Shown: positions 1 to 64,000 of the stretch, piece after piece
Layout: each line of letters begins with the position of its first letter
Numbering within the stretch: position 1 is the stretch's first letter
DNA from: Chiloscyllium plagiosum
Taxonomy: Eukaryota
Direction of reading: 5' to 3'
Length of the DNA stretch: 64,000 nucleotides
Assembly: GCF_004010195.1 (NCBI RefSeq)
Contig: NC_057719.1
Location: 26,812,418-26,876,417, forward strand
Program-made: the position numbers and the translations under genes
Notes under the pieces: model-generated
Databases searched by the model: none
The model's input: the letters and a program-made list of their open reading frames with translations, nothing else
What the model was told of the DNA's origin: nothing

Positions 1-410
1 ACTTGGCTTGTATACCCTTGAGTTTAGAAGGCTGAGAAGGGATCTGATTATTAAAGGATTGGACACTCTGGAGGCAGGAAACATGTTTCCGCTGATGGGT
101 GAGTGTCGAACCAGAGGACACAGCTTAAAAATACGGGGTAGATCATTTAGGACAGAGATGAGGAGAAACTTGTTCACCCAGAGAGTGGTGGCTGTGTGGG
201 ATGCTCTGCCCCAGAGGGCAGTGGAGGCCCAGTCTCTGGATTCATTTAAGAAAGAGTTGGATAGAGCTCTCAAAGATAGTGGAATCAAGGGTTATGGAGA
301 TAAGGGAGGAAGAGGATACTGATTAGGAATGATCAGCCATGATCATATTGAATGGCGGTGCAGGCTCAAAGGGCTGAATGGCCTACTCCTGCACCTATTG
401 TCTATTGTCT
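1..410 (+). mobile_element. CR1 LINE 3' end (young subfamily, (CTATTGT)n tail)
   Basis: ORF 8-322 is the CR1 ORF2 C-terminus (RRLRRDLI...RTRGHSLK...FTQRVVAVWDALP); 3'UTR ends CTATTGTCTATTGTCT. Confidence 0.9.
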
Positions 411-1275
411 AACCCTCAGCCTCTGATGCTCCAGGGAAAACAGCCCCAGACTATTCAGCCTCTTCCTATCACTCAAACCCTCCAACCCTGGTAACATCCT
501 TGTAAACCTTTTCTGAACCCTTTCAAGTTTCAAAACATTCCTTCAATATATTGGAGACCAGAACTGCACACAATATTCCAGAAGTGGCCCAACCAATGTC
601 CTGTACAGCCACAATATGATCTCTCAACTTCTATACTCAGTGCTCTGACCAATAAAGGAAAGCATACTCAATGCCTTCTTCACTATCCAATGTACCTGTT
701 CGCCACTTTTGAGGAAGTATGTACCTGCACTCCAAGGTCGTTTTGTTCAGCAACACTCCCTAGGTCCTTATCATTAAGTGTATAAGACCTGCTCTGATTT
801 GCCTTTCCAAAATACAGCACCTTGCATTTATCTAAATCAAATTCCATCTGTCACTCCTTGGCCCATTGGCCCATCTGATCAAGATCTCATTATTCTCTGA
901 GGTAACCTTCTTTGCTGTCCACTGCACCTCCAACCTTGGTGTCATCTGCAAACTTACTAACTATATCTCCTATGTTTTCATCCAATCATTTGTGTAAATG
1001 ACAAAAAGCAGTGGATCCAGCACCGACCCTTGTGGCATACCACTGGTCATAGGCCTCCAGTCTGAAAAGCAACCCTCCACCACTACCCTCTGTCTTCTAC
1101 CTATGAGCCAGTTCTGTATCTAAATGGCTAGTTCTTCCTGTATTCCATGTGATCTAACCTTGCTAATCAGTCTACCATGAGGAACCTCACTGAACGCCTT
1201 AATGAAGTCCACAAAGATCACGTCCACTGCCCTCATCAATCCTCTCCATTACTTATACAAAAAACTCAATCAAGT
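411..1275 (-). mobile_element. CR1 LINE RT fragment
   Basis: Reverse complement gives GMPQGSVL and KFADDTKVG motifs; homologous to 10530-11100 and 50660-51470. Confidence 0.85.
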
Positions 1276-1749
1276 TATTCGACAAGCATGGCCTCCACGT
1301 TCTAGTTGCTTGTGACTTTAATTCTCCACTTTCCTCCCATTTTGTCTTTTTTGCTTTGTCTTCATCATTGTTCAAATTAAGATCAATGTCATCGCAAGAA
1401 GCAATAGCTCATGTTTTGCCTGGGAACTTTGCTGCCTTCTGGACTCAGTTTGGAGTCAGCATTTTAAATCATAATTTTGGATCCCACTTCATATGATCTT
1501 TTTCCAACCCCTTGTTTCTGTTTTATTTCTTATGTTTTGATTTTGGATGACATTTATTCAAAATCTTCCATTCGTATTTCCTTCAAATATATATTTTGTT
1601 CCTTTTCTTGTCCCTTTACCACTTCCTTTAGGCTTGTATTTTTCTGCCCAGTATCCTATTACAGAGCTTCCCCTTTGAATTCTTTTGATTTTCTCTCTGC
1701 GCTCTCTTTCATTTGCTCAAAATCTATTGCATTTCTATTTTTTCCCAGT

Positions 1750-1850
1750 TCTGAGGAAAAGTTCATAGACCTGAAACACTAACTCTGTTTCTCTTTCCAC
1801 AGATACTGCCAGAACCATTGAGTGCTTCCAACATTTTGTGCTTTCATGTT
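1750..1850 (+). mobile_element. Short Penelope-terminus-derived repeat, degenerate hammerhead-like core
   Basis: CTGAGGA...CCTGAAAC followed by the 'ctctttccacagatactgcc' segment shared with 30312-30480 and 46121-46240. Confidence 0.55.
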
Positions 1851-1855
1851 GCCTC

Positions 1856-2420
1856 TGGATGTAAGTTTGTTTGCTGAGCTGGAAGGTTCATTTTCAGACA
1901 TCTTCAGTGACCCTTAAAATGAAGCACTAGTAGTGTAGTCCACTTTCTATTTATATGTTTGATTTTCCTTGGGTTGGTGAAGTCATTTCCTATGGTGATG
2001 TCATTTCCTGTTCTTTTTCTCAGGGGGTGGTATATGGGAACCAAGTCAATATGTTTGTTGATAGAGTTCCGATTGGAATGCCATGCTTCTAGGCTTGTCC
2101 TAGGATGGATGTGTAGTCCCAGTCGAAGTGGTGTTCTTCCTCATCCATATGTAAGGATACCAGTGAGAGTGGGTCATGTTGTTTTGTGGCTGATGTTCTT
2201 GTACGAATAGGTAGGGTGTTCAGGTAGGAAATGATGTCACCACAGGAAATGACATCACCAACCCAAGGAACTCAAACATATAACAGTGCTTCATTCTGAG
2301 GCTCACAGAAGATGTTACCTAGTATGGTGACGAAACATCTAAAAATGAACCTTCCAGCTCAGCAAGCAAACCTACATCCAAAAACTCAACCTGAGAGACA
2401 AATCTTCTCAAAACTCACTT
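1856..2420 (-). mobile_element. Penelope-like element remnant: GIY-YIG C-terminus with inverted pseudo-LTR
   Basis: Minus strand reads EEHHFDWDYTSILGQA and LEAWHSNRNSINKHIDL; 1856-2010 is inverted-repeated at 2227-2380. Confidence 0.75.
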
Positions 2421-3869
2421 TATGTTGGGTCTCCAGCATCCTCAGTATTTTGCTTTAGCATTATGAGTGATTACAAAATAAGTCTGACAGCACCAAATAT
2501 CTATCTTTTACCATTTGAGTAAAATTTGGCATCCTTGATGTCAGTCACTGCAAGAGTGAAGGACCAAAGCTTTAGTTTTAAAGCTTGTTTACTACTCCAT
2601 TCTGTATTCAAAATATTGAATATTTGACTCATTAGTTGTGAGGTATTAGATTTTATGAAAAGAATTGTTAAATGATTTTGAGCTTCAGTTGTAAGAAGGT
2701 GAAAAATTACAAACATAGATGCACTCTGCTAAATGATTTTTCTCATGTATGTAGTATAAAAGTCCAAACTAAACCACTAAGTGATATTTCACGTGATAAT
2801 TCACTATGCGCATGAGTGATCAATAATGTGATCTCAAAATGACATATATAACTACTTTGCTTCTGGTGCTATGGCAATTATCAAGTCGGTTAAAAAATAC
2901 TCCCATCAACTAAAAGGAAGGATATCAGTAGAGGACCTGTGTCCAAGATGAGGAGTATCACTGAAGTAACCAGGCTTTCACTGGGGGCCATTTTAACTTT
3001 GTGTGGTAATGTAAAATTAGCGAATTGGCAAATCTTTTACAACTGTCCCAATTGTAATTCTATGGGATAAGCATTGGACTATCAGGATTACTCTGCCCTT
3101 AATTATTTTCGAAGATTTCAAGTCTGAAGGGCATAATCTTTGGACTGAGTTTGCAGTGGAACCGAGGGAATCACTTTACTGGACCTTTTTAACAATCAGA
3201 AATTAGCTCACATAAAAATCCAGTGCAGTTTCCAAAAAACAAGGTCGCAACAAAAAAACGAATTTGTCATGCACATCAGATGAATCAAATAGAGAATTAA
3301 CATTTACTAAATCAGTTTTAGTGTGAATAAATGCTAAAACTAATAGTGGTTCTCATCATTCTGAATCATTTTGCTGTCAAGGAAAGAATACTAGTGAGTA
3401 CTCCCATCCTTGTCAACATAAAACAAATATGGCACACAGAGAGAAACCATCCAGCCCATCAAAAAAAAGAGTTAGTGTTCTAATCCCACCTTTCAACTTT
3501 TGGTCTGTAACCCGGCAGGTTGTGACATGCAAGTGCATATTTAAGATTTTTTTTTAAAATGTGCTGAAGATTTCTATCTCTGTCATCCTTTCAGCCAATG
3601 AGTTCTAGATCCCTACCACCCAATGGAAGAAAAACTCCCCTCTAATTTCATTACCATTTGTTTTAAACTTATTTCCAACCCCTGCCCCCCCGCCTTAACT
3701 GATTTCTCTATAAACGGAAAATGGGTCCTTCCAACTGCTCTATTAAGGCCTAAATTAAATCTTCTCCAGACTCTCTATTTCAAAGGAAACAACCTTAACA
3801 TTTCCTTAAGATTCTCAATACCTCATAACACTCAGGTGGCTAACTCTCCACTAGTTTAGGTTGTACTGG

Positions 3870-4140
3870 CACTTGGGAAGATAGTTATTGTTGTTGGAGC
3901 TCCATAACCTCTCTGCAGGAGTTCCTCAGGGTAGTATCCTAGATCCAACCATGTCCAGCTGCTTCATTAATGACCTTCCGTCCACTGATGGATGCATAGT
4001 ATTCACTTTGACAACTACTCAGAAGTTGAAACAGTCCATGTTCACATCTAACAAGATCTGGACAATATCCTGGCTTGGACTGACAAGTGGTAAGTAACAT
4101 TTGAGCCACACAAATGCCAGGCAATAACCATCTCCAGTAA
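3870..4140 (+). mobile_element. CR1/L2-clade LINE RT fragment (continues at 5846-6130)
   Basis: GVPQGSILDPTMSSCFINDLPS; collinear with the copy at 7000-7375. Confidence 0.8.
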
Positions 4141-4189
4141 GAGTATAATAAGAGTAATAATAAGAGTAAAGAAATATAAAAATATAACA

Positions 4190-4765
4190 TAGCAAAGATA
4201 AGTGGGAAAACTAAGGACTGGGAAGCTTTTAAAGAGCCACAGAGGATTACTAACAAGGAAATACGCAGAGGAAAAATGAGGTACGGAGGTAAACTGGCCA
4301 ATAATATAAAGGAGGATAGTAAAAGCTTTTTTAGGTATGAGCAAGGCACAAAAATGGTTAGGACTAAAATTGGGCCCTTGAAGACAGAAACAGGGGAATA
4401 TATTATGGGGAACAAAGAAATGGCAGAGGAATTAAATGGGTACTTCAGATCTGTGTTCACTGGGGAAGACACAAGCAATCTCCCTGAGGTAACAGTGGCT
4501 GAAGGACCTGAACTTAAGGGAATTTATATTTGCCAGGAATTGGTGTTGGAGAAACTGTTGGGTCTGAAGGTTGATAAGTCTCCAGGGCCTGATGGTCTAC
4601 ATCCAGGGTACTGAAGGAGGTGGCTCGGGAAATCGTGGATGCGTTGGTGATTACTTTCCAGAGTTCGATAGATTCAGGGTCGGTTCTTGAGGATTGGAGG
4701 GTGGCTAATGTTATACCACTTTTTAAGAAAGGTGGGAGAGAGAAAGCAGGAAATTATAGACCAGT
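4190..4765 (+). mobile_element. CR1 ORF2 linker/RT-start fragment
   Basis: ORF 4276-4614 (LANNIKEDSKSFFRY...ELNGYFRSVFT...KSPGPDGLHP), then DWRVANVIPLFKKG...GNYRP. Confidence 0.88.
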
Positions 4766-4767
4766 TC

Positions 4768-4905
4768 CCATGGTGTCCAAGGATAGATAGATTAACCATG
4801 GGAAATGCGGGGTTTCAAGGATTGGGTGGGAAGCTCTTCAGAGGGGCAGTGTGGATGTAATGGGCCGAATGGTCTGCTTCCACACTGTAGGGATTCTATG
4901 ATTCT
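4768..4905 (+). mobile_element. HE1-like SINE 3' part
   Basis: GGGCCGAATGG...TTCCACACTGTAGGGATTCTATGATTCT tail, shared with other SINE copies and CR1 tails. Confidence 0.7.
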
Positions 4906-5239
4906 AATATGAAAGGCTGAAGCATCCTCTCATCATCTTCCTCCTGAATAGAGTCCAACCTTACAAGAACCAGCTAGTGCCTGGTATTTCAGCTCAATGG
5001 CATTAAGTTGAGCTGTGGTAGGCAGCATCTGATGGCTATTTATCTATGGGTGCACTGTGATCAAGCTTTATTATATCTTAATGTTAACATCCTCACATGC
5101 AATTCTGGTGGTGCTTCCTGGAAGCTGAGCAAGAATGGGAATGTCAGCACAATTCTAAGAAGCACTCAGATACCGAGGGGAGCAAGGGCACGTATCTCTG
5201 TGATGGTGACGAGAGGAATTCAGTAGGCTTTTCAAATAT

Positions 5240-5845
5240 AAGCGTTCAGGATCCGTTGAGTTTACAAAATAGGCATCATCCATAAAGCCAAAGAAATTGT
5301 GCTAAAACTTTGCCTATCACTGCCCATCATGAGTTGGAGTACTGTGCCCACATTCTAGGGAAGACGTCAAAGCCTTGGAAAGAGATTTATTAAAGTGGAG
5401 GAAGTGATGACGGGCTTACAGTTCCACGGAGGGACTGAAAAAACTAGAGCTTTTCTCCTCAGACGGAGAAGGTTAAGGGGAGACTTCACGGAGTTGTTCC
5501 GAGGGTTTTGACAAGGAAACAGGAAGAGACAGTTCCCACTGGCAGGTGGGCCAGGATTCAAAGGACAGAGGACAGGATTTTAGGACAGAGATGAGGAGAA
5601 ACTTCTTCACCCAGAGAGTGGTGGCTGTGTGGAATGCTCTGCCCCAGAGGGCAGTGGAGGCCCAGTCTCTGGATTCTTTTAAGAAAGAATTGGATAGAGC
5701 TCTCAAAGATAGTGGAATCAAGGGTTATGGAGATAAGGGAGGAAGAGGATACTGATTAGGAATGATCAGCCATGATCATATTGAATGGCGGTGCAGGCTC
5801 GAAGGGCTGAATGGCCTACTCCTGCACCTATTGTCTATTGTCTAT
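5240..5845 (+). mobile_element. CR1 3' region: older fragment fused to a young 3' end
   Basis: 5578-5845 is near-identical to 145-410; 5240-5575 is a more diverged CR1 RT C-terminus. Confidence 0.85.
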
Positions 5846-6659
5846 GAGATAATCTAGCTATTTCCCCCTTTTTTAATGGTGTTACCATCACTGAATACCC
5901 CACTATCAATATCCTTGGGCATTCCATTGGCTAGAAACTTGACTGGACTCAGCACATTAACACAATGGCTACAAGAACAGGTGAGAGACTTGGAATACTG
6001 TGACAAGTAACTCACCACCTGACTCCCCAAAATCTATCCACCATCTACAAGGCACAAGTCAGAAATATGATTAGATTATTTACCGTGTGGAAACAGGCCC
6101 TTCGGCCCAACAAGTCCGCAAGAGCAACCCTGGAGTATTCAAGTAACAATTACCTGACCTCAACCTCAGCAACAGCCATATGTGCGAAACATCTGCACTT
6201 CAGTAATGACAGCTCCACTGACATTTACCATCTATTGCAGGCACAACTGCAAGTCCAGAGCAGGCCAAGGACTGTTGCAGGCTAGCGGCTGTGAGGGCAA
6301 TCATGGCCATGAAAGTTTATCTGTAGTACCTTCCGGACTGGAGATGGGGATGCTTGCAACATCTTGCAGTTTACAGTACACCACTGTGTAAGGTCATTTA
6401 CTGAGGCAGGACTCCAAGACAGCTTTCCAGATTTCAGTCTCCTTTGCCAGAGATTAACAGCAGGAGAGATCAGAAGACTTTGAGAGGGGGGGAAAGCTTC
6501 CAATTGCTGTAGGGAATTCTTCATGATGCACACACATCACATTGAGTGCTTCACATGTCAACAACCAAACTAAAAGGGGTTTCCCTCCTTTCATTCCCTC
6601 CCCCGGTAGGTGATCGCAGACAGTGAGTTATACAGATCAGTGCTGAGTTTTTTGAGATG

Positions 6660-7375
6660 AGAGTGACTGCCTTTGACATCAAAGCTGCATTTGACCAAGT
6701 GTCAACCAACGCGAGTCAATAGGAATGATGGGATGGGAATCTCCCTGCTGCTTGCAGCCAAACCCGGCACAAAGGAAGATAGTTGCAGTTGTTGGACATC
6801 AGTCATCTCAGGTCCTAGGTGCCCTCCCACAGTCACAAAGATGTGCGGGTCAGGTGAATTGGCCATGCTAAATTGCCCGTAGTGTTAGGTTAAAGGGGTA
6901 AATGTAGGGGTATGGGTGGGTTGCGCTTCGGCGGGTCGGTGTGGACTTGTTGGGCCGAAGGGCCTGTTTCCACACTGTAAGTAATCTAATCTAGGTGTCT
7001 CTGCAGGAGTTCCTGAAGGTAGTGTCCTCGACACAACCATCTTCTGCTGCTTCATCAATGAAGTTCCTTCCATCGAGTCAGAAGTGGGGATGTTTGCTGA
7101 TCATTGCACACTGTTCAGCATCATTCATGACTCCCGAGATCCTGAAGCAGCCCATACCCAAATGCCGCAAAGCCTTGATAATATCCAGGTTAATGCTGAG
7201 ATGTAGAAAGTTACATTTATGCCATACAAGTGCCCAGCAATGATCCAATGCTCTCTCCAACAAGAAAAAGTCTATCCATCTCCCCTTAACATTCAATGAC
7301 ATTGCCATCACTGAATCTTCTACTATCATCATCCTGGGGATTGTTATTGTCCAGAAGCTGAACTAGGCTAGTTAC
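6660..7375 (+). mobile_element. CR1/L2-clade LINE RT fragment
   Basis: DIKAAFDQV, AGVPEGSVL and MFADH motifs; interrupted by the SINE at 6822-6991. Confidence 0.8.
6822..6991 (+). mobile_element. 5'-truncated HE1 SINE
   Basis: SINE body plus (TAATC)n tail, flanked by CTAGGTG on both sides (TSD). Confidence 0.85.
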
Positions 7376-7529
7376 TTAGCACAGAATTCTTCACCTCTGA
7401 CCTGCTTTTGAAGTCACAGTATTTATTTGGCTGATCCAATTGTGTTTGTGATGAGTGGTAACTCCACCTAGGATATTAATGGTGGGGGATTCAGCAACAG
7501 TGAATATCAATGGGTGCTGATTAGATTCT

Positions 7530-7665
7530 GAGGAGAAAGTGAGGTCTGCAGATGCTGGAGATCAGAGCTGGAAATGTGTTGCTGGAAAAGCGCAGCAGGT
7601 CAGGCAGCATCCAGGGAACAGGAGAATCGACGTTTCGGGCATAAGCCCTTCTTCAGGAATCAGAA
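7530..7665 (-). mobile_element. Penelope-derived short element with hammerhead-like core
   Basis: Minus strand CTGAAGA-A-GGGC-TTAT-GCCC-GAAACGTC (7629-7656); GATTAGATTCT on both flanks. Confidence 0.75.
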
Positions 7666-8269
7666 GATTAGATTAGATTAGATTCTCCCTTGTAGGATAG
7701 CTACTGCCTGGCACTTGTTTGGCACAAATATTACTTGATACTGTCAGTCCAAACCTACTTTGTTGCTTGGGTCTTGCAGCAAATATATCCTCCACCAAAC
7801 TATAGAGTGCTGTTTCTGCAAACTTTGGAGCCTGACTCTCTCTCTCTTATTTTTTGACGCACATTCTCAGGTCAGGCTCTCTTCAATTATGACTCCTTTA
7901 TTCTGTTCCAGTCAAATGTACCTCTGCCTTGAATAAGAGACTGGCTTTAAATAGTGCAGCACACTCATAGTATTAGTCCTTGCCGAAATAACAAATAATG
8001 AACAATACAGTTGGAACTGGCTGGATGCAGACATCATTCAAATATGCAGCCAGTGGAAGGTTATCCATTCACCTGTTTTCAGGGACTACCCAATTTATCC
8101 CCCATCAGTTTTCGAAATTCATAGATCTTATCGACTATTTTGATTTCCATGTTGCTAGCCCTATTGCAAGGAGGATGTTCACAGCAAAGGGAAGTAACAG
8201 AAGTACAGAAATATTATGTTGAACAGACTCAATAAATGACATAATGGAAAATCTTGATCCTAATTTCTA

Positions 8270-11200
8270 AAGCTGGTCAGGGATGATATCACGGCTGTGC
8301 TAAAGGAGGACACTATGGAGGGCTTGAGTAGTGAGGCATTATGGGTGGAGCTGAGAAATAAGGAGGGTGCAGTTACATTGTTGGGGCTGTATTACAGGCT
8401 TCCCAACAGTGAGTGTGAGGTAGAAAAACAAATAGGTAAATAGATTATGGAAAGATGTAGAGGCAATAGGGCAGTGGTGATGGGAGGTCTTTAATTTTAC
8501 CAACATTGACTTGGATACACTTAGTGTCAGATGTCTGGATGGGGTAGAATTTGTAAGAAGCGTCCAGGAGAGTTTTCTAGAGCAGTATATCAATAGTCTG
8601 ATGAGGGAAGGGGCCATATTGGACCTGCAATTGGGGAATGAGCCAGGCCAGGTGGTAGAAGTTGCGGTGGGGGATTTCTTTGGGAACATTGACCACAATT
8701 CTGTACGCTTTAGAATACTCATAGACAAAGATGAAAGTGGTCCTAAGGGAAGAGTACTAAATTGGGCTAAGGCCAATTATATCAAAATTAGGCAAGAGCT
8801 GGGAAATGTGGATTGGACACAGCTATTTGAAGGGAATTCCACATCTGATATGTGGGAGGCTTTCAAAGATAGGTTAAAGATAGTGCAGGATAGGCATGTC
8901 CCGTTGAAAGCAAAGGATAGGAAAGGCAAGATTTGTGAACCGTGGATGACAGGAGAAATCATAAGACTTGCCAAGAGGAAAAGGGAAGCGTACATAAGGT
9001 TCAGGCAGCTAAGAACAGAATGGGCCCTGGAGGAATATCGGGAGAGTAGGACCAATCTTAAATGAGGAATCAAGCAGGCTAAGAGGGGTCATGAAATAGC
9101 TTTAGCGAGCAGATTTAAAGAGAATCCCAAAGCCTTTTATTCTTATATAAGAAGCAAGCGAGTAACGAGAGAAAGGATTGGTCCACTAAAGGATAAGGAA
9201 GGAAGGCTGTGTGTTGAACCTGAGAGAATGGGTGAGATTCTGAATGATTACTTTGCATCAGTGTTCACTGAGAAGAGGCACATGATGAATGCTGAGATTA
9301 GAGATAGAAGTTTGATTAGTCTGGATTACATTGACATAAGTAGGGAAGATGTATTAGGTAGGCTAGAGGTTATTAAGATGGACAAATCCCCAGGACTGGA
9401 TGGGATCTATCCCAGGTAGCTGAGGGAGGTGAGAGTGGAAATAGCTGGAACCCTGACAGATGACTTTGTAGTATCCGTAAACACAGGTGAGGTGCCAGAA
9501 GACTGGAGGTTGGCTAACATGGTGCTACTGTTTAAGAAGGGTGGTAAGGACAAGCCAGGGAACTATAGACCGGTGAGCCTGACGTAGGTAGTGGGCAAGT
9601 TGTTGGAGGGAATCCTGAGGAACAGGATGTACATGTATTTGGAAAGGCAAGGACTGATTTGGGATAGTCAACATGGCTTTGTGCGTGGGAAATCATGTCT
9701 CACACATTTGATTGAGTTTTTTGAAGANNNNNNNNNNNNNNNNNNNNNNNNNNNNNNNNNNNNNNNNNNNNNNNNNNNNNNNNNNNNNNNNNNNNNNNNN
9801 NNNNNNNNNNNNNNNNNNNNNNNNNNNNNNNNNNNNNNNNNNNNNNNNNNNNNNNNNNNNNNNNNNNNNNNNNNNNNNNNNNNNNNNNNNNNNNNNNNNN
9901 NNNNNNNNNNNNNNNNNNNNNNNNNNNNNNNNNNNNNNNNNNNNNNNNNNNNNNNNNNNNNNNNNNNNNNNNNNNNNNNNNNNNNNNNNNNNNNNNNNNN
10001 NNNNNNNNNNNNNNNNNNNNNNNNNNNNNNNNNNNNNNNNNNNNNNNNNNNNNNNNNNNNNNNNNNNNNNNNNNNNNNNNNNNNNNNNNNNNNNNNNNNN
10101 NNNNNNNNNNNNNNNNNNNNNNNNNNNNNNNNNNNNNNNNNNNNNNNNNNNNNNNNNNNNNNNNNNNNNNNNNNNNNNNNNNNNNNNNNNNNNNNNNNNN
10201 NNNNNNNNNNNNNNNNNNNNNNNNNNNNNNNNNNNNNNNNNNNNNNNNNNNNNNNNNNNNNNNNNNNNNNNNNNNNNNNNNNNNNNNNNNNNNNNNNNNN
10301 NNNNNNNNNNNNNNNNNNNNNNNNNNNNNNNNNNNNNNNNNNNNNNNNNNNNNNNNNNNNNNNNNNNNNNNNNNNNNNNNNNNNNNNNNNNNNNNNNNNN
10401 NNNNNNNNNNNNNNNNNNNNNNNNNNNNNNNNNNNNNNNNNNNNNNNNNNNNNNNNNNNNNNNNNNNNNNNNNNNNNNNNNNNNNNNNNNNNNNNNNNNN
10501 NNNNNNNNNNNNNNNNNNNNNNNNNNNNGTTTGTAAGTTTACAGATGACACCAAAATTAGAGGTGTAGTGGACAGCGAAGAGGGTTACCTCAGATTACAA
10601 CAGGATCTTGACCAGATGGGCCAGTGGGCTGAGAAGTAGCAGATGGAGTTTAATTCAGATAAATGCGAGGTGCTGCATTTTGGGAAAGCAAATCTTAGCA
10701 GGACTTACACACTTAATGGTAAGATCCTAGGGAGTGTTGCTGAACAAAGAGACCTTGGAATGCAGGTTCATAGCTCCTTGAAACTGGAATCATAGGTAGA
10801 TAGGATAGTGAAGGAGGTGTTTGGTATGCTTTCTTTTATTGGTCAGAGTATTGAGTACAGGAGTTGGGAGGTCATGTTGCTGCTGTACAGGGCATTGGTT
10901 AGGCCACTTATGGAATATTGCGTGCAACTCTGGTCTTCTTCCTATCAGAAAGATGTTGTGAAACTTGAAAGGGTTCAGAAAAGATTTACAAGGATGTTGC
11001 CAGGGTTGGAGGATTTCAGCTATAGGGAGAGGCTGAACAGGCTGGGGCTGTTTTCTCTGGAGGCTGAGGGGTGATCTTATATAGGTTTACAAAATCATGA
11101 GGGGCATGGATAGGATAAATAGACAAAGTCTTTTCCCTGGGGTTGGGGAGTCCAGATCTAGAGGGGATAGCTTTAGGGTGAGAGGGAAAAGATATAAAAG

Positions 11201-11463
11201 AGATCTAAGGGGTAATGTTTTCACACAGAGGGTGTTTTCACACCATATGTGTATGGTTAGGCTGCCAGAGTAAGTGGTGGAGATTGGTACAATTGCAACA
11301 TTTAAAAGGCATTTGGATGGATATATGAATAGGAATGATTTGGAGGGATATGGACCGTGTGCTGGCTGGTGGGACTAGATTGGGTTAGGATATCTAATCG
11401 GCATGGATGGGTTAGACCAAAGGGTCTGTTTCCATGCTGTACATCTCTATGACGCTATGACTA
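8270..11463 (+). mobile_element. 5'-truncated CR1 LINE ORF2 (APE endonuclease end + RT), disabled, spanning an N-gap
   Basis: LWVELRNK, YRLPNS, ILDLQLGN, DHNSV, KSPGLDGIYP, SQHGFVRGKSCLTHLIEFFE, KFTDDTKI; (CTATGA)n tail; internal stops and frameshifts. Confidence 0.92.
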
Positions 11464-14400
11464 GCTGTGTCAAAATGATGTTTCACTACCACTTTGTTGC
11501 AATAAGTGAACCTCTTTCATCAACACCCATTTCCTATAAATCAGTATGATGAAATACTGATCAAATTTGTTAGAATGGGTATAGTAGTGACTAGAAATGT
11601 AACCTCATTCAGGACCATTGATTAATTGTAATCAATATTATTTGTGTCTTGAAGTAATGGTGTAATAATATCCTTTACACATTTGACTGGTTGCCATTTT
11701 AAGCTGCAGGATATAAAAATAATTTTTGATTATGTTGGCATAGGAGGCAATTAAAATAATGAAATTAAATATACTGGAACCTTTTAGCAACAGAATTGTG
11801 CTTTGAAAGTGTATCACTGTGTATAAAGTAACAATACATAATTAACCAAGCAGAAAGTGTACACATGCTTAGGAAATATTAAAATCATAAATGTGATTGT
11901 ACTGATTTTGAATCTTTTACTTGCATATGAGGTGTCTGTAAAGCTAAACTTTTATTTCATGTCAATTGTCTGACTGTCCAATCCATCTGCATCAATTCAA
12001 TGTGGTGTGAAAAAGAATCTTTATTCAGTCTTTGATTACTTATAGTTTAGAAATTTGAAAATTCCATGTGTGATCATTTGCAGAGAATATATCTAAAATA
12101 AGTATAATGGGTACATAAGTAAACAGAATATTTTAATTTCTTTACTGCATTACCTGAAGCAAAAACTCTATTCCGATACAAATCTGTTGTCATAGTTGTT
12201 AATAGTCTTTCATGTAGATTGCACTGTATATCCTCACAAGCTGCTGGTGCAGTTTAGGGAACTAGTTACATGTATAATAAGATGCAGCTAAATAATTGGC
12301 ATAATATTAATTCCAACTGCTACATAAATAAAATTAAACACTTTTAGATATAATATATTGTGATTAAGGTGTACATATATATCAGTATCATTATTTTAGA
12401 GCTTGGATTTCAATTGGTGACATGTAGGTACTGGTTTATTTTTGTGAAGGAGTGAAAAGTTAATGAGATTAGTCTTTCTGGAACCATGATTTTAAAACAA
12501 CAATGTGCCAGGGAGCAGGTCTGTTAACCTCCTGCACTGTTAAGGAATGTTTATTTGTATTGTGGGGATCACTCACAAGAAAGTGAAAGCATTAAGCCAT
12601 TAACTCAGCAAGTATTTTAAAAAAATATAAATTGTTCAAAAATGTTTGGGCAATTCGTAGGAGACTTAACTGGAGTCAGAAGCAAATGATGTCTGCAAGT
12701 CAAATTTATAGTTAATGTGATGAAGCACATTAAAAAAAAATTAATACATTTTATCCTATTATTCTGAAATATCTAGCTTTTTTCATTTTGTTTTTAAAGT
12801 CCTACTTTGGTTATTAGAGATTTCCGCTACAATAATAAATATGTCAGATGAAATTTATATCAAAACCATTTTGAGTGTTTTGGTTGGATCAACAAAACTA
12901 TTACCAGGGAAAATTTCCAGACAATATTCGTGTTAATGTCTTTTTTTCTGCTATGATATGTTGATATATGCGCTTTCTGTAACAGGAGAAGAAAAGTTAA
13001 TATGTAAACGTGCAAAAATGTCAAATTACATTAACACTTTTAACATAACTTTTTGCTGTTGCATTGTTCTGTCTGGTGACATAAGGTTTTATTTCCATTT
13101 ATTAGCCTGCATTATAAATGTATTAGCCATTATTAATTTTGATGGATTGGCAGATAGGATGGCTTCTCAGAAGTGTAGCAAGGAGTATATGGGTGGGTCA
13201 CTGTCAAGTGCATGACATTTGTATCTGTAGATCTAGTGGCTGACAAATTATGATGAAAATACAGATTAAAGTGGGGAGACACTAAGATTCAGAGTTCAGT
13301 CAAACGGTATTCAGGCACAGGTTAAGGCTAGCAAGTAACTAAATCAGGACTGAGGCAAGAACTCAGTATTACAACAACAAGTGTGCAAGTAAGTGCCTGT
13401 TGTAGTTTAAACTCAGGTAATTCTTAACTTTAAAACAAAGTCAAATAAGTCACTGGAGTAGTAAAACAAAATCATCAGTTTATACACCAGCCCCAAACAC
13501 TCAATACTATATCAAATTCAGAATGTCTCAATTGATTCTCTGGAAGGACACCACTTGCAAGTTCACTTTATTACAGTGCAGCTCAATTGGATTTATTTTA
13601 GCAGCAGTCAGTTTAAAATAAAACTTGAGAGCACAAGCAATTACATTTATTTATTTTCAACAGTGGTGGAGGTGAGACTTTTCCATTAGATTTTGCTCAG
13701 GTATAGAAACGTCATTTTCTTAATTATGACAGGCTGCAGTCAAAGGCTGCAAATGTATTTGAGTGATGTTCTGAGCTCAGGAAAGCCTCGTTAACTTTTA
13801 ACAGAACAGACAGCATGTCAATCAGTCATTTAATAGAATGTCAATCCAGTCTTCAGAAAAAGGAACAGACTTGTGTTGAGAAAAAATGATCACATTTGAA
13901 AGTCAGAAGAAAACGCGTACGTCTATATCTACATTTCATTATTTTCTTGAGCATTATTTAATTTTGTGTTGGAAATACATTTTTAGAGGAACTGTAGGTT
14001 ATTTTTGAACATTGCCCAGCCTGTTTACACGACAAAACAGGGCACCAAGCAATTGATAACTGATTTTCAAAACATCGCATGCATGATTTTCAGATGGTCT
14101 TGAAAATGGATAGCTAACGCTCCAGCCTAAATCAAGCAAAAGCTTTATGATTATGGTGAAATTAGAATCCCATAGTAATACTTGATGCATTTTCAGGTAA
14201 AAATGCCATGCTCTGGCCTTTGGTACCAACCATTGAACAGCTGACCCAGCTGTTGTAAAGAAATTGCTGGATACAGTTCTGAAAGTATCCCACAAATGCC
14301 TCAGGCCAGTTATTTGCTGCTCTTTGCCACCTTACCTCTGCCCCCAACTGCCCCCCCACCTGTAACTTGATTTAACCTCCTCAAAAGGCCTCTCCCTCTC

Positions 14401-14805
14401 CTTTCCTGCAACACAAGATTGTGAAGAAGATGTAAAGAATTAGCGAATAAATATCAACAAGTTCAGTGACTTGGCAAAAATCTGGCAGATGAAGCATAAT
14501 GTGGAGCAAGTGTAATGTTGTTCACTTTAGCATGAACAATAAACAAGCAGACATTTATTTTAATGGGAAATGACTGCAGAATTCTAAAGTGCTGAGGGAT
14601 ATAAGTGTTCAAATGTATAAAGACATTTGCATGCAAATATAACGTGTAACTAAGAAGTCTGATGGGATGCTATCATGAGAGGAATGGAACATAAAAATAA
14701 AAAAGATGTGTTTCAGTTATGCAGTGATTGGTGGGGATCGCATCTTGAACACACTGTGCAGTTTTGGTCTCCTTATTTAAGGAAGGATGTAAATGCATTA
14801 GAGCA

Positions 14806-15537
14806 TGTTATGAAGTTGTAGGAGTGTACTGTACCTTTAAGAGAGAGTGAAAGCTGGCAAGGACTTAACAAACACAGAGCGTGCTGAATAATTTAGAAAT
14901 CTAATATTTGACTGTGAACAAATAGCTCGAGCTGAGTTGTGATGGTACACAACAAATTTGAATTTGGCCAATTAGTTTAAATTATGCCACAAGATACCAA
15001 AATCCAATCGAATTTGAATTTTATTGTTTTGACGACATCAGGCCAATGAGATGATCCGATGTTTTGGGGTATAAAAATTGGGCATTTTGAACAGTAAGTC
15101 AGAGTGGCAATGAGTACCAACAAGTGCAGATGGCCCGTGGAACCACTGTCTGAAATGTAACTGTTTATATGAAATCTGTACAGCAGAAGACTGAAGAAAA
15201 AACCCAGAAAAATCTACAGGTGAAGATTTAGAAGACACAGCTGACTGGTTTTGAAATTTGGATTTTTTGTAAATTAAAATTGGGGCGGTGTTGTTTATCA
15301 GACCAGTATATTATTGTAGAGAGGGAGGTAGATAAATTGATCTGACAAAGGAGGATTACAATGTTAATAGTTGTTGTTTAATGTTTTTTTTCTTAGAGTT
15401 AAAGAATAAATTGTTAATGTTTTCTTTAAATAGTGGGATCTGGTAGTTCTTTGTAACTCATACTTTAACAAATTACGAGGCGGGGTAGCTTTTCTGTATG
15501 TTTAAAATAGCAGAAGGGTTTACCTTGTGTCATAACA
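14806..15537 (+). mobile_element. Solo LTR related to the Gmr1-type Gypsy LTR
   Basis: TGTTATGA...TCATAACA termini, TATAAAA, AATAAA; its start resembles the reverse complement of the LTR ends at 22385 and 27529. No clear TSD. Confidence 0.8.
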
Positions 15538-15913
15538 TATTGATGGGAAGTTGTCTTAAAAGGATACATTTGACAAGATGGGTTTATTTCATCTGGAGTT
15601 TTGAGTGAGAGGTGATTTGTTTGAAGTGTATAAAATACTTAACAGTCTTGACAAGGTGGATATGAAAAGGATATTTCCTTGTGCAGGTTCATCCAGCACT
15701 GTTTAAAAATTAGGGGTTACCCTTTTGGGACAAAGATGAGGAGAACATGTTTTCTTTCACAGGGTTGTGCACCTGTGGAACTCTTTGCCTTCGAAAACAG
15801 TGAAGGCGGGGTCATTGACTATTTGTTCGACAAGGCAATCAAAGGTTATCAAGGGTGGATAGGGGTGGAACACAAAGAGATCAGCCATGATCTATTGAAT
15901 GGCACAGGGAACC

Positions 15914-16137
15914 TGTAGCGATTGTAACATGGTCAGCCAGATGGACTTCATAGAATATGAGTTCCCTGATTGGACCAGATTAATAGCCTCAATCAGGGAG
16001 CCCTTACTGACAGATATAAACAGGAGTATCAGAAGTTCTGTTTACTCTGAGGGCTGGCTCTGAAGGAACAAGGACTTTCCATGTTTAAATAAAGGGCGAC
16101 TTGTTGACAGGATACTGACCTCTGTGGAATTATTTCA
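15914..16137 (+). mobile_element. Short solo LTR
   Basis: TG...CA termini, TATAAA box, AATAAA; interrupts the CR1 3'UTR. Confidence 0.65.
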
Positions 16138-17127
16138 GGACTGAATGACCAATTTCTGCTCCTAATTCACTATTCCATTGTGTTCACTATTCCATTGGAG
16201 CTGGTCGATTCCCGTTGCATCCTGCCCCATGTGTTTCTTTTCTGAGCATTAGCAGCTTGCTCAACACTGATGAGGCCCGACCAGAAATATGGTTCAAACC
16301 TCTCACTGAAAATATGGTACAAGTCTATCAATGATGCAGACATTGAAAATAATCCCGGTGGTCAGTAGCTTTTCACATCATGCAGCTGTTGAAAGAAGGA
16401 CATTTTTGCTCAGTACTTGAAAGTTTTCATACTTGCTGGTTCACCAAAGGATAGCTTTGGAAGGAAAGTAATTTGGCTTGTTTGTTAATGTGTTTGCTGA
16501 CCAATAGCTTTTTCTATCTGTCTAGTAAATTGAAATGTTTTTGATTGATTGATTTGCGTTTAGTTAATTAGATACTTAAGCCATTCACGATGGTCTGCAA
16601 CAGATAGTGGTTATTTGAGCCAAAAATAATTAATTTGCCCTTTTGACATGTAATAATTTTGAATTGACCTATCTTAATGGTTTGATTCCTTTGAGAGGTG
16701 TGATTATTAAAAATGCAGTTAGATTGTCAGGATATGGTTTTGTGCATGGCACAAGCTATTTTAAACATTAACCCACTACTAAAAGCACTAACATGCAGAT
16801 TGTTACTTCCCCAGGCCTACAATTAACAAATTAAATTTGAACCAAATATTTAATTGCAAGGCCAAAAGAAATATAAAAGAGATGTGAGTATATCAGTCTT
16901 TCTCTTTCAGGATTCTTGTCACTTCTTGAACAAACAGTGCAGAAAAATATATTCATTAACCTGAAATGTTAAACCTGTTTGCTTCCATAGATTCTACTTG
17001 ACCTGCTGAATATTTTTATTTTAGTTAGGAATACATGTCTATTTTGCATATTTACACAATAAGTTATCTTTCCTTAGTTGTATTTCTTGACCTGATCTGA
17101 GGCAAACTGATTTAAGAGTTTAAAATA

Positions 17128-17422
17128 ATTAGATCCCTGACAGTATGTAAACAGGCCTTTTGGCCTAACAAGTCCACACTGACCCTCCAAACAGTAACCC
17201 ACCCAGACCTATTCCCCTATATTTACCCCTGACTAATGCAATGGGTAACTTAGCATGGCCAATTCACCTGACTTGTTCATCTTTGGTCTGTGAGAGGAAG
17301 CACACGCAGACACAGGGAGAATGTGCAAACTCTACACAGATAGTAACCTGAGGCAGCAAGCAAACCCAGGTCCCTGGTGCTATGAGGCAGCAGTGCTAAC
17401 CACGGAGCCACCATGCCACCCC
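17128..17422 (-). mobile_element. HE1 SINE, near full length
   Basis: tRNA-like head (GGTGGCTCCGTGGTTAGCACTGCTGCCTCA) on the minus strand plus LINE-derived tail. Confidence 0.85.
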
Positions 17423-17547
17423 AATGATGGGAATTTATGGAACAGATAGAGAATGATTCTTTCTCAGATTAAGAGAAACCAGAATAAGAGAATATTACTT
17501 TAGAACTCAGAAAAACTAGCATTGAATTCATAAGGCCTTATTAATTA

Positions 17548-17729
17548 CAGAACAACCTTGAGTATCCGAACAAGACAGGCAAGGAGTATTTTGTTCGGAT
17601 TACTGATTGTGCAGATGACTGATTGTTCAGATAATGGATAACATTTTTACGGGACCTTGAGATCTTCCAAAATTCTTCAGATAATCCAAAATTCAGATAA
17701 TTGACATTTGGATAGCTGAGGTTGTTCTG
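17548..17729. mobile_element. Tc1/mariner (Tigger/pogo-like) MITE
   Basis: TIRs CAGAACAACCTTGAGTATCC / GGATAGCTGAGGTTGTTCTG with TA on both sides. Confidence 0.75.
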
Positions 17730-18317
17730 TACAGTTCAGAAGGAGGGCATTTAGCCCATAGTGTCTGTGTTGGCCAAAAATGTTACCCAGCTTATTCTTG
17801 ATATTTTAGATCATAGCCCAGTATGATTTTAACACTTCAAATGCACATTTGAGTTTGTTTTAAAAATGTGACAATGTTTTTTGCCTGTACCACCCCATCA
17901 AGACAGTCGATTCCAGACTCACACCATTCTCTGGGTTAATAAATTTCAAATCCACTTTCCATTGATCTCATTAGCTTTCACTTTGTTTGTGTGGGATTTG
18001 ATCAAACTTCTTGCAGAATGTGCTACTGTCATCGACCCTGTTAGTTGCACAATAATCTCTGTTGACTATCCTTGATCCAACCCTGCCTTTCCAAATTCAG
18101 TATTGCTCAGAATTTTTTGCATTTGTTTGTCCACTACCAATGTTAGACCAACTGGACTAAATTTTCTCAGTCAATTCCTTTACAATTTTTTAAACAATTC
18201 TCTAACATTAGCAGTTCTCCAGTCTTCTGGTTTGCTCCTGCAGTTGGAGGCAATTCTAAATGATGTTCTGAAATAATCATGGAGCATTCCTTTCATCTGT
18301 TCACATTACTGGATAAA

Positions 18318-18462
18318 AACAATGACTGCAGATGCTGGAAACCAGATTCTGGATTAGTGGTGCTGGAAGAGCACAGCAGTTCAGGCAGCATCCGAGGAGC
18401 AGTAAAATCGACGTTTCGGGCAAAAGCTCTTCATTGGGAATAAAGGCAGAGAGCCTGAAACG
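18318..18462 (-). mobile_element. Penelope-derived short element
   Basis: Homologous to 7530-7665; GCCCGAAACGTCGA is retained but the CTGA core is mutated. Confidence 0.75.
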
Positions 18463-18520
18463 TGTTTACAATACTGTCCATGTGTAATGATTCTGAGAAG
18501 GTAGTGGTGGGCCTTCCTTT

Positions 18521-19249
18521 TGTTGTGGGTAACTCACCACAAGTTACCTTTAACCTGGATACTTATTAAGAAACCTCACAGACAATCAAATACTGAAAAA
18601 AAACAATCAAACTTTTAATACATGTAGCAACCAAATATTACACCCCTCAAGTCAGCAAGTATAAGCCTGAGACCCAACTTAGGTAAAACCCGATTAATGG
18701 TGAAACCTGACCAGACCTTCAACCAACAGTGGTCTGTCTCTAGTGGGGCTCTTCAGAGTTCAATCCTTAAGCAGTATTGTTCTTTGAAATTCTGCTTTTA
18801 AGTTGTTCTGGTGTTTGATTCTTATACAGATTTTTGTCCTTCGGTCTCTGAGGTGATACATTGATTTATTTTCAATGTCCTTTCATCCAAATGACTGAGA
18901 GTCTGCAGCTGGCTTCCTTATCAAAAGTAATTTATTTGTTTCTTGTTACATTTGGCATTGACTGTCTATTTGAAGACAGTTTGCCTGCGATTAACTCCTT
19001 AAATTCTTTTGCCGGGCAATCCTTGTCCTTTGCAGCAATAAAGCATCCAGTTTATCAAGCAGGTGTCAAAGCAGTTTTGTTAATGTAATCCCACCAAAAC
19101 ATGAGTAATTGCTTGAGTCTCTGTGTAACCGCTTGTCTTTGTTCCTTAACAGTTTATTCCAAAGTTATTGCTGTGTGTAATAGTTTACGTTTTGTCCATT
19201 CATTCAGTCCAAGAACAGTTACTAAAGTTCTGAAGTCTATAATATCACA
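18521..19249. mobile_element. Solo LTR with 4-bp TSD
   Basis: TGTTGT...ATCACA termini, with CTTT on both sides (18517-18520, 19250-19253). Confidence 0.75.
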
Positions 19250-19599
19250 CTTTAGAACTACATTATGCTGATAGAATTCCCTTGCCATTGGCAGGCAGGA
19301 AAAGTCAAGCTATTGATCCAACATTCATGAAATATTTATGATCTATATCGTATAGGTATGGTGTTCACTGACGTGGAAAATTGAGGTGGTGACATCTCTT
19401 AACATTGTTGCTTTTACCCTTCTCTGTGTTAGAGGCCTGAGTTATCCTGTTGATTAACCTCATTCCACCATTGCAATTTAGTTTTCAGATCATACATACG
19501 GAAGCCACTATACATCAGTGATGGAGAATATTGAGCTAGTGACAGTTAGTCAAGCAGACTGCTTTATCCTGAACTGTGCTCAGCCTTGGCTCAGTAATA

Positions 19600-20205
19600 G
19601 TTCTTAGTCCCATAGCACCTCACCAAGATCTTTCTCACGTCTCCACTTCTTGCCTTTAAACAATCACCTAACCTTAAATAGACCATTAATTTGCAGCAAA
19701 CTACCCAGCCTTCATGACAACATCAACCTCAATACCATTCAACCCTGTTAGGGTAGCCTCTGTAAGATACGTCGGAGCATTGATACACGTGGGGATACCA
19801 CCCACCATGTGCACAGCAGATACTCGTGTGAATCAGAAACGTTGTGTGTTTCATACGTAGCAGGCAAGGATGCCCTGAGGCATGTTATATTGTCAAAACC
19901 ACACAGATGCTACGACAATGGGTGAACGGACACTGTGCAATAATCGCCAGACAGGAATGTTTCCTCCCAGTTGGGGAACACTTCAGCAGTCAAGGACATT
20001 TGGCCTCAGATCTTTGGGTAAACGTCCTCCAATGCAGACTTTGGGGTACACAACAATGCGGAGTCACTGAGCAGAGGCTGATTGCCAAGTTCAGTACCCT
20101 TGAGGGTGGCCTCAACTGGAATCTTGGGTTCATGTCGCACTACAGGTAACCCCACTACACGATACACTCTCACAGCAAACACACACATACACTCTCTCAT
20201 ACACA

Positions 20206-20241
<36 letters not shown>

Positions 20242-21035
20242 GTATGTAACAAACAGACACACACACTCTCTCTCTCAGATGCATATACTCCCTCACACTC
20301 ATGCACACTCTCTCTCAAACACACACACTCACACATGTAAATCTATGGGGTGAATTTGCACTTGCAGATTTGTATTTGCAGATGCATTCTATTTTGTTCA
20401 AAAAACACTCGCGAATGAATTGAATGCACCTATGATGGCTCTTAAATCTTTCATCAGGTAGAGTGGAGGAGTAGGCTTTGATTGATTAATATGCAAATCT
20501 CAGAATTTCTTTCAAGTCACTACTCCAAGATAACTGGAGTCTGTCTGTGTCTTAACCTGGAGTCAGACTGGTTTTATTTCCAAAGTAGACAGTCAGTCAA
20601 TGTAGCCTTTTATAAACTCCTACTTTGGAAATAAACCCAGTCCGACTCCAGGTTAAGACACAGACAGATTCCAAACAAGACCTCACGCCTAAAGTACATT
20701 GGCTAACGAGAGGTTCACCTCCTTTATATTGATAACACATTAAGTTATCTTGGAGCAATAACTTGAAAGGAATTCTAAGATTTGCATATTAATCATTTTA
20801 AACCTGCTCCTTCATTCTAACTGATTAAAGATTTATGAGCCATCTTAGGTGTGTTTAATTCGGTTGCATGAGTTATTTGATCCTTTGATCCTTTCCTTAT
20901 AAATTCTGTGTCTAAGGTCTTCCTCTCCCACTAGCACCTGATGAAGGGGCAGTGCTCTGAAAGCTAATGCTTTCAAATAAACCCGTTGGACTTTAATTTT
21001 TGTCCTTGCCCAACACCAGCACCTCTACATCATCA
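19600..21035 (+). mobile_element. Penelope-like element: GIY-YIG endonuclease remnant, microsatellite, pseudo-LTR with hammerhead-like core
   Basis: ORF 19844-20149 (CYIVKTTQMLRQWVNGH...PVGEHFS...EQRLIAKFSTLEGGLN); CTGATGA-AGGGGC-AGT-GCTCT-GAAA at 20938-20962. Confidence 0.8.
20150..20336. repeat. Compound (CA)n/(CT)n microsatellite
   Basis: Directly visible dinucleotide runs. Confidence 0.95.
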
Positions 21036-21429
21036 TTCCTACCAATGCTGCATTATCAGTGAGGTTGTATTTTGGGGTAAAACTTTTAACAGAGGTCAAT
21101 ATAAAATATCTAAAATGGTTGTTCAATGAAGAGCAAGACTATTTGAATGTCAAATAGCATAAAGAGCAAGTGATAGACAGGGCTAAGTGATTCCACAACC
21201 AGAATGTCAGATCGAAACTCTTCAGTCCTGCCACATCCTGTAATGAATGGTTGTAAAACAATTAAAAACACACATTTGTGGGGATTCTTCACAAATATCC
21301 CCATCCGCAATGAGAGCAGAGTCCAGCATATTAGTGTAAAAGACCAGTCTGAAACATTTGCCAGAACCTGCAGTTGGAAGTGCTAAAAGAACTAAACATC
21401 CTCTGGAGGTTCCCAGCATCACAACCTAC

Positions 21430-21570
21430 ATGGTCGTGTACAGCATGGAAACAGATCCTTTGGAGCAACTTGTCCATTCTGACCAGATATCCCAAATAAA
21501 TCTAGTCCATTTGCCAGCATTTGGCCCAGGTCTTCTAAATCTGTCCTATTCATATACCCATCCAGATACC
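21430..21570 (-). mobile_element. CR1 3' tail fragment
   Basis: Reverse complement of the tail at 11330-11460. Confidence 0.75.
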
Positions 21571-22568
21571 TGGGTATTCCAAGATAGAGGATGGGAAAAG
21601 TTTCTGTCTGTAACAGGTTGCTCCTTTTTTGAGTATTTTAGGTGTTGAAGGTGATTTCCTCAAATTCCAGGAGCAGCAATTACTGTTTTATATGCTGTTG
21701 CATTGTTTTGGAACTTTGGAGAAAAATAAACTTCAAAACAACGGCACTTTTAAAAGGGAGAGGAACATACAAAGGCAGCACATGGTGAGGTCAGTGCAGG
21801 AGAGAGAGAGAGAGAAAGAAACCCACACTACTAACTGACACAGCAGTGAACATGCTCAATTACTGCCTTTGCTGTTTGAATTCATGTATCACTGAACATC
21901 GGAGTGCGTCTGGGTTTACAAGACCAATGCCCTAACTGCTGAGCTATGGGACCTGAAGGCTAAATCTTCTTCGGTCTTCTTTTCTTCTTTCTTAGGGATT
22001 TCTGTTTCACAGGTTACTGATCGATAAAGGTAACTTTAAGAGAGCTATTTCTCAGGCAGTCTCTACATGCTTGTGGTGTGGCAGTTCTCCTCCCAACTGT
22101 TCAATTGTCCCCAATCTTATACCCCCAAAGCATTGGATTGTGTCATTGGCTTTTAAGATTCTCAATATACTAAATTCAAACTTGATTGGAGTTTGGTATG
22201 TTTTAGAGTATAATTTAAACTGATTGACCTAATTCAAATCTGTTTTTGTCTCCAGGCAACCAGCTACCCTAGCTACCTAGTAGCCCATGTTGCATTGTAT
22301 CTTATTGAGAACACTTGGTGCTGACAGGTAGTTCTGCTAACCTTTAACTCTCTTAAAGTTATAGTTCACCCACATCTTCATAACACCTCCCCGCTTAAGA
22401 AAAAAATGTACCATCATAATGAAATGATGGCTTCATTTTTTTCTATTCTTGAAACACATTATCCTAACATACGGATAACTTTAATCGAAGTTCACCTTAA
22501 GTTCTTTCCATATAACTGTATATATGTACATAACATTAAATAAAGATGAATCTCATCTGAACTTTATT

Positions 22569-23800
22569 AGCTAAATCCGTGATAACGCACCTGCGATTAC
22601 ATTCTTACGACTCGCAACCTGTACAAATTTTAAATTAAAAGTCTGTAACGTAAGACTCCAATGAAACAGTCTCATATACTTGTCTTTAAAGTGCTAAGAA
22701 TGTCGGTGGATTGTAATGTGTGTACACCACAATCTCCGACGCATTGTTGCTGACATACACATTAAAATGTTGTAATGTCAGTACCAAACTCAAAAGTTCT
22801 TTTTCGATTGTGGAGTATTTCCTCTGTTGGAGGAAGTTCAATCTGGCAGTTCAATCCCAACATCGTCTTCCTGTAGGAGTACAACTCCATCTCCTATGTC
22901 ACTTGCATCAATGGCAACTTTAAAAGGTTTGGAAAGTTTGGTGTAGGTAAAACTGGTTTGGTGGTTAATATGGCTTTCAAATGGTCGAATGTCTCCTGGC
23001 ATGGTTCTATTCACCAAAACATTGTGTTCTTCTTCAGCAGAATGGTTAATGGTCCCACTACACTGCTGACATTTGGAACAAACTTTCAATCGAATCCACT
23101 GAGTCCTAAGAATTAAGGTTGGTTATGGAAATTCTTCGATGGCCTTCGTCTTTGCGCTCCGTAGGGTCAACCTTCCATAACTGATGTTATGTCCCAAGAA
23201 TGTAACCTCTGCTTTTGCAAATTAGTTTTATTTAAGTTTATCACCAGTTTTGCTTCTCGTAGTCATTCAAAGGGCTCTGCCAACTGAACCATGAGATCTT
23301 TCCAGGATTAGTAAAGATCACAACATCATCCAAGTAGACTGCACAGTTTGTTAACCCAGCCACAACTCTGTTCATGAGTCTTTGGAATGTGGTGGGTATG
23401 TTCTTCATCTCTTTAAACTGATATAGCCCATTTGGGGTTACAAACACAGAAATTTATTTCACCGTCTCTGTTGAAGGTACCTGCCAGTAACCACGTGTTA
23501 AGTCCAACTCGGTGATATAACTGGCTTGTCCGACTCTCTTGATGCAGTCCTCCAAACTAGGAATTGGATATGAGTCTGATTTTGTAACGGCATTGACCTT
23601 TCAATAATCCAAGCAGAATCATGGAGTCCTGTCCGGTTTGGGAACTAAGATGATCAGTGAACTCCACTCGCTCTGGCTTGATTCGATGATGTCCTCATCA
23701 AGTATGGCCTCCACCTCCATCTGGACCTGTCTGGCTTTGAAAGGATTAAGCCGATAGGGGTGTTGTTTTATTGGAGCAGTGTTTCCTATATCTACTTCAT
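22569..23800 (-). pseudogene. Reverse transcriptase + RNase H remnant
   Basis: [51 protein letters not shown]. Confidence 0.9.
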
Positions 23801-24059
23801 ATACAATAGCATTAGTCCTCTCCATCTGATTTTTACTTATGTCCTTATACTGCAGTAACAAATCTTTCAACTGCATTCTATGCTCCTGAGACAGATAGCT
23901 TACTAACCTATCCCACTGCTCAAGGACTTTTTCTTTTTCAAATCTATTTTGAGGCACATCAAAATCCATATCATCTGGACTAGATTCTTCACCCTGCGGG
24001 GCAGTAACTAACACCTGTTTCTCCAGTTCTCTCTCTCTAGTATAATACTGTTTCAACAT

Positions 24060-25178
24060 GTTCATAAAACATACCCACTACCTTTTTATTTCTATCTGGT
24101 ATCTTTACCAGATAGTTCACCTGACTCAACATTTTCTCAATTGATAGGGACCACTAAACCTGGCTTTGAAAGGAACACTATCAATTTTTCTTTAACTAAT
24201 TTCAAAAGGACTTTCACTCATGCCCGAGTATTAACTCGAAGTGAGTGAACATAGAACATTACAGCGCAGTACAGGCTCTTCGGCCCTCAATGTGGCGTCG
24301 ACCTGTCATACCAATCTGAAGTCCAGCTAACCTACACTATTCCATGTACGTCCGTATGCTTGTCCAATGACGACTTAAATGTACTTAAAGTTGTACTTAT
24401 ACCAATCATTTGGGTAGTCAACATGGTCTTCAAGGTCTAATGCCACCTTTCTAAAGCATTCAGGATGATACTCACAGGATTTAAAGTGCTGTATACCTAA
24501 GCTATCCATAACCTCCTTAAACAGTCTAGCATTAAAATGTGACCCTTGGACCGACTGAATCTTTCTGGGTAGCTCAGACCGTGAGAAGAAAGTTATTAAC
24601 TCCTCTACCACCCTCTTTGCCTTGATACTCTGGAATGGAATTGCCTTAAGAAATCTGGTAGACAAAACCATTATGATTAACAAGTACTGGTTCCCACTTT
24701 TAGTTCTCGAGAGGGGACCTACACAATCAATTATAACCCACGTGAAAGGTTCTTCAAATGTGGGAATTGGCAACAAAGGTGCTGGTTTTATTACCGCCTG
24801 TGACTTACCTACCATTTGGCATGTATGACACGTACGGCAAAATTTAACCATATCCTTGTGCATTCCAGGCCAATAAAAATGTTTTTTTACCTTAGCCTGA
24901 GTCCTTCGTACCTCTAGGTGACCTCCTACAGGTAGTTCATGCGTTACCTGTAATGCCTCCTGCGTGTATGCTACCAGAAACATTATCTGGTGCACTTTGG
25001 CCCATTTCTCCTCTGCACTAACCTGCCGTGGTCTCCGTTTCCATCTTAGGATTCTATCTTTCAGATAATAAACCTCCGGAATATTCTCTGATTCCTTTTT
25101 GGAGTACGCATCCACATATATATCGTTTGTTGCCTTGTCTTGATGTTGCAAGTCTCTTAGCCTTTCAGGAGTAAACAC
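24060..25178 (-). pseudogene. Integrase remnant
   Basis: HHCC finger (HELPVGGHL...FYWPGM...CRTCHTCQ) and core (IIDCVGPL...SVQGSHF). Confidence 0.9.
24247..24393 (-). mobile_element. CR1-type 3' tail inserted in the integrase
   Basis: (GAACATA)n tail; same family as 49820-50025. Confidence 0.8.
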
Positions 25179-25401
25179 TTCTGTCTGACTCTGCCTGTTC
25201 AGGTTTTTCCTGTACCATTACATCAAACAGGTTATCTGCTTACTGAATCTCAACTCCTTCATCTTTCTCTTTACTTTTCACTTCATGCAGTGATTTATGA
25301 TAGTGGGATCTGGTTACCACACAGTCTGGGAAAATACCAGGGTATTTCTGTTTTAACTCCTCAGTTTCTTGGTTTTCCTTGGGCTTCTCCACAACAAGGG
25401 G

Positions 25402-25522
25402 TGTCACGCAGACACGGGGAGAATGTGCAAACTCCACACAGACAGTTGCCTGAGGCGGGAATTGAACCCAGGTCTCTGGCGCTGTGAGGCAGCAGTGCTA
25501 ACCACTATGCCACTGTGCCGAT
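25402..25522 (-). mobile_element. HE1 SINE 5' half at the site of the protease deletion
   Basis: A/B-box tRNA head; no SINE tail. Confidence 0.85.
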
Positions 25523-26460
25523 GCCCACTTTCTAACAGTGAAAACACCTGAGGTGTTTCACCTCCTTTCCACACTCTTGGGCTTCTTTTTATCCTGTGGT
25601 TGATTCTTGCCAGTGCTCTCTACTCTTGGTTTCATAGTGTAGGATCTCCTCTTCTTCCAACTTCTATCCCTCACAGGATGAAATGCTGGCCAGAAGCTTG
25701 TCTTATGCACCAACATGTATTTATCTGCTAATTCTGCTGCCCTTCTTACTTCCTGAACATTCTGTTTATCCATGTGAATTCTTACCATCTTTGGAAGTGA
25801 GATTTTAAATTCTTCCAGCAGAATAATCTCTCATAGACCCTCAACGGCCCTGTCTATTTTCAAACCACGTACCCATCTATCAAAATGACTACATTTAACT
25901 CTTTTGAACTCAACGTAAGTCTGACCTTTCTCTTTATTTGTGTTTCTAAACCACTGTCTATGTGCTTCTGGTACCAATTCATAAGCACTTAAAATAGCCT
26001 GTTTAACCTTTTCATAATCTCTTGACTCCTCATCTAACAATGTGGAAAATACCTCACTAGCTCTGCCTACCCGTTTAGTCTGAACTAGCATTGCCCATAA
26101 ATCCTTGGACCACTCCATCTGCCTGGCCAATTTTTCAAATGAAGTAAAGAAGGATTCAACATCTTTCTCATCAAAATGTGGCAGAGTTTAGACATATTTG
26201 TATATATCACTATCTTCTCTTTTCCTATCCATCCTGTTAACTTGACTTTGCTGACTAATTCGCAATTTCTTAAGCTCAGCTAAGAACCTTCTCTCTCTTT
26301 CTTTTTTCTGTCTCTCTCTTTCTCCCTTCCATTCTTCTCTGTCTTTCTTTCTCCCTTTATTCTCTCTCTCTTTGCTCAGCCAAGAAACTTCTCCCTCTCT
26401 CTTTTTAGTCTCTCTCTCTCTTTCTCTTTCCCTCACCCTTTGTTTATCTTTTAACTCCAT
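25520..26460 (-). pseudogene. gag remnant (coiled-coil, SCAN-like capsid, start of zinc knuckle)
   Basis: GRASEVFSTL...DYEKVKQAILSAYELVPEAHRQWFR...HFDRW; AAELADKY; CFHC*KVGH at ~25520-25550. Confidence 0.8.
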
Positions 26461-26830
26461 TTATCTCATTATAATTTAAGTTTTTCTACCTCTACTGCAC
26501 TTGTCTGTTTCTCTGATACACCTAAGTGCTTGAGTAACTCCCTTACAATTTCAGCTTTACTTTTGTCCTTGGTTAAACCCAAATTTAACTTATTTGCTCT
26601 TTCATTCCTTCTAAACATTCTTGGTGAATTTGAGAAGCATCTTCAATCCCAGAACCTCTTTAGCAATTTTAAGGGCCATTTCTCTCATTTTTAATTTAAT
26701 CAACCACAAGTCACCAAAATTAAACAAATTGTCTCACCTACATTTTATTTAAAGATCTTGGACCCTAACCTGCAAGTGTTTAAATCTGCTGGGATTTTTT
26801 TGTACCCCAAATTTGTCTAAACCAGTTCAA

Positions 26831-26848
26831 ATCCTGGATGCGCCCCTA
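26831..26848 (-). promoter_or_regulatory. Primer-binding site, tRNA-Pro-like (degenerate)
   Basis: TAGGGGCGCATCCAGGAT versus canonical TGGGGGCTCGTCCGGGAT, directly after the 5'LTR. Confidence 0.7.
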
Positions 26849-27569
26849 AACTTTTACATCATGGGGTAAACCCTCCTGCTTAATTTAAACCAGCAATACA
26901 GAAAGGATTTATCTCATGCAGTAAAATGTGAAAATTCAAAAGGCCAAGAACTATTTAAAGGAAGAATTAACTTTATTTCTTAAAGTATAACAGAGAATAA
27001 TTTACTGACAAGTATTTACAACTCCATCCTCTCACCTATATTTTACCTTCCCCTTCTACAATACTAGTCTGATAAATCCCCCTGATTAAAATTTATCAAA
27101 AATGCAAATTTTCAAAACTAGCTAGATATCAAATCTTCTCTTTATATCTTCTTCGGTCTTCTTTTCTTCTTCTTAGGGATTTCTGTTTCACAGGTTACTG
27201 ATCAATAAAGGTAACTTTAAGAGAGCTATTTCTCAGGCAGTCTCTACATGCAGGTGGTGTGGCAGTTCTCCTCCCAACTGTTCAATTGTCCCCGATCTTA
27301 TACCCCCAAAGCATTAGATTGTGTCATTGGATTTTAAGATTGTCAATATACTAAATTCAAACTTGATTGGAGTTTGGTATTTTTGGGGTAAAATTTAAAC
27401 TGATTGACCTAATTCAAATCTGTTTTTGTCTCCAGGCAACCACTACCCTAGAGAACACTTGGTGCTGTCAGGTAGTTCTGCTAGCTTTTAACTCTCTTAA
27501 AGATACAGTACACTTACATCATCATAACAGTAGCCTAGCCCCTAACATTTTCTTTTGTTTTAGGCAGAT

Positions 27570-28073
27570 GTATATGTGGATATTCTAGGAGTGATGTAGC
27601 TGGTCAAACCACTCAGAACAGAGTTTATTAAAACAGTACGGATGAAACACAAGGAAAAGAAAACAGAATTTAGTCTAACTTAACTTATTTGATAACCCAA
27701 CTGTTACTATATCACAACTTAATAAAGCTCTTCCAAACCCTGCAACATCCTGTAAACACACCCTTGGCAAAATAAAATTCAAGCACAGGTTCTTACAGGC
27801 AGGAGTTTTCAGAGAGAACATTCAGGCAAGACCTCTGTTGAAGGATGGAACCTCTTTTCACTGTTGCTGCTTGTCTAGGTCCCCAGCAGTTTTTTTTTGA
27901 CTGCCTGCTAAAACTAAACCAAACTAGAAAAAAAACCTGACTGGGAGAACTGGCTACACCCCTACTATTGTTCAAACTAACCATTTCTAGACAAATCAGT
28001 ACCTCTGCCTTTGCTACCCCTCTTGAAAAAAGCCAATGACAACCTAACCTTGTTAAAGGAGCAGTATCATCAC
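27570..28073. mobile_element. Probable LTR of another family
   Basis: Ends ATCACA, has TTTATT (minus-strand polyA signal) and LTR-like composition; no partner copy found. Confidence 0.4.
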
Positions 28074-28883
28074 AATCATAAGATATTTCCAAGCCAGAAA
28101 AATATTTTACTTGGAGGAGAATTTTTAGTGGTGATCTTTTCATTCATCTGCAGTCTTGTTTCTCTAGGTGGTAGAGGTTGTTGGGGGTGTGGGCATCTGG
28201 AAGCTGTCAAAAGAGACTCGGCAATTTGCTGCATCTTGTGGATGGTCCTCACTACTGCCACCATGCGGCACTTATGGATGGAGTGAGCATTTGAGGTGCA
28301 GAACAAGAAACTAATCAAATCAGATTAGTTCTGATTTGCTAACATTGATATTCATGAGGTTGGCACAATTAGGTTTCTGGTCAATGACAACCCCTGGGAT
28401 ATTGATGGTGAGTGATTCAGCACTGGCAATGCCATTGAACATCAACTGAATTCTTTATTATTGAGGATGGTCATTTTCTGGAACTTGTGAATCATACCTG
28501 TTACTTATCACTTATCGACCCAAGCCTGAATATTGTTCACCCAGGTTTTGTTACATTGCAGAACTGGATCTCCTGCAGAGATGACCTGCAGCTGAGATGA
28601 TTGGTTGTCAAGAACTTGTTGTGATTACACTAATTGACTCTAATCAATGGAGAGTATTGATGTTAATTCCCAATGATTTTAATTTTGCGAAGGCTCTTGG
28701 ATGTCACATTGGATCCAATGTTGCCTTGACATCAAGGGCAGTCACTCTTGCTTCACCTCTAGAATTCAGCTCTTCTGTTCTCATTTGGTCCAAGACCATA
28801 ATTAGTCAAAAGCTGAATGACCCTGGTGGAACCCTATCTGATTATCTTTGAGCAGGTTATTGCTGTGCGAGTGTAGTTTGACA

Positions 28884-29402
28884 CGTCTCCTTCCCATCAG
28901 AAAGATGTTGTGAAACTTGAAAGAGTTCAGAAAAGATTGACAAGGATGTTGCCAGGGTTAGAGGATTTGAGATATCGGGAGAGGTTGAATAGGTTAGGGC
29001 TGTTTTCCCTGGACGTCGGAGGCTGAGGGGTGACCTTATAGAGATTTATAAAATCATGAGGGGCATGGACAGCATAAATAGACAAAGTCTTTTCCCTGGG
29101 ATGGGGGAGAACTAGAGGGCATGGGTTCAGTGTGAGAGGGGAAAGATATAAAAGATACCGAAGAGGCAACCTTTTCATGCAGAGGGTGGTACGTGTATTG
29201 AAAGAGCTGCTAGAGGAAGTGGTGGAAGCTAGTACAATTACAACATTTAAGAGGCATCTGAATGGGTATATGAATAGAAAAGATTTGTAGGGATATGGGC
29301 TGGGTGCTGGCAGGTGGGACTAGATTGGGTTGGGATATCTGGTCAGCATGGACGAGTTGGACTGAAGGGTCTGTTTCTGTGCTGTACATCTCTATGACTC
29401 TG
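28884..29402 (+). mobile_element. CR1 3' end
   Basis: KDVVKLERVQKRLTRMLPG; CTATGACTCTG tail; similar to 10930-11463. Confidence 0.9.
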
Positions 29403-29854
29403 TCAGTACCATCAATGATGCTTCCATCACCTTTTTGATGACAGAGAGAGTCAATCGGCAGTAATTGGCTGGGATTGGATTTGTCCTGCTTTTTCTGGAC
29501 AGAACTTTAGTTTAGGCTCACAAAGATTGCTTTGTTATCAAAGGACATGAACCCATGAACCCACTTCCTGACCATATGATAGATAAATTGTTGATGAAAA
29601 CACTGAAGATGTTTGAGCCTAGGAAAAGTAATACTGTGAGCTGTAATGAGCCATTTTGAAAACAAAAACACTGAAAGAGAATTTTTCTGGTACTCCCTCT
29701 GAATGCTTGTTCAGTAGTTCAGCACAAAAAGGGTAAGTACAAAATCTTTAGGAGTGGTGGATAAAACTTTGTACCCTTCCCATTGACTGCTTGCTCCTTG
29801 ATGACCATTGTCTCAGATTAGGCCAAACCGTTTGCAAACTTGGAGCCATTTTGA

Positions 29855-30290
29855 GTTCTGGTAGAGGTTGTAGAAAAACATTGCCAGGGTGGGATGGATC
29901 TTTGAGAATGCTGACGGCCTTTCCTTGACAGCGGGCCTGGTAGATGGATTCTATAGATGGGAGGTCGACCTTTGTGATTGTCCGGGCCGAGTTCACCACT
30001 CTCTGTAACCGTCTCCGATCTTGAATGGTACAGTTGCCATACCAGGTTGTGATACATCCAGACAAAATGCTCTTGATGGCGCACCTATAAAAATTTGCAA
30101 GGATATTCGCCATCATGCCAAATTTCCTCAGCATCCCCGTGAAGAGTCCAAGAAAGCTTGTTGTGGATATCCACTCCGAGAAGCTTGACACTCTCCACTC
30201 GTTCCACCTCTGTGCTGTTGATGTGTAGGGGGCTTGAGTAACATCCCGCCAAAAGTCAATAATGAGTTTCTTGGTTTTGTTGGCACTGAG
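29855..30290 (-). mobile_element. Rex1/Babar LINE RT C-terminal fragment
   Basis: NKTKKLIIDFWR...FYRCAIKSILSGCITTWYGNCT...RLQRVV...ILKDPSHPG...LP. Confidence 0.85.
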
Positions 30291-30989
30291 CACTACGACC
30301 GATCTTCAGACTGTTCTGAGGGAGGATCGCTGAAACTGGGCACGGTGGCCCAGTGGTTAGCACTGATCGCTGAAACTAAAATGTTAAGTCTACTTTCTTT
30401 CCACAGATGCTGCAAGACCTGCTGTGTTTTCCCAGCAATTTCTGTTTTTGTTTCTGATTTTCAGCATCCACAGTTTTTTTTTGTTGAAAATAGTATCCCT
30501 GTCTTTGCAACTTCATAATTTGATAGGTCCAATTTAAATAAAAACAAAACGCTATGAATACTGGAAATCTGAAATAAAAGTGAAAACTACTAGAAATAAT
30601 AACTTTGTCAGCATCATTGGAGAGAGAAACATAGTTAACATTTTGAATTGTACATGACCCTTCTTCAGAACTGAAAGAAGGTAGAAATCTGATAAGTTTT
30701 ATGCATTGGAAGGAGGGACAAAGTTAGAAGAACAAAAGTCAAAGTGTAGTTTGAAAATAAGAGACAGTAAGTGACAAGGATATTAAGCAACAAAGGGCGT
30801 GGAATGAGTTTTAAAAGAACTAAAGCACTTATCAAAAGTGAGTGTGAATTGCAGAATAATGAATAGCTGTTTCTGAAACAGGAAAAACGAGATTCAGACT
30901 AGCACAAGACAAAGAAACAGAATCAAATTGAGAGACAAAGTTCATGGTCTGAAATTGTTGAACTTGATGTTGAGTTCACGTAGGTATCA

Positions 30990-32645
30990 ATGATATAGAT
31001 AGAAAGAGGAAAGAGGTTCTAATGAGGGAATATGAGTAGCTAGGGGCTAAATTAAAAAGCAGAACCAAAAAGATTATAATCTCTGGATTACTACATGGAG
31101 GGGCAAACTAATTGTGACTGGATCAACAAGATTAAAGAGGTAAGTGTGTGGTAAATGTGTGGGAGAAACAGGTTTGAATTTATGGGACATTGGCACTAGT
31201 ACCAGGGAAGGAGGGAGCTGCTCGGATGGTACACACTGAATCTCACTGGGACCACAATCCTGGCGTGTCACATAACTAAGGCTGTGGATAGGGTTTAAAC
31301 TAAATGGGGGTGGGGTGGGGTGTGTAAGTGTTCAGTTCCATCAAAAATTGTGGGATTAGTTAAAACGGGAGTGGGCTCAGCAGCACTTATTAAAGTTTCC
31401 AGATCAAATAGTGGACTGGAGAGTATGAAAGGGTCAGGAATCTAACTTTAGGTACAGCACATAAGCGGCCAACTATGAGAAGTGGGGCAGTCAACACAAG
31501 ACTAGGGGTGTTGCATTTAAATGCACACAGTGTATGAAACAAGATAAATGAGCTTATAGCGCAGATTGAAAATGGCAGTTCTGACATTATGGGCATCACA
31601 GAGATGTGGCCACAAGGAGATTGGGGGCTGGGAACTAAGTATCCAAAGAAACACTTCTTATCAAAAGGACAGGCAGATGGACAGAGGAGGGGGTTGTCAC
31701 GTTTCTAAGAAATGAAATTAAGTCAATACCAGAAGTGCTGTAGAGTCAGAAAGCGAAGTTGGTAGAGTTGAGGAATCACAAAGGAAAAATAGACAATAGG
31801 TGCAGGAGTAGGCCATTCTGCCCTTCGAGAAAAATGATCCCGATGGCAGTAGTTAGGATAGTGGACAGCCAATGGCTCAGAGGTTAGCACTGTTGCCTCA
31901 CAGCACCAGGAAGCCAGCTTCAATTCCAGTTTTAGGTGACTGTATGGAGTTTGCATGTTCTCTCCATATCTGCATGGATTTTTATCGGGTACCCTTGTTT
32001 CCTCCTGAATCCCCAAAGTCTGCCCACTATCTACTAGACAGAAGTCAGGAATGTGATGGAATGTTCCCCACTTGCCAACAACACTTAAGAAGCTTGTGAC
32101 CATCCAGAAAAAATACAGCTCACTTGTTTGGCACCACATACATAAGCATTAACTCCCTCCATCATTGATGCACAATAGCAGCAGCGTGTACTATTCATAA
32201 AACACACTGCAGAAATTCACCAAGGCTTCAAAACCCAAAGGAACTACCATCTTGAAGGGCAGGGAATGTGATATATGGGAACTACCACCTACAGTCCAAA
32301 GATATGCAGGTTGGGGGATTTGCCATGCTAAACTGCCCCATAATGTCTGGGAATGTGTCGGCTAGGTGGGTTAGCTATGGTAAATACAGGGTTACAGGGA
32401 AAGGGTTGGGGGCTAGATCTGGGTGGGATGATCTGGGTGGTCTTTGATTGTTTGAATGGCTTCTTTCCACATTGTAGGGATTCTATGATTCTGTGTGAGG
32501 AAGAAATTAAAACAGGATATAGAAAATGCATATAAGAAAGGTGCCATTACTATAATCATGAGATCTTCGATGTGCAAGTGTATTGGGAAAATCTGACTGA
32601 TAGCGGATCTCAAGTAAAGGAATTTGTGAAATGTGTGCAAGATGG
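30990..32645 (+). mobile_element. Old CR1 (ORF1 SGNH-esterase end + APE start) with nested insertions
   Basis: DGxHLN-like motif at ~31225, LNAHSV, IMGITEMW, VELRNHKG; contains a SINE (31870-32492) that is itself split by a LINE fragment (~32015-32290). Confidence 0.7.
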
Positions 32646-32649
32646 TTGT

Positions 32650-32880
32650 GAAGATATCTCCACCACATGACAAGCTTCATGAAGACCTTGGACTCTTTGA
32701 ATGATATCAATAGCTGTTGAATTGTAGAAAGTAGATACTTCGCTAGGAAGATTGTTTTGTTGACAGCTTCAAGGTCAATACATAGTCTAATATCATAATG
32801 TTGCGTTGTGTCATGACTAGGCTTGAAATCCATGGTGTTGAGCCAATTCACTCAATACTCACCTGCTTCTATAGCATGAG
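32650..32880 (-). mobile_element. Isolated Gypsy RT fragment
   Basis: IRLCIDLEAVNKTIF...LSTIQQLL...SKVFMKL. Confidence 0.7.
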
Positions 32881-32884
32881 TATG

Positions 32885-33755
32885 ACCTGGACAATTTTGA
32901 GGCTTAGGCCAACAAGTGACCAAGTAAGCATTCACACCACATAAAGTCAAGCAATGACCTTCTCCAAAAGGAGAGGGTCATTGACATATATACACCATTA
33001 TCCATTGACATATATTGGTATTACCATCACAGAATCCCCCACTATCAACACTCTGAGTGTCACCATTTACTAGAAACTGAACTAGACTAGCCATATAAAT
33101 ACTGTGGCTACAAGAGCAGGTCAGAGGGTAGAAATCCTGAAATGTGTAAATCATTTCCTGAATTCCCAAAGTCTGTTCACAATCTACAAGGCAGAAGTTA
33201 GGAGAGTGATGGAATGCTCCCCACTTGCCAACAACACTCAAGAAGCTTGACATCATCCAGGACAAACCAGCCCACTTATTGGCACCACATCCATTTAAAT
33301 AAACATCCAATCCTACCATCACTAATGCACAGGAGCAGCAACGTGTGCTCCCCACTTGCCAACAACACTCAAGAAGCTTGACATCATCCAGGACAAACCA
33401 GCCCACGTATTGGCACCACATCCATAAACATCCAATCCTACCATCACTAATGCACAGGAGCAGCAACGTGTACCATCTACAGGAAGCAATAAGAAATTCA
33501 CCAAGGCTTCAAAGACAGCATCCTTAAAACCCACAGGCACTACTATCTAGAAGGACAGGGCAGTAGACATATGGTAACATTACCATTGCAAGTTCTCCTT
33601 GAGACCACTCACCATCTTAATGTGGAAAGATATTATCATTCATTCACAGTCATTGGAACAAAATCCTGGAATTCACTTCCTAGCAGCATTTTGTGTCTAC
33701 TTACACCAAATGGACTATTCACTCAAGAAGCCTGCTCACCACTTCAAATAAGCTA
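32885..33755 (+). mobile_element. CR1/L2-clade LINE 3' part with internal tandem duplication
   Basis: Homologous to 5880-6065 and 32015-32290; duplicated unit at 33215-33470. Confidence 0.75.
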
Positions 33756-33965
33756 AGTGGATTGGTTTTGGAACATTGCCTGGAAGTGTTGTGGGGCAGT
33801 TTCAACTGAAGTATTTAAAAGAGCATTGGATGATTATTTAAATGGAAACAATGTATACAGTTATGATGAGATAACAAGAATTTGTCACTAAGTTTAAAAT
33901 GCTCAGAGTCAATGCAGATACAATGGGCTGAATAGCCTCCTTTGGACTGTAATAATTCTGTGATT

Positions 33966-36900
33966 CTGGTTTAGAGTGGCAATTGCTTGCTTAACTGCTG
34001 ACTGAACAAATGAAGAATAAGATGGAGACTTCGTAGACAGAAGTGTCACATGTTGTAATGCCATCTAGCTGTCTTTAAGGTATGGTGCCTTTCTGAGATT
34101 TGTGCAATAATAAATCATCTCCCTTTTCCATCTGACGAATGGAAAACCTGTTCTAAGAAATATATACACCGATGCACATCAGCACATTATTTTCACATGT
34201 TAAAATCATTTTTTGGCGTATTAGATCTAATACAATATGACTAGATCTAATTCTTAAATTTATGGTCCAGCTTCTGTCTGTATTATGTGCTTGTTGTTGT
34301 GGGTGATGTGTCTTATGCATTGTAGGTGCTTGGTTACTGTCCATTTTAAATTTTCAGTGTCAGCTTTATTATCTTGTATGTCAGACAGATGGTTGTGTAC
34401 AACTCAGATATGTCACCTGTTTTGTGGGTCAGCTATTGTTTGTGACAAAGTTATGCAACTTGGTCTGGAAACAGTCTTGTACTATCTCTCCATTGACCCA
34501 TATATTCATAAGAAGATCTCAAACTCTGGTACTTTGACTGTTTGAAATTGGATGTATAGTCTGTATGCTTATTGGTCATATTCTTGATTGTTTTTATCTT
34601 CTTTCCAACAATGTGTGCAGATTGTTGAATAGCAGGAGCATATGATAAAAGTGAGTCTGTCTTCCAAAATTAGAAGTGTTATTGACAGTAACCATTGTCT
34701 TCAGGAGTAAAATGTAAATTTAAAAAATTTTCCCAAGCAATTTTGCATTTAACGATAATAGACTTCATCAAACAAGCAGTGTATCCTGGTGAGTTCATTA
34801 AATTGAGGGTAGTGAGGTAAGGTATTAAGTATGCCACTTACTGCACACACATTGGAAGGGTACACTTGTGTAGTGAACACCATAGAGGGATACCAAACAT
34901 ACTTAATGGTTAATGTGTCAAAAGGTGTTTCACAAATGGTATCTATGATTTGCCTCATGAAGGGAAATTTGGTGAAATAATCAGTCATTAGATGCAGTTT
35001 TATAGAGTCAGAAAGTCACAGAGTCACAGAGTTATACAGCATGGAAACAGATCCTTCTGTACCGACTAGATATCCTGGACTGATCTATTCCCATTGCCAG
35101 CATTTGGCCCATATCATTCTTGTACATGGAAAGTTTCAATTTTGCACTTTGATTTAGATTTAGATTTAGATTTAGATTACAGTGTGGAAACAGGCCCTTC
35201 GGCCCAACAAGTCCACACCGACCCGCCGAAGCGAAACCCACCCATACCCCTACATTTACCCCTTACCTAACACTACAGGCAATTTAGTATGGCCAATTCA
35301 CCTGACCCTGCACATCTTTGGATGGTGGGAGGAAACTGGCCCGGGTCTCTGGCGCTGTGAGGCAGCAGTGCTAACCACTGTGCCACCGTGCCGCCCACGA
35401 AGGAATTTCATGTGTATGAAAGGTCCTCTTGATTCTTGAGGTTGATAAAGCTAATGTGTTTTGAGCAGTAGATCGATGTCTTTATTGATGCTGGACCGAT
35501 TGATTCATGTGTCAATTTCTTGGCATTGTTCTGTGTCCATGTGACCTATGTGTATATGGTCAAGCATATCTCAATGCAGAGCTTGTGGAATGCCTTTAAA
35601 ATGACATCGTTTGTGCATCTTGGTAGGATTGTGTCTAATATTAGTTGGAAGTTCCCTTGATCCTTAGAAGTTCATTCAACATTTTTTCCTGTTGAAATCG
35701 AAGCCTGCTTTTTCTTGCTGCTTCAATGCGCTGGTGAAGATTTGTGTCATATTTATGTAAACTATGATGCAGAGACATCTTGGTAGATTCTCTATGTATG
35801 ATTCATATGTTGTCAGAATTTATCCTGGCTAACAGAAAATGCAAATGGTAGTCTGAGAATACAGTATCTGCCAAAAGGAATTCTGAAAGTCTCCGGTTCC
35901 TATTTCTCTCGGAAAGATATATGGATAAATATCCATTCTTGGCATCAAGCTTAGAAAAATACTTTTGTGCCTGAAAATTTGGGTTTGAGCATTTCTGAGG
36001 TTGGAATGATGGGTGATTATCTTTTCTGTGTAATGTTTAGTTGTCTTGTCTTAAACATATATGTTCTTCAAAACACAAGTAATAGAAGCCCAATGTCGTG
36101 AATGACATTGTTTTGTTCCCATGAAATTCACTTCCAGTTAGGGATGATCCTGAATATGAATATTGCACTTGCAAGGAGGGCCAATGCTACATTGAGCATC
36201 CTCTTTCAGTTGTAATACTGCATCACTTTTAAAATTGCCAATCTGGGAATGCTGATAAACCAAAGATAGAAGGCTCTGCTGTATCCATGATGTTAAAATG
36301 TTTCAGGGGTCTATTCCAAGGGGTCATATTAATATTAAAGATGGATAACAACAATTAACGGAATTTCAGACCTTTTCTAAACAGTTAATTTAACATGTGT
36401 AGACCGCGCTACATGGTGCCAGTTTTCCAACTCAATCTTACATAAGATGCATATTTTTCCCAATGTGAATCTTGGTATATAATGCATGTTGTTCATTCCT
36501 TTCAGGGTGTGTCATTTGGATAGACATAAAGACTTCACTTTTCCAGATGTGCCCATGCGGTGTGTCAAATTGACCATGCTTACTGTCTGACTGGATTCTG
36601 AAAGTTGTAATGTTGCAATAAGCTGTAATTTGTTGAAGTGCCTGCATACCATGGAAGGATGTTTAGAATTATCAGTACCATTTCTCCTTGTTTTGCTATG
36701 GCTATGGAGAACTGTGGCAGACACTGGGGATTTGAACATCTTCGCGGACTTGAACATCTTGCAAAATTTAGCTCATTTGAGATCTGGTAGGTGAGACAAT
36801 CCACATTTCATGCATGACTTGGACGTTGTTGATGGCTGCAACTGTAGTTGCAGAGACCAGCACATGTGGAATGCTGTTGTCCTGCTAGAATTGTTTCAAA

Positions 36901-38283
36901 CATTCTTTTAATGCACCAAAAGTTTAATCTTTAGGTTTGTCCAGAAATGCTTTTCAGCGAAAAATAAAACATGTAGAGGAAATGACTAGTTCCATCTGCC
37001 TTTCAGCTAAATTAACTTCAGTGAAATCACATTCTGTACCGTTGTGTTGATATCTGTCTACAAATTGGTCAATATCTTTGTCTGTTTGACACGTTCTCAA
37101 GACTTTGAATTCTAAAATTGACTCTAAGCCTGTTGCTTTTCTAGAACTTGAACCGTTTTGTTTTGATATTTAGTCATTGATAGAAATGCTGGACATTTCA
37201 TTTTTTGCATTTCGTAATTCCCCAAGGCAATATGAATTTTGTATCCTGTTTTTCTTTGTGATGTTATGATAAGGATTCATTCTTTCATTGAATAACTAGA
37301 GTTTGGACAGAATTTCACCGGAATGCCAGTCCATATACTGATGGTTGCTTTCCATTCTTATTGTGTATTTTGTGCTCTTTACACATGGTCAAAGAAAAAT
37401 AATCTGTTTTGCTGTGTGAAGCTTCTGTTCTTTTTGCCTTGAATCCTCTCCTATCCCGAATGCTGCATTAGAGATTGTAGCTTTAAAAAATAGTGGGCTT
37501 ATCATAGCAAAACAGGATGGTGTGACATCGCCTTTCTTAGTTTTGCACAATTTGCAAGGAGCAAGCTGATGAAATTAACCAACCTCTGGATGCAGCTAAG
37601 GTTTTTTAAAGGTATAGAAAGATGTTTTTCAATGTTCTTACCTGTATTTTGCTCTGAGTATTTTTCAAAGCTGAAGCCATTCTTTCAGCACATTGAAACT
37701 GCTGTTCTTGTTTTAAAGAGAAAAAGCATACTCGCAAACATTTCTTGTTTTATTACAATTGTAAACTTCAGCATTGGTTATTAAGTGTTACTTCAGCCCT
37801 GAAACTGGACTTCTGATGGGTAATAATTAGGAAAACAATTCTTCACAATTTCATTGTTGAAATCTTTTTCCTAGCCTTTGGCACAAACTTGCTGTCACCA
37901 GTTTCTAGTACTTGATTGCTGCCAGTTATCCCTACGACCACCATGATATGCCTATGGTTTTCTATATTTTAGCTCATGTAACATATGCCTCAGATAGTCG
38001 AATTTGTATTGAATCAGATATCTAGTGATGTTATTAACAACTAATTATATACACTAATTTGATATCTCAGACATATATAATGTCTGCAGGTTATATGCTT
38101 ATTGTGTTTACTGTTATAGTATATACATTGTTGACTGGTTGATTGTTTGCTTAACTGCTGACAGATTGAAGGCAGAGTAAGATAGAGACTTCTTACGCTA
38201 GGGTGTCAATACATCATGATGTCATCTAGCTGTTTTAAAATTATAGTGCCTTTCTGATAATGTGCAATAATGCACTATCCTCC
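33966..38283 (-). mobile_element. Ancient canonical Gypsy provirus (gag-RT-IN order), heavily decayed
   Basis: Diverged direct repeats ~33980-34115 and ~38140-38275; PBS-like TGGTGGTCGTAGG ending at 37943; FSKLDAK and TFRIPFGRYCILRLPF (~35830-35960); TDYFTKFP (~34980). Confidence 0.75.
35150..35397 (-). mobile_element. HE1 SINE (internally deleted) with (TTTAGA)n tail
   Basis: Intact head GGGCGGCACGGTGGCACAGTGGTTAGC; body near-identical to 6822-6991. Confidence 0.88.
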
Positions 38284-39450
38284 TCAGATTGCCCAATACT
38301 TGCAAGTTTTTGTCATCTGCAAATTCTGAAATTTTGTCCTGAAGAGCCAAATCATGAATACAGATTTACAGATCTTCTTAAAAGTTTACCTTTATTTAGC
38401 CAAACTTTCAATCACCCATCGGTGCCCCACATATCTCCTTATCAAAGCAAAACACTGAAGTTGTGGAAAATCTGAAATAAATCAGTAAAAGCTGAAAATA
38501 TTGGCAGATTAGGCAGCTTAGGTGGAAAGCAAAAGACTGAGTTAATGATTCAGGTTGATGACCTTTAAACAGAACATGGACCTGAACTGAGATGCTGGCA
38601 CACCCACTGAAGAGTGAAGCCTTTTCTGTTTTTATACTGCACGCCTCATTTTCCTGGGCTTCCATTTTGTTTGATTGTACTTTTTGTAAAGCAACTTTTA
38701 TTTGTATTCTGATAAAGGTGCTACATGAGGTGGTACAACCAACAGCAAAGTCACATGGTATTGCAGTGTTGTGCTTCTGGAGAAAGCACTTGCCCACCTT
38801 GTAAAAGTCCAACCCAACCAAAAGTAATCCAAGGCGAGCAGAGGTTATGTGTCTAACCTGTTAACAGAAGAGAAAGAATGTGCTGGAGAGTGGGGGTGGG
38901 GTCAAGGTGGAACTCAACCAACATCATCATCACCACTAGTCAAGACAGAAATTGCTGGAGAAAACTTAGCAGGCCAGGCAGCCTAATGGAGAGAGAAACT
39001 GAGCTAACGTTTTGAATCCAGCACAACTCTTCTTCGGAACAAGTTTCAAGAGAAGGATGCCATCTTTCGATGTAGAGAAGTTTGTCCAAGCCTTGCAAAG
39101 TTTCTGTTAATATCCAGCACCCCAGGGTGGGGGTTACCCAAGAACATGACCAGGTGTGCGGATGGATTGGGTAATCCCAGAGACTGGGAGCTGTAAATTG
39201 GAATGGAGTCACCTCTGCTGTCACACTATGTGTGTGTATGTGGGTTGATGGGGAGGGGGTGGGGAGTGAAGGGAAATANNNNNNGGGGGGGGGGGGGGGT
39301 GAAGTGGGAGGGGGGTGGGGCGGTGCGTGTGTGGATTTCCCCACCTCCAACCCAGTGAAGACTGTGCGTCAGGAAGAGAGTGCGCAGCCGCGGCGCCTGC
39401 AAGCTGTCAGTGCCGGCGATGGAGCGGCTGCAACGGTGGCCAGTCCAGTC

Positions 39451-39504
39451 CCAGCCCCAGCTCCAGCTCCAGCTCCGGCTCCGGCTCCAGCTCCGGCTCC
39501 AGCT
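39451..39504 (+). repeat. Hexamer tandem repeat (CCRGCT)n
   Basis: About 9 CCAGCT/CCGGCT-type units. Confidence 0.9.
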
Positions 39505-39527
39505 CGGACTGCAGCGCCGGTGCGACG

Positions 39528-39680
39528 ATGAGCCGCTTCCCGCCACACACTGACCAGCCGCTCGGAGCCGCCCAACAAACATCTCCCCAAGAGCCTGCAG
39601 ACCCAGGATGCCCGGTGGAAAAAGAGGGCTGGTGGCACCGCAGAATACTTTTTTGGAAAACATTGTCAGGCGATCCAGCG
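39528..39680 (+). CDS. Candidate first coding exon or uORF of an unidentified host gene ([10 protein letters not shown]...[21 protein letters not shown])
   Basis: ACGATGA start context, 51 open codons, strong donor GCG|GTAAGG at 39681 (phase 0). Confidence 0.5.
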
Positions 39681-39704
39681 GTAAGGTGGCACTTTTGTAG
39701 CGAC

Positions 39705-39735
<31 letters not shown>

Positions 39736-42329
39736 CCCCCCCCCATCCACCAACACTTCCTCCCATTAGCTATTGATTAACGGAGCTATAGTTTCTAGTC
39801 CCTAGGTGCAGTCAGTGCCCATCTCTCCAACCTCCTTTCACTGTCCTCCTTGCACGCAGATTGACTGCTTATTTATCTTTAAGGTGCAATAGATCCTCAT
39901 AAATTAAACTGAAAGGCAGTTCATTTCGATTTAGTTTTGACCTGTTCTAATTTTGCTCGTCTTGCATACAATATTTCGTTCCACAACATCGAATGAAGCG
40001 ACTAGGAATTCTGGAAGATTGCTAAACTTAATTGAAAAGTAATTTGTTAGAACACTTGTTAATAGATCTCGCGCTGGAAAGCGATTGAACATTATTTTTC
40101 CTCTTGTAAGTGTTTATAATGGCTGTGCTGTATACAAAAACACAGTTCCTTCTGATCTCTGCCGTCATTCCGACTGTCAGATCAGATCCCCAGCGTGCTC
40201 CCTAGTGTTATTTTTAGTTTTCAACCATCAAGCGAGACTAATATACAGCAACGATGGGTTTCCTCAACAGTGAATTCGGCAGCCTGACAGTAGCCACAGA
40301 CAGGGAAGACGCAGGGTGCAAAGCGATTTTTTTTGTTTTTGGGAAATTACTGAGAGAGAACCTGGTGATAGATAACTCTCAGGAACTTGCAGCGCTCAAG
40401 TAGAACCGATCGAAGGATGTCGCTGAATGAAGGGCTTGCAGGAGAGTTTCACCTGAAGCGTTCCTGTAAGTCCACTTCCAATCTGTTGAAGCCGATGTTG
40501 CAATAGAGACAAGGAACGTGGAAGAGTTCCAAATGTTGGTTAAACGAAATTACTTTTGGTTTGTGGGCAGAATGATGTGGGAGCTGGTATAAACTCCGCC
40601 GTTACTAGTGAATCGATATCTGTAAGCTATAACATTCCCCTTATTTAACACACTGTCATTTACAAATAAAGAAATCCAATCTAAATATTATGTGCGATAT
40701 TCCTGAAGTTGCAGCCACTAGTTTAGAAACTACACCTAATGAGTTCACAGCATTGAAAGCGGGTTTACATAAACACCTGTGTCTATTCCTGCAGACCTAA
40801 CCGAGAAGCATCTTTAACGGGAGAAGAGTCTTTAAAATTGTAAAGCTTAATATTTCTCACAGTGCTTGTTGCATCTGAAGAGCTAGGAGGATGTAAACGT
40901 AAAGAGACATTGCTTTATATATAGTTGACATCTATTTGGTACAGTGTGTTATCACTGGCAGTCAATCTTGCCAGCAGGGGTTTGTTGAAAATTGCTGTGA
41001 TCTGTTCAGAGCTTGAGCGATGTTAACAGTTCCCACTTGCTGCATTCGCTAAACATTCGTCAGAGTCCAACGCTGGACAGAGCATTTGTAAGCCCACCAA
41101 CTCAGTGGTATTTTTCTTGCCATTACGGGTCGCTGTTACTCCTCACTGACAGGCAACTCTACCTCAGTACCCCCTGAGCTAAACCCTCGCTCTGAACAAA
41201 TACTGATGCCTGCAGGCAATTCCGGCTGCAACCAACTTTTCAACAGTGATTCGCAGGAAGACGCTGAACAGTTTGACTAACACTGTACGTCAACCGTCGG
41301 CTACAAATCAACTCTTAAAAGCCCTATTTTACTAATGAGCATTGCCGATCTATTTATTAAAGTGACAGAGGCCGCTTATTAGGAACCAGCCCTTTCTAAA
41401 TGCGTACATGCATCAATGCAGCAGTAGGAAACTGGGAAATCAAAAGGACGTTTGAAGGATTGTTCCAGGAGTGCTTTCGAATTTAGAAACAGATTAATAG
41501 TGCATTTTGTGCCTCTTGAAAAGTTCAATAGTCAGGATTTGTTTAGTAATTTATGCAAAGGACAAAGAAAATTTCAATTTATTTAAACTGAAACAGGCAC
41601 CCAGAACCAATTGATGCAGCAAAATGACCACCGTGAAAGTTCTGAAATCAGAGAATTCCAACTATGGATATAATTTAGAAACCTTAGGATAATATTTATA
41701 TCCAGTAGCTTGTTTAGCTGGGAGTGCCAGACAGGACCGTGTTTCCATACCTCCACACCAGGAGCCTGTTCGGATCACTGGTCGATAATTACAAATTATA
41801 AAATTAGCAATTATTTCTATTAAGAATGGAAACTGCATTGGAGTACAGATTGCAAAATATCCATGTGTCACTAAGTCTGTCTATTTCCGACTGCATAATA
41901 TCACCCATCTCCAAGCTGCCCTCGGTTTGGAATCCTCAATCATGCCGTCATTACTTTGAGTGTTGAGTGTTTATACCAATGTACATTGCTGGCTTGTTTC
42001 CCATTTTCTACTCTTATAAACTTGAGGTCATTCAAAAACTCTTCTGCCTTCAGTTTCCACAAAGGACAATGTAAATGTTGATTTATTGCAGAAACAATCT
42101 AACAAATAGAGAAAAGTAGTAAATTGATAGACATAAACAATTACATAGCATTCACCATGAAGTTAATGAACTTAGAAAATTAGAAGCAATTGGTATTTTT
42201 TGGGATACAGTTTAAAATCCCTGGGGTAGGATTTATATATTGCACCAAGTCCTGTTCACCCATCAACGTTGCACTTATTGATTTATGTTGACACCCTTTT
42301 GAAGAATGCGTTGCTTTAAAAAAAATCAT

Positions 42330-42700
42330 CCTTGTATTCAAATTCCTTCGCAGCCTATATCTCCAATTTGTGGCTGTCATCTCCTCCAGCTTTAGAAAAC
42401 TAATATATCGGCTTCTTCAATTCTGTCTTCTTCAACATGCCGGATTTTTATTGTTCTACAATTGACAGACGTGCCTTCAGCTGCTTCATTCGTAAGCTCT
42501 GGAAATCCCATCCTTTACTTTTCCACTTCCCTGTCTCGCTGTCCACCACAAGGCATACTTTGACAAAGGTTTTGGACATCTGACCTAATATCTCCTGATG
42601 TGGCTTGGAGTCAGATTTTGTTTGATAACCGTCCTGTGCATCATTCAGTGGCATTTTATTGTATTAAAAATGTTATCTAAGTGCAAGCTGTTGTTGTTAT
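42330..42700 (+). mobile_element. Old L2 LINE 3' end
   Basis: Ends ...GTGCAAGCTGTTGTTGTT, a typical L2/Deu-SINE-partner tail. Confidence 0.55.
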
Positions 42701-44279
42701 TATTTCTGAACTTTAATATAAAATTATACTCCATCTGCTTTTATTTGTGATGTCAAAATATGATATCCTTAATGCAGCTGCTAACACTGGAACAAATTGA
42801 AAATGATGTTGCATGGTTAAGTTATTCTAGGAATACTTAGATTGGAATATACAAAATAGGAACAGGATTAGACTATTCAAACCTTCTCTGACATTCAGTA
42901 AGATCACAGCTAATCTGACTGTGGCCTCCAGTTTCCCGCATGTCCCCCATAACATTTGAGTCATCTGTAGATCAAAACTCTGTCTGAATTAGCCTTGAAT
43001 AATGCAGGTACAACTTTTTAAATATTAGTTTGGAGAGTTACGTTTACAACACCATGATGATGCAATATGTAAGTTAGTGAAAGCGAACCCACAGGATTAA
43101 TGCCTGAACTATGTTGCATATTGGTCAGACATCATCATTTCCCTCAACATCTCTGGACTAGAGCAGCAAAATCAATTCTGTGTTTTGCATCAGTTTTGGA
43201 AACTACATATATGGAGCATAGAGTTGGAACTGCTTGTGGTGTTCTCCATTGTGCCATTATGAAGGCCTCATCGCCATAGTTTATAAAGTGTCTTTAACAT
43301 AGATCATCATCCGGAGACACTTTTGGAGGAAAATTTCATTTGAGTGAAAGAAAGAGGGAGCAGATCAGGTGACCAAAGGTCAACTAAAAAAATGAATAAA
43401 GAGGCAGAAATTGGCTTATGAGAAGTAGGATCAAGAGACTAGCCAAAGGTTGGAAAATTTTATATAGTCTCATGAGCAATGTTATACTGCGTTGATAATG
43501 CTTAAACTCTCAAATTGTTTGACAATATGCAACTCATTTACACCTGCTCTTTTTATGATCTCTTGGGTCTGTCATGTTAATAATCAACAATCGAAGTCTA
43601 ACCCCTTTGAACCAACAATAGCCAACTCCTGCTTGTCACCTTTACAATGCACCTTATTCTCGCAAGCACAAGCCCAGATACACATTTTCTCTTGCTTCTG
43701 CCTCATGAAACTTAATTAATGAATTACCAGTAACATAGAGGATGAATCCAGACTATGAATGGGTGATAATGAAATTGTAACCACCAAGAGTCTCAAGAAA
43801 TGATTACCCTCCACGGAGGAACCTTTGGGCACAATTCTTGGGTTTCCAGCAGTTCCAAAATTCCTGCTTGCATAATATGAAACGTGTCCAAGCAGTGGAG
43901 ACAATATTCCATAATGTGCTGCAGATGGTAGATCATTTGGAAGTAATCCATTACTCATATTCTGCAACATGTTGATGGATATGTACACAGTTGCACAGGC
44001 AGTCTGGACTGTGTGGTCACACTAGCACAATGAAAGTCCTCTCCAACAAAGGAGCCATGCACCTTTTGGTTTCAGGAGCTTAGCAGTGACTACTCTTTTG
44101 GATACCTTGGATATTGGAGTTGGGAGGGCTGCAAGACTGATGTCATTGGCACTGCGTAATCTGCTCATTTGTTGATCTGCACCTTGCAGTTGCACCAATA
44201 TGTTGATGTTGATTTTCAGAAGAATGTCAAATGTTAACATTGTTTCAGCTCTTTGGATACCTCAGAAGGTTCACTCATC

Positions 44280-44725
44280 TGATTCCTGTCATTAGGCATT
44301 GATTTATGAGGTAAGGCTGAGCAGGTCAGACCTAAACTCAAAAACGAGAGATGATTTCATTGAGGCATAACAAGATTCTGAAGATATGTGACCTGGTAGA
44401 TGCTGTGAAAATGTTATCTACAACTAGGGGGTGCAGTGTAAAAATAAAGGATCTGTCATTTAAGACAAAGATGAGAACAAATTTTTCTCGAATTCTCATT
44501 TGGAATTTTCGTCCCCAGAAAGCAATGGAGTCTGAGCCATTGAATATATGATTTTGATTTAGACAGCTTTTTTTTGATTGACAAGGAAGTCAAGTGTTAT
44601 TGGGTCTGAAGAGGCAGGAAAGTGGATTTATGGCCACAGTTATATATCAGCCATTGCCTTAATGACTAGCAGAGCAAGCTTAATGGAGCAAACGGCATAT
44701 CCCTGCTCCTATTTTATATGGTCTT
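44280..44725 (+). mobile_element. Old CR1 3' end
   Basis: TRGCSVKIKDLSFKTKMRTNF; degenerate CR1 3'UTR. Confidence 0.7.
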
Positions 44726-46034
44726 ATTGTGACCAGAAAATTGTAAAAAAGGTTTTTTAAACGGGTGGAGAGGATCAGGGAGAAACATTAGAGTTTGGGA
44801 GCACACGAGGCTGGAATCAGGGGAATAGAGAGGTCAGCAGGGCTGGGGATAGGGAGCAGTGAAGGGATAGAGTAATTTAAATACAATAATAATCATTTTA
44901 ATTATGAAATATTAAAGAAACAAGGTGTCAATGAAGGTCAGCAAGAGCAGGAAAGATGGATAAAAGATTTGCTTTGGAAAAGGGAATGTTCAGTTTTGAA
45001 TGAGCTGAAGTTTGTGGTAGGTAGGAGATGGTAAACCAGGAAGCAAGCCAGAAAAGCTTTGGATCAACTGGAGATGAAGTTGGGATCCACCAGTAGTTCC
45101 GTAGTCCTTCACAGCAAATTGTCAGCCCAATTTTCCATTCGAAGAACAGGAAAGGGTTGAGGTGTGAATTGCTTGCCCATTTGTGGTGAACCTATACTAT
45201 ATTAGCTGTTATAGACTAACATCAACACCCTTAAGTCCAAAGGTGATAAAGGCATGAATAAAGCTTTCAGCAGCTGATGGGGTAAGGCTGGCTGGATGTC
45301 ACAAAAGGAATTTGGGACCAGAAGCAACACAGGCTCAAAGAGACGATTGTGTTGTGAACACTCTCGTAATGATGGGAATGAAGAATGGAATTATTGGAAG
45401 GGAAATTGACTTTATCACAGGATAATAGGATTGGACTCAAAATAAAATTGCTTCAGTTAGTGTTTAGCCAGAGGAGATTTTGGCTCCTTCAAGACTAGAT
45501 GTCAGAGAACTGATCTGACAACATTTGGGCATGGAACATTTGAAAGAGGTGATGTATAAAGGAACTGGATAGAATATATGAAAACCATCCTTATAGAGAT
45601 TAATGTCACTGAGTGATGATATGTAGATGAGAAAGGGTGGGGTAATGACAATGGATGCATGAATTACTGCAAATTGTGATTAAACAAGGATGGAAGTAAA
45701 ACCATTGAGAGAATGCCATGGCTTTGATTGTAAACTTTATGGCAGCAGGCAATGGAAATCCATTGGAACTTTAGGTGATGCTCCAGAAGACAATGTGCAG
45801 TCAAGTGTCAAAAGGCACAGTGAAGGATAGGAGAGAATATGCAACAGGGTCACAGAGAATGTCATTGATGTGGGAAGTGTGGAAACATGGCTGATGCTTG
45901 TGGAATATTTTTAACCAAGGTCTCCAAGGGGGAGGGAAAATGAATAAAACAAGTTAAAATATTTTAAAAAATAATAACATATTATTTGTAGCTCTCACCC
46001 CCGAAGAAGAAATCGAACTTCATCAAAATTTAGA

Positions 46035-46240
46035 AACAAAAGCAGAAATTGCTGGAAAAAACTTAGCAGGTCTGGTAGCATCTGAAGAGAGAAAGCAGAG
46101 GTAATGTCTCAGAACACTGTTCTGAAGAAGGGTCCCTGGACCCGAAATGTTAACTCTGCTTTCTCTCCATAGGTGCTGCCAGATCTTCTGAATTTTTTCA
46201 ACAACTTCTGTTTTTGTTTCTGATTTCCAACATGCAGAAT
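46035..46240. mobile_element. Palindromic Penelope-derived short element with hammerhead-like core
   Basis: 46032-46105 is inverted at 46150-46222; CTGAAGA-A-GGGTC-CCTG-GACCC-GAAATGTT at 46122-46151. Confidence 0.75.
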
Positions 46241-46474
46241 TTGTTCATTCTTTTGTTGAAATGTAACTAATATAAAGGGGTGAAAAACAAAAGGATTCAT
46301 ATTGGCTGCCTACCAAAACTATACCTGTTGCACACCCAGTTGAACTTTCTTTTATATTGTAAGTAATAAAATTATCTATTTCAACACACTTTGGACCTCC
46401 AACAGAACTAAATTTAGCTCTTTTTATTTCAAAATGGAGAAATATGTATCCTTTGATAACTTTTATTTCTTCAG

Positions 46475-46508
46475 TGCAGGAAATATTCCTTTGTGAATCG
46501 TGCACATG
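46475..46508 (+). CDS. Candidate internal exon (CRKYSFVNRAH...)
   Basis: Polypyrimidine acceptor TTTTATTTCTTCAG; phase-0 compatible with the 39680 donor; weak donor ATG|GTAATG. Confidence 0.25.
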
Positions 46509-46839
46509 GTAATGAGTGCTTACAGTGTGCCAGCCAGATCTTTGCTGGGCATTTTAAGATTAAGATCATACGTTGTGGTATATTACCATTGACAGTAATG
46601 CAACACTTAATTTTAATTACTGCAGGACTACATTATCCACATACAGTTTAAGCAAATTGTAATAAATTAGTGCATTGACTAAAAGATTAATTAAACCAAT
46701 TACTAAAGTTTGCAATTGACAAAAGAATCTGAAACAGCTTTTTCTGGACAGTATTTAAGAAATTTGAATTCCATGTATTAGCCTCAGTTGAATGTTTATT
46801 GAGGCACTCGGTACCATTGTCAAACCCTAACCACCCAAC

Positions 46840-47230
46840 GCCTGGAGGAAGAATGCCTCATCTTCTCTTGGGACCCTGCAGCTACATGGGATCACTGCGG
46901 GTTTCACAAGTTTCATCATCCCCCTCTCCGCACTTTATCCCAGACCCAAGCCTACAACTCAGCACCACCCTCTTGACCTCTCCATCTTCCTTCCCACCTA
47001 TCCACTCCACCCTCCTCTCCAATCTATCACCTTTCCCGCACTTTCATCTACCTATCACATTCCAAGCTACAGTCTCCCCTCTCATTTATCTCTCAACCCC
47101 CCCAACCCACAAGATCAAAGGCTTATGCCTGAAACATCGATTTTCTTGCTCCTTGGATACTGCCTGACCTGCTATGCTTTTCCAACATCACACTTTCCAC
47201 TCTAATCTCCAGCATCTGCAGTCCTTTCTA
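46840..47230 (+). mobile_element. Penelope-like 3' end / pseudo-LTR
   Basis: LEEECLIF.LGTLQ-like endonuclease tail, C-rich tract, GGCTTATGCCTGAAACATCGA terminus as in 7530-7665. Confidence 0.7.
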
Positions 47231-47974
47231 CTAGGTACTAAATACTTGAGCACATTTGTAATATCAAGTGAACTGATGTGAATTGGGTGATTGTTTTTGA
47301 GCTTAAGAACAGCAGAAACATATGAAGCAAGAAAGATCAATCTCCTTTCCAAATACTTACAAGGGATTAAGCAACTTTTATTCTTAGAAAGCAACTTGTC
47401 TCCATTGGCTTTGTCCCAGTAGAGATGCACATAGCTGATTGCTATCTTAAGCTGAATCCCAGCCTGGAATTATGTTTCATATAGCTACTGAATTCACAGT
47501 ATGTTTGAAGATAATTGGAACTATTGATTTTTATGGAATGGGCACCTTTTAGGCATCTGGGAGAGTTGCTGAATTCACAAAGTTCAACTGTATCTGTATG
47601 GCTTTGGAGGTAATGATCATGAAGTCATCTAAGACATGACATCATTGTTATCGCATTCATGTGTTTCTAAGAAAAGCATGGGTGCCAGTCTCCTGATTTT
47701 CGTGTCACCAGATTGTAAGATTTTGGAATTTTATGGGAAGATTTTCTTAATTTTAACTGAATTATCATGATACCTTGTGCTTAGTTTTAAAATCACATCA
47801 CTTTGATCAGGTTCTGCCCGCAGTACTGGCCAGTGGGCATTTATTTCTAAAATGACTTGTCCCTCAGAACGGATCCAAAATCTATAAGCTGAAGAATAGG
47901 GCTTGAGAGGTGTTCAATGATCAATGGGAAATAGTTTTGTTCATTTCTGAGAAGCTGTTTCAACACAGGTCACA

Positions 47975-48245
47975 ATGGCATTAGCACAGTTGCCTCACCG
48001 CAACAGGGACCAAGGTCTGATTCCAGCCTGGACTGATTGTGTACATTCTCCCTGTACCTGTGTGGGCTTTCACTGGGTGCTCTGGTTTCCTCTCACAGGC
48101 CAAAGATGTGCAGGTTAGGTGGATTGGGCATGGTAAATATGGGATTACAGAGATAGGGTGGGGAGGTTGTGGGACAATCTTCGGAGTGTAGGTGCACACT
48201 TGAGAGGATAAATAGTCTCTATCTGCATTGTAGAAATTCTATATT
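47975..48245 (+). mobile_element. HE1 SINE
   Basis: Degenerate tRNA head, body and tail. Confidence 0.8.
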
Positions 48246-48399
48246 TCTAACATTCGTTTGTTCACTAGTAGTGGATTGACAATGCTTTGTTTTTACAATG
48301 GATTGATTTTCAGCAGTATGAATCAAATTTTAATAACTTACCACTTTTGAATAGATAATGGTATTTAAAGCAACATATTAATAATAATTAGTTTTACAA

Positions 48400-51300
48400 C
48401 CTTACTTGATATATACATTCAGCATAAGCTTTTAGCTGTTATATTTATGTCCCTGTTAATGAAGCCTAGAATACCATATCCTTTATTAACAGCTGTCTAC
48501 CAGTCCAGCCACTCTTAATGATATCTGCATGCATACTCTTGGGTCTCTCTACTTCGATGTCATTTAAAACAGTACCCTTGATTTTAGAGTGTTGTTCATG
48601 TTTTTTCTACCATAATGTGTTAGCTCAAGCTTCTCCACATTGAGCTCATCTGCTAATTATTCACCCATTCTACCAACGTGCCAATGTCTTTTTGAAGTTC
48701 TGTACTTCCTCCTTGCAGTTTACAATGCTTCCAAGTTTTGCACCATCTGCGAACTTTGAAACTTCACATAAATTATGTAAAGCAAGGCTCCCATGTTGAC
48801 CCACATGGAACTCCTACACTGTTTCCTAGCATTTAGCCAATTTTGTATCTACATTGGAACTGTCCTTTCAACTTCATGAGCTGTAACTTCACAAATCTGG
48901 TCTGTAGCACTGAATCAGTTGCATTTTAGAAGTTCATGTACACCACATCAACATCCTACTCCTTACTAACCCTCCTGTTATCTCTTTCAAGAACTCCAGC
49001 AAATTAGTTAAACATTATTTTCCTTTAAGAAATCCATCCTAACTCTCTGATTTGTCTCTATGACTCTCAGTTCTATCTTGAATACTCGTTTCTACCTTTG
49101 CAACTTTTTTGAACAAGGGTATGATATTTGTAATTCAGTCCTCTGATACCAGTCCAGGGGAGACTGAAAGATTACTGTCAGTGCCTGTGCAATTTCCACT
49201 CTCACTTCCTTCAATATTGTTCTGTGCATCTCATTTGGTTCAGGAGCCTTAACAACTCGATGCATCTGTTACCTTGTCTGTTACCTGGATAACATCTGCT
49301 TCCTTGATAAAGATAGGTGCAAAGTTACTTTAGCATCTCAGCTGTGCCTCCTGCCTCCCAGTGTAAATTTCCTTTTTTCAGTCCTGAATTGGCATTATCC
49401 TTCTTTCACCACATTTACTATTTATGTTCTAATATTGAGATTTCCTTTAGCTGCTTGATGTTAGCTTGCTATCTTTTTTCATAACCTCTCCTTGCTTTTC
49501 TTATTTGCTTTTTCTCCTTCTCCCTTCTGAATATGTATTCAGCTTGGTATCTGACATTTGTCAGAAGCATACGTTTGCTTCTTTATCTTAATTTGTAGCT
49601 CCTCTGTCAGCCAGGTAGCTCTATCTGGCTAAGCTACATTTTTGCCACATTGAAGTTGGCTGTTTCTCAGTTAATTACTCTTATTCTGGGTCCTTCCCCA
49701 CTTTTCCACCTTGTAATGCAATGATTGCTCTTTCCTAAAGGTTCCGCCACTGATCCTCGATGTACATGGCCAACTTGCTCCCAAGAGCCAGGTCTAGCAT
49801 TGTCTATTTTCTGGACTGGGCACATAGAACATAGAACATTACAGAGCAGTAGACGCCCTTCGGCCCTCGATATTGTGCCACTCTGTCATACTAATCTGAA
49901 GCCCATCCCACCTACACTATTCCATGTACGTCCATATGCCTGTCCAATGACAACTTAAATGCACTTAAACTTGGCGAATCTACTACCATTGCAGGCAAAG
50001 CATTCCATACCCTTACTACTCTCCTATTGCAATAGGAGATTTTCCTGAACACAGTCTACAAATGCTTGCCTCTCTTTGCCCTTAACACTACCCTTATCTC
50101 TGTTTATTATTTCAGTCATTAGAATTCCCCATTGTAACCATTCTATAATACTTGCACTTCTCTGTAATTTCCTTGCAGATTTGTTTCTCTGCATCCTTCC
50201 CGCTATTCAGAGGTCTGCAGTTTATGTCAAACAATATAATTGCGCCCTTCTTGTTCATAACTCTGTCTAAATCACTTCTGTCATACAGTCATAGAGTCAT
50301 AGAAATGTACAGCACAGAAACAGACCCTTTGGTCCAACCTGTCCATGCCGACCAGATATCCCAACCCAATCTAGTTCCACCTGCAAGCACCCGGCCCATA
50401 TCCCTCCAAACCCTTCCTATTCATATACCCATCCAGGTGCCTTTTAAATGTTGCAATTGTACTAGTCTCCATCACTTCCTCTGGGCAGCCCATTTCACAC
50501 ACGCACCACCCTCTGCATGAAAAAGCTGCCCCTTAGGTCTCTTTTATGTCTTGCCTCTCTCACCCTAAACATATGTCCTCTAGTTCTGGACCCCCCCCAC
50601 CTCAGGGAAAAGACCTTGTCTGTTTATCCTATCCATGCCCCTCATGATTTTACAAACCCCTATAAGGTCACCCCTCCACCTCCGACGCTGCATGGAAAAC
50701 AGCCTATTCAAACTTCCCTACAGCTCAAATTCTTCAACCCTGGCAACATGCTTGTAAATCTTTTCTGAAACCTTTCAAGTTTCACAACATCCTTCCAATA
50801 GGAAGGAGACCAGAATTGCATGCAATATTCCAAAAATGCCTAACCAACATTGTGTACAGCTGCAACATGACCTTCCAACTCCTGTACTCAATGCTCTGAC
50901 CAATAAAGGAAGGCATACCAAATGCCTTCTTCACTATCCTATCTACCTGCAACTCTACTTTCAAGGAGTTATGAACCTGCACACCAAGATCTCTTTGTTC
51001 AGCAATGCTCCCTAGGTCCTTACCACTAAGTGTATAAGACCTGCTAAGATTTACAGCACCTCACATTTATCTAAATTAAACTCCTTCTGCCACTCCTCAG
51101 CCCATTGGCTCATCTGGTCAAGATCCTATTGTAACCTAAGGTAACCTTCTTCGCTATCCATTACACCTCCAATTTTGGTGTCATCTGCAAACTTACTAAC
51201 TATACCTCTTAAGCTCACATCCAAATCATTTATTTAAATGACATAAAGTGGACCCAGCACCGATCATTGTGGCACTCCACTGGTCACAACCGTCCACCAT

Positions 51301-53830
51301 CACCCTCTGTCTTCTACCTTTGATCCAAATGGCTGGTTCTCCTTGTATTCCATGAGAACTAACCTTGCTAACCTGTCTCCCATGGGGAACCATGAAGTCC
51401 ATATAGATCATGTCTACTGCTCTCCACTCATCAATCTTCTTCGTTACTTCTTCAAAAACTCAACTGAGTTTGTGAGGCATGATTTCCCAAGGACAAAGCC
51501 ATGCTGACTATCCCTGATCAGTCCTTGCCTTTCTAAATACATGTACATCCTGTCTGTCAGGATTTCCACCAACAAATGCCCACTACCGACGTTAGGCTCA
51601 CCGGTCTGTAGTTCCCTGGCTTGTCCTTATCACCTTTCATAAATAATGGCACCATGTTAGCCAACCTCTAGTCTTCTGGCACCTCACCTGTGACTATCGA
51701 TGAGACAAAGTTCTCAGCAAAGGACACAGCAATCACTTCCCTAGCTTCCCACAGAGTTCAAGGGTACACCTGATCAGGTCCTGGGGAATTATCCACTTTT
51801 ATGCATTTCAAGACATCCAGCACCTCCTCCTGTGTAATATGGACATTTTTCAAGATGTCAACATCTACTTCCCCACATTCTATATCTTCCATGTTCTTTT
51901 CCACAGTAAACACCGATGCAAAATGCATGTTTAGTATCTCCCCCCATCTCCTGTGGTTCCACACAAAGACGACCTTGCTGATTTTTGAGGGGCACTATTC
52001 TCTCCCTAGTTATCCATTTGTCCTTAATGTATTTGTAAAAACTCTTTGGATTCTCCTTAACTCTATTTGCCAAAGCCATCTCATGTCTCCTTTTTTCCCT
52101 CCTCATTTCCCTCTGATGTATACTCCTACTGCCTTTATGCTCTTCTAAGGATTCACTTGATCTATCCTGTCTATACCTGTCATATGCTTCCTTCTTTTTC
52201 TGAACCAAACCCTAATTTTCTTTAGTCATCCAGCATTCTCTATACCTACCAGCCTTTCCTTTCACCCTAACAGGAATATACTGTCTTTGGACTCTCGTTA
52301 TCTAATGTCTGAAGGCTTCCCATTTTCCAGCCATCCCTTTACCTACGAACATCTGCCCCCAGTCAGCTTTTGAAAGTTCTTGCCTAATCCCATCAAAATT
52401 GGCCTTTCTCCAATTTAGAACTTCAACTTTTAGATCTGATCTATTCTTTTCCATCACTATTTTAAAACTAATAGAATTACGGTTGCTGGCCCCAAAGTGC
52501 CACCTCGGTCACCTGCCCTGCCTTATTTCCCAAGAGTAAGTCAAGTTTTGCACCTTCTCCAGTAGGTACATCCACATACTGAGTCAGACAATTTTCTTGT
52601 ACACACTTAACAAATTCTTCTCCATCTAAACCCTTACTGCTATTGCAGTCCCAGTCTATATTTGAGAAGTTAAAATCCCCTACCATGACCACCCTATTAT
52701 TCCTACAGATAACTGAGATCTCCTTACAAGTTTGTTTCTCAATATCCCACTAACTATTAGGGGGTCTATAGTATAATCCCAATAAGGTGATCATCCCTTT
52801 CTTATTTCTCAGTTCCACCAAATAACTTCCCTGGATGTGTTTCTGAGAATGTCCTGCCTCTGCACTGCTGAAATGCAATCTCATATCAAAAATGCCACTC
52901 CCCTCCTCTCTTGCCTCCCTTTCTGTCCTTCCTGTAGCATTTGTATCCTGGAACATTAAGCTGCCAGTCCTGCCCATCCTGAGTCATGCCGAACCCTCCA
53001 AAATATCCTCTTTCTCCAGTACTGCAAGGCTATCCTTAACCAAGACTACCGCCCCTTCACCTTTCCTTTCTTTCCTATCTTCCTTGAACACTCTGTAACA
53101 AGGAATATTTAACACCTATTCGTGCCCTTCTGGGAGTTAGGTCTCTGTTATAATCATAGCATTGTAATTACATAAGACAATCTGTACCTGTAATTCACCT
53201 GTATGAATTTCCTTTATTATTATTTGCTGTATGATGTGCATTCACATATGTGCTGTATAACCCTTATCTTTGAGCTCCTTGTCACTAGTTTTTTACGAGC
53301 TTCCTAAATTCTGACTGCAGGATCATATCCCCCTTCCTGCCTATATCGTTGGTACCCAGTACATCTTTTGACTGGTCACACTGCCTAAGAGAGTGTCCTG
53401 CAACACTCTGTGACATACTTCGCCCTGGTGCAGGGAGCTCTTCTCCCATCCTGGAGTCATTTTTCTGACCCCTGAAATGCCTGTCTGTTCCCTGTTACCC
53501 TTGCTGATTCTCTCCTGTACACGGAGATGGCCTTCCCATTGTGCCATGCAACTGGTGCTTGCTGCACTCCTCTGAGGAACCTCACCAGTATTCAGAATTG
53601 AAAACGATTGTTGAGTCAGACCTCGGGACTCCTGATCCACCTGCCTGGTTCTTGTGTTCTGCCTGGCAGCCTCTATTCCCTATCTGCATGCATGTCCCTA
53701 ACTCAGTGTGACGACTGCTCTGAATGTGATATCCATGTAACTCTCAGTCTCCAGATGTACACATTGACTGAGTGCAGCTGAGCTTTGAAACGCAGACGTT
53801 TCTGCAGCTGGTGGCACTTCCTGGACATAT
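48400..53830 (-). mobile_element. Old near-full-length CR1 split by a younger CR1
   Basis: Degenerate RT/APE at 48400-50280 continues at ~52990-53830 (APE start and ORF1-like sequence, ORF 53341-53640). Confidence 0.65.
50281..52985 (-). mobile_element. Younger CR1 LINE ORF2 (APE + RT), disabled
   Basis: LLGLYYRPPNS, GDFNF, LDLLLGN, ALANRVKENPKSFYKYI, KFADDTKIG; (CTATGA)n tail. Confidence 0.92.
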
Positions 53831-55036
53831 CTTTGTCCAGGTCATAGGAGGTGTCCCCAACCCAACAAGATGGGTTTCTACATTGCTAAATAACCTGAAC
53901 TTATTTGGGTACTATTCTTTATAAATTAAAGATTAGAGAAAATTGTAATAGCAACTGAGTTTACGTAGAAACTCGACTATATCAAAACATTTTTCAAAAC
54001 AGGAGGAATTAGAGACAAAACTGAGTGATGTTTCAAGTCCTATGAGATTAAGATCTTTGCAATGTTCACCTGAATATGCACCAGCTTTTCTGCTAATGGG
54101 TATCAACAGAATGTTGGGCAGCTTTAAAATTTATTTGTAGTGTGCTTCTGCTAGTACTTATGTATATAACTCTGGACTGAATCAGCCCAAATTTTCTCTA
54201 GCTCTCATGTAAATTTTTGATTCTGTGCTTGACTTTCAAGATAACAATTTTTTCTGTAGAGCTTTCCAAAATTTGATTGCAATTTAGCATTTTTTACGTT
54301 AATTCCTGGAATGTGGATGTAGCTATAAAGGCTGGTCTTTGCTGTCCGTCAGTGCACTACCCTGACTTGAAACTGATTCAAGAAGATTCACCACACCTCA
54401 ATGGCAATGAGCAATAAATCCTGCTGAACCAGTGCTGTCCACATCCATTGAAGAAATGAAAAGAAAAGAATCCTGATTGCCCGTGAGAAATGTTTCCTGA
54501 ATTGCTGCAGTCCATATAGTGTAGGTCCAGCCACAGTATACTTTGGAAGGAAGTTCCAGCTTCTTAATCTAGAGACAATAAAGAAATGTTGACTGAAGAA
54601 TGTGAAAGATATTCCTCATAATCCTGTACACAAAAAGACTCATTTAGTCTACTCTTAATCATCAAGAAAATAATGAAGATGCCCATGATAGTGTTGTCAA
54701 GTAGCACCTCTAAGCAACAAGCTTGCTTGATGATGCTTAATTTGCCTTCTGTCAGAATCATCTGGCTCCAGGTCTCATTACAGCTTTGATCCAGGCATAG
54801 ACGAAAGAGCCAGAGATGAGCAGTGAGTGATATTCAGGCAGCATTTGATTAAATGTGATACTTTGGAGTTTTGACAAAATCTCTGGCAATTGGGGAAAAC
54901 ACTGCTGGTCAGAGTCACACCTAGCACCAAAGAAGATGACCATGGTTTTTGCCAGTGGGACATCACCGCAGATAACTTTAGGATAGATATCTTCAAATGA
55001 ACCTCTCCTGAGATTTTACTGTGCACCACTGTATTG

Positions 55037-55382
55037 AGGGAGGCGATGGCGTAGTGACATTTTTGCTGAACTGTTAATTCAGAGACCCAGGTAATGTTCT
55101 GGACTCCTGTGTTTGAATCCCACCATAGCAGTTAGTGGAATTTGAATTCATTTAAAATCTGGGATTAAGCGGCTAATGATGACCTTGAAGCCATTGGTGA
55201 TTGTCAGAATATCTTATCTGGCCTACTCATGTTCTTTAGGGAGGAAACTTCAATCCTGGTCTGATCTACATATGATTCCAGACCCACAGCAATATGGATG
55301 ACTCTTAACTGCCCTCTGGGGCATTTAGGAATGGGCAATAAATGCTGGCCTAGCCAGAGACGCTCTCATCCTGTGAATCACT
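55037..55382 (+). mobile_element. Second tRNA-derived SINE family (copy on minus strand at ~63340-63655)
   Basis: A-box-like TGGCGTAGTG and B-box-like GTTTGAATCC; tail shared with 54410-54450. Confidence 0.65.
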
Positions 55383-55407
55383 GTGTAAAACATTTCTTAT
55401 AGAAGAT

Positions 55408-56145
55408 ACATAGAGTCAAAGAGATGTACAGCATGGAAACAGACCCTTCGGTCCAACCCGTCCATGCCGACCAGATATCCCATCCCAATCTAGTCCCACC
55501 TGCCAGCACCCGGCCCATATCCCTCCAAACCCTTCCTATTCATATACCCATCCAAATGCCTCTTAAATGTTGCAATTGTACCAGCCTCCACCACATCCTC
55601 TGGCAGCTCATTCCATACATGTACCACCCTCTGCGTGAAAAAGATGCCGCTTAGGTCTCTTTTATATTTTCCCTCTCACCCTAAACCTATGCCCTCTAGT
55701 TCTGGACTCCCCGACCCCAGGGAAAAGACTTTGCCTATTTACCCTATCCATGCCCCTCATAATTTTGNNNNNNNNNNNNNNNNNNNNNNNNNNNNNNNNN
55801 NNNNNNNNNNNNNNNNNNNNNNNNNNNNNNNNNNNNNNNNNNNNNNNNNNNNNNNNNNNNNNNNNNNNNNNNNNNNNNNNNNNNNNNNNNNNNNNNNNNN
55901 NNNNNNNNNNNNNNNNNNNNNNNNNNNNNNNNNNNNNNNNNNNNNNNNNNNNNNNNNNNNNNNNNNNNNNNNNNNNNNNNNNNNNNNNNAATTAAACTCC
56001 ATCTGCCACTCCTCAGCCCATTGGCCCATCTGGTCAAGATCCTTTCATAATCTGAGGTAACCCTCTTCGCTGTCCACTACACCTCCAATTTTGGTGTCAT
56101 CTGCAAACTTACTAACTGTACCTCTTATGCTCGCATCCAAATCAT
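55408..56145 (-). mobile_element. Young CR1 3' portion spanning an N-gap
   Basis: Tail near-identical to 50290-50650; KFADDTKIG...MGQWAEEWQMEFN. Confidence 0.9.
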
Positions 56146-57779
56146 CAAGAAAATAATGAAGATGCCCATGATAGTGTTGTCAAGTAGCACCTCTAAGCAA
56201 CAAGCTTGCTTGCTGATGCTTAATTTGCCTTCTGCCAGAATCATCTGGCTCCAGGTCTCATTACAGCTTTGATCCAGGCATAGACGAAAGAGCCAGAGAT
56301 GAGCAGTGAGTGATATTCAGGCAGCATTTGATTAAATGTGATACTCCCAGTGTCACTAACCAACTGGACATTTATTATAGTTAATTCTCACTAGACTAGT
56401 GCTGGATGCCTCCTCTTGTGCCCAACACCATTGCCATGAACCCACTGTCTTGCAGAAGGAGATGCTGACAGGTTGACCTTTCGTTGTCCTCCCGAAACTC
56501 TGGCTATTTGCCTCAGTTTTGAACATCTGTGCCCTAATTTCAAGTCCCATTATAAGCATCATGATGGCTGGTGGAACTTAATTAATTAATAAATCTGAAA
56601 TATGTACAATTGTAACTTAATTTTGAATTGAATGCCTCGAGAAGTGAACCCAGAACTTTGTATGAATGCATGTAGCCTTGTTAACTATCATGGTTGTTGT
56701 TAATTATTCGTAAAGCTATACCTCTGAATCCCTTTGTTTCTCTACTGAACATAAACATTTAGTTTCCAAGTTGTTAGTGGCTTCATTACGCCATCTACTA
56801 AAATGCAACACAAAAATCTTATTGATATAGATCAATTTGTCACTTACATGCCTATTCTACACATTTCTACAGTCATCATCAGTGTTAAATATAGCACCTA
56901 ATTTGATGTTGTCTACAAATATTTATCTCCTAGTCCTGAGTCTAAATAATTTATGTAAATAGTGAGGAATAGTGGTCCCAGCATCAGTTGCTGTGGAAAA
57001 CCCTTCCCACCTTCTGCCAATTGGAGAACCACTTTTGATCTAACACTATTTGCTGTTTTGTAGTACGTTCATTCCTCAACTCCATGTGCTTGGACATTGG
57101 TCATGGGTCCAATATATGGTGTCTTATCAAAGACCTTTTGCATATCATGTCAAATGCACATGTATTCTCTATTACTTTGATCATAGAGCTGTACAGCATT
57201 CAAACAGACCCTTCGGTCCAATTCATCCATGCTGACCAGATTTCCTAAATTAATCTAGTCCCATGTGCCAGCATTTGGTCCATATCTCTCTCAACCCTTC
57301 CTATCCCTCTGAACCCATCCAGATGCCTTTTAAATCTTTTAATTGGACCAGCCTTCACTACTTCCTCTGGCAGGAAATTCCTGCTCACTTATATTTATAG
57401 TTAAAAAATTAAGATTTTAGGCATTTTGAGCAAAGATTCATTGTTTTTCCTGCCATCAATGTTAAGCTAACTGGTTTATTTTTTCCCTGGATTAGCTCAT
57501 TCTTGCTTTTTTAAATGGGACACCATTCAAACCATTTTGGTACCAGGATAAAGCATAGTGAGGAGGTAAAGGTGCTCAGGGGACAGGAGAAGTCAAACAG
57601 TATTAGAATCAAGAGTACTACTCATTGAACTGGTCCATATCATTTTGAAGCCTCTTTGTGTTCTCCATTCTGTTTAAGTTGCCATACAGTTTTGATTTGC
57701 AACCAACCAACATAGTTGCACCATTCTCTTATCATCTGAATCACTAACCTAGATGATAAATAACTGAGTTCAAAGGTAG

Positions 57780-57915
57780 TCAAAAAGTGTGGCACTGGAA
57801 AAGCACAGCCAGTCAGGCAGCATTCGAGAAGCAGGAGAGTCAACATTTTGTGCTTTTCCAGTGTCACATTTTTTGACTCTAATCTGCAGCATTTGCAATT
57901 CTCCCTTTCTCCTGA
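57780..57915. mobile_element. Penelope-derived short palindromic remnant
   Basis: GTCAAAAAGTGTGGCACTGGAAAAGCACA and its inverse TGTGCTTTTCCAGTGTCACATTTTTTGAC. Confidence 0.65.
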
Positions 57916-58679
57916 GTATAAAGGTATCCAACTAGAGGAGAGTTAATTACAATTCAGTGATTTTACAGAGGCAGATTGGAATCAAACCCAATAGATTGGC
58001 AGCTAAAAGCAATGGAGCACCTTCCAGGAGAAGAAAGTTTGGGTACTGACCACCAGGGGAAAGAAACGCCATTTGAAATTAGAGCTATCTGACTGATTAA
58101 AGTTCTAGGTATTAAAACACAAAAGTTTACAAGGTGAATTTAAGAGTATGGGAAGAATGTAAAATGAGGGATAGAGAGATTGATTGAGAATTGGTAAATG
58201 GACAATATAAAACAGAACCTAAGGGTGTTTTGTAAACAAATGCTAAAATTATAATCAAAAGAAGGATATGGTGATTTGGAACAAAAAGAATCTTGTGGAG
58301 CCAGGGACAAATGAGGTGGTAAATGAACACTCTGTGGCTACCCTTATTAAAGAGAAAGATACCACGAGTATCAGAGCAAAGAATAAGGTAGTCGGAAAGT
58401 TGGATGACATGATTGAAGATCATTAGGAGGTATTAATCAGAAAGCTACTAAAAGGAGTAATGGTGTTCAAAGCAGAAAATCATTCACCCCTCTGGATGGG
58501 ATTATTCCTAGTTGCTGAGAAAAGTCAGGGTGTAGCATAAGTGGTTTGTAGTTGTAACACTAATATAACTAATAAATGATCAGTGATGTCATTTCACACC
58601 CCTCATTTAAAACTGAGAAGTAATTACCACCCTCTAGAGTGAGAGCTTCAAGGATCTTCTCAATAAAGATATAACCTTT

Positions 58680-60770
58680 AATGCAAGTGCTTTTGACACC
58701 ATCCCACCACAGACACTGTCTCACCTACCGAGAGATTTAAAGAGCTTCTGACAGCTGAGAAACAATTCCTCCAGCAATGATGGAATCCTGACTAAAATAC
58801 ACTCCTGACATGAATCCATGACCTCATTGCTCTTGTCTGGAAGAAAGAGAGAATACTGGGAATTCATGGAAGTTGTAATTGTAACAATAATCAATGAAGG
58901 AGACAGGTCTGACTGCAGAAATTACAAAAGGACTTATCGACTGTCCTCCACTGAAAGGGTCAATATGAGGATCCTCTTTAACTGCCTCCTCCTAGAAGCT
59001 GAACAACTCTTCCCCGAGTCTCAATATGACAGTGGTCCATCAAGAGGCACAATGAACATGATTTTCAGTGTGTAACAAAACTATGGAAAGTGCAGGAAAC
59101 CAATCTCTGTATGCAGCTTTCTTTTAATTCGACAAAGGTCTTCCAATTTTTCAATCCTGAGGGATTGTGGAATATCCTTCTCAAATTCAGCTGCACACAG
59201 ACATTCATCACCATTTCCATCTGCTTCATGCTGACATGCAAGTCATGATCCTCACCAATGGATCCACCACATACCTAATACGAATGCAAACTGGGCCCAA
59301 GCAGGATAATGTAATTGATCTAATGCTCTTCTCCATCTTGCTTGCCACAATGCTAATGCTTCACCCCACCAACCTTCTCACCAGAGTGGAGTTAACCTAT
59401 AGGATGAGTGGGAAACTGTTTAAACTTTGCCTCCATGCCATGACTAAGATCACTCCAACTTTGGTCATTGAGTTGCAGTACACAGGTGCACATTGAGAGG
59501 CAGAGCGACAAAGCACTATCAATGAATTCATCAAGGTGTGTGAGGGAATGAGTCTCAAGCTGAATAAAAATTCTCTACCAGCCCAATCCTGCCAACACCA
59601 TTACCTCCGGACATTGAAATCCAAGGTGTGCTCATTGACAACATAGATCATTTTCCATATCTCAGGCGTGTCCTTTTGTGCAAGCAGACATTGACGAGGA
59701 AATCCAATGCTTACTCCAGCCTTCAGACCCTATTCAAAGGCTGATACCTCAGTCCTAACACAAAGCTTCTGGTATAAAGAACTACCATGGGCCCCATCGT
59801 CCTGTATGCATTATAAACTTGAACCATGTACACTAGATACCTCAAATCCCTAGAGAGTTATCACCAGTGTTTTTTTCACAAACTCCTGGCAGGATAGCTG
59901 TACCAATGTGAGTGTCTCTCCCACACCAATATGCCCAGTATCAGGCACTGTCACACACGACCAGCTGTGATGGTGGGGGCCACATTATACACACGCCCTA
60001 CACATAACTTCCTAAACAAAGGCTCTACTCTGAACTCCACCCCCTAAAGAATTGCAATCTCCCCACCGACACGTGGGAATCTCTTCCCTTTGAATACACA
60101 AACTGGAGAAGAAGCATCCACAAAGGTACCAGCTGCCTTGTGCATCACGAGTGGAGCATATGAAGACTCAATGCAAGCTGCGAAAAGAGTGCGCAGAATC
60201 CAGAGAATCCCACTCATCTAGCCATCTTAAACTAGACCCACCTGCCTGTGTTTGGCAGATATCCTTCCAAACTTTTCCTATTCATGTACTTATCCAAATG
60301 TCTTTTCAATGTTGTAACTGTATCTGCATCCACCACTTCCTCTGACAGTTCATTCCACACACTAACTGCTCTCTGTCTAAAAAAAGGTTGCCTCTGTGGC
60401 CTTTTTAAATCTTTCTCCTCTCTCTGTAAAAATGATTCCCCTGTCTTAATGAAAAGACCTTTGCTATTCACCTTTTCTATGCTCTTCATGATTTTATAAA
60501 CTTCTATAAGGTCACCCCTCAACCTCCTACACACCAGTGAAAAATGTCCCAGCCTATTTTTATAATTTAAACCCTCAATTCTATTTTGGGCTTGGACTCG
60601 TTGGACTGAAGGGTCTGTGTCCATGCTGTATGACTCTATGACTAGCTACCCAACTGCGGAGAGTCTGAAGCTCCAAGATTGGACTATTCAGCCACCGTAG
60701 AACTCAGCCTCATTCCCCGAGTGGAAGCAAGTCGCCTTTAACTCCGAGGGAGTGGCAAAGAAGAGGGACC
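58680..60770 (+). mobile_element. RTE-clade LINE, decayed
   Basis: GDRSDCRNYKR...LFPESQ...RGTMNMIFS, TGPKQ, IELQY, C-terminal IGLFSHRRT, short UTR ending AAGAAGAG. Confidence 0.8.
60223..60641. mobile_element. 5'-inverted CR1 insertion
   Basis: Minus-oriented segment 60223-~60580 followed by a plus-oriented tail; CTAGC on both flanks. Confidence 0.75.
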
Positions 60771-62650
60771 TGAGGGAAGAAAATTTTGATGGAGTCCTGA
60801 TTGGCCTGGTCTTTGTAAATAGTTATTAAGTGCTCATTAGTTTGCACCAATATATTTTACAGTCATCTGTCGAAAGTATCAGAACCTGGTTGTGATTTTT
60901 ATGGGGCTTCAGAGGTTTTGATCACAATCTTTCACTCCTGCTTAGATATGGCAATGATCATCGAGGAGTGGAGAGTAGATGTTAAAACCATGTTGAAAAG
61001 ACTGGACTATTTCAAGGCAATCAGCTTAACATCTGTCTGTGGATTTTTAGAACTACTGTTCTGGGGAAAATAATAGTTGGAACTTGGAAACATAAGTGTT
61101 GCTAAGTGCAATTCAGAATGGACCTGTTTGAATCTGTTCGTCTAACAGGTTTGGCTCAGTTGATTAAGTTCTTTGATTAGGAAAATGTATTTGATGTTGA
61201 GAAAATCGAGATTGCGCTTAATAAAGTGCCACTTAATAGACTTCTTAATAAAATTGAAGCCCGTGAAATTAAAGCAACTGTTGCTGTGTAGATATGAAAT
61301 TCACAAAGAAATGGAAAACATAGAGTAGTGTTAAATGGTTGCATTTCCGATCAAGAGTGCAATGATGTCCTCCAGGGATCTGCGTTGGGCCAACTGCTCT
61401 TTTTACGTGTTTTTATGTATTTGTTTATAAATGAATTAGATTATACAATGTTTGCAAATGACTTGAAACTCAGAAACAAAATAACTAGTGAGAAAGATCG
61501 TGACAGACTCAAGGGACATATGGACTGGTGAAATGGGCAGACAAATGGCAGATGAAAATTAATGCAGCGAAGTGTGGAGTAATTCATTTTGCCAAGAATA
61601 ATGAGGAGCAGCAATATAAACCAAATGGTGCAATTTTAAAGCATTTGCAGAATTGAAAAGATCTGGAATGTCTGTAGCTTCTGAAAGTGGAAGGGTAAGG
61701 TGAGCAGGCTGTTAAAAATAATTTTTGGTTTTCTAGATAAAGCTGTAAGGCTTTAAAGGAAGAAAGTTATGCTAAACCTTTAGGAAGGCACTCTGCTGCA
61801 GTAATAAAGATGCATGTCCAATTCTAGTACCACATTTAGGAAGGATGTGAAAACAAAGAACAAAATAAAACCAAGACATTGCAAAGAAGATCTACTAAAA
61901 TGGTACCTGTGTGAGACTTCAGATGTGTGGAGAGACTTGAATGGGAGTTCTTCTTCAAGTAGAGAGGTTTAGATGTTTGATAGAGGTCTTCAAAAATCAT
62001 GAAAGGTTTTAAACAGTAAGAGAGGAGTAACTGTTTCCAGTGGCAGTAATCAGAGGATTCAGGTTTAAGATAACTGACAAGAACCAGAGGAAAAGGTGAT
62101 ATGCAATGAGTTAGCTGGAATACACAACTTGCAGGGCAATAGAAGCAGCATCTGTGATACCATTCAAAACAGATTTGGGTAAATACTTGAAAAAAATAAT
62201 TCTTGACGTATGTACCTGACCTATTTCAGATCTGTATTAATTTATTTTGGTTATAACGTTGAAATAACATTTGCTTTCAGTAGTCCTACTCTTTTTTTTA
62301 ATCAACTTTTGATTTAAAAATAAATTACTTTGCAATCTCATGCCTAGTTCCTTAATGCAATGATTTTAGGTTTGACCAGTTCATCAATTATCTCCTAACT
62401 ATTTGTAATCTTAACTGCCTTGCTTTTTTTTAAAGCTCTTCTTCTGTTAGATCATCTTGTTAATCTACCTGGTAAAACAAAGACAAAATAATTCTTCAAC
62501 GTTGCTGCTGTTTCACTGTTTGTTGTACTGTGAAAGATATTTCAAACATTGAAATGTATTTCTATGATTTTTACCATGTTCATGATGTAACATTTCTAAG
62601 CTGTTTCTTGAAGGAATTAGCAACACGTTCTTTGAGTTAAATGTGAGTTT

Positions 62651-62731
62651 ATGGTGAGAAGGCTCAGATTGACTAAAAAAGGAAAGCCAGAAATTGGTAG
62701 GCAGCAGCCTCTGGGTCAAAGTGTTACACAA
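62651..62731 (+). CDS. Candidate ATG-containing exon (MVRRLRLTKKGKPEIGRQQPLGQSVTQ)
   Basis: Unique sequence; acceptor CTTCTTCTGTTAG at 62450; in-frame stop upstream of the ATG; strong donor CAA|GTAAGG at 62732 (phase 0). Confidence 0.35.
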
Positions 62732-62891
62732 GTAAGGCATCAAAATATTTTTTGTACTTGTTTTAAAAGAAACCTATTTCAGAAGAGATCAGTGAGGCCA
62801 CTTTAGCTCAATGGTGGCTTGCGATTGACAGGGTGTATGAATGGAGATGAAGAAATGGCAGATCCGTGTAAGAATATGTGCAGAATAAGCA

Positions 62892-63098
62892 TGATGTGGA
62901 GGTGCCGATGTTGGACTGGGGTGTACAAAGTTAAAAATCACACAACACCAGGTTATAGTCCAGCAGGTTTATTTGGAAGCACTAGCTTTCAGAGCACTGC
63001 TCCTTCATCAGGTCCTGATAAAGGAGCAGTGCTTTGAAAGTTATTACTTCCAAATAAACCTGCTGGACTATAATTTGGTTTTGTGTGATTTTTAATTT
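62892..63098. mobile_element. Palindromic Penelope pseudo-LTR element with two opposed hammerhead-like cores
   Basis: Arms 62927-63012 and 63014-63098; 10-bp TSD AGAATAAGCA; homologous to 20930-21035. Confidence 0.85.
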
Positions 63099-64000
63099 AG
63101 AATAAGCAAACCAATGTTTGTGTATATTATGGATAGTTTGAGAGAGTGGAATAGTCTGCAGGATAGAAATTCAAATTAAACATATAGATGCTTGATCTTC
63201 TACCAGTTACATGATTATCTTCCAGAAGGTGTGTGCCCTGTACAGAGTCTATTGCATCAGTGGGTGGGAGAGATGATCCTCACAGAACAGCACCAAGAGG
63301 CTCTTGTGGCATCTCTGATTCTTTTTTTTTTAAGAAGACATTTGCTCATGGAACCCAGATTTTGCTAGCTCGGCTAGCACTTGTTTCCCAGAGAGTAGTT
63401 TGCTATGGATATGGAGTCACAGATCAGACCAGGCTAGGACAGCAGATTTCCTTTCCTAAAGGATATCAGTGAACTAATAGATTTTTACAATAATTGACAG
63501 TGATTACATGGTTACCATTAGGCTGGCTTTGAAGTCCAGATTTTTCTTTAATTCAATTCACATTTCACTATCTGCTGCAGTGGAACTGAACCAATGTTCC
63601 CAGCACATTAGCCTGAGATTTTGGATTACTTACTCATCATTGTGATACCACCTCCATTTTATTCTGATAAGAATCAGACAAACAAACTATTTTAAGAAGA
63701 TAATTCAAATATTTTAATGTTTTTAACTCAATGTGTTGAGAGAAGCTGTTACACATCTCTTGAGCAGATAGGATGAACCCAGATCTCTTGGCTCAGAGGT
63801 AGAGTCACTGCTGCTATATTACAAGAGTCCCTGAGAATTCAACCTTTTTTAATGGTTGTTGCTGTCTTTCCTGCGTTACCCATTACCGATTACCACAATT
63901 CTGAGATGATTTAAAGTGCAGACTTTCTCCATTTCTCCTGTTATAGAAATTTCAATTGTCTCGTTCATTGTGATTGAAAGGACACATCTGTTGAGTGTTA

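Follow-up and report, generated by a model that had tools for sequence, protein, structure and literature searches.

A 207-bp fold-back insertion in Chiloscyllium plagiosum as a probable truncated Penelope-like element with two short end pieces head to head

The stretch of DNA analysed here, a window of 64,000 nt from Chiloscyllium plagiosum, contains near its right end a 207-bp non-coding hairpin framed by a 10-bp direct repeat. A first-pass annotation, made from the letters of the window, had left two explanations side by side: an extreme truncation of a Penelope-like element (PLE) that was inserted in one event, and a non-autonomous, retrozyme-like ribozyme mini-element. The question raised by this locus is which of the two describes the unit, and how its inverted arms arose. 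The data reported below make it very probable that the unit is a truncated PLE insertion unit, whichever of two routes produced it. It is an ordinary dead PLE stub composed of two short end-piece copies head to head, and its layout (truncated copy, inverted copy, tail and target-site duplication, TSD) has already been described in print. The features of the unit and of the related sequence elsewhere in the window are the following.

19832..20146, plus strand: GIY-YIG-like endonuclease remnant, a 105-aa stop-free stretch that ties the terminus below to a PLE
20930..21035, plus strand: related PLE terminus outside the unit, about 790 bp downstream of the GIY-YIG-like remnant and co-oriented with it
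62882..62891, plus strand: target-site duplication, left, its last 2 nt being also element sequence
62892..62927, minus strand: PLE 'tail' of 36 nt, present on a single arm, between the two end clusters of the family
62928..63012, minus strand: left arm, the 3' part of a pseudo-LTR, near the family majority, with the intact hammerhead core and AATAAA
62968..62973, minus strand: AATAAA, with poly(A) 12-15 nt downstream in RNA reads of the family
62977..63013, minus strand: minimal type I hammerhead motif (CUGAUGA at 63011, bulged A, 5-bp stem II, GAAA)
63013..63013, no strand: inversion joint, a 1-nt spacer without microhomology
63014..63098, plus strand: right arm, an inverted, tail-less copy that stops at the second end of the family
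63099..63108, plus strand: target-site duplication, right

The perfect 10-bp TSD reported at first pass was confirmed, AGAATAAGCA being found without change at 62882-62891 and 63099-63108. The computed probability of such a match by chance is 1.7e-6 per register and 4e-5 across 25 registers, and 10-mer repeats of this kind were counted in 21 of 9,406,425 position pairs of the window. The fold-back around 63013 was confirmed as well, with arms at 62928-63012 and 63014-63098 of 85 nt each that are 89% complementary (9 mismatches over 85 nt) and that stop at the joint at the same base, within 1 nt. The arms account for only 170 of the 207 nt; the 36 nt at 62892-62927 are unpaired with the right arm, and the left arm including this tail measures 122 nt as against 85 nt for the right one. 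On the left, the boundary can be placed only to within 2 nt, the final CA of the TSD being element sequence too, and family ends occur at 62890, 62891 and 62892. The unit is devoid of any ORF, has a truncated inverted copy adjoining its 5' side, and accommodates a tail end, a no-tail end, the TSD and the joint in 227 bp.

The proposed match to the terminus of a Penelope remnant in the same window was borne out, at 89% over 64 nt (20933-20996) and at 21 of 24 nt (21010-21033). The open stretch upstream of that terminus, 19832..20146, was placed among GIY-YIG clusters of the ESM Atlas (0.94, 191 of 256 features), and four homologues of 63-67% were found, two of them from Chiloscyllium punctatum (64-66%). 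Pfam detected no GIY-YIG domain in this remnant nor in 3 of its 4 homologues scanned; a precomputed PF26215 assignment is attached to the homologue P0002. From position and orientation, we infer that the GIY-YIG-like frame and the 20930 terminus belong to one element. The whole of 19600-21035 has the composition of a PLE remnant, in which the GIY-YIG-like frame is followed by a (CA)n-rich tract, by nested inverted segments (20398-20535 against 20743-20880, and a palindrome of about 81% at 20535-20673) and then by the hammerhead terminus.

The distribution of the family was examined by comparison of 62500-63500, at 85% likeness, with 4 of 24 public runs: X1 from the same species, X10 and X18 from two relatives (the organisms B and C mentioned below), and X21, a poly(A) single-cell RNA library of which about 2% was used. 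Contigs matching this interval numbered 86,764, 76,439 and 68,598 in the three DNA runs, nearly all of them on the unit, which shows that its terminus is repeated very abundantly in each of the three organisms, contig depth not being equal to copy number. The results on junctions refer to 15 of 268 joints and 24 of 1286 loose ends, with 82 variant rows outside those listed. Loose ends of the family accumulate at 62890-62892 (985, 954 and 643 contigs in X1, X10 and X18 being alike), and a second cluster is seen at 62925 in X1 (453) and at 62927 in X10 and X18 (612 and 473). The two outer ends of the unit are these two end clusters in all three DNA runs. Outer ends of this kind are common to all truncated PLE copies because they correspond to the two reverse-transcription start sites; they are expected in any truncated copy and therefore give no sign of a separate family. 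To the question posed at first pass, whether copies share both ends, the answer is that the outer ends are indeed common family-wide, but this is uninformative, the inner joint being the telling end.

At the inner joint the picture is different. From 63013, 1044, 990 and 872 contigs, together with 1028 RNA reads, run on into GGTTGTGGAG, which is the upstream sequence of the parent, and past about 10 letters beyond 63013 the DNA consensus dissolves (agreement 0.39-0.42); therefore most copies end or diverge there. The depth at 63014 amounts to 600, 812 and 584, half of it with the parent letter, and the depth that crosses the joint without the parent letter is 303, 378 and 277 per run, that is about 0.04% of family depth, the reference at 63010-63013 being some 0.8-1.0 million as estimated from bin means. 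Among the 15 of 268 joints listed, nine are opposite-strand joints near the hammerhead, connecting 62945-62973 to 63000-63013, and none is the symmetric joint of the unit; a single contig, 107 nt long and from organism C, extends across the centre of the unit. On the contig data, a few dozen joints like that of the unit may occur elsewhere in the genome. Most simply, each insertion would form its inverted arms anew. The best-supported opposite-strand joint listed is that of 62962 to 63013 (11, 14 and 9 contigs), where the antisense and the upstream sense sequences have a few letters in common; this points to either an inversion point favoured by microhomology or a subfamily that has multiplied.

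The minus-strand hammerhead core was found as first described: it reads CTGATGA-A-GGAGC-AGT-GCTCT-GAAA-GC-TA from 63011 and is intact on the left arm, where a manual fit gives a palindromic AGCU, UA at the cut site and a predicted cut at 62983/62982. The decayed core of the plus arm (CTGATAA...TTGAAAG) was also recognized, with G8 replaced by A and stem I lost. Thus, of the 207-bp hairpin with back-to-back cores that had been proposed, the hairpin and the location of the cores on opposite arms stand, but only the minus core is intact. The left arm possesses the set of attributes defined for minimal hammerheads (min-HHR), namely CUGANGA, stem II, GAAA, UH and a palindromic helix III, a set that is incomplete on the right arm. 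At the joint, the native 5' strand of stem I is reduced to 2 nt, and the replacement pairs at 4 of 6 positions, with a G.G mismatch at the third; with the upstream sequence of the family, 5 of 6 pairs of helix I would be formed. The search with hammerhead models, recommended as a check, lent no help, the Rfam hammerhead families giving no match at E up to 10 (0 of 14 and 0 of 3 matches) and the only Rfam matches being generic hairpins below the gathering scores. The hammerhead is accordingly a putative one, assigned by manual fit to the published minimal motif. Viral, metagenome and prokaryote contigs gave 0 matches to a degenerate core pattern.

An RNA reading through the unit is predicted to form a single hairpin of -115 to -125 kcal/mol, in which the probability of stem II is 0.0; this fold would destroy the hammerhead and leave no working ribozyme. 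When the arms were folded singly, the z-scores were -0.2 to -1.1 and no hammerhead fold appeared, and near the core a competing hairpin (-10.4 kcal/mol) wins over stems I and II (-7.7 kcal/mol). The G8 to A change of the right arm lies at the position where G8C abolishes cleavage in Poseidon, as reported in PMC11167929. Minimal hammerheads are described as weakly active, and only as same-strand dimers (PMC4209133; PMC6765202); such a dimer is impossible in one RNA from this unit, because its cores are back-to-back on opposite strands.

The RNA library yielded 3164 reads on 62500-63500, of which 99% continue into unlike sequence and therefore derive from paralogues. Poly(A) is attached at 62953 in 600 reads and at 62956 in 429, these too being derived from paralogues, and the AATAAA of the family serves polyadenylation in some paralogue transcripts; an abundant repeat with a used AATAAA may end many host transcripts. 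The depth on the near flank was zero and only 1 of the 3164 reads lay over 63014-63015, figures that come from a 3'-biased, thinly sampled poly(A) single-cell library, a type unable to show circular RNAs. No pile of RNA starts or ends was called in X21. Among the data sets listed as containing the locus there is no RNA set, a fact with no bearing on its expression.

The reality and the age of the locus can be judged from the flanks. Contigs of X1 are identical to the locus over 62500-62917 and depart from it once over 63064-63465, at a point outside the arm; X1 may be the sample behind the assembly. In organism B, a contig from the left flank (62501-62919) and one from the right flank (63070-63471) reach into the unit; their 28 and 29 element letters fall just below the 31-letter bridging rule, the counts with the TSD being 38 and 39. 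They differ from the locus at 21 of 818 letters (about 2.6%); the right contig has 6 differences, of which the 5 listed are all outside the arm, so that of the 4 right-arm changes in this stretch no fewer than 3 are common to both organisms. Entry from both flanks together with these common changes therefore indicates that the insertion is probably older than the split from organism B, diverged by about 2.6%. The flanks are patchy in organism C. Four runs contain 0.93-0.95 of the words of 62000-64000, and no empty site was present among the 15 of 268 joints listed.

The arms have not diverged evenly. All nine differences have G/C on the left arm and A/T on the right arm (5 C>T, 2 G>A and 2 G>T); read along one strand, 7 of the 9 right-arm changes are of the type C>T or G>T. 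By depth, the family sides with the left arm at these differences: it reaches 7.3 million at 62942-62975, the corresponding bins of the right arm having 0.1 million and 5,000, and at 63020, 63034 and 63044 the family shows the left-arm letter. For arms identical at birth, the 9:0 split has p = 0.004, a post hoc value for one of many such units. Polarisation by means of the 20930 copy, which gave 4 right-derived, 3 left-derived and 3 unpolarised changes over 85 columns (one column belonging to the TSD), was set aside in favour of family depth, the 3 left-derived calls being situated in a misaligned deletion of about 25 nt. A similar fold-back of a second PLE-type family, at 46027-46226 and centred a few bases upstream of a CTGAAGA core, served as a control and showed no asymmetry (10 left, 7 right and 2 unpolarised); on this single control fold-back, the lopsided divergence is not general. 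The core of the control fold-back (CTGAAGA...GAAA) is found at 46122 and is absent from the left arm, and the 19 of 85 columns at which its arms differ are evenly divided. The arms of the unit have in common the letter at 62963/63063, which occurs in only about 4% of family depth and argues for a common source of the arms.

The layout is known from other PLEs. Like the EN+ PLE units of Arkhipova et al. (2013, PMC3846280) and Craig et al. (2021, PMC8557442), the unit has a 5'-truncated copy with an inverted head-to-head neighbour, a one-end tail in the range of 30-40 nt, a TSD in the range of 8-10 bp and a palindromic joint; it is unlike them in its extreme truncation, with no ORF between the repeats and 207 nt in total. 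The PLE tail is described as a 30-40-bp extension, often at one end only, and an inverted truncated copy with a tail is described as well (PMC8557442). The structure presented as typical for Adineta has a 9-bp TSD and an inverted pLTR that falls 37 bp short of the direct ones, inverted shorter pLTRs being accompanied by TSDs of 8-10 bp (PMC3846280). In Poseidon of Anolis carolinensis, studied in vitro by Frangieh et al. (2024, PMC11167929), the protein, a predicted dimer, cuts and extends both target strands, the tail is the stretch between two start sites, genomic ends lie at these sites, and insertion does not need the hammerhead; the host and the family are other ones, and inverted products are undescribed in the available part of that account. 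The type I core with an extra base after position 9, G10.1, the short helix I and the palindromic helix III are those of metazoan min-HHRs (Cervera and De la Pena 2014, PMC4209133), position 11.1 being U in the unit and C in the family majority. These authors related pairs of min-HHRs on opposite strands, 100-700 bp apart, to truncated PLEs; the cores of the unit are instead 3 nt apart, and no shark is named in the accessible text. Non-LTR retrozymes (Li et al., bioRxiv 2026.07.22.740005) resemble the unit in being non-coding, in the type I hammerhead and in the relation to PLE pseudo-LTRs, but their definition calls for units repeated in tandem, head to tail, with two or more ribozymes on the same strand, whereas the unit is head to head with one intact core. 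As in L1 5'-inverted and two-template insertions (PMC11702581), where both target ends are extended by reverse transcriptase and then joined, a discrete TSD is present; unlike L1 twin priming, which uses adjacent and nearly non-overlapping parts of the RNA, the two arms of the unit are copies of one and the same 85-nt stretch. A search that covered the subscription literature thinly yielded no paper on shark PLE fold-backs, and the supplementary hammerhead tables of PMC4209133 and bioRxiv 2026.07.22.740005 may include sharks.

The origin that we consider somewhat more probable than all others is a dead-on-arrival insertion of an endonuclease-bearing PLE, the arms of which were built at integration by priming from two ends. 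The TSD would result from nicks in the target separated by about 10 bp. Priming by one DNA end at the tail site would yield the left arm of 122 nt, and priming by the opposite end at the no-tail site the right arm of 85 nt. Both cDNAs would halt just past the hammerhead core, at its 5' edge and near the point where most copies of the family stop, and would be end-joined head to head without microhomology, the hairpin being a by-product of insertion. Consistent with this are the outer ends, which fall in the two family clusters in all three DNA runs, the 36-nt difference between the arms, the departure of most family sequence from the unit at 63013 with inversion elsewhere in other copies, the GIY-YIG-like remnant that precedes the same terminus and the similar fold-back of the second family. 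However, arms that stop alike within 1 nt and have the variant of about 4% in common fit arm-from-arm copying equally well, a single template does not predict the 9:0 split, Pfam gives no support for the endonuclease remnant, neither a reverse transcriptase nor a full-length parent was recovered, and an empty site was absent from the joints listed. Copying of one arm from the other is a possible, though clearly less probable, route, in which one cDNA or antisense template folded back or switched at the 5' edge of the hammerhead, the right arm was copied from the left one, and the endonuclease would then resolve the intermediate at the no-tail site. The near-perfect symmetry of the joint and the arms' sharing of the rare variant and of both CpG-decay states speak for it, as do Arkhipova et al., who take palindromic joints as self-priming (PMC3846280), and Craig et al., who attribute the tail to endonuclease resolution (PMC8557442). 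Against this route are the 1-nt spacer without microhomology or any obvious self-priming loop, the coincidence of the arm end with what is a reverse-transcription start site in another PLE (PMC11167929), and the improbability of 9:0 (p 0.004) for arms that were identical at birth.

The non-autonomous, retrozyme-like mini-element, a hairpin mobile as a 207-nt unit by means of PLE proteins, is largely refuted and very improbable. The clean TSD does frame the whole unit, in each run some 300 depth units pass 63014 with a letter other than that of the parent, the 107-nt contig of organism C is at hand, and non-autonomous PLE derivatives exist (PMC8557442; bioRxiv 2026.07.22.740005); nevertheless, the inner joint is not multiplied, being found in about 0.04% of depth while joints vary, tandem same-strand ribozymes are lacking, the plus core is broken, the hammerhead is predicted not to fold in the read-through hairpin and a single RNA read of 3164 passes 63014-63015. 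The alternative of the first-pass annotation, an extreme truncation inserted in one event, is in turn supported by the TSD, by the canonical outer ends and by the joint that is not multiplied. Two separate events (an older, decayed right arm joined by a younger copy, gene conversion of the left arm from a paralogue, or a later inverted duplication) would account for the nine private changes all being on the right arm, but a single perfect TSD frames both arms, the rare common variant lies mid-arm and organism B appears to have both ends, so that a history of this kind has little likelihood. An assembly or sequencing artefact at the palindrome is hardly credible: inverted PLE structures do trouble assemblies (PMC8557442) and no listed X1 contig crosses the centre, yet X1 contigs match the flanks and the outer parts of the unit with 0 and 1 differences, those of organism B enter from both sides, and the words of 62000-64000 are found in four runs in the proportion given above.

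Within the preferred priming from two ends, it is tempting to speculate that the arms were copied from two RNA molecules, one per nicked strand, by a PLE dimer, although we regard this as rather unlikely. With two RNA templates, the nine private changes of the right arm would have pre-existed in its template, and L1 inserts in opposite orientation that derive from two templates have been observed (PMC11702581). A variant of this reading is a damage-driven hypermutation of one arm. The arm split may come from a single template and chance, from two templates belonging to the same subfamily, or from damage confined to one of the arms. The lopsided divergence suggests a genome-wide comparison of one-template and two-template origins. 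If two templates were used, young shark fold-backs would record the PLE integration mechanism directly, and arm divergence above the age of the site would denote two-template priming, an open step in the PLE cycle. The single locus matters little, being one stub of a very abundant repeat, and its value is that of a clean miniature of the PLE insertion pattern; the whole family could be used to test how PLEs make inverted copies, a point described as unresolved by Craig et al. (PMC8557442).

Other short PLE-type termini, of at least two further families, are located in the window at 1748-1844, 7528-7660, 18310-18460, 30300-30490 and 47117-47225; several of them start a few bases upstream of a hammerhead-like core, and the copy at 7528-7660 is embedded in a GATTA repeat. 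Runs of N at 9728-10528 and 55768-55989 both lie within LINE-like reverse transcriptase remnants, the window containing 1029 N in total. Two ORF pieces are present on the minus strand at 23619-25217, which we take to resemble LTR-retrotransposon pol (the start of the reverse transcriptase and an integrase-like part). A GC-rich island with overlapping low-complexity ORFs (Pro, Ser and Gly runs) at 39226-39776 is possibly the first exon of a host gene.
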